This document shows, piece by piece, positions 1-64,000 of a stretch of 64,000 nt of DNA; the stretch's first letter is position 1, and the number at the start of each line of letters is the position of its first letter. The translations under genes were made by a program, and so were the position numbers. The DNA is taken from NCBI GenBank assembly GCA_963724765.1, contig CAVRVY010000003.1:736001-800000 (forward strand), read 5' to 3'. The notes under the pieces are model-generated. The model saw only the letters and a list, made by a program, of their open reading frames with translations. It did no database searches and was not told the DNA's origin. This DNA comes from an uncultured delta proteobacterium (GTDB lineage: Bacteria; Desulfobacterota; Binatia; Binatales; Binataceae).

Positions 1-60
1 ATTAAGCACCGGCCGTATGCCGTCATCCTGAACGAGATGAAAAAGCCGCGCGCCGGATGA
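1..60 (+). CDS. 3' end of an upstream gene, truncated by the window (IKHRPYAVILNEMKKPRAG*)
   Basis: Frame 1 is open from base 1 to TGA at 58-60, just before the next gene. Confidence 0.45.
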   Translation: MKHRPYAVILNEMKKPRAG

Positions 61-75
61 TAGGTTAGAGCCTGC

Positions 76-1038
76 GTGCAGCCGCTGCTGGAAGTCAAAG
101 ATCTGCGAACCTCGTTCTTCACCGATGCGGGCGAGGTGCGCGCCGTCGACCGTGTAAGCTTCGCGGTTGAGCCGGGCAAGCTGATGGGCCTGGTGGGAGA
201 GTCTGGGTCGGGCAAGACGGCGAGCGTGCTCTCGGTGATGCGGCTGTTGCCCGAGCGCGCGCGCGTGATGGGCGGCGCGGTGCTGTTCGAGGGACGCGAC
301 CTGCTGAAGCTGAGCGAGCCCGAGATGCGCGCGGTGCGGGGCGCGAAGATCGCGATGATTTTTCAGGAGCCGATGACTTCGCTCAACCCGGTTTTCACGA
401 TCGGCAGCCAGATCGGCGAAGCCGTGCGGCTGCATCAGCATACTGCGCGGCGCGCAACGCTCGAACGCACGATCGAGGCGCTGCGCCTGGTCGGAATCGC
501 CGATCCCGAACGCCGCGTTAACGACTATCCGCATCAACTCTCGGGCGGGATGCGCCAGCGGGTGATGATCGCGATGGCGCTCGCGTGCGAGCCGAAATTG
601 CTGATTGCCGACGAGCCGACCACCGCTCTCGACGTCACGATCCAGGCGCAGATCCTCGACCTGATTCGCGAGCTTCAGATGCGCCTTAAGCTGGCGGTAA
701 TTCTCGTCACGCACGACCTCGGAGTGGTCGCCCAATACGCCGACGACGTGACCATCCTATACGCCGCGCGGGTGATGGAGCAGGCGCCTACGGCGGAGCT
801 GTTTCGCAATCCGCTTAACCCCTACACGCGCGGCCTGCTCGAATCGATTCCCGGTGCCGGCGGCCATCGTCATCATCGCCTGCGCGCGATCGCGGGCAGC
901 ATCCCCAACGCGCTCCATCCGCCGTCCGGATGCCGGTTTCATCCGCGCTGCCCGATGGCGATCGACGAGTGCGCGCGCGTCGATCCGCCGCTTGTGCCCA
1001 AGGCCTCGCAACACCTGGTCGCCTGCATCCGTGTCTAA
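76..1038 (+). CDS. Oligopeptide/dipeptide ABC transporter ATP-binding subunit (OppD/DppD-like)
   Basis: Walker [14 protein letters not shown] signature, [12 protein letters not shown]-terminal GCRFHPRC. Confidence 0.95.
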
Positions 1039-2059
1039 TCCGACACCCGCTGAAGACCGCGTCATCGCCGCCGCGCCCGCGGCGCACGGCGCGCTGGTGA
1101 GAACCGAGGGCCTCAGCAAGGAATTTCCCGCCGGCTCGCTCGACCTGCTCGGCCGCAAGCGGTTGGTCGTGCATGCGGTAGACGGCGTCGACCTTGCGAT
1201 AATGCCCGGCGAGACCCTGGGACTGGTGGGCGAATCGGGCTCGGGCAAGTCGACCTTAGGACGGCTGGTGCTGAAGCTGCTCGAACCGACGGCCGGGCGC
1301 GTGTTCTTTGAAGGTCGCGACCTGACGGATTTTTCGCGCCGTGAGCTGCGCGCGCTGCGCCGCCAGATGCAACTCGTCTTCCAGGACCCCTACGCGTCGC
1401 TCAACCCGCGCATGCGGGTGCGCTCGATAGTCGGTGAAGGAATCGAGATTCACAAGCTCGCGCGCGGCCGCGAGAAGGAGGAGCGGATCGTCAGCCTGCT
1501 CGAGATGGTGGGGATGGGCGCCGACGCGCTCGAGCGCTATCCGCACGAGTTTTCCGGCGGCCAGCGCCAGCGGATCGGAATCGCCCGCGCGCTCGCCGTG
1601 AACCCGCGCTTCCTGGTGCTCGACGAGCCGGTCTCCGCGCTCGACGTCTCGATCCAGGCGCAGATCATCAACCTGCTGCAGGACCTGCAGGAGCGGCTCC
1701 ATCTCACCTACCTCTTCATCGCGCACGACCTCCGCGTGGTCGAGCACATCAGCCAGCGCACCGCGATCATGTACCTGGGCAAAATCGTGGAGCTGGCCGA
1801 TCGCGACGAAATATACGCCAATCCGCGCCATCCCTACACGCGCGCGTTACTCTCGGCGATCCCGTCGCTGCACGGCGCCGCCGTCGGCGAGCGGATCAAG
1901 CTGCCGGGCGAGATGCCGAGCCCGCTCCACCCGCCGTCTGGCTGTAGCTTCCATCCGCGATGCCCTTATGCGAAAGATATCTGCCGGACCGCTGAGCCGC
2001 GGCTCGAGACAGGCCGGGGCGGGCATGCGGTCGCCTGCCACGTTTTTCCCGCGCCGTAG
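1031..2059 (+). CDS. Oligopeptide/dipeptide ABC transporter ATP-binding subunit (OppF/DppF-like)
   Basis: [34 protein letters not shown]; in-frame GTG at 1031 overlaps the previous stop. Confidence 0.93.
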
Positions 2060-2079
2060 GTGCGGATTCGTGTCGGCTG

Positions 2080-2529
2080 ATGGCCAAGTTGAGTACCTCG
2101 GATTACACTCGCGCCGGCGCCGACATGCCGGACTTCGCCGCCGCGCAGCCGACGACCGCGATACCCCCGATGCCCGGTTCGTCCTGGGTCGAGGAACGTA
2201 CGCGGGTCGCGGTCGCACGCAACATCAACGTCTCGGGACGGCTCGTATTCCAGGAGGCGGTGCGAATCGAGGGTAATTTTCGCGGCGAGGTCACCTCCAG
2301 CGAGATGGTGGTGATTTCCGACCACGGCTCCATCGAGGGCCGCGTACGCACCCCGCGCCTGCTGGTGCTGGGCGAACTGCGCGGCGATATCACCGACACG
2401 CGCCTGGTCGTGCTCGGTCCGCGAGCGCGGGTTTTCGGACGAATCGAGACCGACAGCCTGCGCGTGTGCGAAGGCGCGCAGCTGGAGGGCGATGTGCGAG
2501 TGCCGTGCGCCGGCGCGGCATCGCGCTGA
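2080..2529 (+). CDS. Bactofilin / polymer-forming cytoskeletal protein
   Basis: Repeated (I/V)xGx(I/V) strands: VRIEGNFRGEV, GSIEGRV, GELRGDI, ARVFGRI, EGAQLEGDV. Confidence 0.85.
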   Translation: MAKLSTSDYTRAGADMPDFAAAQPTTAIPPMPGSSWVEERTRVAVARNINVSGRLVFQEAVRIEGNFRGEVTSSEMVVISDHGSIEGRVRTPRLLVLGELRGDITDTRLVVLGPRARVFGRIETDSLRVCEGAQLEGDVRVPCAGAASR

Positions 2530-2664
2530 ACTGCGGCAACGGCCACGCATCTGTGAAAAAGGCGCCGCAGCGATCCGCTCCGGCGCGGTTCATTCTATAT
2601 CGGAACGGTGAAGCTCATATCGGGACGGTAGAGCTAGTATCGGCGCTGCGGACTGTCGTGGGCT

Positions 2665-3006
2665 TCAGGCCGAGGCGACGCGGGCGGCCTTGCCGGAAAG
2701 GTCGCGCAGGTAGTACAGCCGCGCGCGGCGCACGCGGCCATGGCTCAGCACTTGGATCTTTTCGAGCCGCGGCGAATGCAGCGGAAAGATGCGCTCGACG
2801 CCGATTCCGTAGGAGACCTTGCGCACAGTGAAGGTCGCGCGATTGCCCCCGCGGTTCATCTTGATGACGATACCCTCGAAGGACTGGATGCGCTCTTTTT
2901 CGCCCTCGACCACTTTGACCTGCAGGCGCAGCGTGTCGCCGACGCGGAAGACGGGAAGGTCCTTGCGCAGTTCGCGATCTTCGAGTTTCTGGATGGTTGA
3001 ATTCAT
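2665..3006 (-). CDS. rplS: 50S ribosomal protein L19
   Basis: [47 protein letters not shown]; ATG at 3006. Confidence 0.97.
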
Positions 3007-3038
3007 GGGAGATCGGTTTCCTTGAAGTTGAGCAGCCA

Positions 3039-3067
3039 AGCTTACCGTAACGGCCGCCGTGACTCAA
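3039..3067 (-). promoter_or_regulatory. Putative sigma70 promoter for rplS
   Basis: Minus strand TTGAGT-17 nt-TAAGCT, about 33 nt upstream of the ATG. Confidence 0.5.
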
Positions 3068-3367
3068 TGTCAGGGACAGCGCCGCTTTTGCATCGCGGCG
3101 CATATGGGAACCCGAGCCAAGAACGCTACAATTAGCCTCCGGTCGAATCTTTGGAGTTCGTTTTGACCTGATATTTGACTGGCCGTCCCCGATTACGCTC
3201 CGCCTGGTAACCGCTCCTGATTAGTATGGTCGCTGACGTCTCGGCGATGGCCGCCTTCACCTCCGTGCAGTTACCAGGGCGGAACCCGACACGTTTTTGC
3301 CGAAGGCAGGACATTGCTGGGATACGCAAAGTCACATCGCTCACCCTCCGCTGGATTTTCCGGCGCG

Positions 3368-4393
3368 ATGCCGCGGTCGCCGCGCCAGCGTATTCCGGTT
3401 CTGTTGGCCTCGATCGTCTCGATCGCGATTACCGCACCGGGACAGGCGCGCGCGATGAACGCCTGCGCCAATCCGATCACCGCCTGTCCGTGTGCGATCC
3501 GGTCGGCGGGAGACTACACCATCTCCGGCCCCGGCCTGGTCGCGGATCCCCCCGGTGATTGCATCCACGTCAACGTGCCCGGCGTTACGCTTGACCTGGC
3601 GAACACGATCATCTCTTCGTCCCCATCCAGCGCTTCCGACGTCGGTGTACACGTGCTGGCGAATGCGGTAGGCGCGGTCGTGACAGGAACGTTGAATGCG
3701 CCGGCGACGGTTACGGGGTTTACCACCGGAATCGAAATCGACGCGCCGAGCGTGACGCTGGAGAACCTGGTCGCGCAAAGCAACGCCGTCGGGATCCAGA
3801 TTAACGGCGGATCGGCCTACGGCAGCGCGCTCGCCGTGCATGACAGTTCGCGCACCGGCATCCTGGTAAACGGTCCTGCCCCGGGCCCTTACCTCAACGG
3901 CGTCAGCGTGGATAGCACGCTGGGCTTTGCGGGTATCGAACTCAATGGTGTACGCGGGGCGTTTCTCACTAATCTGACGGTTACCGGCAGCGCGACCTAC
4001 GGTGTGTGGCTGCTGGCATCATCGCGCAACGTGATCGCCAATTTCAGTGTCTCGCGCAACACCGAGGCCGGAATATACCTTGGATGTTTTCGCAGCAGCG
4101 GACTGTTGGGCAAGCTCTGCACGACGGTACCGCCGACGCCGCCGAGCAACGGCAATATTCTGGCTTCGGTGGGCGATCCCAGCAGCGCCAACGGGCCGAG
4201 CCAGCCCGAGCAGGCTTATGGAGTGGCGATCGCGGACGGCAACGTGGGCAACCGCATCGTCGGCATCGCAGGCTCGGGTAATGGCAACGGCAGCTTTGGG
4301 GCCGACGCGATCGACGGCAACCCCGGTTGCGGGACCAATCTATGGACCGGAAACGAGTTCACGATTTCAAACCCGTCCACCTGCATCCATTAG
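3368..4393 (+). CDS. Secreted right-handed parallel beta-helix (pectin-lyase-like fold) protein
   Basis: Signal peptide ending ARA, ITACPCAI..GDY start, repeated N..GI motifs, paired Cys; start could be 3314 or 3368. Confidence 0.7.
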   Translation: MPRSPRQRIPVLLASIVSIAITAPGQARAMNACANPITACPCAIRSAGDYTISGPGLVADPPGDCIHVNVPGVTLDLANTIISSSPSSASDVGVHVLANAVGAVVTGTLNAPATVTGFTTGIEIDAPSVTLENLVAQSNAVGIQINGGSAYGSALAVHDSSRTGILVNGPAPGPYLNGVSVDSTLGFAGIELNGVRGAFLTNLTVTGSATYGVWLLASSRNVIANFSVSRNTEAGIYLGCFRSSGLLGKLCTTVPPTPPSNGNILASVGDPSSANGPSQPEQAYGVAIADGNVGNRIVGIAGSGNGNGSFGADAIDGNPGCGTNLWTGNEFTISNPSTCIH

Positions 4394-4508
4394 AACCGAC
4401 AACCGCCCTCAGACACCGTCGGCTTCTATGCCGCTACATCGTCCAGCGCGCACCTGAGGATTTAAGACAGGAGGCTGCGCTGCCGAGCCGTGTTTGATTC
4501 GCGCGCGA

Positions 4509-4796
4509 CTAGTTGGCGGACTTGGTCGACGACTTCTCGGTGGTCGTGCTGCTGCCTGTTCCAGGCACGTCGTTCGCGGTGGTCGTGGTCGTGGACTTCT
4601 CGGATTTTTCAGACATCGCCGGGTTGGCGGGTGCGGTCTCACCTTGAGCTCCGGTGGCCCCGGTCGCTCCGCTGGCTCCTGTAGCACCAGTCGGCCCCTG
4701 GACGGTTTCCTTGCATCCGATAGCGGCGGTGCCCATCAGCAGTGCAAGAGCCCCGATAGCGGCGTAGCTGGCGACAGTTGTTAGAATATTTTTCAT
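4509..4796 (-). CDS. Small lipoprotein with a collagen-like (G-X-Y)7 tract and Ser/Thr-rich tail
   Basis: Signal peptide with lipobox AIG-C, then GPT GAT GAS GAT GAT GAQ GET. Confidence 0.7.
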   Translation of the reverse strand: MKNILTTVASYAAIGALALLMGTAAIGCKETVQGPTGATGASGATGATGAQGETAPANPAMSEKSEKSTTTTTANDVPGTGSSTTTEKSSTKSAN

Positions 4797-4917
4797 AGCT
4801 ATACGGTATCAGGATTGGTCAGCCACAATGCCTTGCGGATCGGCCGTTCTTGGTTATTCAGATAACCAAATGGCCGCGCAGCATTTGCAACGCTGCGCTT
4901 ATTTTCGAGACCTGACG

Positions 4918-5139
4918 CTAGCCGGGATTCGAGGTTGACAGCCGGGCCGTCTCGCGGATCCGGCGGCGGCGGTTTAGCAGCAGCCCGCTTACCAGCACCG
5001 TCGTTCCGATCATCGAGACCAGCACGCCGAGCGGCGCGCCCACCGTAGCCGGCGCGCTGGCCGAGCTTATCACCAGGTCGGTCCCGAACGTCAGCAGGAT
5101 CGCGCCAATCACTATCATCAGGTCGGCTGCCAGGCTCAT
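4918..5139 (-). CDS. Small two-TM membrane protein
   Basis: Two hydrophobic helices then RRRRR; ATGA overlap with the upstream methyltransferase. Confidence 0.6.
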   Translation of the reverse strand: MSLAADLMIVIGAILLTFGTDLVISSASAPATVGAPLGVLVSMIGTTVLVSGLLLNRRRRIRETARLSTSNPG

Positions 5140-5732
5140 CGTTCGTTTCGCTCCCGCGATTTCTTCCGCGCTTTACTCACGCCGCGCAGGCGGTCGAGAA
5201 TGATGCTCGCGGCCGCGCGCACCGAAAGATGATTGTAATCTCCCGCGCCGCGAATCGCCTCCAGCGCGAGGTCGGCGCGCGCGCGCGCTGCCGGCGCGAG
5301 CCCGAAGCCGGTGCCGAGCAGGATCAGGACCGGCGCGGCATCTTCAGCCGCCATCCGCTCGCGCATCGCGGCGAAGCTTACGCCCTTCGCTTCGCGGGCC
5401 GAGGTGTGAACGATCGCTGGCCGCCGGCCCGCAGCACGTTCGGCCGCGGCCATCGCCGCGTCAAGGTCGGTCACGACTTCGATCAGATCGAGTGCTTCGA
5501 CCCGGCGCGAGTCGAAGCTGCGGCCGTGGCCGATATGCCAGTGGTCGATCACGCTGCGCGCGAACTCGCGCTGCTCGGGAACCGGATGAACCACGTAGAG
5601 CGCGCGCACCCCGTAGGTGCGCGAGGAGCGGGCGATATCGTGGAGGTCGAGCGAGGTGATGGCCGAGGTGATGATGCGGCCGTTGCGGTCGAGCACGGGA
5701 TGATGGAGAAGAGCGAGAAAAATTTCAGCCAA
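5136..5732 (-). CDS. SPOUT-class RNA methyltransferase of the family found next to or fused with TrmD
   Basis: LALLHHPV..G..ITSAITSLDLHDIARSSRTYG, LLGTGFGL, YNHLSVRAAASIILDRL; TTG at 5732. Confidence 0.85.
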   Translation of the reverse strand: MAEIFLALLHHPVLDRNGRIITSAITSLDLHDIARSSRTYGVRALYVVHPVPEQREFARSVIDHWHIGHGRSFDSRRVEALDLIEVVTDLDAAMAAAERAAGRRPAIVHTSAREAKGVSFAAMRERMAAEDAAPVLILLGTGFGLAPAARARADLALEAIRGAGDYNHLSVRAAASIILDRLRGVSKARKKSRERNER

Positions 5733-5749
5733 GGTGTGCGCCAGATGAG

Positions 5750-6436
5750 TCAGGGACGGCGCCGCTTGAGCAGGTCGGGGCGCCGGCGCGCGGTGCGCTT
5801 GAGCGCTTCGGCCTTGCGCCACTCGTGGATTTTCTTATGGTCGCCGCTCAGCAGCACCTCGGGCACGCGTATCCCGCGAAACTCCTCGGGGCGCGTATAG
5901 TGCGGATACTCGAGCAGGCCGTCGGCAAACGATTCCTCATTGAGCGATTCGGGATTGCCGAGCACGCCCGGCACCAGCCGCGCGACCGCCTCGATCAGCA
6001 CCATCGCGGGCAACTCGCCGCCACTGAGGACGAAATCGCCGATCGAGATCTCCTGATCGACCGCGCTGCGCACGCGCTCGTCGATGCCCTCGTAGCGGCC
6101 CGTGACCAGCAGCAGCCCCGGCCGCCGCCCGCTTAGTTCGCGTACCATCGACTGGTCGAGCGGTTCGCCCTGCGGCGTCAGCAGCACGCGCCACAATCCC
6201 GGATGCGAAGTAATGGCGCTTTCGATCGCGGCGAACAGCGGCTCCGGCCGCAGCACCATCCCGCTGCCGCCGCCGTACGGCGTGTCGTCGACCTGGCGGT
6301 AATTGCCGAGCCCATGCTCGCGCAGTGCGTGCGCCTCGATCCTGACCAAGCCCGCCTTGAGCGCGCGCCCGACCATCCCCGGCCAGTTGGCGGGGACGAA
6401 CAGTTCGGGGAAAAGCGTGATTACGTGAAATTCCAT
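5750..6436 (-). CDS. trmD: tRNA (guanine-37-N1)-methyltransferase
   Basis: ITLFPE, DDTPYGGGSGM, GRYEGIDER, SIGDFVLSGGE, LLEYPHYTRP. Confidence 0.97.
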   Translation of the reverse strand: MEFHVITLFPELFVPANWPGMVGRALKAGLVRIEAHALREHGLGNYRQVDDTPYGGGSGMVLRPEPLFAAIESAITSHPGLWRVLLTPQGEPLDQSMVRELSGRRPGLLLVTGRYEGIDERVRSAVDQEISIGDFVLSGGELPAMVLIEAVARLVPGVLGNPESLNEESFADGLLEYPHYTRPEEFRGIRVPEVLLSGDHKKIHEWRKAEALKRTARRRPDLLKRRRP

Positions 6437-6459
6437 CGTTGGCGAATCCGGCGACGAGC

Positions 6460-7059
6460 CTAGTCCAGCAGGCCCGGCACCGCTTCGATCGTAACCCGCC
6501 GCGCCCCGAGGTCCATCGTCTTGACCACGTCGCTGATGACCGGCACCAGCACCTCGCGCTCGCCGTCGCGCACCACCCATACGTCGTGCGCGCCGGTGGA
6601 CATGATGTCCTCGATAATGCCAAGACGCCGCCCGTCAGTCAGCATCACTTCCGCGCCGGCGAGTTGGAAGTAATAAAATTCGCCTTCCCCAAGTGGGGGC
6701 AGGTCGGCCGCTGCGACCATCACGGCGCCTCCGCGGAGCGCCTCGGCCGCGTCGGCGTCGCCGATACCCTCTAGCATGACCCTCTGATTGCCGGCGCTGA
6801 CCGCGCTCGCGCCCAGGACTTTGAATTCGCGTCGGCCGGCTGCGGTCTCGACGAACAGACGCTGTAGCGCGGAAAGCGTGGTCGAGCCGGGGTCGTCGGT
6901 GCGCACGCGGAGCGCGCCATGGAGCCCATGGCTGCCGGCGACGTAGCCGATACGCAAGAGGCCGTCGGCAGTTTGCCCGATGAGCGAACGCCGCGCCGCA
7001 CCCGCCACCGCCGTCGTCGGACGCCTGTCGTTCAGCGGGCGCGCGCGGCGATTGGCCAT
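6460..7059 (-). CDS. rimM: 16S rRNA processing protein RimM
   Basis: IGYVAGSHGLHG, LPPLGEGEFY, TGAHDVWV; operon position. Confidence 0.92.
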   Translation of the reverse strand: MANRRARPLNDRRPTTAVAGAARRSLIGQTADGLLRIGYVAGSHGLHGALRVRTDDPGSTTLSALQRLFVETAAGRREFKVLGASAVSAGNQRVMLEGIGDADAAEALRGGAVMVAAADLPPLGEGEFYYFQLAGAEVMLTDGRRLGIIEDIMSTGAHDVWVVRDGEREVLVPVISDVVKTMDLGARRVTIEAVPGLLD

Positions 7060-7089
7060 TCGATCGTAACTTGGGGGCTACGTGGGCGG

Positions 7090-7326
7090 CTACTTATCTT
7101 CGATGATTTCGAGGACAACCTTACGATTGGTCCGCGAGGCGACCGCGTTAAGAATCGTGCGGATCGATTTGGCGGTGCGCCCCTGCTTGCCGATCACCCG
7201 GCCCAGATCCTCTTTCGCCACCCGCAGCTCAAGCACCGAGGCAGTATCGCCCTGGGTCTCCTTTACTTCGACCGCGTCAGGATTGTTGACCAACTGCTGC
7301 GCCAGGAACTGTACGAGCTCCTTCAT
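7090..7326 (-). CDS. khpA: KH-domain RNA-binding protein
   Basis: DLGRVIGKQGRTAKSIRTIL; lies between rpsP and rimM. Confidence 0.92.
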   Translation of the reverse strand: MKELVQFLAQQLVNNPDAVEVKETQGDTASVLELRVAKEDLGRVIGKQGRTAKSIRTILNAVASRTNRKVVLEIIEDK

Positions 7327-7350
7327 GGCTGGCTCCTAGACCGGGTGTGG

Positions 7351-7596
7351 TTAGGTAGTGGTGGTTACCTGCAACATGAGTTTCCTTACCGTCGCGGAGG
7401 GCAAAGCGCCAGAGCCGATCCATCGCTCGGCCTGGTCCTTTTGCAACTGGACCTTCGGCGGATCGAAGGACGGGTCATAGGTCCCGATCTGTGCAACACA
7501 ACGGCCGTCACGCGGCGAGCGGCTATCGGCAACCACGATACGATAGAAGGGTCTTTTGCGGCTGCCATGACGGCGCAAACGGATCACAAGTCCCAT
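7351..7596 (-). CDS. rpsP: 30S ribosomal protein S16
   Basis: [32 protein letters not shown]. Confidence 0.97.
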
Positions 7597-7622
7597 AAAC
7601 GATAACTCTCCCTGGCGCTATT

Positions 7623-8960
7623 CTAGCTCCCAAGACCCAGGCCGCGCATCATGCCCCGGCCTGAGCCACTGGTGAACTTTTTCATCATTTTGCGGGTCTG
7701 CTCGAACTGTTTCACGAAGCGGTTGACCTCCTGGACCGAGGTTCCGCTGCCGGACGCGATGCGCGCGCGGCGCCGTCCGTTCAGCACCAGGTGGTTATTG
7801 CGCTCCTGCACGGTCATCGAGTCGATGATCGCCTGGATCCGCACCAGCTCGCGCTTGGCCTCTTCGGAGTCGGCCTGGCCAGCGATCTTTTTGAGTCCCG
7901 GAATCATCCCCAACAGATCGCCCAGCGATCCCATCTTGCGCAGCGTCCGCAACTGCTCGGCGAAGTCGGTAATCGTGAATTCGTTTTTTTTGAACTTACG
8001 CTCGAGTTCCTTGGCCTTGGTCTGGTCGTAGCTCTGCTGCGCCTTTTCGATCAGGGTGAGCACGTCGCCCATCCCCAGGATACGCGAGGCCAGGCGGTCG
8101 GGATGGAAAATCTCGAGCGCCGCGAGCTTCTCGCCGGTCCCGGCGAACAGGATCGGCGCGCCGGTGACCGCGCGCACGGAGAGCGCCGCGCCGCCGCGCG
8201 CGTCACTGTCGAGCTTGGTCAGGACCAGGCCCGAAATCTTTAGCCGATCATGAAAGCCCTGCGCCACGTTGACCGCGTCCTGACCGGTCATCGCGTCAGC
8301 CACCAGCAGGATATGATGGGGCAGCACGGCGGCGCGCAGGCGTCCCAGCTCGTCCATCAATTCCTCGTCGATCTGCAACCGTCCAGCGGTGTCGAAGATG
8401 ATCGCGTCGTAGCCGGCGGTCTCGGCGCGCGCCAGCGCGCGGCTGCCGATCTCGATCGGGTCCTCGGTCTCGCGCGTCTCCAGCACCGGCACGCCGACTT
8501 GCGCGCCGAGCACGCGCAACTGTTCCATCGCGGCCGGCCGCCGCACGTCGGTCGAGACCAGCAGCGGATGCCGCTTGCGTTCCTCTTTGAGAAACCGCGC
8601 CAGTTTTGCCGCCGAAGTGGTTTTGCCCGAGCCCTGCAGCCCAACCAGCATGATCTTGACGGGCGGCTTGACCTTGAGGTCCAGCTCGCGCGCGCTGCCG
8701 CCCATCATTTCGCGCAGCTCGATCGCAACGAAGCGGATGAAGTGCTGCTCGGGCGTCAGAGAAGCGAGTACCTCCTGGCCAAGCGCTTTGCGCTTGACGT
8801 GCTCGATAAAGTCGCGGACGACCCGGATATTGACGTCGGCCTCGAGCAGCGCGAGCCGGACCTCGCGCAGCGCTTCTTCGATATTGCGCTCGCTGACCCG
8901 GCCCTGCCCCTTGAGTCTTTTGAAGACGCCTTCGAGGCGATCGCTTAGCGTGTCAAACAT
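7623..8960 (-). CDS. ffh: Signal recognition particle protein
   Basis: GLQGSGKTT, DTAGR, TKLDSDARGG, FHPDRLASRILGMGD, M-domain RRARIASGSG. Confidence 0.98.
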   Translation of the reverse strand: MFDTLSDRLEGVFKRLKGQGRVSERNIEEALREVRLALLEADVNIRVVRDFIEHVKRKALGQEVLASLTPEQHFIRFVAIELREMMGGSARELDLKVKPPVKIMLVGLQGSGKTTSAAKLARFLKEERKRHPLLVSTDVRRPAAMEQLRVLGAQVGVPVLETRETEDPIEIGSRALARAETAGYDAIIFDTAGRLQIDEELMDELGRLRAAVLPHHILLVADAMTGQDAVNVAQGFHDRLKISGLVLTKLDSDARGGAALSVRAVTGAPILFAGTGEKLAALEIFHPDRLASRILGMGDVLTLIEKAQQSYDQTKAKELERKFKKNEFTITDFAEQLRTLRKMGSLGDLLGMIPGLKKIAGQADSEEAKRELVRIQAIIDSMTVQERNNHLVLNGRRRARIASGSGTSVQEVNRFVKQFEQTRKMMKKFTSGSGRGMMRGLGLGS

Positions 8961-9025
8961 GGAGGAGGATGATGAGGTCCCGTCGGCGGAATTGATTTTG
9001 TGGTGATTACGCGGCCCAACAAAGA

Positions 9026-9054
9026 AACTTAAGCCACCGTCCGAGTCAAGTCAA
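9026..9054 (-). promoter_or_regulatory. Putative sigma70 promoter for the ffh-rpsP-khpA-rimM-trmD operon
   Basis: Minus strand TTGACT-17 nt-TAAGTT. Confidence 0.55.
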
Positions 9055-9177
9055 CAAAAGCGCCAAAAACGCACCTTCGCGTGGCCTTCGATGCGGACGG
9101 AGGCGGGAACGGCGCACAGGGACGGCAATCGACCTCGCCGCCTCTGCGCCGTTAGCGCGATCTGGCTGGCGAGCGGC

Positions 9178-11316
9178 TCAGTTCGCCTGCTCCCAGTTGC
9201 TCCCGCCGTCGAAGGTGCTGTAGGTGACGCCGCCTGCGGTGAAGATGGTGGCGACGTCCTTGCTCGCGGCGGTAACTCCGATCACGTCGGAGGCCGTCGG
9301 CGAGTTGAGCCGCTCCCAATGCATCCCGTCCGTGGTCAGCAGGATGACGCCCTTGCGGCCGACCGCCCAACATACCGTGTTCGATGGCGCCATGCCGGCC
9401 AGCAGATCGGCTTGGACGCCGGTGGATTGCTGAGCCCAGCTCTTGCGATCATTGGTGCGATAAATCACCCCGGAATTCTGCAGCGACCAGTACACCGAGT
9501 GATCCGGCGACGAGACTAGGCTCGCGCGCGGCGCAACCGGTATGCCAGGAGCGATCGCCACCACGGCCGGCGCGCTGGCGGCCGGCCGGTCCGCCATCGC
9601 GATCTCGTTGCCGGCGCGAGCTGCGCCGGCCGCCGGTCGAGGCGGCGCGGCTGCCGTCCGCATCTGGACCGCAGCCGCTGATTCCTTCGCCTGCGCCTCG
9701 CGCCGCGCCTGCTCCACTCGCCGCTTCAGGTCGGCGTCGCGTTTTGCCTGTTCCGCTTTTCGCGCCAAATCCGCTCTATGGGCCAGAGCCGCTCTGCGGG
9801 CCAAGTCTGCTTTACGCGCGACCTCCGCCTCGCGTTTTTCTTCCGCGATTTGGTCTCGAGCGATTTGTTCCTGTGCGAGATCGCCTTGCGACGTTTTCGC
9901 TGGCGCTGGGGCCACGATGTCCTTCTGGAACTGTTCCAGGTGCGTCGGCGGGGCAACCGCGGCAAGTTCCTGTTGCTTCTGGTTGACGCGGTCGGGTGCC
10001 GCGGCCGTAGCGGCCCGCGCGGCGGTTTCCGTAGCGGGGGGCGCAGCCTTTCTGGCTGCGATCTGGCCGGCGGCCGTGCTCTGCGCGGCGACTGCGCCCG
10101 CGCCGATAGCCGCGCCGGCGATCGGCGCTGCAGTGATCGCCGCCGCGGTGTCTTTCGATCCGGCCGCTGCCGCGCCGGAGGATGTTGGAGGCGTTGCCCG
10201 AGATGTTGCGGGAGCCGTTGCAATTGATGGCATTGCAGCCGCCGCCGAAGCCGCCGCGGCGGGCGTGGTAATCGATGGTGCGGCGGCGGCTGGCGCCGCG
10301 GCAACCGGCGGCACAGCCGACGTTGAAGGCGCGGCGCTGGCGGCTGGCCCGGGCGTTGCGGCTAACGCGCCTAAGGCGGCGGCCGCCTGATCGGCAGTTG
10401 CCGCGGTAGCTTCATTCTGCTCGCTGTTCGCCGGCGCTACCGGCGGCTGCGTGGGAAGGGCGGCCTCCGCGGGCCCACGGGCTTGCGCATTGGCGGGCGC
10501 GTTAGAAGATCCGCCAGCCGTGCCTGCGGCTGTCCCGCCGACAGTGCCGCCGACTTTTGCTTCGGCAGACGTCTCGCCAGGTGCGGTTGGCGGAGCAGCG
10601 GCGGCCGGAGCGGTGCTGCCCGACTTGCGCTCGGCGGGCGCGAGGGGGGCCGACGACCTGTTGCCCGAAATGTTGGCCGGCTTGTTTTCCGGCTGGTTAT
10701 CGTTGAGCGCCAAATCGGGCTGGTCCGAAGCGGCGCTGGAAGAGGGATGCGATTCGTGACGATGATGCCGCGGCGCAACCTTCACCGCGGCGACCTGTTC
10801 GCTCTCTTCCCACCCCACCCTGCCCTGGTACACGTGCACGCCGGCGGCGACGACGACCGCGAGCATCGCGATGGCCGCCGCGGAGACCCCGGCGATGCGC
10901 CACGCGGGGCGGATCTCGAACCAGCGTTCGCGGATGCCAGTTGACTCAGCCGCCGCCCTGCGCGCCGCGGCGGCGGCGAAACCTCCCGCCTCGGAGGCGG
11001 TGTCAACCGTCGGCGCCGCGCGCAGCAGCGCCGCCAGTGTGCCCTGGCATCGCGCGCACCCGGAGAAGTGGGTCTCCAGGCGCGCGCGCTCGACCCGGCT
11101 GAGTGCGTATTCGTAGTAGGACGCGATCACGTCGGAGGAGGGACACTCGGCGCCCTCGGAAGTGTCCGACTCCTCGTCGCCGGGATTGCGGGAAGCGCCA
11201 AGCGCGAGCTTGACCGCGGCCGCGAAACGGTCCTCAAAATCATCGAGCGCCAAGCCAGAACTCCCTATGACCGGAAAATCCTGAGAATTGAACTCTCTGT
11301 GATTGGAACGGACCAA
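9178..11316 (-). CDS. Zinc-finger anti-sigma factor with a TM helix, long Ala/Pro-rich linker and coiled coil, and a C-terminal YCF48/BNR-like domain
   Basis: HFSGCARC (HxxxCxxC), TM segment IAGVSAAAIAMLAVVVAAGV, Asp-box-like TNDRKSW, TTDGMHW and TFDGGSNW; start uncertain. Confidence 0.8.
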   Translation of the reverse strand: MVRSNHREFNSQDFPVIGSSGLALDDFEDRFAAAVKLALGASRNPGDEESDTSEGAECPSSDVIASYYEYALSRVERARLETHFSGCARCQGTLAALLRAAPTVDTASEAGGFAAAAARRAAAESTGIRERWFEIRPAWRIAGVSAAAIAMLAVVVAAGVHVYQGRVGWEESEQVAAVKVAPRHHRHESHPSSSAASDQPDLALNDNQPENKPANISGNRSSAPLAPAERKSGSTAPAAAAPPTAPGETSAEAKVGGTVGGTAAGTAGGSSNAPANAQARGPAEAALPTQPPVAPANSEQNEATAATADQAAAALGALAATPGPAASAAPSTSAVPPVAAAPAAAAPSITTPAAAASAAAAMPSIATAPATSRATPPTSSGAAAAGSKDTAAAITAAPIAGAAIGAGAVAAQSTAAGQIAARKAAPPATETAARAATAAAPDRVNQKQQELAAVAPPTHLEQFQKDIVAPAPAKTSQGDLAQEQIARDQIAEEKREAEVARKADLARRAALAHRADLARKAEQAKRDADLKRRVEQARREAQAKESAAAVQMRTAAAPPRPAAGAARAGNEIAMADRPAASAPAVVAIAPGIPVAPRASLVSSPDHSVYWSLQNSGVIYRTNDRKSWAQQSTGVQADLLAGMAPSNTVCWAVGRKGVILLTTDGMHWERLNSPTASDVIGVTAASKDVATIFTAGGVTYSTFDGGSNWEQAN

Positions 11317-11343
11317 CCGCCAAATCGTGCAACGTGCGCGGCC

Positions 11344-12207
11344 TCACTTCGACTCCGAAAACGCGCGCCCCAGATCGAACGGCCATTGCTCGGATGCATA
11401 ATCATAGCACAGCCGGATTTGTTCTTCGCTCAAATGTTGTTCGCGCCGCAGCCAGCGTTCGACCCGTTGCTTGAGATCGCTGCGAGTTTGCTGCAGCCTG
11501 CGCGATACGCTGGAAGGATGCTCGTGCAGGAGCCGGGCGATCTCTCTTAGCGTGAGGTTTTCCAGGTAGTAGTAGCCCAGGCGCAACCGGTCGCGCGCCT
11601 CGAGCGCGCCGAGCGCCTCGCTAAGCGCCGTGCCAAGCGCGTTCACGTAGCGAAAGCGATCGGGGTCGGACGGATCTACCTCCGTCGCAGGTTCGTTCGG
11701 ACTGCTCTCCAGCCGCTTAATCTGCGCCGCCTTGCGTGTCAAGTCAACGAAGCGCCGCGCGAGCATCGCGTGCAGCCAGGTCCCGAGCGAACTGCGCCCG
11801 CCGTAGTAGCCGAGCAGCGAGCGGCGCTCTTGCGAGCGCGGTTCGATCCCATACAGGTCCGCCCACAGCGAATCCGCCAGGTCCCGCGCGTCGGCTTCGT
11901 CGTGGGTCAAGGCGTGCGCCGCGTTGTACATCACGGGCCGGTACTTTTCGATGAAGCCCTCCCAGGCGCGCTCGGCGCCATGCGCGCAGGCGTGCGCGAG
12001 CACGAGGTCGTCGGCACGCAGCGTATCGAGGTATTCGTCGATCGCGGCCGGCTTGGCTTCAGTGTTCCACGACAACACGCTCCGATGCAGCGCCATCCCG
12101 AGGTCGGCCGGGGAGAGGCCGAAGCCGTCGGCGTTGCCGCGCCGATGCAGGCGCATGATCGCCTGCGCGTGCAAGACCAGGAATTCGGCTAACGGGTCGG
12201 TCGGCAT
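11344..12207 (-). CDS. ECF-type sigma-70 factor
   Basis: DLVLAHAC..G.ERAWEGF, YGGRSSLGTWL (region 2), LTLREIARLLHEHPSSVSRRL (region 4); adjacent anti-sigma; start 12207 or 12225. Confidence 0.85.
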   Translation of the reverse strand: MPTDPLAEFLVLHAQAIMRLHRRGNADGFGLSPADLGMALHRSVLSWNTEAKPAAIDEYLDTLRADDLVLAHACAHGAERAWEGFIEKYRPVMYNAAHALTHDEADARDLADSLWADLYGIEPRSQERRSLLGYYGGRSSLGTWLHAMLARRFVDLTRKAAQIKRLESSPNEPATEVDPSDPDRFRYVNALGTALSEALGALEARDRLRLGYYYLENLTLREIARLLHEHPSSVSRRLQQTRSDLKQRVERWLRREQHLSEEQIRLCYDYASEQWPFDLGRAFSESK

Positions 12208-12341
12208 CGTGGGCCGCCGCGGCACGCTCCATCGGCGCCTCGCGGGGGTCTAAGCAGGTATACCGAAAAGAGCCGCGATAGCGAAAAGCCGATTTCTGGG
12301 ACAACGAAAAGCTGGATTGGAAAACGGCGCGGGGACGCCGC

Positions 12342-13874
12342 TTACGGGGCGGGGCGGTCGAGCGAGCGGTACTGGATCGCCTCGCTCACGTGTCGAGCTT
12401 CGATCGGGCCGCCGCCGTCGAGGTCGGCGCAGGTCCGCGCGACCTTCAGGATGCGCGTATAGGCGCGCGCGCTCAGCCCCAGCCGATTGATCGCGAGCTC
12501 GAGCAGCCGCTCGCCCGCGGCCTCGACCTGGCAATGGCTATGCAATTCGCGCGCACCCATCTGCGCGTTGCAGAAGACCCGCGACCCGGCGTAGCGCTGG
12601 AGCTGGACCCCGCGCGCACGGTTGACCCGCTCGCGAATCGACTCCGAGGCCTCGCCCGACGTGCGCGCGGTAAGCTCGCGGTACTTGACCGCCGGAACTT
12701 CGACGTGGATGTCGATGCGATCCAGCAGCGGCCCCGAGATACGCGAGCGGTAGCGCTGGATCATCAGCGGCACGCAGGTGCATTCGTGTTGGCTGTCGGT
12801 GTAAAAACCGCACGGACACGGATTCATCGCCGCCACCAGCATCACGCTGGCCGGGAAGCTCATCGTACCCATTACACGCGCGATGGTGATGCGGTTGTCC
12901 TCCAGCGGCTGCCGCAGAACCTCGATCACGTTCTTGCGGAACTCGGGCAGCTCGTCCAGGAAAAGCACCCCGTTGTGCGCGAGGGAGACCTCGCCGGGGC
13001 GCGGCACCGTGCCGCCGCCGATCAGCCCGGCATCTGAGATCGTATGATGCGGCGCGCGGAAGGGCCGCGTCGCGATCAGCGCCCGCCCGTCCATTACGCC
13101 CGCCACGCTATGCACCTTGGAGGTCTCGATTGCCTCTTCGAAGGTCATTGCCGGCAAGATTGTCGGCAGCCGCTTGGCCAGCATCGTCTTGCCCGAACCC
13201 GGCGGCCCGACCATCAGGACGTTATGTCCGCCCGCGGCGGCGACCTCGAGCGCGCGCTTGGCCTGCTCCTGGCCACGCACTTCGCTGAAGTCGACCTCGT
13301 AATGGCTCGCGGCGGTGAACAAATCGCCGACGTTGGAGGAGTATGGCTCGATCTCGCGCAGCCCCTCGAGGAAGTCGACTGTGTCGCGCAGGGTTTCGAC
13401 GCCAAGCACTGCCGTGCCGTTGCTCGCGACCGAGGCTTCGGCGGCGTTTTCGCGCGGCAGAATGATGCCGGCGTAATGTTTCGAGCGCGCAAGCAGCGCG
13501 CTCGGCAGCGCGCCGCGGATTCCTTTGATCCGGCCGTCGAGCGCAAGCTCGCCCTGGATCAGGTAGTTGCGCACCCGGTCGGCGCTGAGCGCGCCGGTGT
13601 TGGCGGCCAGGATGGCGAGCGCAATCGGCAGGTCGAAGGATGAGCCTTCCTTGCGCGTGTCGGCCGGCGCCAGGTTGATGGTTATCTTGCGGTTGGGAAA
13701 CTCGTAGCCGGAATTTTTGATCGCTGCCTTGACCCGCTCCTGGGCCTCGCGCACCGCGCCCTCGGCGAGGCCGACGGTCCTGAGCTGCGGCACTCCGCCC
13801 GAGATGTCAACCTCGACTTCGACCGGGAAGGCATCCACCCCCGCAAGCGCACTTGAAAGAACGCTGGCTGACAA
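12342..13874 (-). CDS. comM: YifB/ComM family Mg-chelatase-like AAA+ ATPase
   Basis: [59 protein letters not shown]. Confidence 0.93.
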
Positions 13875-14060
13875 TCGCTACTCCACACCCCGATGCTCCA
13901 CTGTCTTCCACAGTGGTTAACGACGATGCCTAAGTACATTCCGATGAGTGCGTGCGCGCAATAGCGCTTTCTACCGCTGCGCCTGCAGAACGGTGAATTT
14001 GCACTGATTCACTGGTTCGTCGGCGCAACTTCGCGTGCGACGCGCGAGCCCGCCGCGGAA

Positions 14061-15284
14061 TCAGCCCCAGACCGCGCCCTCGGCGATCAGTTCCGCGCGC
14101 TCGACGCGCCCAAGCCCCAATAGCTCGCCCAGGATGTAGTCGTTGTCCTCGCCGACTTCGGGCGCCACCGTGCGAATTGATCCGGGAGTCGCCGAAAGGC
14201 GCATCGGCACACCCGTCACCCGGGTAAAGCTGTTATCGGGAAGTTTGACCGGAGCGAAGAAGCCGCGCTCGGCCAGGTGCGGATCGGTTGCGAGCTCGGC
14301 GCCGTTGAGCACGACGCCGGCGGCGACGCCCGCGCCTTGCAGCAGCGCCATCGCGGCCTCGGCCTCAATAGTTGCGGCCCATCGCGCGACATGCGCGTCG
14401 AGTTCCTCCCGATTGCGCATCCGGAGGTAGAGCGTGCGGAATTTGGGCTCCGTTGCCCATGCTGGATTACCAATCGCGCCCGCGAAGCGTTCCCATTCGG
14501 CCTGCGAGTGCACCGCAATCACGATCCAGCGGTCGTCGTCGTCGCCGCGCGGACGGCATCGGTAGACGCCGTGCGGAGCGGCGGGCGTCTCCTGCGAACG
14601 CCATCCGGGCGGCTCCTGCGTGCGGCCGTTGACCGAGATGTCGAGCAGCGCCGGCCCGGCCAGGCTCGCCAGCGCCTCGAACTGCGACAGGTCGACGAAC
14701 TGGCCGCGTCCGGTCCGCTTGCGATGCCACAGCGCAATCAGCGCCGCCAGCGCGCCGGTATAGCCACCTGCCATGTCGGCGTAGGAGTAGCCGAAGCCTG
14801 CGGGCCCGCCGTGCGAATCGGCCATCATGCGCGTGAATCCCGCCAGCCCATGGAGCGTCGGCCCATAGCTAACGTAGTTGCAGCGCGGCCCGGTATGTCC
14901 CAGCCCCGACATGCTGATGCTTATGATGTCCGGTTTAATTTTCGCCAGGCTCGCGTAGTCCATCCCCCACATCCGCATCACGCGCGCCGAGAAGTTGTCC
15001 ATCACCAGGTCGCTTATCGCGGCGAGACGGCGCGCCAGCTCGACGCCGCGCGGCTTGGTCATATTGATCGCGGCCGAGCGTTTGTTGCGATGCAGTTCCC
15101 CCTGCAGGCCGGTACGCCGCGGGCCCAGCACGCTCATCGCGTTTTCGTCGCCGCGCTCGATCTTGATCACCTCGGCGCCCTGGTCGGCGAGAATCCGCGT
15201 CGCCACCGGTCCGGCGACGACCCAGGTGAAGTCGAGGATGCGCACGCCCTTCAGCGCCATCCGCGCCGTCGCGATCTGGGTCAT
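14061..15284 (-). CDS. CaiB/BaiF (family III) CoA-transferase, catalytic-type subunit
   Basis: LKGVRILDFT..AGP, LADQGAEVIKIE, HRNKRS, YSYADMAGG, RTGRGQFVD. Confidence 0.9.
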   Translation of the reverse strand: MTQIATARMALKGVRILDFTWVVAGPVATRILADQGAEVIKIERGDENAMSVLGPRRTGLQGELHRNKRSAAINMTKPRGVELARRLAAISDLVMDNFSARVMRMWGMDYASLAKIKPDIISISMSGLGHTGPRCNYVSYGPTLHGLAGFTRMMADSHGGPAGFGYSYADMAGGYTGALAALIALWHRKRTGRGQFVDLSQFEALASLAGPALLDISVNGRTQEPPGWRSQETPAAPHGVYRCRPRGDDDDRWIVIAVHSQAEWERFAGAIGNPAWATEPKFRTLYLRMRNREELDAHVARWAATIEAEAAMALLQGAGVAAGVVLNGAELATDPHLAERGFFAPVKLPDNSFTRVTGVPMRLSATPGSIRTVAPEVGEDNDYILGELLGLGRVERAELIAEGAVWG

Positions 15285-15286
15285 AG

Positions 15287-16516
15287 TCAGATCACTCCCT
15301 CGGCAGCCAACGCGGCGAGTTCGTCCGCGCCGAGACCGAGCTCACCGCCGAGGATTTCATCGGTATGCTCGCCGACCAGCGGCGGCCGTCGCGTCACTCG
15401 CCACGGCGAACCGGTGAAGAGGTAGGGCGCGCCGGGATAGCGGAAGGTGCGGCCTAGCTCGGGATGCTCGACCTCGTGAAAATAGCCGCGAGCGGCCAAT
15501 TGCTCGTCGTCGAAAAGATCTTCTGGGTTGCGTATGGAGGCATAGGGAAGGCGCAGCAGTTGCGCGCGCTCCAATAGGTCGTCGCGCGAGTAGTCCTTGA
15601 CCCACTCGTCAAGAACGTCGAACAGATGCTCGGCGTCCTGACGCCGCTTGGCCACATCCTCCCATTCGGGAGCGGTCAAATCCTGCGCCTTGCCGTCGCC
15701 ATTGACCCATTCGACCAGCGAGGTCCAATCGCCCAGCGTGCAATGCAGCACGTGCCCGTCATGGCATCGTCCGATCCGAAAGAAGCGGCTCCAGTGCAGC
15801 GTGCCGTGGCGCCGTTCGATTTCACCCGTGCCGAAGAAGCTGGCCATGAGGTGCTCGACCGCGGAGGCCGTCGCCTCTTGCATGCTGAGGTCTATCCATT
15901 GCCCTTGCCATTTGCCTTCTCCTTGACCTTCGCCGGAGGAGTCGCGGGCCAAAAGCGCGCACATCGTAGCGATCGCCGCGTAGTATGACGCCGAGTGGTA
16001 CGCCTGCAAGCCGAAAGGCCGGACCGGCGCACGGTCGGGAAAGCCGTTGACGTAGAGCATCCCGGAAAGGGCCGTCAGCACGCTGTCGTCAGCTTCATAG
16101 CCGCTATACGGCCCGCTCTGTCCGAACGGCGCGATCGAGCACAGGACCAGCGCCGGGTTAAGCGCGTGCAAAACGTCCCATCCAAAACCCATCCGCGCCA
16201 TCTCGCCTGGCTTGAAACTTTCAATTACGACGTCCGCGCCTTCCGCGAGACGGCGCAATATGGCCGCGCCCTTGGGATGGCCAAGGTCGAGTGTCAGTGA
16301 GCGTTTGTTGAGGTTATAAAACCAAAAGAACAGGCTGCGGTCGCAATGGGGGAGGTCGTCGACGAACGGTCCGACATGCCGCGCCGAGTCGCCGCCGGGG
16401 GGTTCAATCTTGATCACGTCGGCGCCCATGTCGGCCAGCAATCGGGCGCACAGATGCCCCTTGAGGTCGGTCAGATCGAGGACGCGCAGGCCGGCCAGCG
16501 CGCGGCGCTCGGTCAT
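15287..16516 (-). CDS. CaiB/BaiF CoA-transferase, partner subunit
   Basis: LAGLRVLDLT, LADMGADVIKIEPPGGD, NLNKRSLTLD, PPLVGEHT. Confidence 0.9.
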   Translation of the reverse strand: MTERRALAGLRVLDLTDLKGHLCARLLADMGADVIKIEPPGGDSARHVGPFVDDLPHCDRSLFFWFYNLNKRSLTLDLGHPKGAAILRRLAEGADVVIESFKPGEMARMGFGWDVLHALNPALVLCSIAPFGQSGPYSGYEADDSVLTALSGMLYVNGFPDRAPVRPFGLQAYHSASYYAAIATMCALLARDSSGEGQGEGKWQGQWIDLSMQEATASAVEHLMASFFGTGEIERRHGTLHWSRFFRIGRCHDGHVLHCTLGDWTSLVEWVNGDGKAQDLTAPEWEDVAKRRQDAEHLFDVLDEWVKDYSRDDLLERAQLLRLPYASIRNPEDLFDDEQLAARGYFHEVEHPELGRTFRYPGAPYLFTGSPWRVTRRPPLVGEHTDEILGGELGLGADELAALAAEGVI

Positions 16517-16845
16517 CGGTCCACCTTGGCCGGGGCTTTTCTAAGTGCCATGGTTCTCAAAAAGAGCGTCGGTGGGAGCTGTATAGGGGATGATAGGGGA
16601 GCGGGAATTCGTTTTCAAATCGCAAATCCGGCGATATGGCATAGTGAAGCTTGGAAGCGCGGCAATAGGCAGCAACCTGCCAACGCGGCTTCTATCCAAA
16701 GCCAGTGCAATGAAACGTTTCAAGGCTGCAAATACCAACAATTTCTGTATCGACCCCGTTGTGCACGATATATAAGATGGCCTCTCGCGCCGAATCAGCA
16801 CAAATACGGCTGAGCGCGCCAAAGTCGCGTCATCGGGGGGGAACA

Positions 16846-17583
16846 ATGGCCGACAATTCGGGCTTCAGAGTCGACAGACTCGGCAGCGTCGACGCCAGAA
16901 TTGGGGGTAATGGCGTCGGTCGCATTTTCACGATCCTGGATTATCCATGGATCGCGATCTGGATGAGCCCGCGCGAGACGATCAAAAAGATCGTCGATCG
17001 CGACCCGACCTACCAGGTGATCATGCTCGGAGCGCTGTCGGGCGCACTGTTGATGCTCAATTCGATGCTGGGTGCGGTGCTCGGCTTCGCCCCGACCCCG
17101 CTGCCCGCAGCCTTGGTTCCGTACTTGCCGATCCTGACTTTCGCGAGTCCGTTCCTCGGCGCGTTGTTTGGGCTTCTGGGACTGTACAGCACCGCGTTCA
17201 TGATGCACTGGGCCGGCCGTGCGCTTGGCGGCGTCGGTAACGCGCTCACGGTGCGAGCGGCGGTTGCCTGGTCCGAGGTGCCGCAGATCTGCCTCTCCGT
17301 CGTGATGCTGTTGATCCTTCTGGGCACCGGAGTCTGGCAGGCGCTGGTCCCCTCGATGCCAGACCCCAATGCCGCAGCCGCAGCCGCGGCCGCCGCCGCA
17401 AATCCGTTCACGCTAACGCGCGGAGTCGAGGCGATCATTTCGATCTGGTCGTTCATCCTGTTGTTGCACTGCGTTGGCGAGGTGCATCGTTTTTCGGCCT
17501 GGCGTGCGCTGGGCGCGTTCCTGCTGCCGGGAGTGATTTTTGCCGCGATTGCGATCGTCATCATTAAAATTGCCATGGCCTAA
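16846..17583 (+). CDS. Yip1-family membrane protein
   Basis: IWMSPRETI motif, about five TM helices, EVHRFSAWRAL; ATG at 16846 after a G-rich SD. Confidence 0.75.
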   Translation: MADNSGFRVDRLGSVDARIGGNGVGRIFTILDYPWIAIWMSPRETIKKIVDRDPTYQVIMLGALSGALLMLNSMLGAVLGFAPTPLPAALVPYLPILTFASPFLGALFGLLGLYSTAFMMHWAGRALGGVGNALTVRAAVAWSEVPQICLSVVMLLILLGTGVWQALVPSMPDPNAAAAAAAAAANPFTLTRGVEAIISIWSFILLLHCVGEVHRFSAWRALGAFLLPGVIFAAIAIVIIKIAMA

Positions 17584-17997
17584 GTGATGACCCAGCCGCC
17601 CCGGTCGCTCCGGATCCTCATTTGATCCCGCGCCGACGTTGGCGCCAGGAAAGCGGTTGAATCCTGCGCCGCAGGGACCTCCACCTATGCGAATGGCACG
17701 GATAAAATTGGTCAGCGCGGCATTGACCGCCATTGCTCGTCGCGATCGCCGGCGCGGCGCGGACGGCTATCAAAACCGAAATCAGGCGATGAAGGATTTT
17801 TTCCGCGAAATTTTCAAACAGGCGCGCGATCAGCGCCCTGGACGCGCCCGCCAGCGACCCCGCGCCCACACTCGCGGACGTCCACGTGTTACGTTAAGCT
17901 CGGTGCGCGGCCCTCGACGCGGCGCGCAACCAAGAGACGAGTGTGACGATATCCGGAGGGGCCGGCGCGCATCCTTTCGACGCCGGCCATTTTGCCT

Positions 17998-20928
17998 GTG
18001 GCCGAGACCGAGCACAAAACGACTGATTACAAGACCACCCTGAAACTTCCCAGGACGGACTTCCCGATGAAGGCGAATCTGCCCAAGCGGGAGCCCGAGA
18101 TGCTCAAGCATTGGGAGGAAATCCGGCTTTACGAAACGTTGCTCGCCGGACGCAAGGACGCGACCGCCTGGGTACTGCACGACGGGCCGCCCTATGCCAA
18201 CGGGCGCGTGCACATGGGCACCGCGCTCAACAAGGTGTTGAAGGACTTCGTCGTGCGCTCGCGCGCGATGATGGGGTTCCGCACGCCGTTCGTGCCCGGA
18301 TGGGATTGCCACGGAATGCCGATCGAGTTCAAGGTCTCGCGCGATCTCGGGGAGAAGGCGCGGGCGATGCCCAAGCTCGAGCTTCGGCGTCTGTGCCGCA
18401 TCGAGGCCGAGAAATGGATCGACCTCCAGCGCAAGGATTTCATGCGCCTGGGATGTATCGGCGACTGGTTCCACCCTTACATCACGATGGACCCCGCGTA
18501 CGATGCGGCGGAGATCGGCGTGCTGCGCAACCTGGTCGAGCGCGGCTACGTCTATCGCGGCCTGCGCCCGGTGCACTGGTGCTTCGCCGATCGTACGGCG
18601 CTGGCCGAGGCCGAGGTCGAGTATCGCGAGCACGTCTCGCCCTCGATTTACGTCGCGTTCGCTTTCAACGCGAACCTGCCCGACGCGGCCGCCCTCGCCG
18701 CCGGCGCCTCCGATCGTGCGGAACTCGCCGCCGCGCACAAGGCCAGCAGGCTCTTTGCCGTCATCTGGACCACCACGCCGTGGACACTGCCCGCGAACCT
18801 GGGAATCAGCCTCAACCCGACGTTCGACTACGTCGCGCTCAAGGCGGGCGAGCGCTACTACCTCGTTGCCGCGCGGCTGGCCGAGGCGGTCGCGAAGGAA
18901 TGTTCACTCACGGTCGAAAAAAGTATCGCGCTCGATCGCGAGGCGCTGAAATCGCTCGACGGACAGGATATTTTCCGCCATCCGTTTGTCGCCCGCGACG
19001 TAAAGCTGATGTACGCCGATCACGTTACGACCGACGCCGGAACCGGCCTCGTGCATACCGCGCCGGGACACGGCTACGAGGATTTCGTGGTCGGCTCGCA
19101 ATACGGGCTCAAGCCGTTCACGCCGGTCGATACGGCCGGCAAGTTCACGGCCGACGGCGGCGAATGGGCGGGGCAAAATGTTTTCCAGGCCAACGATTCG
19201 ATCGTTGAAAAATTGCGCACCACCGGCGCGCTGCTCCATACGCTTAAGTTCACGCACAGCTATCCGCATTGCTGGCGCTGCAAGAATCCGCTGATTTTCC
19301 TCGCTGCCGAGCAATGGTTCATGCGGATCGACCATGACGGGCTGCGCCGGCGGGTGGTCGAGGAAATCGACGCCGTGCAATGGATCCCGCTATGGTCGCG
19401 CGATCGCATCCGCAACATGACCGAAACGCGGCCCGACTGGTGTCTCTCGCGCCAGCGCGCGTGGGGCGTGCCGATTCCGGCGCTCAAGTGCGGCGCCTGC
19501 GGCCACGTCGGTTTGTACGACGAAGTGATGGCCGCGGCGGAGCGAATTTTTGAAAATGAAGGCTCGGATGCGTGGTTCAATCGCCCGGCCGGCGACTTCA
19601 TCGCGCCCGATCTCAAGTGTGAGAAGTGCCAGGGCGCGTCGTTCGAGAAGGAAGAGGACGTGCTCGACGTGTGGTTCGATTCGGGTTCCTCGCAGGCCGC
19701 GGTACTCGGCAAGCGGCCCGAGCTTAGCTGGCCGGCCGACGCCTATCTTGAAGCGGTCGAGCAGGCGCGCGGATGGTTCGGCTCGTCGCTTGCGTGCGCG
19801 GTCGCCGAGCGCGGCCACGCCCCGTTTCGCACCGTGATAAGCCACGGCCTCACCGTCGACGAGCAGGGGCGCAAAATGTCGAAGTCGCTCGGCAATTCCG
19901 AAGACGCGGCCGACGCGGTGAACCGGATCGGCGCCGACGTGCTGCGCCTGGTATATGCCTCGCTCGACTACACCACAGAAATCGCGCTCGGCGACACGGT
20001 CTACACGGCGGTCTCGGAGGCCTACCGCAAGATTCGCAACACCTGCCGCTATATCCTGGGCAATCTTGCTGACTTCGATCCGGCGCGCGACGCTTCGCCG
20101 TTAAGCCGGATGACCGAGTTCGACCGTTATATCCTGGCCCGCCTCGAGCGCCTGAAAGCCGACGTGCGCCGCGCGTTTGACGAGTACGATTTCCAGGGCG
20201 CCTACCACGCGATCATCAACTTTGTCGTGGTCGATCTGAGCTCGCTCTACATCGACGTCGCGCGCGACCGGCTGTATTGCGCGGCCGCCGCCTCGTCCGA
20301 ACGCCGCTCGGTGCAGACCGCGCTTTACCACGTGATTGATACTCTGGTGCGGATCCTTGCGACGCTGATTCCGTTCACCGCCGACGAGATTTACTCGCAC
20401 ATGCCGGGTGAGCGCGCGGCGAGCGTGCATCTCCTGACGCTCGCTCCGCCCAATCCCGACTGGCGCGACGCGGAACTGGAGGCGGAGTGGGAGCGCCTGC
20501 TCAAGGTGCGCGCCGAGGTACTGAAGTTGCTCGAGATGATGCGCCAGGCGGGGACGATCGGTGCGCCGCTCGAAGCCGCGGTGGAAATCCGCCCTGTCAG
20601 CACGGATGGCATTCTGCCCGAGACGCTTGCGCTAGCCGAAACGCTCGCGCGTCATCGGGATTCGCTCAAGGAACTGTTCATCGTTTCGCACGTCGTCACG
20701 CGGGACTTAAGTTCCGAAGACGCAGAAGAGTCGCTCCCTCGCCGTAGTGGCCCCGAGAGCATTATCGACGGGCTTTACGAACTTTCTTCGATCGACCCAC
20801 CGCTAGTTGTCAGGGGGCGGCGCGCGCCGGGGCGCAAGTGCCAGCGCTGCTGGATGTACTTCGATGACGATTCCGGATCCGACCTGGACCCTCGATGCCG
20901 CGCGGTAGTGCAGGTGTTGAACGCGTGA
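17998..20928 (+). CDS. ileS: Isoleucine--tRNA ligase (type 1)
   Basis: LHDGPPYANG..HMGT, GWDCHG, WTTTPWTLP, GTGLVHTAPGHG, WCLSRQR, KMSKS; followed by lspA; start 17992 or 17998. Confidence 0.97.
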   Translation: MAETEHKTTDYKTTLKLPRTDFPMKANLPKREPEMLKHWEEIRLYETLLAGRKDATAWVLHDGPPYANGRVHMGTALNKVLKDFVVRSRAMMGFRTPFVPGWDCHGMPIEFKVSRDLGEKARAMPKLELRRLCRIEAEKWIDLQRKDFMRLGCIGDWFHPYITMDPAYDAAEIGVLRNLVERGYVYRGLRPVHWCFADRTALAEAEVEYREHVSPSIYVAFAFNANLPDAAALAAGASDRAELAAAHKASRLFAVIWTTTPWTLPANLGISLNPTFDYVALKAGERYYLVAARLAEAVAKECSLTVEKSIALDREALKSLDGQDIFRHPFVARDVKLMYADHVTTDAGTGLVHTAPGHGYEDFVVGSQYGLKPFTPVDTAGKFTADGGEWAGQNVFQANDSIVEKLRTTGALLHTLKFTHSYPHCWRCKNPLIFLAAEQWFMRIDHDGLRRRVVEEIDAVQWIPLWSRDRIRNMTETRPDWCLSRQRAWGVPIPALKCGACGHVGLYDEVMAAAERIFENEGSDAWFNRPAGDFIAPDLKCEKCQGASFEKEEDVLDVWFDSGSSQAAVLGKRPELSWPADAYLEAVEQARGWFGSSLACAVAERGHAPFRTVISHGLTVDEQGRKMSKSLGNSEDAADAVNRIGADVLRLVYASLDYTTEIALGDTVYTAVSEAYRKIRNTCRYILGNLADFDPARDASPLSRMTEFDRYILARLERLKADVRRAFDEYDFQGAYHAIINFVVVDLSSLYIDVARDRLYCAAAASSERRSVQTALYHVIDTLVRILATLIPFTADEIYSHMPGERAASVHLLTLAPPNPDWRDAELEAEWERLLKVRAEVLKLLEMMRQAGTIGAPLEAAVEIRPVSTDGILPETLALAETLARHRDSLKELFIVSHVVTRDLSSEDAEESLPRRSGPESIIDGLYELSSIDPPLVVRGRRAPGRKCQRCWMYFDDDSGSDLDPRCRAVVQVLNA

Positions 20929-21470
20929 CGCCGGTTGCGCCCCAAGCGCCGGCACCAATTGCAGGCGGTGTGAGCGTGGCAATCGACTGGCGCCGGTTCG
21001 GCACGATGCTCGGTTTCGTCGCGCTGCCGGTCTTCGTGCTCGACCAGTTGGTCAAGCTCTATATTGTTCGGCATCTAACGCTATTCACGCAAATCGACCT
21101 GGTGCCGCATTGGCTCGCGATAACTTACACGTTGAATTCGGGCGCTGCCTTCAGCCTCTTCGCGACCCTGGAGCCGGCGGTGCGCGAGCTGATGCTCGAC
21201 GGGCTCGCCGCCGCCGCGGTGGTGGTTCTCGGCGTGCTGCTCGCGCGCGGCGCGCGGCCGCCGGCGGTGTCGGCCGCCTTTGCGCTGATCATGGGAGGCG
21301 CGGCAGGCAATCTGTTTGACCGGATCGTGCGCGGCCGCGTCGTCGACTTCATCTACGTCCACTACTACGCGTGGAGTTATCCGGTCTTTAATATCGCCGA
21401 TAGCGCAATCACGATTGGGGTGGCGATAATCCTTATCCACTCCGCGTTCTCGCGCGACGCCGAAGCCTGA
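20925..21470 (+). CDS. lspA: Signal peptidase II
   Basis: DQLVK, NSGAAFS, GGAAGNLFDR..G.VVDF, PVFNIAD; GTGA overlap with ileS. Confidence 0.95.
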   Translation: MTPVAPQAPAPIAGGVSVAIDWRRFGTMLGFVALPVFVLDQLVKLYIVRHLTLFTQIDLVPHWLAITYTLNSGAAFSLFATLEPAVRELMLDGLAAAAVVVLGVLLARGARPPAVSAAFALIMGGAAGNLFDRIVRGRVVDFIYVHYYAWSYPVFNIADSAITIGVAIILIHSAFSRDAEA

Positions 21471-21592
21471 CCCGCGCGAATCGGGGCGAGCGAGCGGCCG
21501 GCGTATCGCCGCGTTTGACCGAAGCGCAACCCTGGCGGTAGCTTTGCGATGCGCCGTCCGGCCGTCGCGCCGGCGGGGGCGGGAGGCGATCG

Positions 21593-22546
21593 ATGAAGAC
21601 GATCAACACCGTTACCGGAACAACCACCGCCGACAAGCTCGGCACCACGCTGATGCACGAGCATCTGATGGTCGGATGGGGCGGATGGGAACTGGACTGC
21701 ACGGCGCCGCGCTTCGAGCGCAAGGTGGCGCTCAAGTTTGCGACCGACCGGCTCAAGGAATTGCGCGACCTCGGCCTGGGCACCTTCCTCGATCCGTGCC
21801 CGATGGACATCGGACGCGACGTAAACTTCATGGCCGAGACGGCCAGCGCCGCTGGGGTTCAACTGATCTGCGCGACCGGCCTCTATAAGGAAGATCTCGG
21901 GAACACCGCCTACTTCAAGCAACGCCCGGTCGGTGAGATAGCCGACGTCTACGTGGCCGAGCTCACCGAGGGAATCGCCGGCACCGGGGTGAAGGCCGGA
22001 GTCATCAAGTGCGCGACCTCCAAGGACAAGATTACCGATTACGAAGAGAAGTGCTTGCGCGCCGCCGCCCGCGCGCACCTCAAGACCGGCGCGCCAATCA
22101 CGACCCATACCGACGAGGGCACGATGGGCCGCGAGCAACTCGACATCTTTGCCTCCGAAGGCGTCGACTTAAAGCACGTGATCGTCGGCCATAGCTGCGG
22201 CGCGTCGGACCTTCGTTACCACACCGACATGCTCGACCGCGGATGCTACCTGGGCTTCGATCGTTTTGGGCTGGATTTTCTGCATCCCGACCGCCTGCGG
22301 CTGGCCGCGCTGATTGGGCTCCTGGGGGTCGGCTTCGAGAAGCAGATCGTGCTGTCGCACGATTCGGTCGCGTGCTGGCTCGGGCGCGGCCTGGACCTGA
22401 CGCCCGAAATCGAAAAGGGAATCCGTAATTGGCAGCCGACTCACATCTTCAAGAACATCCTGCCCGCGCTGCGCCAAGCAGGCATCAGCGAGGAAAAAAT
22501 CCAGACGCTGATGGTCGAGAACCCGCGCAGCTACTTCGAGCAGTAA
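21593..22546 (+). CDS. Phosphotriesterase-family metal-dependent hydrolase (PTE/PHP/lactonase-like)
   Basis: LGTTLMHEHL, GVIKCAT, GAPITTHT, VIVGH, FDRFG, LSHD. Confidence 0.9.
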   Translation: MKTINTVTGTTTADKLGTTLMHEHLMVGWGGWELDCTAPRFERKVALKFATDRLKELRDLGLGTFLDPCPMDIGRDVNFMAETASAAGVQLICATGLYKEDLGNTAYFKQRPVGEIADVYVAELTEGIAGTGVKAGVIKCATSKDKITDYEEKCLRAAARAHLKTGAPITTHTDEGTMGREQLDIFASEGVDLKHVIVGHSCGASDLRYHTDMLDRGCYLGFDRFGLDFLHPDRLRLAALIGLLGVGFEKQIVLSHDSVACWLGRGLDLTPEIEKGIRNWQPTHIFKNILPALRQAGISEEKIQTLMVENPRSYFEQ

Positions 22547-22630
22547 CTCAAAGGTCGCACGTATCGAGGCGGCCGGCGCTTTGACCGGCCCGTTCATTTT
22601 CGGGCGGAGTTTCGGAACCGCCCAGGTGCG

Positions 22631-22870
22631 CTACTTGTCGAGCACGTGAGCGCCCGCTTCCATCTGCGATCGCCAACGGTCGATCGCCTCGACGTTGAAG
22701 CGCCAGTCGCTGCCAACCCGAAAAGCCGGCAACTCGTTGCGCTTGAGCAGACGATAGACGGTCGATGGATGTACTCGCAGGTAGGCCGAGACGTCCTGTA
22801 CCGTCATCACGCGCTGCACGACCGCGTCGAAATCCGAGGCTGTCATTCGATTGATCTCACGATTATTCAT
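22631..22870 (-). CDS. Small Xis/BldC-like (HTH_17) DNA-binding protein
   Basis: VMTVQDVSAYLRVHPSTVYRLLKRNELPAFRVGSDWRF; GGAGG upstream of ATG 22870. Confidence 0.88.
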   Translation of the reverse strand: MNNREINRMTASDFDAVVQRVMTVQDVSAYLRVHPSTVYRLLKRNELPAFRVGSDWRFNVEAIDRWRSQMEAGAHVLDK

Positions 22871-23185
22871 CTCCACCTCCTAGTCAGGACTTTGGGCGCC
22901 CGAGCCGGCGACTTTGATGAAAGCGGTCGGGTATGAAGGGCGAATGCCCTAAAGAAACGCTCCTCCTGCGCAATCCGCCGCTCCTTCCTTTAGCTGACGC
23001 GCGCCATTCTAGGCATTGTTCGCTTCATGTAAACATTTCAATCAAACATAAATATCAACAATAGCCCAAACCTTGTGCATAACTCCGCACGTCAGATGCA
23101 GCGCGTGCGGCTAATGCTGACGGCGATAGCCAGCTTGACTTGACCCGTCTCGCTCTGGTCGGATGACACGCTCGCCGCCCGGAGG

Positions 23186-25621
23186 ATGGGTCGGGGTTTT
23201 AGTATGCTATCGATGGGTCAGAGGACTGCCGATTTCTTAATCCACTGGCGGTGGCAAGTCCTCGTTGCATACCTGGCGGTGACCGCCTTTTTTTCCGTCG
23301 GCGTCGTGCGCATCGCGCGCAGTTTTCAGGCTCAAACCTCGGTGGCCGACCTGATCCCGGCGCACAACCGCGTCACCGACGTTTTCAAGCGCTACCAGAG
23401 CTTCAGCAAGCCGGCCACGGTCGAAATCCTGCTCAAGGTCAAGCAAGGCACTATCTACACACCGCAGACGCTGGCCAGAATCTGGCGAATCACGCGCGCG
23501 CTCGACCTGGTGCCGGGTATCGACCACGTGACCCTGACCTCGATCGCCAGCGAGAAGGTTCGCGTTATCCGGCCGACGCCGCCCGGCCTCAGCTCCGAGC
23601 CCGTGATGACCAACAAGATCCCGGCCACACAAGCCGACGCGACGGCCGTGCAGGAGCGCGCCCGCCACGCGGCCGGCGTCACCGGGATTCTGGTCTCGCC
23701 CGACGAGAAGGCGACGCTGATCGACGCCGCCTTCTTTGAGCATGGGCTCGACTACAGCGAGGTCTTCGAGCGCGTGCACAAAATGCTCGCAGCCGAGAGT
23801 GACCCCAATATCGAGTTCTACACCGCCGGCCGCGTCATGCTGATCGGATGGGTCTATCGTTACGGCCATCAGGCGCTGTGGATTTTCCTGCTCTCGCTCG
23901 CGCTCATCATCGCGGCCCACGTCGATTACATGCGTAGCCTCGCCGGCGCGCTCACACCGATCATCGCTGCCGCAGTATCGACAGTCTGGGGGCTCGGCGC
24001 GGGCGGATGGCTGGGGCTGAACCTCGAACCGCTCACCGTGGTGGTGCCGGTGCTGCTGATGGCGCGCGCGCTCAGCCACTCGCTGCAGATCACGCGCCGC
24101 TACTACGAAATCCTCTACGAGACGCACGAACGCGTGGCCGGTGCGGCGGGCGCGCTGGCCTCGATGTTCGCGCCGGCCTTCCTCGGGATCATGTGCGACG
24201 TCGCCGGACTCTACATGATTTGTCTCGCGCCGATCCCGATAATCCAGAAACTCGGCGTGCTCTGCGGCACCTGGTCGCTGCTGATCATTCCTTCGGCGGT
24301 GCTGCTCACGCCGGTGCTGCTGGCGATCCTGCCGCCGCCCAAGGACGTAAGCGTCTTCATCACGCACGAGGTTCCCTCGCTCAGCACGCGGCTGATCGAG
24401 CCGGTGCAGCGGATGCTGGCCGGCCTGCTGACGCCGAGCAGGCGAATCGTCACGACCGTGATTGCGATCCCGGTGGCGGCGCTGCTCGCGTTTCTCGCGA
24501 TTAGCCGTCCGGTCGGCAACGTCGCGATTGGCAGCCCGCTCCTGTGGCCCGACAACGAGTTCAACGTCGCCGAGCGCGAGATCAACGCCAACCTCGCCGG
24601 CACCGCGACGCTCAACGTGGTATGGGAGGGCAAGATCCCGCGCGCGCTCTACCGTCCCGAGGTGTACGACTCGATGCTCCGCTTCCAGAAGGCGATCGAG
24701 CGCAACCACGGCGCCGTCGCCACGCTCTCGCTTGCCGACTACATCCCCTACACGGGCCTGATCCTGCGCGGCGGCAATCCCAAGTGGCTGCCGATCGACC
24801 TCACCGGTCATGACGTCGGCGCGTACCTGTTCTGGACCCGCACCGGGCATTCGCTGGAGAACTTCAGCAACATAATCCAGCCCAACGGCACCAACGGCGA
24901 CGTCATACTCTGGTACAAGGACCTGCGCGCGAGCACCGTGGACGAGGCGATGGCGCAGGCCGAGCGCGCGATCGCCGCGGTGCAGCCCAAGCCGTCGGCG
25001 GTCTACCGCATCCGGCTCGCCACCGGCTCGGTCGCGCTACAATATGCGCTCGACCACGTCGTGCGCGCGGCCGATCTGAAAATCCTGATCTACTTGCTCG
25101 CGACCATCTTCGTGATGTGCGTGCTGACGTACCATTCGGGCGTGGCGGCGGCGATGCTGCTGGTGCCGCTGTTGCTCGCGCAGTTCGCCACCGACTCGGT
25201 GATGTATCTGCGCGGAGTCGGGCTCGACGTGAACACGCTGCCGGTGGTGGCGGTCGGACTCGGCGTCGGTATCGACTATGGGATTTACCTGCTAAGCCGC
25301 ATCTGCGAGGAATTCCAGGGCGCGGCTGACGGCGATGTGCAAGCCGCGGTGACGCGCGCGGTCTTCACCACCGGCGAGGCGACCTTCTTCGTCGCCTTCA
25401 CGATGGTGCTGGGCGTACTGCCCTGGTATTTCCTGTCCGAGTTGCGCTTCCTGGCCGAGATGGGCCTGATGCTGGCGCTGGTGATGGCGTTCAACGGGCT
25501 GCTCGCGATGAGCGTGCTGCCGCTGGAGACGGTGCTCATCCGACCCAAATTCCTGGGACGCGTCAAACTGATGGAACGCAAGGGGGTGACAACCGAAACG
25601 CGCTCTTTGGGGTCATCCTGA
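23186..25621 (+). CDS. MMPL/RND-family transporter
   Basis: Two halves, each with one TM, a periplasmic loop and further TMs; VGLGVGIDYGIY motif. Confidence 0.85.
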   Translation: MGRGFSMLSMGQRTADFLIHWRWQVLVAYLAVTAFFSVGVVRIARSFQAQTSVADLIPAHNRVTDVFKRYQSFSKPATVEILLKVKQGTIYTPQTLARIWRITRALDLVPGIDHVTLTSIASEKVRVIRPTPPGLSSEPVMTNKIPATQADATAVQERARHAAGVTGILVSPDEKATLIDAAFFEHGLDYSEVFERVHKMLAAESDPNIEFYTAGRVMLIGWVYRYGHQALWIFLLSLALIIAAHVDYMRSLAGALTPIIAAAVSTVWGLGAGGWLGLNLEPLTVVVPVLLMARALSHSLQITRRYYEILYETHERVAGAAGALASMFAPAFLGIMCDVAGLYMICLAPIPIIQKLGVLCGTWSLLIIPSAVLLTPVLLAILPPPKDVSVFITHEVPSLSTRLIEPVQRMLAGLLTPSRRIVTTVIAIPVAALLAFLAISRPVGNVAIGSPLLWPDNEFNVAEREINANLAGTATLNVVWEGKIPRALYRPEVYDSMLRFQKAIERNHGAVATLSLADYIPYTGLILRGGNPKWLPIDLTGHDVGAYLFWTRTGHSLENFSNIIQPNGTNGDVILWYKDLRASTVDEAMAQAERAIAAVQPKPSAVYRIRLATGSVALQYALDHVVRAADLKILIYLLATIFVMCVLTYHSGVAAAMLLVPLLLAQFATDSVMYLRGVGLDVNTLPVVAVGLGVGIDYGIYLLSRICEEFQGAADGDVQAAVTRAVFTTGEATFFVAFTMVLGVLPWYFLSELRFLAEMGLMLALVMAFNGLLAMSVLPLETVLIRPKFLGRVKLMERKGVTTETRSLGSS

Positions 25622-25632
25622 GCGAAGAATTG

Positions 25633-26709
25633 TCAGCCCAGGTGGGCGAGAATCTCGGCGAAACTCAGCTTGCGGACCAGCGCGTGGCCCAGCCGATCGA
25701 GCAGCACGAACTCGACCTCGTCGCCCGCGCGTTTTTTATCCAGCCGCATCGCGCGCACGAACTCCTCGCCGCGCCATCCGGCCGGCATCGCGGTCGGCAA
25801 GCCCGCCCGCGCGATCAGCCGCTCCAGCCGTTCGGCCTCAGTGGCGCCGAGACCCGCGAACACTTGCGAGAGTCTTCCCGCCGCGACCATTCCGATCGCC
25901 ACCGCCTCGCCGTGCAGGAAATTGCCGTAGCCTGACGACGCCTCGAGCGCATGGCCGGCCGTATGGCCGTAGTTGAGCATCTTGCGCAGGCCGCCCTCGC
26001 GCGTATCGCTCGCCACCACTGTCGCCTTGTGATGCAGCGATCGCGCGACGACTTTCTCGAGCACCGCGGGGGCGCGGTGCATAATCGCGTCGAGGCCGTG
26101 CTCCAGCTCCTCGACCATCGGCGCATCCATGATCGCACCGTACTTGATGACCTCGGCGAGCCCCTCGCGAAACTCGCGATCGGGCAGGCTCTGGAGCGTC
26201 GCGACGTCGGCCACGATTAGCCGCGGCTGGTAAAACGCGCCGATCAGATTCTTCGCCCGCGGATGGTTGACCGCGGTCTTGCCGCCCAGCGCCGAATCGA
26301 CCTGCGCGAGCATCGTGGTAGGAATTTGCACCAGCGCAACGCCGCGCATGTAGGTCGCGGCGGCGAAGCCGGCCAAGTCGCCGACCACGCCGCCGCCCAG
26401 CGCAAACACGGCGCCGCTCCGATCGAGTTCCGCCTCCACGATCGCGTCGTATACGCGCTCCAGCGTGGCGAATGATTTGCTCTGCTCGCCTGGCGCGACC
26501 TCCAGGGTCCGTAGCGCGAAGCCCGCCGCCTTGAGCGAGTCGGCCGTGCGTTCGCCATACAGGCGCGCGACGTTGGAATCGGTGACGATAAGCGCCCGTC
26601 CGACGGTCATGCCCGCCTCGCGCGCGAGCCGTCCCGTCTGGTCGAGCGCACCGGCGCCGACGTACACCGGATGCGCGTCGGGGCCGAGTTCTACGCGGAA
26701 GGTGCGCAT
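25633..26709 (-). CDS. aroB: 3-dehydroquinate synthase
   Basis: GGGVVGDLAGF, PTTMLAQVDSALGGKT, KNLIGAFYQP, LNYGHTAGHALE, HGEAV. Confidence 0.96.
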   Translation of the reverse strand: MRTFRVELGPDAHPVYVGAGALDQTGRLAREAGMTVGRALIVTDSNVARLYGERTADSLKAAGFALRTLEVAPGEQSKSFATLERVYDAIVEAELDRSGAVFALGGGVVGDLAGFAAATYMRGVALVQIPTTMLAQVDSALGGKTAVNHPRAKNLIGAFYQPRLIVADVATLQSLPDREFREGLAEVIKYGAIMDAPMVEELEHGLDAIMHRAPAVLEKVVARSLHHKATVVASDTREGGLRKMLNYGHTAGHALEASSGYGNFLHGEAVAIGMVAAGRLSQVFAGLGATEAERLERLIARAGLPTAMPAGWRGEEFVRAMRLDKKRAGDEVEFVLLDRLGHALVRKLSFAEILAHLG

Positions 26710-27272
26710 CGATGGGCGCTCCTGCCGTGCCGGCCAAAGATATCCAGCACGCGCTCCGCCGACTCGGCGACCGAAAGGTCGGAGGTGTCCACAGTAAAAT
26801 CGGCGCGCGCATAGGCGGCGCGCCGCTCTTCCATCAGTTCGATGATTCGCGCTTCCAGCGGCTTGCCGCCTTCCAGCAGCTTGGGCCGCTTATGCGGAGA
26901 ACGCCGCACGCGCGCCGCGATTACCTCGGGCCGCGCGCTGAGACAAATGATCACGCCCGCGCGCTTGAGCGAGAGATAGTTGCGCTCGTCGACCAGCGCG
27001 CCGCCGCCCGTCGAGATCACCGCCGGCCGCGGCTCGCCACATTGCGGGCAGAGCGCGGGATCGTCCGCCAGAGCGGCTATCACCTCGCGCTCCAGCGCGC
27101 GGAACTGCGCTTCGCCGTGCTCGGCGAAGATCGCCGGGATTGGCTTGCCCGCGCGCGCCACCAGTTCGGCGTCGCTATCGACCAGGCGCCATCCCAACCG
27201 CGCCGCGACCGCGCGGCCGACCGCGCTCTTACCGGTCGCCATGAAGCCCGTAAGGATCAACCTGGGAGCCAT
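26691..27272 (-). CDS. aroK: Shikimate kinase with a CPQC-containing insertion
   Basis: LTGFMATGKS, GEAQFRALE, STGGG; lies between aroC and aroB. Confidence 0.92.
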   Translation of the reverse strand: MAPRLILTGFMATGKSAVGRAVAARLGWRLVDSDAELVARAGKPIPAIFAEHGEAQFRALEREVIAALADDPALCPQCGEPRPAVISTGGGALVDERNYLSLKRAGVIICLSARPEVIAARVRRSPHKRPKLLEGGKPLEARIIELMEERRAAYARADFTVDTSDLSVAESAERVLDIFGRHGRSAHRCAPSA

Positions 27273-27295
27273 CGCGCTGCTGGGCCCCGGCGGCG

Positions 27296-28462
27296 TCAAA
27301 AATTGCGCACCTGCTCGAGGTAGCCTTCGTAGTTGCGCGCGATCTCGGCCCGCGAATCGCCGCCGAACTTTTCCACGAACGCGTTGGCCAGTTCGAGCGC
27401 GACCACCGCCTCGGCGATAACCGCGGCGGCCGGAATTGCGCACACGTCGGAGCGCTCCGTGTTGCCGACCGATTCGACCTTGGTGCGGATGTCGGCCGAG
27501 CGCAGCGGACGCATCAGGGTCGACAGCGGTTTGAAGGCCACGCGCACGCGCAACGGCTCGCCGGTGGTCATCCCGCCCTCGGTGCCGCCGGAATTGTTGG
27601 AGTGGCGGATGAAGCGGCGCGCCGCCGCGTCGTAGGCGATTTCGTCATGGAGCGCCGAGCCGCGCGTCGCCGCGGCGCGAAAGCCCAGCCCCAGTTCGAC
27701 GCCCTTGACCGCCTGCAAGCTCAGCAGCACGTGCGCGAGGCGGCCGTCGAGCTTGCGGTCCCACTGCACGTGGCTGCCCAGCCCGACGGGCAATCCGGTG
27801 GCGACCACCTCGACTATGCCGCCGAGCGTGTCGCCGGTTTTTTTGCATTCATCGATCTCGGCGATTATCGCGCGCTCCGCTTCGGGATCCGCCACGCGCA
27901 CCTGCGACGCCTCGGTGATGCGTTTTAAGTCCTCGATGCTCAGGTCGGCGGGTGTCTGCGCTTCGGTCGATCCGATGCTCGCGACGTAACCGAGCGTGGT
28001 GATGCCGAAGGGCTCGAGTATCAGTTTGGCGAGCGAGCCGGCCGCGACCCGCATCGTGGTCTCGCGGGCCGAGGCGCGCTCGAGCACGTCGCGGATGTCG
28101 TCGAGGTTATATTTGAGCACGCCTGCGAGATCGGCATGTCCGGGGCGCGGCCGCGTGACCGGTTCAGCCTCGCCGCGGTCGGCCGGATCGACCGACATCC
28201 GCTTGAGCCAGTTCTTGAAATCGCGATTCTCGACGATCAGCGTGATCGGGCTACCCATCGAGCGCCCGAAGCGGATGCCCGAGACCACGCGCACCTCGTC
28301 GCGCTCGATCGCCATCCGTCCGCCCCGCCCGTAGCCTTTCTGGCGGCGCGCGAGGTCGTAGTTGATTTTCGCCAGGTCGATATCGAAGCCGGCCGGGTAG
28401 CCTTCCACCACCGCGACCAGTTCGGGGCCGTGCGATTCACCGGCTGTCAGGAAACGCAGCAT
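27296..28462 (-). CDS. aroC: Chorismate synthase
   Basis: FLTAGESHG, RPRPGHADL, ERASARET, NNSGGTEGG, ERSDVC. Confidence 0.97.
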   Translation of the reverse strand: MLRFLTAGESHGPELVAVVEGYPAGFDIDLAKINYDLARRQKGYGRGGRMAIERDEVRVVSGIRFGRSMGSPITLIVENRDFKNWLKRMSVDPADRGEAEPVTRPRPGHADLAGVLKYNLDDIRDVLERASARETTMRVAAGSLAKLILEPFGITTLGYVASIGSTEAQTPADLSIEDLKRITEASQVRVADPEAERAIIAEIDECKKTGDTLGGIVEVVATGLPVGLGSHVQWDRKLDGRLAHVLLSLQAVKGVELGLGFRAAATRGSALHDEIAYDAAARRFIRHSNNSGGTEGGMTTGEPLRVRVAFKPLSTLMRPLRSADIRTKVESVGNTERSDVCAIPAAAVIAEAVVALELANAFVEKFGGDSRAEIARNYEGYLEQVRNF

Positions 28463-28510
28463 CTTGGGACCGTCCGTCGGCGAAGGCGGCGGCCAGGGCC
28501 GCGTCCCGCG

Positions 28511-28540
28511 CCAGTCGATTCAACCAGTCGATTCAACCAG
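28511..28540. repeat. Perfect 13-bp tandem repeat (CCAGTCGATTCAA x2.3) between divergent aroC and the HdeD-like gene
   Basis: ccagtcgattcaa ccagtcgattcaa ccag. Confidence 0.9.
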
Positions 28541-28705
28541 AGTCGGCGCGGCGGGGAAAGCCGGTCCGCGAGGCGGATTTCTTCGGTTTGGAGTGTGTAC
28601 GGCGCAGTCGCTGGGCGATGGCGTATCGGGACGGGACTGTGCTAGCGCTGACGCAGAGCGAAAACCTTGTCGGGCGTACGCATAACGCGTCAAAGGAGCC
28701 AGATC

Positions 28706-29275
28706 ATGACCCCGCTAGTCCTGAGTTCCGGAATCGACGAAGTACGCAAACATTCGGCATGGTTCCTCGCGATCGGAATCGCACTCGTTATCCTTGGCAT
28801 GATCGCGATCGGGTACGCGGTCGAGATGACCATTGTCTCTGTTTTGTTTCTCGGCTGGCTGTTGATTATCGCCGGCCTGTTCGAGGTGATTCACGGCTTC
28901 AAGCGCCGGCCGTGGGGCGGCTTTTTCATCAATTTGCTGGGCGGGGTGCTGTACGCGGTGGCCGGCCTGGTGATGGTCACACGTCCGGCGCTGGCGGCCG
29001 TCAGTTTGACGCTCGTGATTGCTATCGTATTGATCGTTGCCGGCCTGTTCCGTCTCTTTATCGCTTTCTCGACGCCGCTGCATCATCGCGGATGGCTCAT
29101 CCTAAATGGCGCGATTTCGATCATCCTGGGCGTCATGATCTGGGACTCGTGGCCGGTATCCGGGCTCTGGGTGATCGGAATGTTCATCGGTATCGATATG
29201 ATCTTCGACGGCTGGACTGAAATCATGCTCGCATTGAGCGCGCGCAGCCTGCCGGCCAGCCCGGTTCCGGCATAG
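28706..29275 (+). CDS. HdeD/DUF308-family membrane protein
   Basis: Six TM helices, WFLAIGIALVILG, GWLILNG, WVIGMFIGIDMIFDG; AAGGAG SD. Confidence 0.85.
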   Translation: MTPLVLSSGIDEVRKHSAWFLAIGIALVILGMIAIGYAVEMTIVSVLFLGWLLIIAGLFEVIHGFKRRPWGGFFINLLGGVLYAVAGLVMVTRPALAAVSLTLVIAIVLIVAGLFRLFIAFSTPLHHRGWLILNGAISIILGVMIWDSWPVSGLWVIGMFIGIDMIFDGWTEIMLALSARSLPASPVPA

Positions 29276-29310
29276 ATCGGCGTCCCGCCCGTAAAGCAGC
29301 AGACGCGCTC

Positions 29311-31701
29311 TTACAATGACGGTAACGGTACGGTCAGCGCGTCATATACCGTGATTCTCGGCCCATAGGCGGCCTGAAATACGCCGATGCCATTGGCGGG
29401 CCGGATCAGGTTGGTCCGGTCGAAAATGTTGATCAGCACGATGCGGTTCGTGAACGTGCCGAGTCCCGGTATCACGAAATTCCGGGCGGCGCTCAGGTTG
29501 AACTGCCATACCTTCGGAAGCTGGTTCTCGTTTGCGAAGCCTCCACGCAGTCCGCTGCTGAACAGGCCGTCGATGGTGAACTGGTAGCTCTTCCATCTAT
29601 ATGCGGCGCCGCCCGACGCGCCGACCAGCGGCGTGTGATCGAGCACTATGAAATGACGGTCGATCTGCGCGACCTCATCAGCAGGGAAGTTGTACTGTCC
29701 GCTGGCAACGCCGATGTCCTCTTCGCGGGCCACGAAGACGTTCGCGCGCACGGCCAGGTTCTCGAGGTTGTAGGTCAGCGAGTTCTCCGTGCCGCCGCCG
29801 TAACCTCGAACGTAATTGAAGGGCGCGTCGATCGGCACGAAACCGAACTGTCCCTCGTCAAGATAGTGCCGATCGATGCGGAAGTAATTGTCCTGGGCGA
29901 AGGCCAGACGCGGTGTGAACTGATGCGTGAATCCGGCGTCCCAGGTGTAGTCGGTTTCGGTATCCGGTGAAGTGTTGCCGCTCGGGCTGGTACCATCGGC
30001 GCCCGTCGTGCCGGCGAACAGTTTGAAGATGCCCGATGAAACGTTCTGAAAGTTGGGTATCTGGAAATTTCTCGCGAAGCCGGCGTGTACGGTGGTATTT
30101 TTCTGCGCCTTGTATATGAAATTGAGCGCGGGGCTGAACTGACTATTGATGGTGAATCCGGTTACGCGGTCCCAGCGCGATCCGATATTCAAGCTCAGCC
30201 TGTCGGTGATTTGCCAGGTATCCTGAAGATATACGCCATAGACCAGGTTGATCCTGTTCATGTTCGCGGATACGGATATCGGAGTAGTCTCCGGCTGTCC
30301 CATCAAGATCGGAAAGACCTGCGAGCGCTGATCCGATTCGACGCCGTACTCGCCGAAATAAAATCCGCCGCGCAGCGCATGCTGAGCGCCCAGCCGATAA
30401 GTCAGGTCGCCCGCAAACGTGTTGGAGAAGTCGCTGGTGAACACGTTTGACGCGATTCCCTGGTAAATGAGGTCGCTAATCGGATCGGGATTAAACGTCT
30501 GCCTGTTGTAGTGCGCGGTATACGCGACCTGGTAGTCGGCGTTAGATCCGATGATGCCGTTAAGCGCGAACACTCCATAGTAGTCCTGCTGGTCGAGGCC
30601 CGAATCGATCGCGCTTGACGGATGGAGGGCCGGATTGACGTGGTCGAGCTGAAACTCAGGCGTTTGATTGGGCTGGTTTGGAAATTGATTGCTCGCCACC
30701 GTCATACCCGAGATCAGGCTCAATTTGGTGGCCGGATTCAACTCGTACGTCAGATAGGCGAATCCCTGTCCCTGCTGTGCCGCATCGTGAAGCGGATCGG
30801 GCGCCGCCACCGCGGAACTGAATCCCAGATTGGATTGAAAATAAAGACCGGTAAGGTAATAATTGAAATTGCCGTCGCATCCGCCAAGCTCGAAACTAGG
30901 CTGCACGGTGTCGCGCTGCCCGCCGGAGATTGTGAACTCGTTGTGCCCGCCGTCGCATCCGTTCTTGGTGTGAATGTCGATCACGCCGGAGGTCCGGTAG
31001 CCATACTGCGCGGGCAGGACCCCATCCATCAGGCTCACGCTTTTGACGAAGTATGAGTTGAGCAATTGCGTGAAGGTCGGATCGCTATTGATGTCGAGCG
31101 GCAGCAGAATCCCGTTCATCTGGTATTGGATGCCCATGTGCTCGCCGCGGATGTGAATCTCCTGGTTCTGATCCAGCGCCACGCCGGGCATTTGGAGCAT
31201 CACCTGGTTAAGCGGCGTCGCCTCGCCTTCGGGGAGATTCGCGATATCGCGCGCGCTCAGCGTGTACTTGTTGGTTCCGCTCGCGGACAGCCCGTTCTGC
31301 GCGCTGATCCTGGTGGCGCTTACGGGAACGGTCAGCGCCTCTTGCGCTTCCAGTACCAGGTCCAGATGCTTACCGGAGATCTTGGGCAGGATGATGATCA
31401 TCGTTCCCGGTTTGAAGCCTTTCTTCCGACTCACGAGCGCATAAGTTCCGGCTTTGCCCTGGGGTAGCCGAAACAGACCTCGATCGTCAGTGATTGCCTG
31501 CGCGATCGTGTGTCCGCCGACGGATTGCAGCGTCACAGTGGCATGCGCTATCGGCCGGCCAAGCGCGTCCTTAACCGTGCCCGCGATATATCGTGCGACG
31601 GACTGCTTTTGACTGGCCCGGGCCGCGCCGCCAAGTATCATCAGAGAAAGTATCAGTCTCAGCGCTGGGAGAAGCAGTGCGCAGGTCTTTGCGCGCGCCA
31701 T
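29311..31701 (-). CDS. TonB-dependent receptor with an N-terminal carboxypeptidase-regulatory-like domain
   Basis: Signal peptide, IAGTVKDALGRPI..ATVTL, plug MPGV..IHIRGEH..QYQMNG, PAQYG.RTSGVIDI, aromatic-rich barrel strands; start uncertain. Confidence 0.88.
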   Translation of the reverse strand: MARAKTCALLLPALRLILSLMILGGAARASQKQSVARYIAGTVKDALGRPIAHATVTLQSVGGHTIAQAITDDRGLFRLPQGKAGTYALVSRKKGFKPGTMIIILPKISGKHLDLVLEAQEALTVPVSATRISAQNGLSASGTNKYTLSARDIANLPEGEATPLNQVMLQMPGVALDQNQEIHIRGEHMGIQYQMNGILLPLDINSDPTFTQLLNSYFVKSVSLMDGVLPAQYGYRTSGVIDIHTKNGCDGGHNEFTISGGQRDTVQPSFELGGCDGNFNYYLTGLYFQSNLGFSSAVAAPDPLHDAAQQGQGFAYLTYELNPATKLSLISGMTVASNQFPNQPNQTPEFQLDHVNPALHPSSAIDSGLDQQDYYGVFALNGIIGSNADYQVAYTAHYNRQTFNPDPISDLIYQGIASNVFTSDFSNTFAGDLTYRLGAQHALRGGFYFGEYGVESDQRSQVFPILMGQPETTPISVSANMNRINLVYGVYLQDTWQITDRLSLNIGSRWDRVTGFTINSQFSPALNFIYKAQKNTTVHAGFARNFQIPNFQNVSSGIFKLFAGTTGADGTSPSGNTSPDTETDYTWDAGFTHQFTPRLAFAQDNYFRIDRHYLDEGQFGFVPIDAPFNYVRGYGGGTENSLTYNLENLAVRANVFVAREEDIGVASGQYNFPADEVAQIDRHFIVLDHTPLVGASGGAAYRWKSYQFTIDGLFSSGLRGGFANENQLPKVWQFNLSAARNFVIPGLGTFTNRIVLINIFDRTNLIRPANGIGVFQAAYGPRITVYDALTVPLPSL

Positions 31702-31824
31702 TTCATAATGATTTCGCAAGTGCCCGGCGGTTGAGACAACTGTGGGTCGCGAAAAGGTGTTTCTCAAGGTAAAGCCTCTCCGAGCCCGCCGTTTGGCGAG
31801 CGAGTGCCGCACCAATCCGCCAGG

Positions 31825-31889
31825 AGGGCAAACCTTACCCTTCTGCAAGAGGGCGTTACTTACCCTCTGTACAGGGCCTCATTTGCCCC
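31825..31889 (-). promoter_or_regulatory. Candidate structured RNA (three-way junction) in the receptor leader
   Basis: mRNA GGGGCAAA/UUUGCCCU stem encloses two similar CCCU..AGGG hairpins. Confidence 0.45.
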
Positions 31890-31933
31890 GAGCGCGAATC
31901 GGTGAAACTTCGAACGAGCGATTTTTACAGGCG

Positions 31934-32299
31934 CTATACGAGAGCGGGGGGAGGCCGCGCGGCTTGCGGCAAATCTTTCAAGCCGCAATTGATGAACGGA
32001 GTGACCGTGAAGGCTGATTTTTCGGGAAAATCACAAATTGCCGCAAGCGCGACGTGTTCGAATGGGCTGTCGAAGTGCCAGTGACCTAATCGGTTCGGAT
32101 CCCCGTTGACGGCCGCTGGCTGATGCCCATGTACGTCGTAAGCGTGGGCCCCGTGCTCATGATAGGAATCGAGGGGCTCTTTGCGATGATGGTGGTGATG
32201 GTTGTCGCCGTGATCATGCTCCGGCGCGATGCGTCCATCGTGATGGTGATGGACGTGCGGGTGATTTCCTCCACGGTGGCGATGGTAAATCGCGCTCAT
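31934..32299 (-). CDS. His-rich protein with C-terminal ARPPP (RAPP-like) motif; putative leader/arrest peptide
   Basis: HPHVHHHH, HDHGDNHHHHH, GHWH, ends QAARPPPALV*; co-oriented upstream of the TonB-dependent receptor. Confidence 0.7.
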   Translation of the reverse strand: MSAIYHRHRGGNHPHVHHHHDGRIAPEHDHGDNHHHHHRKEPLDSYHEHGAHAYDVHGHQPAAVNGDPNRLGHWHFDSPFEHVALAAICDFPEKSAFTVTPFINCGLKDLPQAARPPPALV

Positions 32300-32514
32300 G
32301 ATCGCAAACGCAAATTACTCCTCCGAGCGGCAACCACAAAACGCGACCGCTCGGTTCGGTGGCAGCGCTTACAGGCACTGGCTGCGCTGGTTGAAGATAC
32401 GTAGCCCGCGCACATCGCCGATTTACCTGATTGCTGCACGGCAGTGGTGCGCGCCGCCGCGCGAGAGCGGTTGCCGGCGCCCCTGCGCCATGTAAATTGC
32501 CAGTGGCAATCGCG

Positions 32515-35082
32515 ATGCAGGCGAAGGTGATCCTTATCGGCGCGGCGCGGGGCGTGGGTCAACTGATCTACGCCATTCCGCAGGCGCTCGAGGGCCGCGT
32601 CGAGCGCGGCCATCGGGTGATCGTGCCGCTGCGTTCGCGCCGCCTGACCGGCATCGTAATCGAAGTCGGAGAGCGGCTGGAGGCCGGCGCTGGCGCGCTC
32701 AAGCCGATCCTCGAGCTTCCCGAGTCGCGCCCACTCTACGACCGCGCCCATCTCGGGCTCATCGAGTTCATGGCGTCGTACTATATGGCGCCGCTGGGCG
32801 ACGCGATGCAGAGCGTGGTTCCGGCTGCCGCGCGGATCGAGTCGCGCAAGGTCCTTCGGCTCGCCGCATCTCCCGACCCCTTGCGCGAGGCGGCGCTGAC
32901 GCCGATGGAGCGCGCGATTATCGAAGCGCTCGGCCGCCGCGCGATGACGGCGCGCGAACTCGCCCGGCTGGGCGAGCGGCGCGAAGTCACCTCCGCACTC
33001 GCCCTTCTCGCCGCCGAACGAATCGTGGAGACGGGAGAAGCCACCCGCGGCCGCCATCGAAGCGCGAGCGCCGTGCGCCTTGCACCCGGGGCTCGCGCGG
33101 CCACGAAACTTCGCGGCGCCCGGCAGCGTGAGATCATGCGCCTGCTCGGTGAGGCCGCGCCCGAAGCGCTCGCGCTCGAAGAATTGGAAGAACAGATTCC
33201 CGGCGCGCGAGTCGCGGTGCGCGCCCTCGCGGAGCGCGGAATCGTGGAGGTCGAGTCAGCGCCGCGGACCGGTGCGATGCGGTATCCGGGCAGCGCGGAC
33301 TTATCCGCTACAGAAGTGTCCGCTACAGAAGTGTCCGGTTGCGAAGTGTCCGGCAGCGCGCAAGCGTCCGCTGCGTCCGGCGTCGGCGATTTCGATTTGA
33401 TGCCCGAGCAGGCGGCCGCAATCGAGACCGTCATGCCTGCCGTCATCGATGCGCGCGAGGGCACCTTTCTCTTGTGGGGCGTCACCGCCAGCGGCAAGAC
33501 CGAGGTCTATCTGAAGCTCGCGGCGGCGGCTCTGGAAGCCGGCCGGCAGGTGCTGTTGCTGGTGCCCGAGATAGCGCTCGCGGATCAGATCGTCAGATCG
33601 TTTCGCGCCCGCTTCGGCCCGCTGGTGGCCGTGGCGCACAGCGCGCAGAACGTGGCCGAGCGATGGGCGAGCTGGATGGCCGCTCTGGGGGGGCAGGCGC
33701 GAATCATGATCGGTCCGCGCTCGGCGATCTTCGCTCCGCTAAGCGGCCTGGGACTGATCGTAGTCGACGAGGAGCACGACCCCGCCTACAAACAGGAAGA
33801 AGGAATTCGCTACAACGCGCGCGACCTCGCCGTGGTGCTGGGGCGACTCGCGCAATGCCCGGTGGTGCTGGGCTCGGCGACGCCGTCGTCCGAGTCGTTC
33901 TACAACACAAGGCGCGGGCGCTACCGGCTGCTGCGGATGGCGCGGCGGGTGATGGAGCGGCCGATGGCGGCGGTCGAGATAGTCGACCTGCGCGCGGAAT
34001 TCAAAAAAGATCCGGCGCGTGAAAAGAACGGCGCGGCAGCCGGCGCCGCGAAAAAGCTCGACCAGCCGCGTGCGGTGCCGCTCTCGGCGCCGCTGCTCGA
34101 TGCGCTGCGCGCCAATCTCGCCGCGGGTGGGCAAAGCGTGGTGTTTCTCAACCGCCGGGGCTTCCATAACTTTCTGCAATGCCATCTCTGCGGCATCGTG
34201 ATCTCCTGTGCTAATTGCAGCGTCAGCATGACGTTCCACATGCGTGACCGTTCGCTGCGATGCCATTGGTGTGGCGCGCATGCGCCGGCGCCCGAAGCGT
34301 GTCCCGAGTGCAACGGCTTCGGCCTGGTGGGCCAGGGCTTTGGCACCGAGCGGCTAACGGAGGCGCTGGCCGCGATGCTGCCGCAGGCGCGGATCGAGCG
34401 GATGGACAGCGACACCAGCGGGCGGCGCGGGATGCGCCTGGAGCTGGTCGAGCGCCTGCGCCGCGGCGAGATCGACGTGATGGTCGGCACGCAGATGATC
34501 ACCAAGGGGTTTGACTTGCCGGGCGTGACGCTGGTCGGCGTGGTGCTGGCCGACCTCGGGCTCAACCTGCCCGACTTCCGCGCCGCGGAACGAACCTTTC
34601 AACTGCTGACTCAAGTTGCGGGGCGCGCGGGCCGCGGCGAGCGGATGGGGCGCGTGCTGATCCAGACCTACGCGCCGCATCACTACAGTATTCGTGCCGC
34701 GCGCGACCAGGACTACGACCGCTTCATCCGGCGCGAGCTGCGATTGCGCCAGGAACTGGGATGGCCGCCGTACTCGCGGATGGCGCTGGTGCGAATCGAG
34801 GGGGCCGACGCCGCCGCGGTGGCCGCGATGGCGGAGCGGGCGGCCAAGGCGCTTCGGGGCCAGGTCGGGGCCGCAAAGGTTGACGCGATGCGCGTGCTCG
34901 GGCCTGCACCGGCGCCGATCGAGCGGCTGCGCGGGCGCTATCGATGGCAGGTCGTAGTGAGATCGACCGAGGCGGCGGCGATGCGCGCGGCGCTCGCGTC
35001 GATGCAGGCGCAGCTTGGCGGGCGCGACGCGCGCGGCGGGGTCTTCGTCGGTATCGACCTTGACCCGGTCAACATGCTGTGA
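32515..35082 (+). CDS. priA: Primosomal protein N'
   Basis: GVTASGKTEVY, VPEIAL, DEEHD, SATPS, four CxxC pairs, GTQMITKG, QVAGRAGR. Confidence 0.96.
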   Translation: MQAKVILIGAARGVGQLIYAIPQALEGRVERGHRVIVPLRSRRLTGIVIEVGERLEAGAGALKPILELPESRPLYDRAHLGLIEFMASYYMAPLGDAMQSVVPAAARIESRKVLRLAASPDPLREAALTPMERAIIEALGRRAMTARELARLGERREVTSALALLAAERIVETGEATRGRHRSASAVRLAPGARAATKLRGARQREIMRLLGEAAPEALALEELEEQIPGARVAVRALAERGIVEVESAPRTGAMRYPGSADLSATEVSATEVSGCEVSGSAQASAASGVGDFDLMPEQAAAIETVMPAVIDAREGTFLLWGVTASGKTEVYLKLAAAALEAGRQVLLLVPEIALADQIVRSFRARFGPLVAVAHSAQNVAERWASWMAALGGQARIMIGPRSAIFAPLSGLGLIVVDEEHDPAYKQEEGIRYNARDLAVVLGRLAQCPVVLGSATPSSESFYNTRRGRYRLLRMARRVMERPMAAVEIVDLRAEFKKDPAREKNGAAAGAAKKLDQPRAVPLSAPLLDALRANLAAGGQSVVFLNRRGFHNFLQCHLCGIVISCANCSVSMTFHMRDRSLRCHWCGAHAPAPEACPECNGFGLVGQGFGTERLTEALAAMLPQARIERMDSDTSGRRGMRLELVERLRRGEIDVMVGTQMITKGFDLPGVTLVGVVLADLGLNLPDFRAAERTFQLLTQVAGRAGRGERMGRVLIQTYAPHHYSIRAARDQDYDRFIRRELRLRQELGWPPYSRMALVRIEGADAAAVAAMAERAAKALRGQVGAAKVDAMRVLGPAPAPIERLRGRYRWQVVVRSTEAAAMRAALASMQAQLGGRDARGGVFVGIDLDPVNML
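33304..33358 (+). repeat. In-frame 15-bp tandem repeat in the priA linker (SATEV-SATEV-SGCEV-SGS)
   Basis: tccgctacagaagtg x2, tccggttgcgaagtg, tccggcagcg. Confidence 0.85.
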
Positions 35083-35188
35083 GGCTTCGCGATGCTCTGA
35101 GCCTGCGCGAGCGCGGGCGGCGGCTGGTGAAAACCGACGCACGTTTGATAGGGTACAAGGTTGCTACCCAAGTTCTGAGGAGAACCCC

Positions 35189-35569
35189 ATGATTGACCAT
35201 GCCAGTATCGAGAGCCTGACCGCCGCCGTGCAGCGCTATTTCGACCTCATGTACGATGGAGACACTTCGCGCTGGGACCGCGTTTTTCGTACGACCGCCC
35301 AACTGCATGGGCTTCGCGAAGGCAAGATGGCGATGTTCACCTCCCAGGGATATAAGGAGCTGACGGCCAGCCGGCCGTCGCCGAAATCTCTGAGTGCTCC
35401 TCGCGAAGAAGAGATCCTGCTGATGGACTTCGCGTCACCGACCCAGGCGCTCGTTAAGGTGCGCGTCCGGATCAACAAGACCGTATACGTGGATCATCTC
35501 ACCTATCACCGGGTTGATGGTGAATGGCTGATCAGCTCGAAGGGCTTCCACGTCGAGCGCAACGATTAG
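35189..35569 (+). CDS. NTF2/SnoaL-like (lumazine-binding-like) protein
   Basis: VQRYFDLMYDGD, VF..TAQL, ALVKV, YVDHLT..DGEWLISSK; GAGGAG SD. Confidence 0.8.
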   Translation: MIDHASIESLTAAVQRYFDLMYDGDTSRWDRVFRTTAQLHGLREGKMAMFTSQGYKELTASRPSPKSLSAPREEEILLMDFASPTQALVKVRVRINKTVYVDHLTYHRVDGEWLISSKGFHVERND

Positions 35570-35694
35570 CCGATCCGCTCGCCGACTGAAGCAAGGTTTT
35601 TTAGGCACGGACGGCCTACGCAGGCGGCAAGCGCGGAGTTTGTGCGCCGCCCGCCCGCACACAGCCGCCCGATGCTTGCGCCAGCGCGCGCCGC

Positions 35695-36030
35695 TTAGAG
35701 CTTCTCGATCCGCACCGCCGTGCCGTAGGCTGCGATCTCGCTCATGATGTTGCCGATCTCGTTGCAATCAAAGCGCATCGCGACCACGGCGTTGCCGCCC
35801 TTCTCCATCGCGGCCAGGCGCAGCCGGCCGATCGCCTGTTCGCGGCTGTCGGAGAGCAATTGCGTATAGCCGGCGACCTCGCCGCCAAAAATCGTGCGCA
35901 GTCCTGCGCCCATGTTGGAGAAAGCGTTGCGCGCCCGGCAGATCAGGCCGAAAACTTCGCCATATACGGCCACGATCTTGTAGCCTGGGACGTCGTTCAT
36001 GGTAGAGACTAAAACAGTGTCGTTGTCCAT
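35695..36030 (-). CDS. YbjQ/UPF0145 family protein
   Basis: GEVFG..RARN, GGEV.GYTQLL.DSREQA, GGNAVVAMRFD, AYGTAV. Confidence 0.9.
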   Translation of the reverse strand: MDNDTVLVSTMNDVPGYKIVAVYGEVFGLICRARNAFSNMGAGLRTIFGGEVAGYTQLLSDSREQAIGRLRLAAMEKGGNAVVAMRFDCNEIGNIMSEIAAYGTAVRIEKL

Positions 36031-36106
36031 AAACAGACCATAACCATGGTAAGCGCGGCTGACAACGTCAAAACGCAAATCTAATTCAACTCAAAGGCCG
36101 CGGCGA

Positions 36107-36172
36107 AAAATTGCCAGGCAAAATTGCTAGACAGAATTGTTAAAACAAAATTGTTAAACAAAGTTGTTAAAA
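36107..36172. repeat. AT-rich degenerate 13-14 bp direct repeat, five copies
   Basis: aaaattgccaggc / aaaattgctagac / agaattgttaaaac / aaaattgttaaac / aaagttgttaaaa. Confidence 0.85.
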
Positions 36173-36182
36173 TAGACCCGCG

Positions 36183-37109
36183 ATGGCCGGAACGACACAG
36201 GTGACGATTCCAGAGCCGCACGCTTCGTTCGAGACGGTCATGGACGACGGCGCGATCATCCGGGTGCGCCGCCATGGGGCCGCCGGCGCTCCGCGCCTGG
36301 TGTTGACCCATGGCAACGGCCTCGCGATCGACGGCTACTTTTCGTTCTGGAGGCGGGTGCTCGATCGTTACGACGTAATCGTTTACGACTTCCGCAATCA
36401 CGGCCAGAACCCGGTGCATCATCCCGCTGGCCACAACTGGAAAAGATTCATCCATGACGACGAGCGCATCTGGCACGCGATCCGCGAGCATTGGGGCGCC
36501 AAACCGACGGCCGGCGTCTTTCATTCGCTCTCCGCAGTCGCCGCGGTGATGCATACCTTGGAGATGGGCCGGCGCTGGGATCCGCTGGTCCTGTTCGATC
36601 CGCCCATTCATCCGCGCGACGGCCATCCGCTGCAGGCCGTCCAGAAATCCCACGAGAGCGAGATCACCCAACGCGCCCGCCGCCGCACCGAGCGCTACAA
36701 GGACCCGGTTGACCTGGCGCAGCTTTTCGCCCACGTGCCACAGTTCAAGCTGTGGCGCCCGGAGGCGTACGAGTTGATGGCGCGCGCGACGCTGCGGCCC
36801 GACGAGGCCTCGAATGATTGGGTGCTGGCCTGCCCGCGCGAGCTTGAGGCGCACGTCTTCGAGAGCAATCGCGACGCGACGATATGGCCCCGGATGAAAA
36901 ACCTGCCGGTGCCGTGCAAATTGATTTGTGGCGACTTCGCAAGCGAGCACAAGCAGCCGCCGGCGCTCATCGGACGCGCGATCGCCGAGGAGACCGCGGT
37001 CGAATACGAAGCGATTGCGCATACCACGCACTTTCTTCAAATCGAGCGTCCCGACGAATGTATCCGCTCGATGGAACTGTTCCTGCGCAAGCACGGGTTC
37101 ATCGAATAG
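36183..37109 (+). CDS. Alpha/beta-fold hydrolase
   Basis: LTHGNG, YDFRNHG, nucleophile elbow FHSLS, THFLQIERP. Confidence 0.85.
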   Translation: MAGTTQVTIPEPHASFETVMDDGAIIRVRRHGAAGAPRLVLTHGNGLAIDGYFSFWRRVLDRYDVIVYDFRNHGQNPVHHPAGHNWKRFIHDDERIWHAIREHWGAKPTAGVFHSLSAVAAVMHTLEMGRRWDPLVLFDPPIHPRDGHPLQAVQKSHESEITQRARRRTERYKDPVDLAQLFAHVPQFKLWRPEAYELMARATLRPDEASNDWVLACPRELEAHVFESNRDATIWPRMKNLPVPCKLICGDFASEHKQPPALIGRAIAEETAVEYEAIAHTTHFLQIERPDECIRSMELFLRKHGFIE

Positions 37110-37223
37110 CGCGCCGGACGCGGCGCTTTGCGCGCTTTCGGCGCTTCGGAGGCTCTGATAAATTTTCTCCATTGTTTCACCGATAGATTTTGCCCTGAAA
37201 ACAACCGCTGAAGACAACTAACG

Positions 37224-37766
37224 ATGGCGCTCCTCAACATCCGCAGATTTCCCGACCCGGCGCTAAAAGATCCGGCAAAGCCGGTCGCCAACATCGACGG
37301 CGGCCTGACCAACTTCATCGAGAGCATGGTGCAGACGATGTACGCGGCGCCGGGCGTGGGGCTGGCGGCGCCCCAGGTCGGCGATTCGCGCCGCGTGATA
37401 GTGCTCGACACCGACCATCAGAACCCGGGCAAGAAACTGCTGCGGCTCATCAACCCAAAGATCGTCGAGGCCGAGGGTTCGGTGATTTGGGAAGAGGGAT
37501 GCCTTTCGGTGATCGACTACACCGCCGACGTCAAACGCGCCGCGCGCGTGCTGGTGCGCGCGTGGACACTCGAGGAGAAGGAGATCGAGATCGAGGCGGA
37601 CGACCTCCTCGCAGTCGCGCTGCAGCATGAGATCGACCATCTCGACGGCAAGCTCTTCATCGATCGCATCAGCCGTATCAAGCGCGAACTGTACCGGCGT
37701 AAACTCGCCAAGCTGATAAAGGAGGGCAAGGCCGATGGCCAGCGGCCCTCCAGCGTCCGGATCTGA
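37224..37766 (+). CDS. def: Peptide deformylase
   Basis: GVGLAAPQV, EGCLS, QHEIDHLDG. Confidence 0.97.
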   Translation: MALLNIRRFPDPALKDPAKPVANIDGGLTNFIESMVQTMYAAPGVGLAAPQVGDSRRVIVLDTDHQNPGKKLLRLINPKIVEAEGSVIWEEGCLSVIDYTADVKRAARVLVRAWTLEEKEIEIEADDLLAVALQHEIDHLDGKLFIDRISRIKRELYRRKLAKLIKEGKADGQRPSSVRI

Positions 37767-38811
37767 AATCGCCATCCCCACGAAACCATTGAGAATCGTC
37801 TTCATGGGTACGCCGGCGCTGGCGGCTCATATTCTGGAGCGCCTGGCCGACGCTTGCAGCGATGCCACCCGGTCTGACTTCCAGAGCCCGGGCTTCGAGA
37901 TCGTGGGCGTGGTTACGCGTCCCGATCAGCCCCGCGGGCGCGGGCTCAGGCTCGAGCCGAGCGAGGTCGGAGCGGTGGCGGAACGCCGCGGGTTGCCGGT
38001 GCTCAAGCCGGCGAAGATTCGCACGGCGGAATTTCTCGCCGAGCTGCTCGCGTTGAATCCCGACTTGCTGGTGGTCGCGGCCTATGGCCGAATCCTGCCC
38101 GACCCGGTGCTCGCGGCGGCGCAAATCATGCCGATCAACGTCCACGCCTCGCTCCTACCCCGCCATCGCGGCGCCTCGCCGGTCGAAGGGGCGATTCTTG
38201 CCGGCGACAGCGAAAGCGGCGTCACGATCATGCGCATAGTCAGCCGAATGGATGCGGGTCCAGTCCTGCTCGCGCGCGCGATTCCGATCGCGCCGGGCGA
38301 GACCCAGGGAACGCTCAAGGAGAAGCTCGCGGAGCTGGGCGCGGCGGCGCTGCTCGAAGCGCTGGAGAAGCTCCGAGGGGGACAACTCGTCGAGACGCCG
38401 CAGGACGAGAGTCTCGCAACGTACACCTCGCCCGTGAGCAAGGCTCATGCGGTTATCGATTGGAGCGCCGATGCGGTGCGGATCGAACGGATGGTGCGCG
38501 CGTACGATCCATGGCCGGTCGCGCGCACGCGGCTGCGTGGCGATGAGCTCCTGATATGGCGCGCCGCGCCCGACGGTTCCGCGTCGGCAGATGCGCCAGT
38601 CTCGCGGGGTGCGACGCCCGACGAGCCGGCTGCCGCCGGCTCATCGGGCGTCGCGCCCGGCACAATCGTCCGGATGAAGCCCGAAGTCGCGGTGCAATGC
38701 GGGCGCGGACGACTCGTGCTCGCCGAGGTGCAGGCGGCGGGACGCAAGCGGATGGGCGCGGCGGAGTTTCTGCGCGGGCGGCGCGTCATCCCAGGCGAGC
38801 GCCTGGGATGA
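37735..38811 (+). CDS. fmt: Methionyl-tRNA formyltransferase
   Basis: IVFMGTP, VVTRPD.PRGRG, VAAYGRIL, INVHASLLPRHRGA.P, MDAG; start may be TTG at 37789. Confidence 0.95.
   Translation: MASGPPASGSEIAIPTKPLRIVFMGTPALAAHILERLADACSDATRSDFQSPGFEIVGVVTRPDQPRGRGLRLEPSEVGAVAERRGLPVLKPAKIRTAEFLAELLALNPDLLVVAAYGRILPDPVLAAAQIMPINVHASLLPRHRGASPVEGAILAGDSESGVTIMRIVSRMDAGPVLLARAIPIAPGETQGTLKEKLAELGAAALLEALEKLRGGQLVETPQDESLATYTSPVSKAHAVIDWSADAVRIERMVRAYDPWPVARTRLRGDELLIWRAAPDGSASADAPVSRGATPDEPAAAGSSGVAPGTIVRMKPEVAVQCGRGRLVLAEVQAAGRKRMGAAEFLRGRRVIPGERLG
38607..38658. repeat. 24-bp inverted repeat inside the fmt coding sequence
   Basis: gggtgcgacgcccgacgagccggc-tgcc-gccggctcatcgggcgtcgcgccc (22 of 24 Watson-Crick pairs). 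Confidence 0.9.
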
Positions 38812-40253
38812 CGCGCCGCCCGCCTATCGCCCCGCGCAGCGGCGGCGCCGATGCGCCGGGTGCGCCCACGCGCTGCCACGCTCGCGTTCCGGGGCCGGGC
38901 GCGCCCAGAGCGCCCGAGCGCGACGGGGCGGGCCTGGTGGCCCGCCGCGCCGCGCTCGAAATTCTGGTCCGTGTGGAGAGCCACGCGGCCTTCGCCGACG
39001 TGATGCTCGGCCATCGCCTCGCCGCTTTCGCCCCGCCCGACCGCCGCCTGCTGACGCGGCTGGTGCTCGGCACACTCGCCTGGCGCGGCAGATTGGATTA
39101 CGAACTGGCGCAACTGTGCACGCAGCCGCTCGAAAAGCTCGAGCTTGCGGTGCTGAGTGCGCTCAGACTCGGGCTTTTTCAGATGCGCCATCTGAGCCGT
39201 ATACCCCCGCATGCCGCGGTCGACACTGCCGTGTCGCTCGCGCGCGAGGCGGCGGGCCGCGGCGCCGGCGGCCTGGTCAACGCGGTGCTGCGGCGCGCCG
39301 CTGGCGGAGCGGCCGCGATGCCCGATCGGGCGGCGGATGAGGTTGGGTATCTCGCGGTTGCGTACTCGCATCCGCGATGGCTGGTGGCGTGTTTTATCGA
39401 ATGGTTCGGTATGGCCCGGGCCGAGGCGCTGATGGCAGCCGACAACGAGGCCGCGCCGAACGTGATGCGGCTCAACCTGGCGCGCGGCACGCGCGAAGAG
39501 ATCGTCGCTCGAATGGCAGCCGACGGAATGGGGATAAGTGCACGCGGTCACCTGCCTGAGACCGCAGTGCTCGAGGGCGCAGCCGACTTCGACTCCAATT
39601 CGTACCGCGCCGGACTGTTCCATCCGCAATCCGAGGCTTCGCAAATGGTTTCCCGGATGCTCGCGCCTTCGGCAGGCGCCACGGTGATCGATTGCGCTGC
39701 CGCCCCGGGCGGCAAGGCGACCCATCTTGCGGAATTGGCCGATGCGCGCGGACGGGTGGTGGCGCTCGACCTGAATCTGCACGGGCTCAAGGCGGCGCGC
39801 GACCTCGCGCGGCGCCTGGGGCATCGCAATATCGTGTTCGCAAACGCGGACATCGCCGTGGCGTCGCCGCTGTGCAACGAGTCCGCTGGCTTCGTGTTGC
39901 TCGACGCGCCGTGTACCGGGACCGGCACGCTGCGGGAGCATCCGGAGATACGATGGCGCCTGGTGGCGAACGACTTTCGCCGGATGGCGGAGGTCCAGCG
40001 CGCGATGCTCGAGAATGCGGCGGCGTTGGTCCGGCCGGGTGGTGTGATCGTGTACGCCGTATGCAGCCTGGCGCCGCAGGAAGGACATGGCGTGGTACGC
40101 GGCTTTCTCGCGGAGCATCCGGAGTTCGCGCTCGAACCGCCGCCGGCGGCGGCGCAACTGGCACCCTGGCTTCAAAGCGACGGGACAATGGCGACCAGTC
40201 CCGAGCGCGGCGGCCTCGACGGCTTTTTCGCCGCCCGCATGCGCCGGCGATGA
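38808..40253 (+). CDS. rsmB: 16S rRNA m5C967 methyltransferase
   Basis: NusB-like N-domain (GLVNAVLR), YSHPRW, DCAAAPGGK, LDAPCTGTG, YAVCS, DGFF. Confidence 0.93.
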   Translation: MTRRPPIAPRSGGADAPGAPTRCHARVPGPGAPRAPERDGAGLVARRAALEILVRVESHAAFADVMLGHRLAAFAPPDRRLLTRLVLGTLAWRGRLDYELAQLCTQPLEKLELAVLSALRLGLFQMRHLSRIPPHAAVDTAVSLAREAAGRGAGGLVNAVLRRAAGGAAAMPDRAADEVGYLAVAYSHPRWLVACFIEWFGMARAEALMAADNEAAPNVMRLNLARGTREEIVARMAADGMGISARGHLPETAVLEGAADFDSNSYRAGLFHPQSEASQMVSRMLAPSAGATVIDCAAAPGGKATHLAELADARGRVVALDLNLHGLKAARDLARRLGHRNIVFANADIAVASPLCNESAGFVLLDAPCTGTGTLREHPEIRWRLVANDFRRMAEVQRAMLENAAALVRPGGVIVYAVCSLAPQEGHGVVRGFLAEHPEFALEPPPAAAQLAPWLQSDGTMATSPERGGLDGFFAARMRRR

Positions 40254-40297
40254 GCGCGCCTTTTGCCGCGCGGTGGCCGAGGCGGTAGTCTTTGCCC

Positions 40298-40984
40298 ATG
40301 GGACTCGAGCTCAAGATTGCGCCGTCGATCCTGTCGGCTGACTTCGCGCGCCTGGGCGAGGAGATTCGTCGGGTCGAGGAGGCTGGCGCCGACCTGATTC
40401 ATTTCGACGTGATGGACGGCCATTTCGTTCCGAACCTGTCGATCGGCGTGCCGGTGCTGAAATCGCTGCGCAAGATAACCCGGCTGCCGCTCGACGCGCA
40501 TCTGATGATCTCGGAGCCTGCGCGCTATCTGAAAGCCTTCGTCGAGGCCGGCGCCAATTCGATCTCAGTGCATGCGGAGGTCTGCGACGATTTGCCGGGA
40601 ATCGCCGCGCGGATCCACGAGCTCGGCGCGCGCGCCTCGGTTGCGATCAATCCGGAGACGCCGGTTGAGCGCGTGCTCGCCCCAGCCGAGCATCTCGACA
40701 TGATCCTGGTGATGAGCGTGCATCCGGGGTTCGGCGGACAGGGCTTTATCGCCGAGAGCCTGGAGAAGTTGCGCGCGGTGCGGCGCGAGATCGAGCGGCG
40801 CGGGCTCAAGGTCGACGTCGAGGTCGACGGCGGGATCAAAATCGACAATATCGGCGCGGTGGCCGAGGCTGGAGCCAACGTATTTGTGTCCGGGTCTGGA
40901 ATTTTCGGTCATGAAAACTACCTGAGGATAATCGCGGAGATGCGCGAACAGGTGGCGAGCGCCCGAATGAACTGCCGGGAGTAA
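40298..40984 (+). CDS. rpe: Ribulose-phosphate 3-epimerase
   Basis: IAPSILSADF, HFDVMDGHFVPN, DAHLMI, MSVHPGFGGQ, VDGGI. Confidence 0.97.
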   Translation: MGLELKIAPSILSADFARLGEEIRRVEEAGADLIHFDVMDGHFVPNLSIGVPVLKSLRKITRLPLDAHLMISEPARYLKAFVEAGANSISVHAEVCDDLPGIAARIHELGARASVAINPETPVERVLAPAEHLDMILVMSVHPGFGGQGFIAESLEKLRAVRREIERRGLKVDVEVDGGIKIDNIGAVAEAGANVFVSGSGIFGHENYLRIIAEMREQVASARMNCRE

Positions 40985-41026
40985 TTTGCCGGTCGCGATG
41001 GCTCGAGGCGACGGTCTGCCGAATCG

Positions 41027-41100
41027 ATGGCTCGTCAAAATGCCAGCTCGTCAGAATGCCGGCGCGCCAAATGCCGGCTCGCAATGCCGCGCGCGGCGAT
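41027..41100. repeat. Degenerate 13-16 bp tandem repeats upstream of the tRNA
   Basis: atggctcgtcaaa / atgccagctcgtcaga / atgccggcgcgccaa / atgccggctcgca / atgccgcgcgc. Confidence 0.6.
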
Positions 41101-41137
41101 GCTATAAATAGGGCCCGGTTCGGAACCCTTGGCTTTA

Positions 41138-41215
41138 CGGGGTGTAGCTCAGCCTGGCTAGAGCGCTGCGTTCGGGACGCAGAAGTCGCTGGTTCAAATC
41201 CAGTCACCCCGACCA
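41138..41215 (+). tRNA. tRNA-Pro (anticodon CGG)
   Basis: CGGGGTG/CACCCCG acceptor stem, D-arm TAGCTCAGCCTGGCTAGAGC, anticodon arm CTGCG-TTCGGGA-CGCAG, GGTTCAAATCC, encoded CCA. Confidence 0.97.
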
Positions 41216-41242
41216 TTTCTCTCTCGCGCGGAAAGGCCGCAC

Positions 41243-41857
41243 TTGCTGAGCATCGCGCTTCTCTTCATCGCCGCATACCTGTTCGGATCGATCCCGGTGG
41301 GCGTGCTGGTCGGCCGCGCTTTCGGCTTCGATCCGCGCGGCGTCGGTTCGGGCAATATTGGGATGACCAACGTGACGCGGGCGGGCGGCAAAGGCGCCGG
41401 CGCGATAACTTTCGTGGGCGACCTGCTCAAGGGGATGATCCCGGTGCTGGTGGCGCGGATGGCGGGTCTGCCGGCCGCGGTCGTCGCGATCGTGGGCCTC
41501 GGCGCCTTTATCGGCGCGATCTGCTCGGTATTCCTGCGGTTCCATGGCGGCAAGGGGGTTTCGGCGTCGCTCGGAATCTGGCTCGGGATCTCGCCGCTGG
41601 CGGCGCTGATCGCGCTGGGAGTGTTCATTGTCGTATTCGCGCTTGCCAGAATTGTGTCGCTGGCGTCGATTTGCGCTGCGATCATTCTGCCGCCGGCCGC
41701 TGCGATGCTGGGGCTGCCGCGGCCCTACGTCGGCCTGGCGATCGTGATGACGGCGCTGGTGCTGCTACGCCATCATGAGAATATTGCGCGCTTGATCGGC
41801 GGCGAGGAGCGGCCGATGGGCCGCAAGGACGCTGGCGGAGGCGCCGCCGGAGTTTAG
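41243..41857 (+). CDS. plsY: Glycerol-3-phosphate acyltransferase
   Basis: YLFGSIP, GSGNIGMTN, DLLKG, GGKGV, RHHENIARL. Confidence 0.93.
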   Translation: MLSIALLFIAAYLFGSIPVGVLVGRAFGFDPRGVGSGNIGMTNVTRAGGKGAGAITFVGDLLKGMIPVLVARMAGLPAAVVAIVGLGAFIGAICSVFLRFHGGKGVSASLGIWLGISPLAALIALGVFIVVFALARIVSLASICAAIILPPAAAMLGLPRPYVGLAIVMTALVLLRHHENIARLIGGEERPMGRKDAGGGAAGV

Positions 41858-41915
41858 GCTGGCGCCCAGGCAGCCTCAAAATAGACAGCACAATAGACAC
41901 GCGGCTGCCGCTTAA

Positions 41916-42500
<585 letters not shown>

Positions 42501-42506
42501 CTTGCT

Positions 42507-42741
42507 CATCCCTGGGAGGCGGCGCGCGCGCTGCGCCGCGCCGCCTCCCAGGGATGCCAGGCGCATCCGCGTAGCGGCGACAGCAGGGAGCGGCGGCGCG
42601 CTCCCGCGCCGCCGCTCCCTGCCGCCGTATCGAAGCGCACGGCGATGAAGCCGCCGCGCTGGCGTGGCGGCTCCATCGCACGGCGCAGGCTACAAAGCGG
42701 GGCGGGCGGGACGGCGCGCACGCGCCGTCCCGCCCGCCCCG
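42507..42741. repeat. Array of four long GC-rich hairpins between convergent genes
   Basis: Stems at 42507-42556 (20 bp perfect), 42583-42622 (18 bp perfect), 42642-42679 (16 of 18), 42698-42741 (21 bp perfect). Confidence 0.9.
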
Positions 42742-42750
42742 TGCGCATCC

Positions 42751-43107
42751 TCAGTTGACGTTCTGTTTGGGGACGAAGCCCGTAACGCCCTTGAACGGCC
42801 CGTCAGTCACTTCGATCACGCTGCCTTCGTCGTTGCTGGTTACGATCCGCACCGGCGTCTGGTCATCAACCTCTTTGGCTGCCAGGTTCGCGCCGATTCC
42901 GCCCAGCATGCCCATCGCACCGCCCTGGGATTTCATTTTCGCCACCTTGTCGTAAGTCGCCTGGTCGGGAAAGACCTTGACCGTATGCTCGCCCGCGCTG
43001 GCGACTACGCGATGGCTGCATCCGGCGACCACAATTGCGATCGCTATCGCCGCGAGCATCAGGCAGGATCGCATGCCAGCGTGAGATTTTGATCTGAGGT
43101 TTCGCAT
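42751..43107 (-). CDS. Hypothetical lipoprotein, possibly with an SH3-like C-terminus
   Basis: Lipobox VAG-C; C-terminal IEVTDGPFKGVTGFV. Confidence 0.7.
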   Translation of the reverse strand: MRNLRSKSHAGMRSCLMLAAIAIAIVVAGCSHRVVASAGEHTVKVFPDQATYDKVAKMKSQGGAMGMLGGIGANLAAKEVDDQTPVRIVTSNDEGSVIEVTDGPFKGVTGFVPKQNVN

Positions 43108-43434
43108 AGGATGTCACCCTCCGGTGCGCGCAGCCGCCGCCGCGCTTCAAGATATGTTCGACAATATTACAGGTGCCGGATTACAGCGACCAGATTGCGG
43201 GATTGGCGATACTAGAGGCTTTCAGAGCGGTGAAGCTACGCTGCGGCGCCTACGGACGGCACGGGCAAATTTGCCGGAGGCCATCACTGCATGGTACTTT
43301 TTTAAGCTCGCGCGACGTTTACCATAGCGTGGGAGTAATGCGCCGGCGGAGTGTGTCGGTGGATTGCGCCGGATCATTGGCGATGTGGGGCGATGTGGTC
43401 GCGGGATTGGCCGCCGCACGCAGGAGGGTTTCGT

Positions 43435-44790
43435 TTGTCCGTACAAAAAGCCGAGGAAGCATCGCCCGCGAGCACCAAGCGCGCGGTCACGATGGAGAAG
43501 CTGGTCAATCTCTGCAAGCGTCGCGGAATCGTCTTTCCCGCAAGCGAGATTTACGGCGGTCTCGGCTCCACCTGGGACTACGGCCCGCTTGGCATCGAGC
43601 TCAAGCGCAACGTCAAGGAGGCGTGGTGGCGCGCGATGGTGACGACGCGCAGCGACGTCGTCGGCCTCGACAGCGCCATCCTGCAGCATCCGCGCACCTG
43701 GGAGGCCTCGGGCCATCTGCAGAACTTCACCGACCCGCTGGTCGACTGCAAAAGCTGCAAGCAGCGCTTCCGCGCCGACCACGTCGAGGGCAACCGATGC
43801 CCCGAGTGCGGCGGCGAGCTTACCGAGGCGCGCAGCTTCAACCTGATGTTCAAGACCTTCATGGGTCCGGTGGAGGACAGCGCGAACGTGGTCTACCTGC
43901 GTCCCGAGACCGCGCAGGGCATCTTCCTGAACTTCGCCAACATCATCGACACGCAGCGGGTCAAGCTGCCGTTCGGAGTGGCGCAAAGCGGCAAGTCGTT
44001 CCGCAACGAGATCACGCCCGGCAACTTCATCTTTCGCACCCGCGAGTTTGAGCAGATGGAAATGGAGTTTTTCGTCAAGCCCGATCCGGCCGAGGAGGCG
44101 CGATGGTTTGATTACTGGGTCGAGGAGCGTTTCAACTGGTACGTGAATTACGGTGTGCGGCGCGAGCATCTGAAGCTGCGCCCGCATGAGAAGGACGAAC
44201 TCTCGCATTACTCACGCGGCACCACCGACGTCGAATATCTTTATCCGTTCGGTTGGGGCGAGTTGGAAGGTATCGCCAAGCGCGGCAGCTTTGATCTTGA
44301 CCAGCACGCGCAGTATAGCGGCAAGGACCTGACCTACTTTGACGAGGAAGCCAAGGCGCGCTACCGCCCGTGGGTGATCGAGCCGGCCGCGGGCGTGGAT
44401 CGCGCGATGCTCGCGTTCATGCTCGACGCTTACGACGAGGACGTGGTCGAGAACGAAGAGCGGATCGTGCTCCGTCTCGATCCGCGCCTCGCGCCGGTCA
44501 AGGCCGCGGTCTATCCACTGCTGCGCAAAGCCGGGCAGCCCGAAAAGGCGCAAGAGGTGTTGCGGATGCTCAAGCGGAATTTCACGGCCGCCTACGACCA
44601 GGCCGGTTCGATCGGACGGCGCTATCGCCGCCAGGACGAAGTGGGTACGCCTTTCGGTATCACGATCGATCATCAGACCATGGAAGACGACACCGTAACG
44701 CTGCGCGACCGCGACTCGACCGAGCAGGTGCGATTCAAAATCGCGGCGCTGCCCGCGGAGTTGACCGAGCGTATCGGCTGGCATCGCTAG
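43435..44790 (+). CDS. glyQS: Glycine--tRNA ligase, single-gene homodimeric type
   Basis: LCKRRG, EIYGG..TWDYGPLG, LRPETAQG, SFRNEITP, IEPAAGVDR, SIGRRYRRQDE; TTG at 43435 with GGAGG, alternative ATG at 43492. Confidence 0.95.
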   Translation: MSVQKAEEASPASTKRAVTMEKLVNLCKRRGIVFPASEIYGGLGSTWDYGPLGIELKRNVKEAWWRAMVTTRSDVVGLDSAILQHPRTWEASGHLQNFTDPLVDCKSCKQRFRADHVEGNRCPECGGELTEARSFNLMFKTFMGPVEDSANVVYLRPETAQGIFLNFANIIDTQRVKLPFGVAQSGKSFRNEITPGNFIFRTREFEQMEMEFFVKPDPAEEARWFDYWVEERFNWYVNYGVRREHLKLRPHEKDELSHYSRGTTDVEYLYPFGWGELEGIAKRGSFDLDQHAQYSGKDLTYFDEEAKARYRPWVIEPAAGVDRAMLAFMLDAYDEDVVENEERIVLRLDPRLAPVKAAVYPLLRKAGQPEKAQEVLRMLKRNFTAAYDQAGSIGRRYRRQDEVGTPFGITIDHQTMEDDTVTLRDRDSTEQVRFKIAALPAELTERIGWHR

Positions 44791-44888
44791 GCCCGCCGCG
44801 TCCGCGACGGCTGGCGAGTTGCTGTGCGGTGCGATTTTTTGTTTTGAAGATCCCCGCGCGTGCGGGGAGGGGAGAATAATTTCCGACG

Positions 44889-47624
44889 ATGGCGCGTGTT
44901 CATCCTGAAATCTATTTCTTCGGCGCGGGCGTGGCCGAGGGCCGCGCCGCGATGCGGGAGCTTCTGGGCGGCAAGGGCGCAGGCCTGCACGAGATGGCCT
45001 CGCTCAAGCTGCCGGTACCGCCCGGCTTCACCATCACGACGCGCGTGTGCACCTACTTCTACACGCACGGCGGCAAGTACCCGGCCGGCCTCAAGGAAGG
45101 GGTCGCCAAGAGCGTCGCGCGAATCGAGAAGGCGATGGGCCGGCGGTTCGGCGATGCGACGAGCCCGCTCCTGGTCTCGGTGCGCTCCGGCGCGCGCGTC
45201 TCGATGCCCGGGATGATGGACACGGTGCTCAACCTGGGGCTCACTGACGAAACCGTCAAGGGACTCGAGTCGGCGAGTCAGAACGCGCGCTTCGCGTGGG
45301 ACTCCTACCGGCGCTTCTGCCAGATGTACGGCGACGTCGTGCTGAAGCTGAAACCCGAGAACAAGAATGATCCCGATCCTTTCGAAGAGCTGATCGATCG
45401 GAAGAAGGCGCTGCGCGGCGTTATCCAGGACGTCGATCTTACCGCTGACGATCTGAAGGAACTGGTCGGCGAATTCCGCGCACTCATCCGCGCCCGCACC
45501 GGGCAGGACGTGCCGCAGGATCCGTGGCAGCAGTTGTGGGCGGCGATCGGTGCGGTGTTCGAGTCGTGGAACAACGATCGTGCCATGACCTACCGCAAGA
45601 TGAACAACATCCCGGGCGACTGGGGTACCGCGGTCACCGTGCAATCGATGGTCTTCGGCAACCTCGGCGCCGATTGCGCAACCGGCGTCGCCTTTACCCG
45701 CGATCCCTCCACCGGCGCAAAGGGCATCTACGGTGAGTTTCTGCCCAACGCGCAGGGCGAAGACGTGGTCGCGGGTATTCGCACGCCGCGTCAAATAAGC
45801 CTTGCCGCCGGTCGCGAGTGGGCCAAGCGCGGCGGCATCAGCGAAGATGAGCGCCGCGACAAGCACGCGACGCTGGAGGAGAGTTTTCCCGCGGCCTACC
45901 GCGATCTGCTGAAAGTCGCGGCGCGGCTGGAGCGCCATTTCCGCGACATGCAGGACCTCGAGTTCACCATCGAGCGCGGCAAGCTCTTCATGCTCCAGAC
46001 CCGCAACGGCAAACGCACCGCCGAGGCCGCGGTCCGCGCGGCGGTCGAGATGACGCAGGAGAAGCTGATCGATCGCGGCATAGCGCTGCTGCGCGTTGAA
46101 CCGGTGCAACTCGAACAACTGCTCCATCCGCGGCTCGATCCGCGCGCTCCCAAAAAGGTGTTGGCGCGCGGACTGCCCGCGTCGCCGGGCGCCGTGGCGG
46201 GCGAAGCCGTGTTCAGCGCCGACGAGGCTGTCGCGGTGACCAAGGCCGGGCGCAAGGTGATCCTGGTGCGCATCGAGACTTCGCCCGAGGACATCCACGG
46301 GATGCAGGTGGCGGAGGGAATCCTGACCGCACGCGGCGGGATGACCAGCCATGCCGCGGTGGTGGCGCGCGGGATGGGCAAGTGTTGCGTGGCGGGATGC
46401 TCGGAGATCGAAATCAACTACGCGGCCGGCACGCTCAGCGCCGCCGGCAAGGTGATTCATCGCGGCGAATACCTGACGCTCGACGGCACCGCCGGCGAGG
46501 TCATCGAGGGACGCGTGCCGACCGTCGAGCCGGTGATGTCGCCGTTCTTCAAGAAATTTCTTGGATGGGCCGACGCCGAGCGGCGTCTTGGCGTGCGCGC
46601 CAATGCCGACACCCCGCACGACGCCAGGACTGCGCGCGAGTTCGGCGCCGAGGGGATCGGGCTCTGCCGCACGGAGCATATGTTCTTCGCGCCGGAGCGA
46701 ATCGAAGCGGTGCGCGAAATGATCCTGGCCGAGAACGGCGAGCAACGCGCGCGCGCCTTGGCCAAGATTGTGCCGATGCAGCGCGACGATTTCGTCGGCA
46801 TCCTGCGCGAGATGAAGGGGCTGCCGGTGACGATCCGCCTGCTCGATCCGCCACTGCACGAGTTCCTGCCCAAGGAGGACTCGGAGATTCGCGACCTTGC
46901 CGCCAAGATCGGCGTCACTCCGGATCATCTCAAACAGGTGCGCGACAGCCTGTTCGAGTTCAACCCGATGCTGGGGCATCGCGGCTCGCGCCTGGGCATC
47001 AGCTACCCCGAGATCTACAAGGCGCAGGTCCGCGCGATCCTCGAGGCCGCCACCCAGTTGCATGCCGAGGGCGTGCGCGTGATTCCCGAAATCATGCTGC
47101 CGCTCATCGGCGAGCGCCGCGAATACGAGGTGCTGGCATCCGAAATTCGCGAGGTCGCCAAGGAACTGCGCACGCGCGTCAAGTATTCGATCGGCACGAT
47201 GATCGAGGTGCCGCGCGCCTGCATCGAGGCCGGCGAGATCGGCGCGGTCGCCGAGTTCTTTTCGTTCGGAACCAACGACCTCACCCAGATGACTTACGGG
47301 CTCTCGCGCGACGACTCGGGCAAATTTCTTGGCGACTATATCGAGCGTGGCATCTACAAGACCGACCCGTTTGCGCAACTCGATCCCGACGGCGTCGGCG
47401 GCCTGATGCGAATCGCAATCGAGCGCGGGCGCAAGGCCAACCCCAAACTCAAGCTCGGCATCTGCGGCGAGCACGGCGGCGATCCCGAGAGCGTCAAGCT
47501 CTGCCATCGCCTGGGACTCGACTACGTTTCCTGCTCGCCGTTTCGGATTCCGGTCGCACGGCTGGCCGCCGCACAGGCCGCGATCGAGGAGCGTCGCACC
47601 AAGCGCGCCTTCAAGGACGTATAG
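44889..47624 (+). CDS. ppdK: Pyruvate phosphate dikinase
   Basis: LLGGKGA, SVRSGA..SMPGMMDT, GGMTSHAAVVAR, GIGLCRTEHM, SFGTNDLTQ, GICGEHGG. Confidence 0.98.
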   Translation: MARVHPEIYFFGAGVAEGRAAMRELLGGKGAGLHEMASLKLPVPPGFTITTRVCTYFYTHGGKYPAGLKEGVAKSVARIEKAMGRRFGDATSPLLVSVRSGARVSMPGMMDTVLNLGLTDETVKGLESASQNARFAWDSYRRFCQMYGDVVLKLKPENKNDPDPFEELIDRKKALRGVIQDVDLTADDLKELVGEFRALIRARTGQDVPQDPWQQLWAAIGAVFESWNNDRAMTYRKMNNIPGDWGTAVTVQSMVFGNLGADCATGVAFTRDPSTGAKGIYGEFLPNAQGEDVVAGIRTPRQISLAAGREWAKRGGISEDERRDKHATLEESFPAAYRDLLKVAARLERHFRDMQDLEFTIERGKLFMLQTRNGKRTAEAAVRAAVEMTQEKLIDRGIALLRVEPVQLEQLLHPRLDPRAPKKVLARGLPASPGAVAGEAVFSADEAVAVTKAGRKVILVRIETSPEDIHGMQVAEGILTARGGMTSHAAVVARGMGKCCVAGCSEIEINYAAGTLSAAGKVIHRGEYLTLDGTAGEVIEGRVPTVEPVMSPFFKKFLGWADAERRLGVRANADTPHDARTAREFGAEGIGLCRTEHMFFAPERIEAVREMILAENGEQRARALAKIVPMQRDDFVGILREMKGLPVTIRLLDPPLHEFLPKEDSEIRDLAAKIGVTPDHLKQVRDSLFEFNPMLGHRGSRLGISYPEIYKAQVRAILEAATQLHAEGVRVIPEIMLPLIGERREYEVLASEIREVAKELRTRVKYSIGTMIEVPRACIEAGEIGAVAEFFSFGTNDLTQMTYGLSRDDSGKFLGDYIERGIYKTDPFAQLDPDGVGGLMRIAIERGRKANPKLKLGICGEHGGDPESVKLCHRLGLDYVSCSPFRIPVARLAAAQAAIEERRTKRAFKDV

Positions 47625-47695
47625 CGCAAGCGCGCATACTGGCCGGCGCGCCGCGGATACTCGGCGGGCGATCTCTGCGCGGCCGACCGCCCTCG

Positions 47696-48604
47696 TTAGC
47701 CGAGGTAGTCTTCGACGCGAATCGCGGTGACGGGAACCTGGCGGACCCGGTTGTCGCGCAGAATCTTCAGCTTGACGATCTCCCCCGCGTGATGGTTGTT
47801 GATCGTCTCATATAACGTGCGCCGGTCGTGGATCTCATGCTCGTCGGCGGACAGCACCACGTCGCCCTGCTTGAGCCCGGCCTTCTCGCCCGGGCTTCCC
47901 GGCATCACACCCGCAATCACCACGTGCTCGCGCAGCGTGTAAGACAGCACCCCCAGCCACAGCCGCGACGGCACGCTGACGCGCCGGCCGTGGCGCACCA
48001 ACTCATCGCGGCTCAGGATGAAGCATTCGCCGGGGATGGCCAGGATAGCGCGGCTCAGGTCAGCGAAATTAAGATACGAAATGCCGATGACCTGCCCGCG
48101 CGAGTTGCAAATCGGTCCGCCGTTGAGTCCGATGTTGAGCGCCGAGGCGGTCACGCAGATGCATCGTTCGAGCACGAACTCCCACGCCGCGTCGAACGGG
48201 CCGAGGTACGTGATATGCCCAACATCGGCGCATCGCTTCTCGCCTCCGAGGCTCGACACCATGAATACTTCCTGGCCGGGCGAACAGGTCAGCGACGAGA
48301 TCGCCTGCAGGAAAGGCAGCCCGCGGCCGTCAACCTTTAGCAGCGCGATGTTGGTCGTAAAGTCCTGCGCCACGATCGCCGCCGGCATCTCCTGGCCGCT
48401 GCAGAGCGTGACCGATACGCTCTGCGCACCCATCAGCATGTAATTGACTGTGATGATGAGTCCGTCCGCACTGACCAGCGTGCCGGTTCCGTTGCGGTCG
48501 GTGCCAAGCCCGATGCTGGCCGAGGGATGTGAGGCCGGTACCACCGAATGAATACCGACGGTCGCGTGCGCGACCTTCTCAAGCAGAGACAACGTGGCGT
48601 TCAA
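47696..48604 (-). CDS. Trypsin-like (S1C/HtrA-fold) plus PDZ protein with a degenerate catalytic triad
   Basis: GTGTLV..DGLIITVNY, NIALLKV, GLNGGP; PDZ WLGV, GSPGEKAGLKQGDV. Confidence 0.82.
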   Translation of the reverse strand: MNATLSLLEKVAHATVGIHSVVPASHPSASIGLGTDRNGTGTLVSADGLIITVNYMLMGAQSVSVTLCSGQEMPAAIVAQDFTTNIALLKVDGRGLPFLQAISSLTCSPGQEVFMVSSLGGEKRCADVGHITYLGPFDAAWEFVLERCICVTASALNIGLNGGPICNSRGQVIGISYLNFADLSRAILAIPGECFILSRDELVRHGRRVSVPSRLWLGVLSYTLREHVVIAGVMPGSPGEKAGLKQGDVVLSADEHEIHDRRTLYETINNHHAGEIVKLKILRDNRVRQVPVTAIRVEDYLG

Positions 48605-48858
48605 AACTTCGCTCCGTAAAAACTCGCGGGCGGACTGTCGACCGCCGCGCGAACCTGCGCCTTGACAGATTTGAGCATAGTGGCGCGCCGTTTCAAGCTC
48701 CGTGAAACATGGCGGATCAACATATTCAACATATTGTGGACGGCCGTGTCCGCGGGCCGCGGGAGGCTCGCTTGATTTTTGTCAGTTTGACTTTTATCCC
48801 CTACCGGGCCTAGGCACAATTCTGTAGCGTCTGGCGGGTCACTGAGGGTTTTGAAGCG

Positions 48859-49038
48859 ATGGAAGCGTTGAAGGTGGTATCGGCCGACTCAAACATGACA
48901 GAACCGGGCGCATTGTGGGCGGAGCGGCTGGGTAAAAAATATCGCGACCGCGCGCCCGAGAATTTCGCCGGCGTGCCGGCCGAGATAACCAACCGGATCG
49001 TGTTCGAGAACGCCAACCGCCTGTACGATAGGACTTGA
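48859..49038 (+). pseudogene. Internally deleted amidohydrolase remnant (59 aa, below the ORF-track cutoff)
   Basis: MEALKVVSADSNMTEPGALWAERLGKKYRDRAP joined directly to ENFAGVPAEITNRIVFENANRLY. Confidence 0.75.
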
Positions 49039-49073
49039 AGTAGAAAGACGGCGGCGATTACTACGCCGGGGCG

Positions 49074-49565
49074 ATGAAAGCTGGCACAATGGGCGTCGAG
49101 CGAAGCGCAATCGAGCGATTTCTCTACCACGAGGCGCGCCTGATGGATAACCATCGGTACGACGACTGGCATGCGCTGTGGGCCGATGACGGCCAAGTAA
49201 TCTATTGGGTGCCGTGCAATGGCGACGACCTGGATCCCAGGGTCAACGTCTCGATCATTTACGACACCCGCACGCAGTTGCGTAACCGGATTACGCGTCT
49301 GCGCGAAACGCTTTGGCTGAACGAGCAGGCGCCGCGGCTCAGCCGCGTAATCTCGAACGTCGAAATCGAGGACGAGACGCCTGCCGAAGTGACGGCCAGC
49401 TCCAACTTCATCCTGGCCCAACTGCATCGGCACAATCAGTACCTGTGGGCGGGAACCTCGATTCACAAGCTGGTCCCGGCCGGCGACAGCTTCAGGATTC
49501 GCTCGAAGAAGGTCGTGCTGATCAACAACGATGAACCGATGCCCAACCTGGTGTTTCTGATTTAG
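49074..49565 (+). CDS. Aromatic-ring-hydroxylating oxygenase, beta subunit
   Basis: FLYHEARLMD..YDDW, YWVP, LRNRITRL, RVISNV, KKVVLIN. Confidence 0.92.
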   Translation: MKAGTMGVERSAIERFLYHEARLMDNHRYDDWHALWADDGQVIYWVPCNGDDLDPRVNVSIIYDTRTQLRNRITRLRETLWLNEQAPRLSRVISNVEIEDETPAEVTASSNFILAQLHRHNQYLWAGTSIHKLVPAGDSFRIRSKKVVLINNDEPMPNLVFLI

Positions 49566-49593
49566 TCGTCGTGCGCCAGTGGCGACACGATGA

Positions 49594-50901
49594 ATGAATG
49601 AGTTGTCAGGCGAGGGCCGGGCAAGGACTACGATGCCTTCCACGCAAGCCGACTATAACCATCTGGTTCAGGACGATCGCGTAAACGGACGAGTCTACTA
49701 CGATCCGGCCGTCTTCGAAGAGGAGCTGGAGAAAATCTGGTATCGGGACTGGATATACGTGGCTCATGAGAGTGAGATTCCCGAGCCGGGCGACTATGTA
49801 ACGCGCCGGATCGGGTTGCAACCGGTCATCGTCTCGCGCGACGAAGACCGCGCGGTCCACCTGTTGCTCAACCGCTGCATGCATCGCGGCAACACTGTAT
49901 GCCAGAGCGAGCGCGGCAACGCGCACGCCTTCCGCTGCGCCTACCACGGATGGACCTACAACAATCGCGGCGCGCTGGTAGGAGTGCCATACGCGGCCGG
50001 CTATGACGGTTCCTTCTCTCGTGAGGAATTCCCGCTGGCGCGGGTGGCGCGGATGGCGTCTTATCGTGGACTCATCTTCGGCAGCATGATCGCGTCGGGG
50101 CCGAGCCTTAAGGAGCGGCTGGGCAACGCTGCGAGGCTAATTGACCAGTTCGTCGATCTGTCGCCCGAAGGCGAGGTTGTGCTGCGTTCGGGAGTGCTCA
50201 AACATTCGTTCAAGGGCAACTGGAAGATGGCGCTTGAGAACGCGGTCGACGGCTACCATCCAAACATCCTGCATCACGCGGCGATGATGCTGATCACCAA
50301 GGGGCGCAAGGTCGACATGGAGTCGGTTTTCGGCGAGCACACCGACGCGCTCGCGCGCGACCTGGGCAACGGCAGCGCCCAACTCGACCTGACTGCGGTG
50401 AACCGTGACCGCGGCGGGCGGGTGGTACCGCACGGATGGAGTCCCGCGGCGTGGCAACAATACCAGGGCGCGATGCAACTGCGCTACGGAGCGGATCGCG
50501 CGCGCGAAATAATGGAAATCGGCGGCCCGCACTTCTGTATATTCCCGAATATTATTTTCATACTTAACCAGTTCCGCATCATCCAGCCGGTGAGCGTCAA
50601 TGAGACAGTCGTCTATTACTATCCGACGATGCTCAAAGGAGCGCCCGAGGAGATGAATCAACGCCGTCTCGCCGAGACTTACCTGATTCACGGGCCGGCG
50701 GGACGCGTTGCCCCCGATGATTTCGAGGCCTACGAGCGCAACCAGGAGGGCTTCCGCGCGCAGACCAACGAATGGCTGGTGCTGCGCCGCGGACTCCATC
50801 GCGAACAGCGCGAGCCCGCCGGCACCATTGCCGGCCATGAAACCGACGAAACCACGCAGCGCGGAATCTGGCGCCACTACCGCGAGGTGATGCGCCCGTA
50901 G
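49594..50901 (+). CDS. Rieske aromatic-ring-hydroxylating oxygenase, alpha subunit
   Basis: CMHRG and CAYHGW Rieske motif, NWK..ENAVDGYH...H, PDD; start may be 49633. Confidence 0.93.
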   Translation: MNELSGEGRARTTMPSTQADYNHLVQDDRVNGRVYYDPAVFEEELEKIWYRDWIYVAHESEIPEPGDYVTRRIGLQPVIVSRDEDRAVHLLLNRCMHRGNTVCQSERGNAHAFRCAYHGWTYNNRGALVGVPYAAGYDGSFSREEFPLARVARMASYRGLIFGSMIASGPSLKERLGNAARLIDQFVDLSPEGEVVLRSGVLKHSFKGNWKMALENAVDGYHPNILHHAAMMLITKGRKVDMESVFGEHTDALARDLGNGSAQLDLTAVNRDRGGRVVPHGWSPAAWQQYQGAMQLRYGADRAREIMEIGGPHFCIFPNIIFILNQFRIIQPVSVNETVVYYYPTMLKGAPEEMNQRRLAETYLIHGPAGRVAPDDFEAYERNQEGFRAQTNEWLVLRRGLHREQREPAGTIAGHETDETTQRGIWRHYREVMRP

Positions 50902-50908
50902 CCCGGCG

Positions 50909-52135
50909 TCAGCGCGGCTCGCGATGCAGAATGCCCGTGCGCTCGAGCTCTTCAACCCGCTCGCGCGAATAGCCGAGGTAGCCAGTAAGAATCTCCTCGT
51001 TGTGCTGCCCAAGCATCGGTGCGCCATCACCGGCCGGCTCGGGAAAGCTCGAGAAGTGCAGCGGAAACCCGGGCAGGTCAAAGCTGCCCAGGATCGGATC
51101 GTGGACGGTGGCGACCGTGCCACGTTGGCGAAGGTGCGGAAGCTTGAGCGCCTCGTCGGGCGAGAGCACGGGCGCCGCCGGCACGCGATGCTCGGCCAGG
51201 CGATCCATCGCGGCTTGGTCGCTCGGCATCGCGGCGAGCCATCCCTCGATGATGCGAATCAGCTCGGGGAGGTTCTCGAGCCGCCGCGAATTGGTCCTGA
51301 AGCGATCGTCGCTCGCTAGCTCGGACCGCCCCATTGCGTCGCACAACTGCGCGAACTGGTGGTCGATACCGGCGATGATGATGATATAGCGCTCGTGCCC
51401 TTTGAACATCCCGCACGGCGCGGCGTAGGAGATATGATGGCCGCTGCGCTCCGGCTTAATCGCGCCGCCGCTTAGACTGTACATCTGGATCGCCGTGTGA
51501 TGGCAGTGGAAGTAGGCGTCGAGCAACGCGATGTCGAGAAACTGGCCCTCGCCGGTGCGCTCGCGATGCAGCAGCGCCGCCACCACTGCCAGCGCCGCGT
51601 GCACGCCTGTGCTCACGTCGCCGAGCGCTGCGGCCGGAAAGTAGGGCGGGCCGTCCACTTCACCGATCATGTAGGTAATTCCCGAGTACGCCTGCGCGAT
51701 GAAGTCGTAGCCCGGCAGATGCGCGAGCGGACCCTGCTGACCGAAGGTCGAGACCGAGCACATCACGATACGCGAGTTGAGCGCGCGCGCGGCCTCGTAA
51801 TCCAGGCCCATCCGCGCGATCACGCCGGGCGCGAAATTCTCCACCACCACGTCGACCTTGGCCACGAGTTCCTTAAGAATCGCGAGGCCGGCCGGATTCT
51901 TGACGTCGAGGCAGAGACTGCGCTTGCCCAGGTTTTGCTGGACGAAGTAGCCGCTGCGATGATCGCGGACAAGAGGCAGCGTGCGTGTGCGGTCGCCGTC
52001 GGGCGCAATCTCCACCTTGATAACCTCGGCGCCCATTTGCGCCATCATCCTGGTGACGGTGGGCCCGGCGATGAACTGGGTGAAGTCGAGGACTTTGTAG
52101 CCGTCGAGTACGTGGGTCGGTCGGTTTGAACTCAT
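50909..52135 (-). CDS. CaiB/BaiF CoA-transferase
   Basis: VLDFTQFIAGP, NLGKRS, ENFAPG, GYDFIAQ, LGDVSTG. Confidence 0.92.
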   Translation of the reverse strand: MSSNRPTHVLDGYKVLDFTQFIAGPTVTRMMAQMGAEVIKVEIAPDGDRTRTLPLVRDHRSGYFVQQNLGKRSLCLDVKNPAGLAILKELVAKVDVVVENFAPGVIARMGLDYEAARALNSRIVMCSVSTFGQQGPLAHLPGYDFIAQAYSGITYMIGEVDGPPYFPAAALGDVSTGVHAALAVVAALLHRERTGEGQFLDIALLDAYFHCHHTAIQMYSLSGGAIKPERSGHHISYAAPCGMFKGHERYIIIIAGIDHQFAQLCDAMGRSELASDDRFRTNSRRLENLPELIRIIEGWLAAMPSDQAAMDRLAEHRVPAAPVLSPDEALKLPHLRQRGTVATVHDPILGSFDLPGFPLHFSSFPEPAGDGAPMLGQHNEEILTGYLGYSRERVEELERTGILHREPR

Positions 52136-52309
52136 GCATTAGTCCGGGTGCGGAGTCGGGCACTCTACGCCTTCGCGCGCTGCGCCCACGGAAGCTTTCA
52201 GCTAGCACTAAGACAAGCGCGTTTGGGTTGTCAAGTTTGATCGCTTTAGGCAGTCTCGGCATCCAGTCTCGGTATTGTTTGATGAGACGCAGTAAAAGGA
52301 GAGAGCGTC

Positions 52310-53032
52310 ATGGCGGAAAGTTTCCTGCTCGAGAAAGACGGCCGGGTCGCGACACTGATATTCAACCGGCCCGAGAAGCGCAATCCGCTCAACGAAGAGG
52401 TTGTGCTGGAGTTCGAAGGGCTGCTGCACAAGGTGCGCGACGACTGCGACATCCGCGTGCTGGTCGTCACCGGCAGCGGCAACACTTTCTCGGCCGGCGC
52501 TGACCTTTCGACGCTCAAGGAAGTGACGGATCCCGAGGAGCGCCAACGTCTGTTTGCGCCACTGTCCAAGCGGCGCTCGCGCCTTATCGGGCGCGCGCTC
52601 GGCGTGCTCGCCAACCTCGAGGTGCTGACTATCGCCGCGATCAACGGCTACGCGATCGGCGGCGGATGGGGTATCGCGCTCGGCTGCGACATCCGAATCG
52701 CAGTCGCTGGCGCGCAGTTCTGGTTCCCCGAAGTCGATCTCGGCGTGCCGCTAAGTCCCGAGGCGACCTCGCTGCTTGCGGCGCAGAGCGGCCCCGCGAT
52801 CACCAAGGAGGTCATCATCACCTGCCGCCGCTATATCGCCGAGGAACTGTTGCCTATGGGGCTGGTGAACCGGGTGGTGAAGAAGGAGGAGCTTTACCCG
52901 ACGGTGCGCGAGATGGCGCGCGCGATTGCGGCGAAGAATCCGGTCGCCGTGATGGGCGCCAAGGCGACGGTCAACGCGGTGAGCAGCGGCGGCCGCGCGC
53001 TCAGGCTGGATCTGTTGCTCGACCGCGGCTGA
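52310..53032 (+). CDS. Enoyl-CoA hydratase/isomerase family protein
   Basis: NRPEKRN, FSAGADL, IAAINGYAIGGG, CDIRIA, PEVDLG. Confidence 0.92.
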   Translation: MAESFLLEKDGRVATLIFNRPEKRNPLNEEVVLEFEGLLHKVRDDCDIRVLVVTGSGNTFSAGADLSTLKEVTDPEERQRLFAPLSKRRSRLIGRALGVLANLEVLTIAAINGYAIGGGWGIALGCDIRIAVAGAQFWFPEVDLGVPLSPEATSLLAAQSGPAITKEVIITCRRYIAEELLPMGLVNRVVKKEELYPTVREMARAIAAKNPVAVMGAKATVNAVSSGGRALRLDLLLDRG

Positions 53033-53039
53033 TCGCGCT

Positions 53040-54275
53040 TCAGTACAGCGGCCGGTTGCCGATGATCTTGTCCGCTTCCAGCCGCGCGATCTCGGCGTTG
53101 CTCAGTCCGAGGATTTTCGACAGGACGTAGTGATTGTCCGCGCCGAGCATCGGGCCGACCTTTCTAATCGGCGGATGCTCACCGTCGATTTGCGCCGGAA
53201 AAGAGGGGTACGGATGGCGCCCAGCGATGGGATGGTCCACGTACTGAAAAAAATCAGCCGCCTTAAGGCCGGGATCCTCGAGCAGGTCCGATGGCGCGAG
53301 CACCGGCGCCGCGGGGATGCCGCGCGATTGCAGGTCGCGCGCGAGTTCGTGGCGGTCCAAGCGCGCGGTCCACTGGGCGACGAGTTCGTTAAGCGCGACG
53401 CGGTTTTGCCGGCGCGATAGCGGCGTGGCGAAGCGCGCGTCCGAGGCCCATCGCGGATTGTCCATCGCCGCGAGCAGCGCGCGCCACTGCGGCTCGGTCG
53501 CGACGCTTAGCGCCACCCACGCATCGTCGCCGCGCGCGGGAAACGCGCCGTGCGGCGCGATCGCCGAATCGTCGCAGGTCGCGCGCGCGCGCGGGCGTCC
53601 GGTGAACTCGAACTCGACCAGCGCATCCGCGATGTACTGCATGCTGGCCTCGAGCTGCGCGACGTCGAGATGCTGGCCCTCGCCCGTGGCACGCGCATGA
53701 TGCACGGCGGCGAGCGTGCAGAACGCCGCGAGGTAGCCGGCGAACGGATCTGAAACGCCCACGCCATGAATTAGCGCGCCCTCGCCCGTGTATCCGCTGA
53801 GCCCCGAGATTCCCGAGAGCGCCTCGCCGATGGCGGCGAACGAAACGTAGTCGCGCCACGGTCCCTCCTGGCCGAAGCCTGACACGGAGGTCATCACGAT
53901 CGCCGGATTGACCTCGCGCAGGGTCTCGTAGGAAAGCCCGAGCTGCGGCATCACGCGCGGCGAGTAGTTTTGCACCACCGCGTCGCTGCGCTTTACCAGT
54001 TCCTTGAACAGCCGCACGCCCTCGGGCCGCGCGAGATCGAGCGTCAGGTCCAGCTTGTTGCGGTTGGTCGCGTTGAAGGGCGGCGACAGCTCATAGACTT
54101 CCGCCGGATCACCCGAGACCGCGACGATACGAAATTGATCGGGCCGCTGGATCGATTCGACCTTGATCACCTCTGCGCCGAGGTCGGCCATGATCGCGGT
54201 CGGCAGCGGCCCCGCCCAATAGGCGGTGAAGTCGACGATGCGGATTCCCTCGAGCGGCAGCGACTCGGCGTTCAT
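53040..54275 (-). CDS. CaiB/BaiF CoA-transferase, catalytic-type subunit
   Basis: LEGIRIVDFTAYWAGP, NRNKLD, GVGVSDPFAG, TGEGQHLD. Confidence 0.9.
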   Translation of the reverse strand: MNAESLPLEGIRIVDFTAYWAGPLPTAIMADLGAEVIKVESIQRPDQFRIVAVSGDPAEVYELSPPFNATNRNKLDLTLDLARPEGVRLFKELVKRSDAVVQNYSPRVMPQLGLSYETLREVNPAIVMTSVSGFGQEGPWRDYVSFAAIGEALSGISGLSGYTGEGALIHGVGVSDPFAGYLAAFCTLAAVHHARATGEGQHLDVAQLEASMQYIADALVEFEFTGRPRARATCDDSAIAPHGAFPARGDDAWVALSVATEPQWRALLAAMDNPRWASDARFATPLSRRQNRVALNELVAQWTARLDRHELARDLQSRGIPAAPVLAPSDLLEDPGLKAADFFQYVDHPIAGRHPYPSFPAQIDGEHPPIRKVGPMLGADNHYVLSKILGLSNAEIARLEADKIIGNRPLY

Positions 54276-55468
54276 ATCACACCTATTTCGGCGAGCGTCG
54301 CGAGTTCCGCGGCCGAAAATTTTAGCTCGCCGGTCAGAATCTCCACCGTATGCTCGCCGAGCAGCGGCGCGCGGCGGGGCGGCGGCCATTGGCCGCCGAA
54401 TTTGGCGGGCCCGCCGGGAAAACGGCGGCGCCCGGCTACCGGATGATCGATCTCCTCGAAAAAGCCGCGTGTCTTCACCTGCTCCATCGCGGCAATCTCG
54501 TCAATCCGGTTGACCTTGCCCATCGGGACGTGACTTTCCTGGCACCGCCTGAAAATCTCTTCGCGGCTGTGCGCGGCGGTCCAGCGGCTGATCTCGGCGC
54601 CGAACTCATCGATGCGCGACTCGCGATCCTTGCGGGTCTTGAAGCGCGGGTCGTCGACACCCGCCACTTCCATCAGCTTTTCGATCTGGGCGTCGGTGGC
54701 GGCGGCCGCGGTGACGTCGCCGTCGGCCGCTTTGAACGTGCGGTAGGCGGCCCAGGCGGGAAAACGATCGCCCGCGCGTTTGATCTCGATGCCGGTGTAG
54801 GAGAGGAAAGTCTCGTTGAAGCGCGTGGTGAAGAGCAGCGCCTCCTGCGCGGCGACGTCGATACGCCGGCCGCGGCCGCTCGCTCGCGCGCCGCGAACCG
54901 CCGCCAGCGCGGTGATCGCGCCGATCACGCCCGGCACGAACGCCGTCATCGTGCGGCTATTGCTCACCAGCGGCGTGCGCCGCGGCTCGCCAAGTTGCGC
55001 CATCCATCCGCCGAGCGCCGCGAGCTGAAGCTCGGTCGCGAGCCATTTCTCGTATGGGCCGCCGGCAGTGAAGTGGCGAAACGCGAGGCGTGTCAGCCGC
55101 GGATTGGCGCGGTCAATCGACGCGTCGTCTGATGTGTCGTCCCGCGCGCCGTCAGCGGAAAGGCCGCGATCATCGATCAGCACGTCGGCGCCTTCGAGTA
55201 ATCGCCCCAGGATCGCTGCGCCGTCGGGGCTCTTCGCGTCGAGCGTAAGGCTGCGCTTGCCGGAGGCGGTAAACATGAAGAGCCCGCCGCGCTCTACTCC
55301 CGCGCGATCGTCGAGGAACGGCGGCTCCCATCGCACCGCGCTGCCAGTTCGCGGCCGCTCGACCAGCACCACGTCGGCGCCGAGCCGCGCGAAGAGCCGG
55401 CCGCAGAAGGCGGCCGAACATCCATCGCTAAACTCGACGACACGGATATCTCGTAGCACGTCGGTCAT
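54272..55468 (-). CDS. CaiB/BaiF CoA-transferase, partner subunit
   Basis: FCGRLFARLGADVVLVE, GKRSLTLD, APLLGEHT; ATGA overlap with the downstream gene. Confidence 0.85.
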   Translation of the reverse strand: MTDVLRDIRVVEFSDGCSAAFCGRLFARLGADVVLVERPRTGSAVRWEPPFLDDRAGVERGGLFMFTASGKRSLTLDAKSPDGAAILGRLLEGADVLIDDRGLSADGARDDTSDDASIDRANPRLTRLAFRHFTAGGPYEKWLATELQLAALGGWMAQLGEPRRTPLVSNSRTMTAFVPGVIGAITALAAVRGARASGRGRRIDVAAQEALLFTTRFNETFLSYTGIEIKRAGDRFPAWAAYRTFKAADGDVTAAAATDAQIEKLMEVAGVDDPRFKTRKDRESRIDEFGAEISRWTAAHSREEIFRRCQESHVPMGKVNRIDEIAAMEQVKTRGFFEEIDHPVAGRRRFPGGPAKFGGQWPPPRRAPLLGEHTVEILTGELKFSAAELATLAEIGVI

Positions 55469-55981
55469 CGTGTGGGCGTTCTCCCTGAGTGTGCGTCCGC
55501 GGTGCGAAGGCCCATCGCGCCCAGCGGGTTTAGCAGTTGCCGCAGCGTAGCACCATACTGAGCCGCGCCTCGTGGGGCTTGCCTTCGCGATAAAGCCGGT
55601 CCGCGGCAAGACGTGGCGTCACGAGCCATCTATCGCGCCACTTTTAATGATGAAGTTATACGTCACGGGCTGGTCTTGCGCGCGTTGGAATGCTAAAGCT
55701 TACGCCGCTAACTCATCGCATGGTTGATCGTCTTTAGACAGGGGCAGCTAATTCGATAAGTCGCGACGCAATCGGCAAAGGGAGCTTACTCCGAAATATA
55801 TCTGACGGCACTTGATCAACCTGCATATGTTCAAAAACCAGTCAACCGGTCTCAAGTCACCAGCCAGTTCGATTTGATCTCGATTACTGCGTCGTGCGAC
55901 TTCATGGATGTGATCTACTTGATGAACGTCATCAGCGGCCGAATAAGTGCATCAATGCAAACGTTGTTTGAGGTGGAGAAC

Positions 55982-58900
55982 ATGTATCGGAAGCGGATAG
56001 ATGCGATTGCCAACCGCACTTCGGGTATGCCTGTCGGCAGGGTATGGGCGATGCGGGAATGCCGCTGGATCGTCGCGTTGCTTGCGATCGTCATCGGAGC
56101 AGGGCTGTTTTCGAGCCGCGCCGTTGCGCAGAGCACATGCCCTGCCGGCTTCGCGCAATTCACTTGTCCGGACACGCCCACCGACGTTTCCATCAAGGAG
56201 CCAACATGTCTCGAGGCCGACTGCGCGCTTCGTGAAATCAGCATCCAAGCGGGCGGCGAGCTCAGGGTGCCGGATGAAATGCAAAAGGCCGACGCCAAGA
56301 AAATAAGCATTTCGGCCACCAGAATAATCATCAGGGCTGGAGGCGTTTTTCAGGCCGGGCCCATGACGAACAACCGGCTTACGCTCACCTTCATCGGGCC
56401 GCGTCCCGATCCAGTCATAGTCGATCCCGACAAACCGGATGATCCGTGTCCCAGCCCGCACTTCGATAAAGGGATCGAGGTCTGCGGCGGTGGCACCCTC
56501 AACCTGCTTGGTACCAAGGGCGTGCCGGCCTTGGGTGGCACGAGCTGGACGTACTTGAGCGCGCCAGCCGGCGACCCGACGAAGTACGGTGCGACCAATA
56601 TGCAACAGGGGCAGGTGCCTGGGCCGACCAAGATTGCGGCGCCGGTGACGGAGCCGGATGCGCAAACCATCCAGGTTGCTACTAACGTCAGCGCGGACTG
56701 GCAGTCCGGAGACTGGATCGTTATCGGCACCACCAGCTTCAGCCCATTTGAGACGGAATTCGTCCAGATCAAAAACATCGTCGGGACGACGATTACCTTG
56801 AATCAGCCTTTGAAGTATTACCACTTCGGCAGTTTGCCGCCCGATACCGGCACCTCCACCACTTGTAAAAATAGTGCCGGGAAAGCGCTTCCGGCGGCCT
56901 TCTGCGACGGCGCTGACAAGAACTATGGCGTCGACGAGCGCGCCGAGGTCGGACTCATCAGCCGCAACATCTTGCTGACTTCCGACGCCGGACCCGTCGG
57001 GCGCATCCACTGGGGCGGTGAAATAAAAGTTAGGGCCGGGTTCACCCAGGTCCAGATCCAGGGAGTGCAGCTCGAAAAGTTCGGTAAGGCCAAGCGCGGA
57101 AGCTATCCGATCCACTTTCACTTGGATGGCGATCTTTCGCTAACTCCCGACACCGCGAAGCTGGTGGACGCCAACAGCATCGATCACAGCTATAACAAGT
57201 GCATAACGGTTCATTCGACTAAGCAACTGGCCTTCACCAACAATGTCTGCGCGCGAATTGTGGGACACATTTTCTACGAAGAAATAGGTGACGAAGTAAA
57301 CATCACGTTCAATAACAATCTCGGACTCGGCGCGATGAGCAACAACTTCGACATCGCCGAAACAAACAGTGCAAATCCGCGGAAGGATCTGATCAAAAAT
57401 TACTGGTGGACCGGTGATTACCTGGCCAACGGCAGTACTACGGATATCGATTACGACGGGTTCGCTATCCCGAACGAGGACGCCCACGACAACCCGGTGC
57501 ATGGCAGTTGCGCGAAGCTAATAGCGGATGGAAACATCGACGACGGACTGCCCGGCCCGGCGCCCGCGGAATGTCCGGCGGGCACGATTTATACCGAGCC
57601 GGCAGCCGGGTTCTGGATTGTCAACCCGTCAACGATTCTGACCAACAATTCGATCGGCGGATGCCAGGGAGTCGGAGTTGGGTACTGGTACGTTACCTCG
57701 CCGGCGACAACGGTTCAGTTTCTCCAGCTCGGCAACTTCCAGAATAATCGCGCGCACGCCTGCTTCGACGGGTTGTACGGCGAAAACCAATTCACTGTGC
57801 ATTCCGCTCAGAACTTGAATCCGCATGTCGGAGGAACGGCGGGCGGGCAGCCGGTGATCGCGACATTTAACGGACTGACGGCGACGCGCAATCGCGACCG
57901 CGGCGTGTGGGTCAGGCCCCTATGGAACGTCGTCACCAACAGCAGCTTTGCAACCAACCGCGACAGCGTCACCCTGCTGACCGCCGGCGGTGTCGACGGC
58001 ACTGCGCCGGGCGCGTGGGATTTGCTGGAAAACTCGGTGGTCGTCGGAATCAGCGCTAACAATGTCGATCGCTGGGGGCCCTGTCCTCTGCCCGACCAGG
58101 TCGGCCCTGGAACAGGCACCGGCGGCGCCAAGGGAACGAACCGTCCACACGGGTTTCAGGTGACGAACACTGGCTGCATCGATCGCACAACCGCCGCGCA
58201 TGACCAGATTGCGAAAGGCTACCCGTCGCCGACGTTCAATATGGCGGGATACATGATCTACGACGGACCGGTCCGCATCTTCAACGACCGCTTTGTGAAC
58301 TTCAAGGTCGACCCTACATCGTTGATGGACGCTACCGACGTGTCATGGCTGAATGAATTCAGCGCGGATAACAAATATGTGGGCGACAAAGCTTTCGTAT
58401 ACGAGGGTGACGCGGCGCTTGGATGGTTCCAGGCCAACCCGAACCCCTATCCGAATGCCACGATCAGTAACCAGTTGCTTTTCTACAACGTCGATCTGCG
58501 TCATCAAATCTATACCGAGGAGGTTCATGTCGGAACGACGTTCAAGGATAGTGACAAGAACACGGCGATCATGGACGAGGACGGGACGCTGACCGGTCTC
58601 GAGGTTGCCGACAGCACCGGCAAGCAGTGCGGCACAACCGGCGCGACCTGCGCGCAGGTTTTTCCCATGTCGCTCAACAACCTGGAGATAAACGCCTCCA
58701 GGCTGATGAGCGTCAATAATCAGAGTTCGGTGGACGAATGCCTGTCGCAAGGCGCGCAGGATACGCTGTTCGAGGACCGGCCGACCTCACTCCTCACGCC
58801 GGAGGCGATAGGTTCGCTGGAGTTCTCGGCATTGTATCCGGTCACACCTGTTCCCCCGGATGACTGTACCGGCAACTCTCCTAATCCTTTCTGCAACGAC

Positions 58901-60004
58901 CCGAGTGGCCTGCCGGGCACTCACAACCAGACTCTTAAGTTTACCAAGGACTCGACCGACTATCTCAATTCGGAAGGTGTCGGCACGCACGAATCGATGA
59001 GCCTGGACGGCCGCGGCGGCCAGGGCCTTTGGGAACCCAAGGTTACCAACGGATATGGGTACACGGTCGTCGCCAGTCAGGGTATTCCAAACGTAGTCGA
59101 TGTAGGTGTCACCGACGTGGTGAACGCGAACATCGTCGATGTGACGGACCCGACCATAACCAACCCATTCTATGTTCGGATGGGAATTTGTTACACGAGC
59201 AAGGACGGTTCAAAACACCCACAGAATGCAGCAGCTTTTAAAATAACCCGCGGATTCAAGGGTTATGGTGGTAGCGGTGTCCCCACTAACATCGACCCGA
59301 ATCTTAATCAATACTACAATAAGCTGGCCAATGAATATAACGGCGAATTCTGCAGCGACCTGGACGATCACAATCGGCAGAACCTCAAGCTCCCTAAGGG
59401 CTGTCCCGCGAATGGCGTGGCAGTGCCTATCCCATTAGGGAGCGGCTCTTGTGGAAAGCTCGCTACGACCACTATAAACGGGACTACATACTGCATATAT
59501 CCAAAGGGTTCCGCGCCCTTGAGTTCCGTAAATTCGGTGGCCGATTTGAATCCGGGCGGGGTTCCGGATCCCACGAAATACTACTATGACAAAACGACCG
59601 GGATGCTGTTCTTTTACGTAGTGCAGGACCTGCCGAACGCAATAGGCCCCTCGCCTCTCGGATCGTGCGGTCCGAATACGCCGAACCCGTCCGAATGTCC
59701 GCAAGCGCCGGAAAGCTATTACGCATGTCCGGCGCCCGGATGCGAAGTGGCGATCGTAAGACTCGACGATAGTACCTACCAACCGGGACCGTCGGATTGT
59801 AGAGGCCCCGGCGGCGAAGATATCTATACCTATAACGACGGCGTATACGCGCAGAATCCGCCGCCTGACCAGAACCAACTGGCTCTGTCCGCCAGCGGCA
59901 CTCCTGTGATCGTCAAGGGGGTGACGCAGGGCACGACGTTCCCCCATGCGGTGCCGTCACCGACTCCGAATTGCCCGGTGGCGACGCCCACGCCGTCGTC
60001 GTAG
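55982..60004 (+). CDS. Large secreted G8-domain beta-helix protein, CEMIP/TMEM2-like
   Basis: Signal peptide, YGVDERAEVGLISRNI, YPIHFHL, SIDHSYNKCITVHST, GFWIVNP, YDGP; many Cys; start 55982 (SD GAGGTGGAG) or 56051. Confidence 0.8.
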   Translation: MYRKRIDAIANRTSGMPVGRVWAMRECRWIVALLAIVIGAGLFSSRAVAQSTCPAGFAQFTCPDTPTDVSIKEPTCLEADCALREISIQAGGELRVPDEMQKADAKKISISATRIIIRAGGVFQAGPMTNNRLTLTFIGPRPDPVIVDPDKPDDPCPSPHFDKGIEVCGGGTLNLLGTKGVPALGGTSWTYLSAPAGDPTKYGATNMQQGQVPGPTKIAAPVTEPDAQTIQVATNVSADWQSGDWIVIGTTSFSPFETEFVQIKNIVGTTITLNQPLKYYHFGSLPPDTGTSTTCKNSAGKALPAAFCDGADKNYGVDERAEVGLISRNILLTSDAGPVGRIHWGGEIKVRAGFTQVQIQGVQLEKFGKAKRGSYPIHFHLDGDLSLTPDTAKLVDANSIDHSYNKCITVHSTKQLAFTNNVCARIVGHIFYEEIGDEVNITFNNNLGLGAMSNNFDIAETNSANPRKDLIKNYWWTGDYLANGSTTDIDYDGFAIPNEDAHDNPVHGSCAKLIADGNIDDGLPGPAPAECPAGTIYTEPAAGFWIVNPSTILTNNSIGGCQGVGVGYWYVTSPATTVQFLQLGNFQNNRAHACFDGLYGENQFTVHSAQNLNPHVGGTAGGQPVIATFNGLTATRNRDRGVWVRPLWNVVTNSSFATNRDSVTLLTAGGVDGTAPGAWDLLENSVVVGISANNVDRWGPCPLPDQVGPGTGTGGAKGTNRPHGFQVTNTGCIDRTTAAHDQIAKGYPSPTFNMAGYMIYDGPVRIFNDRFVNFKVDPTSLMDATDVSWLNEFSADNKYVGDKAFVYEGDAALGWFQANPNPYPNATISNQLLFYNVDLRHQIYTEEVHVGTTFKDSDKNTAIMDEDGTLTGLEVADSTGKQCGTTGATCAQVFPMSLNNLEINASRLMSVNNQSSVDECLSQGAQDTLFEDRPTSLLTPEAIGSLEFSALYPVTPVPPDDCTGNSPNPFCNDPSGLPGTHNQTLKFTKDSTDYLNSEGVGTHESMSLDGRGGQGLWEPKVTNGYGYTVVASQGIPNVVDVGVTDVVNANIVDVTDPTITNPFYVRMGICYTSKDGSKHPQNAAAFKITRGFKGYGGSGVPTNIDPNLNQYYNKLANEYNGEFCSDLDDHNRQNLKLPKGCPANGVAVPIPLGSGSCGKLATTTINGTTYCIYPKGSAPLSSVNSVADLNPGGVPDPTKYYYDKTTGMLFFYVVQDLPNAIGPSPLGSCGPNTPNPSECPQAPESYYACPAPGCEVAIVRLDDSTYQPGPSDCRGPGGEDIYTYNDGVYAQNPPPDQNQLALSASGTPVIVKGVTQGTTFPHAVPSPTPNCPVATPTPSS

Positions 60005-60027
60005 CCGCGATACATCGCGGGCCAGCC

Positions 60028-60074
60028 GCGGGGCGCAAGGACGGATAAGTCCGCCTTTGCGCCCCCGCTTTTTC
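60028..60074 (+). terminator. Rho-independent terminator of the G8 gene
   Basis: gcggggcgcaagg..cctttgcgcccccgc followed by TTTTT. Confidence 0.8.
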
Positions 60075-60083
60075 TCACGTCCC

Positions 60084-60113
60084 TTGACAGCCGGCTCTGG
60101 GCGCCGCTACGGT
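60084..60113 (+). promoter_or_regulatory. Putative sigma70 promoter for the Rid/MaoC cluster
   Basis: TTGACA-18 nt-TACGGT. Confidence 0.4.
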
Positions 60114-60174
60114 CGGCCACGAGTTTGCTATCGGCTGAAGCGGCGCCAATGCGGCGCGGGAGCCCGACGGCGCC

Positions 60175-61365
60175 ATGGAACGGTCAGCCTTAAAGCCGCG
60201 TTACTTTCCCTGGTACGACTACTCCCGTTATACGTTTTCGCTGGGGCTCAGAGTCGGCGAGCGCACCCTGCTGTCCGGACATTCCGCCTCCGAGTACGAC
60301 ACGAGCGCGCGGGAGATGGTCGTTCGGGGCGGGATGCGCGAGCAGGCGCTCACCGCATGGGCGAAAATCGCCGCCATCCTCGAAGCGGGCAAGCGAAGCC
60401 TGTCCGACGTCGTTCGAGTCGCCGAGTACGTCACGCCGGACGGGATCGAGCGCTACGCCGAGGCCGCGGCGGTACGCGGCGAGTTGTTCGGCGGCAGCCG
60501 CCCGGCGCTCAACACCGTGGTGGTGAACCGCCTGCTGCGCCCGCAGGCGCTAATCGAAATCGAAGTCGAAGCGGAGCCGGCCGAAGCGCCGCCGCAGGCG
60601 GAGCCGGGATGGCCGCCTGCGTGGGCGCCGGCGCGCGTCGCCGACGGGTTCGTCTATCTCTCTTCGATGCTGCCGCTCGACGACACGGGCGCGGTGATAG
60701 CGCCAAGCGATCCGGTCGCACAGACGCGCGCGATCTTCGAGCGCGCGGCGCGCGTACTGCGTGCGCTCGGCCTGGGGATGGATCACGTGGTCAGGACCGT
60801 CGATTACCTGGTGCCGACGGCGCTGCCGGAATACAAGCACACGGGCGGCGTGCGCCGCGAGTTTCTCGGGCCGGTGTTTCCCGCCGCGACCGGAATCATA
60901 ATGAAGCGCGTGGCGCATCACGACGCGATGATCCAAGTTGATTTCGTCGCCTCGCGTCATCAACCGGCGGCGGTGAACCCAGGTTGGGCGCGCTATGCCC
61001 AATTGACCTACAGTCCGGCGGTGCGCGCCGGCGAGATGCTCTTTATCGCCGGACAGGCGGCGCTCGATCCGGAGACCGCCATGTCGATGCATCCGGGTGA
61101 CGTCGCCGCTCAGGCGGAGTACGTGTACGAAAACATCCTGCGCGTGGTCGCGGCCGCGGGCGGTGGGCCCGAGCATCTCGTGAAGACAGTTGAGTACATC
61201 CCGCCGGCCGCGCTAGAGCATTATCGCGAGGTGGCCGGCGTGCGCTCGCGAATCCTGCGCGCGCCCTTTCCGGTCTCCGTCGGATGCGTGTGCGAGAGAC
61301 TGCTGCGTCCGGAGTTTCTGATTGAAGTCGACTCGCTCGCGATAATTCCACAGACCCGAGCGTAA
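60175..61365 (+). CDS. RidA/YjgF-superfamily protein with three tandem domains
   Basis: Three ~130-aa units with LSGH, LSSM and IAGQ starts and LIEIE, MIQVD and LIEVD ends. Confidence 0.85.
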   Translation: MERSALKPRYFPWYDYSRYTFSLGLRVGERTLLSGHSASEYDTSAREMVVRGGMREQALTAWAKIAAILEAGKRSLSDVVRVAEYVTPDGIERYAEAAAVRGELFGGSRPALNTVVVNRLLRPQALIEIEVEAEPAEAPPQAEPGWPPAWAPARVADGFVYLSSMLPLDDTGAVIAPSDPVAQTRAIFERAARVLRALGLGMDHVVRTVDYLVPTALPEYKHTGGVRREFLGPVFPAATGIIMKRVAHHDAMIQVDFVASRHQPAAVNPGWARYAQLTYSPAVRAGEMLFIAGQAALDPETAMSMHPGDVAAQAEYVYENILRVVAAAGGGPEHLVKTVEYIPPAALEHYREVAGVRSRILRAPFPVSVGCVCERLLRPEFLIEVDSLAIIPQTRA

Positions 61366-61385
61366 GCCCAACGGAGTAACGATCC

Positions 61386-61889
61386 ATCGGCGCGCTGCTG
61401 ACAGAGGAGCTAAGGGGATGGATCGGCCGCGAGGTCAGCTACACCGCGCCCGAGGAAATCGGGCGCGCATCGATCCGCTACTTCGCCCTGGCGATCGGCG
61501 ACGACAATCCGCTCTATGCCGACGAGGCGTATGCGCGGGCCGCCGGCCATCCCTCCATAATCGCGCCGCCGACCTTCGTTTGTGAGACCTGCCAATACGC
61601 GCATCGGCCACCCGACCCCGACGGCTACATCGGCCATACCTGGGAGCTGCCGATCAAGAACTGCCGTATGATCCGCGGCGGCCACGACTACGAATTCTTT
61701 CGTCCTGTGCTGCCGGAGGATCGCATCAACGTCACCTGGCGGCTCGAAGACATCTCGGAGCGCCGGTCGTCGCGCGGCGAACCGATGCTGGTGGTGATCT
61801 CGGCCGCCACTTACAGAAACCAGCGTGGCGAAATGCTCGCGCGCAATCGCGAGACCCTCATCTTTCAGCCGCTGGAGACCTCGCGATGA
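61386..61889 (+). CDS. MaoC/FAS1-like hot-dog dehydratase subunit with a non-canonical start (ATC or CTG)
   Basis: In frame with the 61668 ORF: IGALLTEELRGWIGRE..IRYFALAIGDDNPLY..APPTF; GGAG 9 nt upstream of ATC 61386. Confidence 0.8.
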   Translation: MGALLTEELRGWIGREVSYTAPEEIGRASIRYFALAIGDDNPLYADEAYARAAGHPSIIAPPTFVCETCQYAHRPPDPDGYIGHTWELPIKNCRMIRGGHDYEFFRPVLPEDRINVTWRLEDISERRSSRGEPMLVVISAATYRNQRGEMLARNRETLIFQPLETSR

Positions 61890-62350
61890 GCGCGCAAGGG
61901 CCGGCCGTGAGTGCGTTGGCCGTCGGTGCGTCTATCCCGCCGCTGGAGCGCACGCTGACCCAGGTACGGCTGGCCGCTTACGGCGGCGCCACCTGGGACT
62001 GGCATCGTCTCCACTATGAGCCAGAGTACGCCGCCGCGCGCGACATCGCGGGACCGATCGTGGACGGGCAGATGTTCGGCGCGCTTTTGGCCGAGACGCT
62101 AATCGATTGGCTCGGGCCGCGGGCGTTCATTCGGCGGATGAGCTTTCGCTTGCGCACGATGGTTTTTGCGGGAGAGACGGTGCGCTGCGAGGGTGAGGTG
62201 ATGTCGATCGTAGCAGAGCAGAATTGCGTAGCGGATCAGGATCGCGTAGCGGATCAGGATTACGACATGGTGCGGGTAACGCTGCGCGTGCGCGTGGGCG
62301 AGCGGATCGCGGTCGAGCCGGCGAGCGCCGAGATAGCCGTGCCGAGGTAA
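61886..62350 (+). CDS. MaoC-family hot-dog dehydratase
   Basis: YGGATWDWHRLHY, PIVDGQM, FAGETV; ATGA overlap with the previous gene. Confidence 0.85.
   Translation: MSAQGPAVSALAVGASIPPLERTLTQVRLAAYGGATWDWHRLHYEPEYAAARDIAGPIVDGQMFGALLAETLIDWLGPRAFIRRMSFRLRTMVFAGETVRCEGEVMSIVAEQNCVADQDRVADQDYDMVRVTLRVRVGERIAVEPASAEIAVPR
62209..62262 (+). repeat. In-frame 18-bp tandem repeat, three copies (VAEQNC/VADQDR/VADQDY)
   Basis: cgtagcagagcagaattg cgtagcggatcaggatcg cgtagcggatcaggatta. Confidence 0.85.
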
Positions 62351-62441
62351 GCGAAGATTGCCCGGCTGGAGGACGCCGTGCGCGGACTATTCAAGGTTGC
62401 GCGTCGAGGTTGCGCGGCAATGCGCCGCAGTGGACATCAGC

Positions 62442-63053
62442 TTACGACTTCGGCTCGGGAGGCGGGGGAAAGCACGGCAGCTGATGAATCAGCGCATAAC
62501 GGAAGGTGCGCTCGTTCCAGATGAAGGTCCCCGTTGAGGAGCCGAAACCGATGGCGAGGGCGTTAAGCTGATCCTGTTCGGTCACGTCGCGCGCCTCGGC
62601 CGCCGCGTAGGCGACGTAAGTGATCGAGTTGGCGGTGAGCTCGCTCTTAAGCGGAGGCTGAAAATGCATCCTGGTGAAGTTGCTCGCCAGTTTCCATCCG
62701 CCGTCCTTCGCATCCTGGTTTGGCATTGCGGCCCATTGAGGGTCGAGGTCGGTGCCCACGAGACTCAACTCGCGATAACGGGTGATGCCGGTCGCATCGG
62801 TCCTGAGCTCGACCAACATCGGGATCTCTTCAGACAACTCGTCGCAGACGTCGCTGTCCTGCGGAGGCATGTTCTTGTCCTGATGCGATTGATGCGCGGC
62901 TGCCATGCCGCCTGCGGCCAAATTGGCCACACCTCCACCGATCGCCTCGGCCGCCGATATGGCCACCGGCGCCAGTTGCATCGCGGCCATCCAGCATCCG
63001 CTGGCGACGACCACGAGCGCGAGCGCTCCGCATGCCAGCGCGGCTCGTTTCAA
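62442..63053 (-). CDS. Hypothetical lipoprotein
   Basis: KRAALACGALALVVVASG-C lipobox; start uncertain. Confidence 0.65.
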   Translation of the reverse strand: MKRAALACGALALVVVASGCWMAAMQLAPVAISAAEAIGGGVANLAAGGMAAAHQSHQDKNMPPQDSDVCDELSEEIPMLVELRTDATGITRYRELSLVGTDLDPQWAAMPNQDAKDGGWKLASNFTRMHFQPPLKSELTANSITYVAYAAAEARDVTEQDQLNALAIGFGSSTGTFIWNERTFRYALIHQLPCFPPPPEPKS

Positions 63054-63308
63054 CGTTAAGTGAAGCGACACGCGATTGATGTGAAGCCTGTCTCTCGATC
63101 GCGCCGCAGCCCCCTTGCCGGCGCGAGACTTAAGCTCCCCCCTCCGTCGGCACTGTAGCATTAAGTGAGGCACAAGTCGGGAGGGTCATCGGGGGGTGTT
63201 TTCGCGCGAGCCACGGATGGTCGGTTGGGGGCGGCAGGCGCCTGCGCTCGTTAATATCACCCCAAAAAGGTTGGTGCTAGTAACGTGACTCGGATTCCAC
63301 GTCCCCCG

Positions 63309-63350
63309 TTCAAAATTCAGCGGCGCCGGCCAGAATGAAGCCGGCGCCGC
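63309..63350 (-). terminator. Possible terminator hairpin after the last gene
   Basis: 11-bp stem gcggcgccggc/gccggcgccgc followed on the minus strand by TGAATTTT. Confidence 0.4.
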
Positions 63351-63376
63351 CGTCAGGCGCAGTAGCGGCGAAGCCG

Positions 63377-64000
63377 CTACATTTTCATTCCCTTCATCGA
63401 ACCGAAGAAGAGATAGAAATTCGACGGAACGTCTTCGAGCGCGCCGCCGTCTTTCTGAGCTTTTCTGAGCTTTACCACGCTGGTGATCCCGCTTTGGCCG
63501 TCGGCCGTCGGAAAATCAGCGGGATCGGTGACCAGCACGGTGATGACTTGCCACCACTGCGGCGCTTTCTGGAAGAGATCCTGCCAGATCACGTGGCTAT
63601 GATTCGGCGTCGGCACGAAAATGTTCTGCTTAGGCGTGGCCGGAACTTTTCCCAGCGCAACGAGGGCCGGGAATAGATCAAGCGTGGAAGCGTGCATCGT
63701 GCAGGTACCCGGCGGCGAGCCCGGATCCGGACACTGGACGGGCACAGACGGAGTCTGCTTGAAACCCTCGGGCACGATACCAAAGAGGCTAATTAAGGTG
63801 TCGCCGAGCGCCTTGCCGCAGAGCAGGCCCGGCCGCGCGTTGGCTGGACACGCGATGGCGTCGGTGTCGGTGGTATCGGTTCCAAAGAACGGCACCAGGA
63901 CCCAAAGCTTATCGGTAGTTTGAACTGAGGCGCCGGTCGGATCGTGTTTCGGCTCTGTACCGACCTGGCATATCGGGGTTTGGAATTCCGCCGGATCCGA
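63377..64000 (-). CDS. Hypothetical Pro/Cys-rich protein, 5' end outside the window
   Basis: Frame open to base 64000; CTMH, PTPNHSHVI, WWQV, VPSNFYLFF. Confidence 0.7.
   Translation of the reverse strand, partial: SDPAEFQTPICQVGTEPKHDPTGASVQTTDKLWVLVPFFGTDTTDTDAIACPANARPGLLCGKALGDTLISLFGIVPEGFKQTPSVPVQCPDPGSPPGTCTMHASTLDLFPALVALGKVPATPKQNIFVPTPNHSHVIWQDLFQKAPQWWQVITVLVTDPADFPTADGQSGITSVVKLRKAQKDGGALEDVPSNFYLFFGSMKGMKM

Follow-up and report, generated by a model that had tools for sequence, protein, structure and literature searches.

A conserved His-rich leader ORF ending in RPPP upstream of a TonB-dependent receptor: a candidate metal-sensing arrest peptide in an uncultured bacterium

In a window of 64,000 nucleotides (the whole stretch of DNA analysed here), an ORF of 121 aa on the minus strand (31934..32299; ATG start, TAG stop) encodes a protein that contains 23 His residues, ends in RPPPALV, and lies upstream of a co-oriented gene for a TonB-dependent receptor with an N-terminal CarboxypepD_reg-like domain (29311..31767, minus strand). 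The most likely reading is that this His-rich leader in front of an importer is a metal-sensing switch of the CruR type. Judged by analogy, it is probably a cis-acting regulatory uORF of the receptor, which would work through CruR-like arrest with His residues as the metal sensor. A more specific version, in which a signal-less, disordered poly-His nascent chain senses cytoplasmic Zn, Ni or Co, a 39-residue linker serves as ruler, and release at RPPP gates transcription of the importer, is put forward tentatively. The sequence-only reading of this DNA had proposed such a leader, and those of its predictions that can be checked computationally (linkage, motif, geometry, sensor and family) were all borne out.

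The 23 His, alongside 2 Cys and 1 Met, agree with the earlier description of a 121-aa ORF with more than 20 His residues that ends in ARPPPALV and a stop codon. Landmarks along the chain, numbered by the residue of their first letter, are HPHVHHHH (13), HDHGDNHHHHH (28), GHWH (72), and ARPPPALV with the stop (114). The N-terminal His motif HRHRGGNHPHVHHHH (residues 6-20; 32240..32284, minus strand) has the family consensus HxHxGGxHxHVH, the GHWHF motif (residues 72-76; 32072..32086, minus strand) is the conserved sensor element closest to the C-terminus, and the RPPP codons CGG CCT CCC CCC (residues 115-118; 31946..31957, minus strand) form the proposed arrest site. The protein starts MSAIYHRH, with an in-frame TAA five codons before. 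Judged by eye, it lacks an N-terminal hydrophobic segment or signal peptide, and its AlphaFold2 model has a mean pLDDT of 49 and is without secondary structure. Comparison with relatives supports the view that the leader is a real coding gene, translated and under purifying selection: the reading frame and start position are kept, and dN/dS is 0.17-0.47 in 21 of 28 pairs, dS being saturated in the remaining ones. The sequence R[AGSP]PP occurs within the last 12 residues of 174 of the 48,556 stop-to-stop ORFs of at least 60 aa in this genome (62% G+C). A single RxPP ending is within chance expectation, and conservation is what exceeds chance; among the 174 ORFs, the window's leader is the only His-rich one.

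The leader family is small (25 representatives among 1.84 billion), and no Pfam or NCBIfam model matches it. Across 26 aligned members, at a mean column identity of 34%, H6, H8, G11, H17, H73, W74, R115, P117 and P118 are invariant, and G10, H15, G72 and H75 are nearly so; in the close branch, eight His at fixed spacing are invariant, together with the non-His residues G10, G11, N12, Y54, D55, W74, F76, R115, P117 and P118. None of the invariant or nearly invariant columns in the 26 sequences is Cys, the conserved ligands being His, which upholds the suggestion that His takes the place of CxxC as sensor residues. The claimed RAPP-type C-terminal motif likewise holds, with R, P and P invariant in 26/26 and x confined to P (13), A (6), G (5) and S (2) by hand count. 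This is the set found arrest-permissive in the available text of PMC12992588, where mutagenesis of ApdA and ApdP together with earlier random screens admits G, A, S and P at x (G and A permissive; S, P and D partly so) and the Arg of RAPP/RGPP peptides is irreplaceable. Among 52 metagenome loci, which comprise 47 distinct sequences, many of them from close relatives, so that counts overstate independence, x is P in 49 and S in 3, and RxPP is followed by 3 residues in 42 and by 5-7 in the other 10. The linker from HWH to the Arg is exactly 39 residues long in all 52 of these loci and in 14/14 proteins of the window's branch, and 43 residues long in 10/10 proteins of a distant branch; fixed in length, it is poorly conserved in sequence. 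The distant branch, which aligns with the window's branch in hhalign (98.7%, E 2.4e-16), has canonical RAPP or RGPP and, by eye, an N-terminal hydrophobic segment.

The downstream gene encodes 818 aa from a TTG start (796 aa from the first ATG at 31701) within an enclosing ORF at 29311..31848. Pfam matches cover TonB_dep_Rec_b-barrel (59 bits; cut-off 27) and CarboxypepD_reg (50.1 bits; cut-off 32.3), along with a weak Plug match of 17.3 bits, under the 23.9 cut-off; matches to NCBIfam are weak and sub-threshold only. Homologues are 62-88% identical across the full length. With the Plug and 22-strand barrel counted as present, the gene is, by its domain matches, a TonB-dependent receptor co-oriented with the leader, as originally described. 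Its substrate cannot be assigned from sequence matches: the closest solved chains are ferric enterobactin receptors, at E 3.9e-06 over residues 508-671 only, and the leader-receptor operon contains no metal-related gene. A Shine-Dalgarno-like GGAGAGG (31775..31781) and a likely TTG start (31765..31767) form a conserved element at 31765..31781 (minus strand); among eight loci with a purine-rich box 6-8 nt before the receptor start, the start is TTG in seven and ATG in one. Because GGAGAGG and TTG are conserved in relatives, the spacer is taken as 166 nt (31768..31933, minus strand), with a long hairpin at about 31810..31904; the distance of about 230 nt given previously fits the first ATG (31701..31699; 232 nt) but not this TTG, which is probably the true start.

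Conserved linkage, named beforehand as a check, was found throughout the family. A same-strand receptor homologue follows the leader in 40/40 metagenome loci where 386 nt or more of downstream sequence is present, the 13 metagenome loci lacking a receptor match having at most 347 nt of downstream DNA each, and in 9 of 10 genome loci (5/6 relatives and 4/4 further loci). In the distant branch, a Plug-domain ORF lies 61-96 nt downstream in 6/6 evaluable loci; the receptor there shows no BLASTP similarity to that of the window (E 0.46), so that one leader family heads two receptor lineages. In one genome (G005, locus L013), the receptor is gone, with an integrase-like ORF in its place, and the leader carries a W-to-stop change, a frameshift and RPSP; the leader has decayed where the receptor was lost. 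The immediate neighbours in the window are genes for shikimate kinase, chorismate synthase, a DUF308 protein, PriA, a lumazine-binding-like protein and a YbjQ_1 protein, and none within about 5 kb on either side is a transcription-factor gene, as had been remarked from the sequence.

A candidate promoter that would abut the leader start codon (TTGTGG, 16 nt, TAATTT; 32312..32339, minus strand) was read by hand from the alignment. It ends 12 nt before the ATG, which would leave the leader mRNA nearly without a 5′ UTR, and its second hexamer contains the in-frame TAA that closes the upstream ORF. A TTGCGx-like hexamer, 16-18 nt, TA(A/G)(T/G)TT and 11-12 nt to the start codon were recognized by hand in 7/8 aligned loci; a consensus promoter scan returned 0 promoter-like sites and did not call the hand-read element. 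A look-up of sequencing runs for this stretch listed none recorded as RNA. A C-rich, G-poor stretch (31910..32040, minus strand) spans the leader 3′ end plus the adjoining ~25 nt of spacer, and its 78-nt windows contain 5-17 points more C than G. From 120 nt before to 30 nt after the stop, C exceeds G in 13/13 loci, a richness due in part to Pro, Ala and Leu codons. By analogy with CruR (available text of PMC9426467), this stretch may act as a Rho-utilisation region, and the genome encodes rho (696.6 bits, above cut-off). Folding of the 271-nt stretch 31690-31960, spacer included, gives -108.1 kcal/mol (z = -2.16; 4/200 shuffles fold equally well), and an equivalent central spacer hairpin occurs in the MFE structures of the window and of loci L008, L009 and L010; the common fold computed from seven aligned spacers is weak (-5.7 kcal/mol; covariation term 0.14). 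The spacer matches no Rfam family and contains no intrinsic-terminator-like site, and the receptor Shine-Dalgarno (SD) sequence of the window is for the most part paired in the prediction (probability unpaired 0.29).

In TnaC and MgtL, two very short leader peptides, a ribosome that stalls at the leader's end in response to a ligand decides whether Rho terminates transcription ahead of the downstream genes. TnaC senses inside the tunnel, and MgtL senses via Pro codon decoding and RNA structure. The His-rich leader is, unlike these, proposed to sense via an external metal-binding domain (for TnaC, see PMC9973294). With ApdA, ApdP, ApcA and SecM it shares a C-terminal R-x-P-P near the end of a small upstream ORF, and the leader family combines the permissive x, the C-terminal motif and the co-oriented small upstream ORF of RxPP arrest peptides; according to the available text of PMC12992588, those four proteins monitor secretion and carry signal or transmembrane segments, a typical though not universal RxPP trait that is absent from the window's leader. 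In the same 2025 survey, genes for TonB-dependent receptors figure among those enriched downstream of RAPP/RGPP ORFs, and since its search was for RAPP/RGPP, members with RPPP or RSPP would not have been collected. The notion of an RxPP leader class before the receptor stands as regards conserved motif and linkage, but RAPP/RGPP ORFs before TonB receptors were already in print. Because RPPP includes PPP, the canonical EF-P-relieved pause, and EF-P is encoded in the genome (227.8 bits), the motif itself counts against a RAPP-type arrest. In the available text of PMC12992588, the robust EF-P-refractory cores are RAPP and RGPP, not RPPP, the A132P variant is near wild type in B. subtilis and no more than intermediate in E. 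coli, and almost all surveyed RAPP/RGPP ORFs before TonB receptors carry signal sequences. The window's leader, unlike those ORFs, has no signal sequence, which also counts against the arrest class.

To our knowledge, metal-sensing arrest leaders are established for copper only, with the Cys-based DUF2946 proteins CruR and CutF. CruR (Bp2923; Pfam DUF2946) of Bordetella pertussis is the leader of cruR-bfrG(crtA)-bp2921 (available portions of PMC9426467 and PMC12914433). It is poorly structured and has RAPP 3 residues before its C-terminus, 45 residues (within 1-2) separate CXXC from RAPP, and altered spacing affected regulation (PMC9426467, same portions). The window's leader resembles CruR as a small ORF placed first in its operon, before a TonB-dependent transporter and with no nearby regulator gene, in having RxPP 3 residues before the stop, and in a long G+C-rich spacer (162 nt in CruR, 166 nt in the window). 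Both also show more C than G at the leader 3′ end, a poorly structured protein and nonpolar C-terminal residues, and the fixed distance from ligand to arrest motif (45 residues in CruR, 39 or 43 in the His-rich leaders) is a CruR/CutF trait found across the His-rich family. In contrast to CruR, the ligands are His instead of CXXC, the motif is RPPP instead of RAPP, the window's branch has no signal peptide, and no PepSY_TM gene lies downstream.

Membership in the CruR/CutF family (PF11162) was rejected, there being neither a profile match nor a conserved CXXC or CxxxC. The window's leader matched no Pfam family, DUF2946 included, at E up to 0.1, DUF2946 gave no match at E up to 1 among 14 relatives, and PF11162 gave none in the window's genome. 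Against one DUF2946-like protein, a query for which 2 homologues were recovered, only the last 18 residues align, at a probability of 1%. By this single-protein comparison and the Pfam searches, the His-rich family appears to lack detectable similarity to DUF2946 beyond the last residues. CutF of Rhodobacter capsulatus, in the available text of PMC9973294, also combines a metal-ligand motif with a C-terminal Pro-rich stalling-like motif and acts in cis on the next gene, whose SD is shielded by a stem-loop, as predicted for several relatives of the His-rich leader; it requires a Sec signal, which the window's leader does not have. The same text describes CutF-like clusters with only His-rich motifs, for which Ni/Co was suggested; by their description, these are set apart as DUF2946-type proteins encoded beside HupE/UreJ genes and not TonB receptors. 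The earlier remark that this His-rich class was not recognised as a characterised one is consistent with the lack of a Pfam or NCBIfam model, but has to be narrowed in view of these published His-only proteins.

For the proposed arrest leader, we infer stalling, metal binding, which metal is bound, and whether the output runs through Rho termination or ribosome-binding-site unmasking, as follows. The leader would be transcribed from the promoter abutting its start codon and translated up to R115-P116-P117, where, three codons short of the stop, the ribosome would pause or arrest while Pro118-tRNA occupies the A site; RAPP peptides (available text of PMC12992588), taken as the model, would place P117 in the P site and P118 in the A site. 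Arrest at RPPP is suggested because RxPP is invariant and because of the published mutagenesis of RAPP peptides. The 39-residue linker would fill the exit tunnel, and the disordered His-rich residues 1-80, ending GHWHF, would then stand just outside, a placement proposed because the linker length is strictly fixed. A divalent metal bound to the His ligands would compact the nascent chain and relieve or otherwise alter the stall, as the CruR analogy implies; ligands that are His only, with neither Cys nor Met, point to Ni, Co, Zn or Cu(II), and since the window's leader has no N-terminal hydrophobic segment, sensing would be cytoplasmic. Ribosome occupancy of the leader 3′ end would in turn set receptor expression. 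At the window locus, the favoured output is that a stalled ribosome would block Rho at the C-rich 3′ end, as in CruR, so that importer expression would presumably cease once metal is sufficient; where relatives have short spacers, an unmasked receptor ribosome-binding site would fit better.

If this reading is true, the leader would open the arrest-leader principle to a metal other than copper and to ligands other than Cys, as its first such member. The family uses His-only ligands in a cytoplasmic form and in a membrane or exported form, and with the exported sister branch (43-residue ruler, RAPP/RGPP), the same sensor could read either compartment. Confirmation would extend leader-peptide metal sensing to metals previously credited to riboswitches or regulators and would provide a compact, portable sensor module, as well as a first means of approaching how an uncharacterised receptor is regulated in an uncultured lineage from soil and peat. 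Because linker length is invariant, a folding-force model is directly testable by insertion or deletion of residues.

Several of these observations could be read in other ways. The 23 His in 121 residues, the purifying selection and the conserved operon with an importer would also suit a His-rich metal-binding protein with a function of its own (in storage, in buffering or as a chaperone; Hpn-type) that is co-transcribed with the receptor and in which RPPP is a structural or interaction motif; a language-model look-up pointed weakly to CzcI-like metal proteins (score 0.95, 124/256 shared features, recognition below the usual level). Such a protein is improbable, as it gives no reason for an exact 39- or 43-residue linker of variable sequence, for x being only P, S, A or G, or for a motif 3-7 residues before the stop; moreover, forms with and without an N-terminal hydrophobic segment are odd for a one-compartment job, no fold is predicted, and the leader decays upon receptor loss. 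The invariant Arg at -2 and the presence of RAPP, RGPP and RSPP members in the same family fit the RAPP class, and they weigh, together with the otherwise unexplained eight His and fixed spacing of the close branch, against a plain polyproline pause that would tune the receptor by EF-P activity or translation capacity without ligand sensing by His. We hold that explanation to be doubtful at best, even with EF-P present and RPPP not among the robust EF-P-refractory cores (available text of PMC12992588). Runs of 4 and 5 His codons might recall a hisL-type attenuator sensing charged tRNA-His, a barely credible candidate that was rejected: the leader is 121 aa long, the His runs lie ~230 nt or more upstream of its stop and vary in length among homologues while non-His residues are invariant, no terminator-like hairpin follows in the spacer, and the downstream gene encodes a receptor and not a biosynthetic enzyme.

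The remaining alternative keeps the arrest leader and changes its output, the stalled ribosome covering the last leader codons, which would otherwise be paired with the receptor SD, and so freeing that SD (SecM/MifM/CutF type) and not blocking Rho; we regard it as rather unlikely. For the window it fails in silico, where occlusion of the stall site lowers the probability that the SD is unpaired from 0.29 to 0.19 and the SD base-pairs close by, with early codons of the receptor itself. Unmasking is also not seen in L008 (0.07 to 0.07), L010 (0.15 to 0.11) or L029, L009 and L012 are not above controls, and complementarity between C-rich Pro codons and G-rich SD boxes is to be expected in any case. 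Consistent with SD unmasking, the RxPP Pro codons avoid CCG (5/29 in ten loci by hand count, against 52% genome-wide, the loci being related and the counts therefore not independent). Upon occlusion, predicted SD accessibility exceeds every control window in 7/13 loci, rising from 0.11 to 0.28 in L019, 0.19 to 0.29 in L021, 0.02 to 0.35 in L022, 0.06 to 0.45 in L023, 0.00 to 0.29 in L024, 0.19 to 0.35 in L026 and 0.05 to 0.17 in L027, and in the MFE structures of L023, L024, L026 and L027 the SD is base-paired to the codons that follow RxPP.

The His-rich leader ORF occupies positions 31934..32299 of the window's minus strand and comprises 121 codons, from ATG to TAG. Its product contains 23 His, 2 Cys, and 1 Met residues, with His tracts starting at residue 13 (HPHVHHHH), residue 28 (HDHGDNHHHHH), and residue 72 (GHWH), and ends in ARPPPALV*. 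The sequence-only reading had described a His-rich ORF with this ending upstream of a co-oriented TonB-dependent receptor gene, and its coordinates, composition, and motifs were all recovered. An RxPP ending by itself is unremarkable in this genome of 62% G+C, where R[AGSP]PP falls within the last 12 residues of 174 of the 48,556 stop-to-stop ORFs of at least 60 aa; among those 174, the window's leader is the only His-rich one, and no second such ORF is present genome-wide. The start codon (ATG or GTG) is found at the same position in relatives, five codons past an in-frame TAA, so the leader protein cannot extend upstream. Pairwise dN/dS values among the eight genomic leader copies range from 0.17 to 0.47 (21 of 28 pairs with unsaturated dS), which, together with the conserved frame, rules out a spurious ORF; judged by sequence comparison, the leader is translated and under selection. 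A role as the precursor of a RiPP or metallophore is unlikely, as the operon contains no modification or export genes. A promoter-like hexamer pair (32312-32339, minus strand) ends 11-12 nt before the leader start codon in seven of the eight aligned loci, and no Shine-Dalgarno (SD) box is present at normal spacing before that start; the leader mRNA may thus be nearly leaderless. The promoter scan returned 0 promoter-like sites. Abutting the leader start, antisense to priA, is a 253-aa Arg/Ala-rich ORF (32296-33057, minus strand), most likely a spurious product of high G+C content.

The next gene on the same strand encodes the TonB-dependent receptor (longest ORF 29311..31848, minus strand), with Pfam matches to the barrel domain (59 bits), CarboxypepD_reg (50.1 bits), and, below threshold, Plug (17.3 bits). 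The spacer of about 230 nt proposed earlier holds when counted to the first ATG at 31701 (232 nt) and shortens to 166 nt when counted to the conserved SD/TTG start. A purine-rich box lies 6-8 nt before a conserved start codon upstream of the first ATG, this codon being TTG in seven of eight loci and ATG in one; in the window, the conserved SD box, GGAGAGG, is at 31775..31781 and the TTG at 31765..31767 (both minus strand). The receptor probably starts at this TTG, not at the first ATG, giving an 818-aa product with a conserved 22-residue N-terminal extension (MRNTFSRPTVVSTAG...) ahead of a signal-peptide-like segment. As to the substrate, all NCBIfam matches were far below cut-offs, and comparison with solved structures gave a match over residues 508-671 only. 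The flanking genes encode shikimate kinase, chorismate synthase, a DUF308 protein (convergent), PriA (divergent), a lumazine-binding-like protein, and YbjQ_1; no regulator is among them, in agreement with the previously reported absence of a transcription-factor gene nearby. The YbjQ_1 gene ('putative heavy-metal-binding'; 35695-36078, minus strand) is separated from the leader by 3.4 kb and sits on the far side of priA, and no evidence was found for a link between the two. A search of the window's genome recovered just two other Plug-domain genes, one of them a paralogue of the receptor located outside the window (G000:C4:1105094-1105399), and no RxPP-ending ORF was seen in the 1.5 kb upstream of either.

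The leader family is small. A word-indexed search with the leader returned 8 relatives, matches occurred in 7 of 41 related genomes (the window's own counted), and among 1.84 billion cluster representatives profile searching retrieved just 25 proteins at E <=0.001, 12 of them at 1e-10 or better. By record titles, members come from Candidatus Binataceae/Binatia metagenome-assembled genomes and a few others, and the window's leader protein and its relatives are covered by no Pfam or NCBIfam model. A 727-aa protein, P0016, matched the leader profile in 12 stretches via an HWHFDxPF-like motif; it is built from a ~52-residue unit containing CHWLLDRPF, repeated in tandem ~13 times, and is probably unrelated to the family. 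Ten full-length close relatives share invariant H6, R7, H8, G10, G11, N12, H15, H17, H30, H52, Y54, D55, G58, P61, A62, G72, H73, W74, H75, F76, F80, R115, P117, and P118. Extending the alignment to remoter members, for a total of 26 sequences with a mean column identity of 34%, leaves H6, H8, G11, H17, H73, W74, R115, P117, and P118 invariant, and the alignment contains no conserved Cys column. A hand count of the x residue of RxPP over these 26 sequences gave 13 P, 6 A, 5 G, and 2 S.

A metagenome search with the 10-sequence leader alignment yielded 56 loci. Three of them are truncated, two at the 3' end and one ahead of HWHF; L053 lacks RxPP, reading ...LAARQAARPRPN... and then running on; and 52 bear the motif. 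These 52 represent 47 distinct sequences, and counts over them are not independent. The 52, all with a complete 3' part, have P (49 loci) or S (3 loci) at x, and the tail after RxPP is 3 residues long in 42 and 5-7 residues in the remaining 10. The linker from HWH to the Arg of RxPP is exactly 39 residues in all 52 and in 14/14 proteins of the close branch (leaders like the window's, without an N-terminal hydrophobic segment), and its sequence is among the least conserved leader parts in the ten close relatives. Sequence comparison shows conservation both of RxPP and of how far it lies from the stop codon, and the HWH-to-R spacing is an exact ruler.

The sequence-only reading had named a lack of conserved linkage in other genomes as one outcome that would refute it, and the close branch shows such linkage with one exception. 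A receptor homologue (62-88% identity) lies downstream in five of six relatives fetched from genomes and in each of four additional genome loci (L019-L022), and a same-strand receptor is present in 40/40 metagenome loci with at least 386 nt past the leader stop; the 13 metagenome loci without a receptor match each have at most 347 nt downstream, and 3 more are cut. At locus L013 of a related genome (G005:C18, about 3000-4200), no receptor is found within 5 kb downstream, an integrase/transposase-like ORF adjoins, and the leader itself is decayed (a frameshift, W74-to-stop, and RPSP), so leader and receptor were lost together. At L021, frameshifts interrupt both leader (3486-3906) and receptor (4163-6474), and L022 has one frameshift in the leader (3405-3723); the downstream frames can still be read as RPPPVLA* and RSPPCLT*, respectively, and these frameshifts may be assembly indel errors or recent decay (pseudogenisation). 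Judged by sequence comparison across loci, the cis-linkage of leader and receptor is obligatory.

A sister branch of ten proteins of 130-155 aa (P0018, P0020, P0022-P0028, and P0030) has HxHxGGxHxHVH, a His-rich stretch, GHWH, and RxPP in common with the close branch, and profile-profile comparison of the two gave a probability of 98.7% (E 2.4e-16) over 112 columns, C-terminal motif included. The sister-branch N-terminus carries a basic and hydrophobic segment, taken on visual inspection for a signal peptide or anchor, the motif is RAPP, RGPP, or RSPP, and the HW[H/P]-to-R spacing is 43 residues in 10/10 proteins. A Plug-domain ORF starts 61-96 nt past the leader in all six loci with enough downstream DNA, the remaining two reaching contig ends. 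The receptor it encodes lacks CarboxypepD_reg and has no BLASTP similarity to the window's receptor (E 0.46); one leader family therefore heads two receptor lineages.

The module, in which a TonB-dependent transporter gene follows an RxPP arrest leader, is already known from CruR, a DUF2946 protein heading such an operon. According to PMC9426467, CruR has a CXXC 45 residues upstream of the arrest motif, with a functionally important spacing conserved to 1-2 residues, is poorly structured, has a signal peptide dispensable for regulation, and is followed by a 162-bp spacer; a Rho-utilisation site is marked by a C>G bubble. The window's family shares the whole architecture with CruR and CutF, another DUF2946 copper leader, but not the sensor. 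No DUF2946 match was found in the window's leader, its relatives, or the window's genome, and alignment to a DUF2946-like protein of the same phylum was confined to the final 18 residues, with a probability of 1% (a single protein, not a profile, for which 2 homologues were found). In PMC12992588, Fujiwara et al. (2025) report that the Arg of RAP is irreplaceable, that Ala can be replaced fully by Gly and partially by Ser, Asp, or Pro, and that ApdP A132P is near wild type in B. subtilis; the RxPP sequences obtained in earlier random screens cited there had G, A, S, or P at x. In the same paper, TonB-dependent receptors figure among the genes found enriched after RAPP/RGPP ORFs, nearly all of these ORFs having signal sequences, whereas the window's branch has no hydrophobic N-terminus and would be cytoplasmic. 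This branch uses RPPP or RSPP, so a RAPP/RGPP search would miss it. CutF-like clusters whose motifs are His-rich only are described in PMC9973294 as adjoining HupE/UreJ genes, with Ni/Co suggested. We found no paper describing the present His-rich RxPP family before TonB receptors; supplementary lists of PMC9973294 and PMC12992588 may hold members. The sensor is new, unnamed, and His-based.

How a stall would reach the receptor gene can be considered from the spacer RNA. Rfam, searched with 31400-32700 (E <=10), yielded no riboswitch; the sole match, to isrG on the opposite strand, scored 9.6 bits (gathering score 100). A terminator scan found none in the spacer and one weak terminator-like site inside the leader ORF (1.0 expected by chance). 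The 271-nt stretch containing the spacer (31690-31960) has a folding z of -2.16, with 4/200 shuffles folding as well. An alignment fold of seven spacers (-5.7 kcal/mol, 17 pairs) offered a pairing between Pro codons and the SD box, which was rejected, there being no covariation and no support from the thermodynamics of the window. Codons just after RxPP do pair with the receptor SD in the MFE structures of the sister branch and of some close relatives, and blocking a footprint of 28 nt where the ribosome would stall lifts predicted SD accessibility above every control window in 7/13 loci. No rise was seen in the window (0.29 to 0.19) or in the relatives' loci L008, L010, and L029, and the rise in L009 and L012 was not above controls; the window SD is predicted to pair with the receptor's own early codons, in a hairpin joining 31765..31781 to codons 4-7. 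The alternative route, through Rho, has a rho gene in the genome (696.6 bits) and a coding strand with a C excess over G of 5-17 points between about 32040 and 31910; over [stop-120, stop+30], C exceeds G in 13/13 loci, and in the rest of the spacer G exceeds C in 11/13. CCG is avoided at RxPP Pro codons (5/29 in ten related loci, a hand count and not a test, versus 52% genome-wide), which would be compatible with a Rho site rich in C and poor in G and equally with an anti-SD role. Since a stall is not predicted to raise SD accessibility in the window, and given the C-rich 3' end, the long structured spacer, and rho, we favour the Rho route for the window's locus; the family may use both Rho and SD unmasking.

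The sequence-only interpretation, a metal-sensing arrest leader, withstood every computational test able to refute it, conserved linkage above all, and on balance we lean towards the leader being an arrest leader. The proposed arrest would have P117 occupy the P site and P118 the A site. Counted from the peptidyl-transferase centre, H75 would be 42 residues away, roughly where the tunnel ends, and the His-rich part would protrude beyond the tunnel. The AlphaFold2 model of the leader (mean pLDDT 49) predicts an apo protein without structure, and a language-model feature look-up with the leader gave weak leads only. Metal bound to His ligands would compact the nascent chain and alter the stall; metal-dependent folding of a small domain can reportedly release arrest, dependent on linker length. 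A Cu(I)/Cys mechanism is argued against because the leader ligands are His only, leaving Ni, Co, Zn, or Cu(II) as candidate metals. An EF-P gene is present in the window's genome, and compared with RAPP or RGPP, RPPP may be a weaker core that is sensitive to EF-P.
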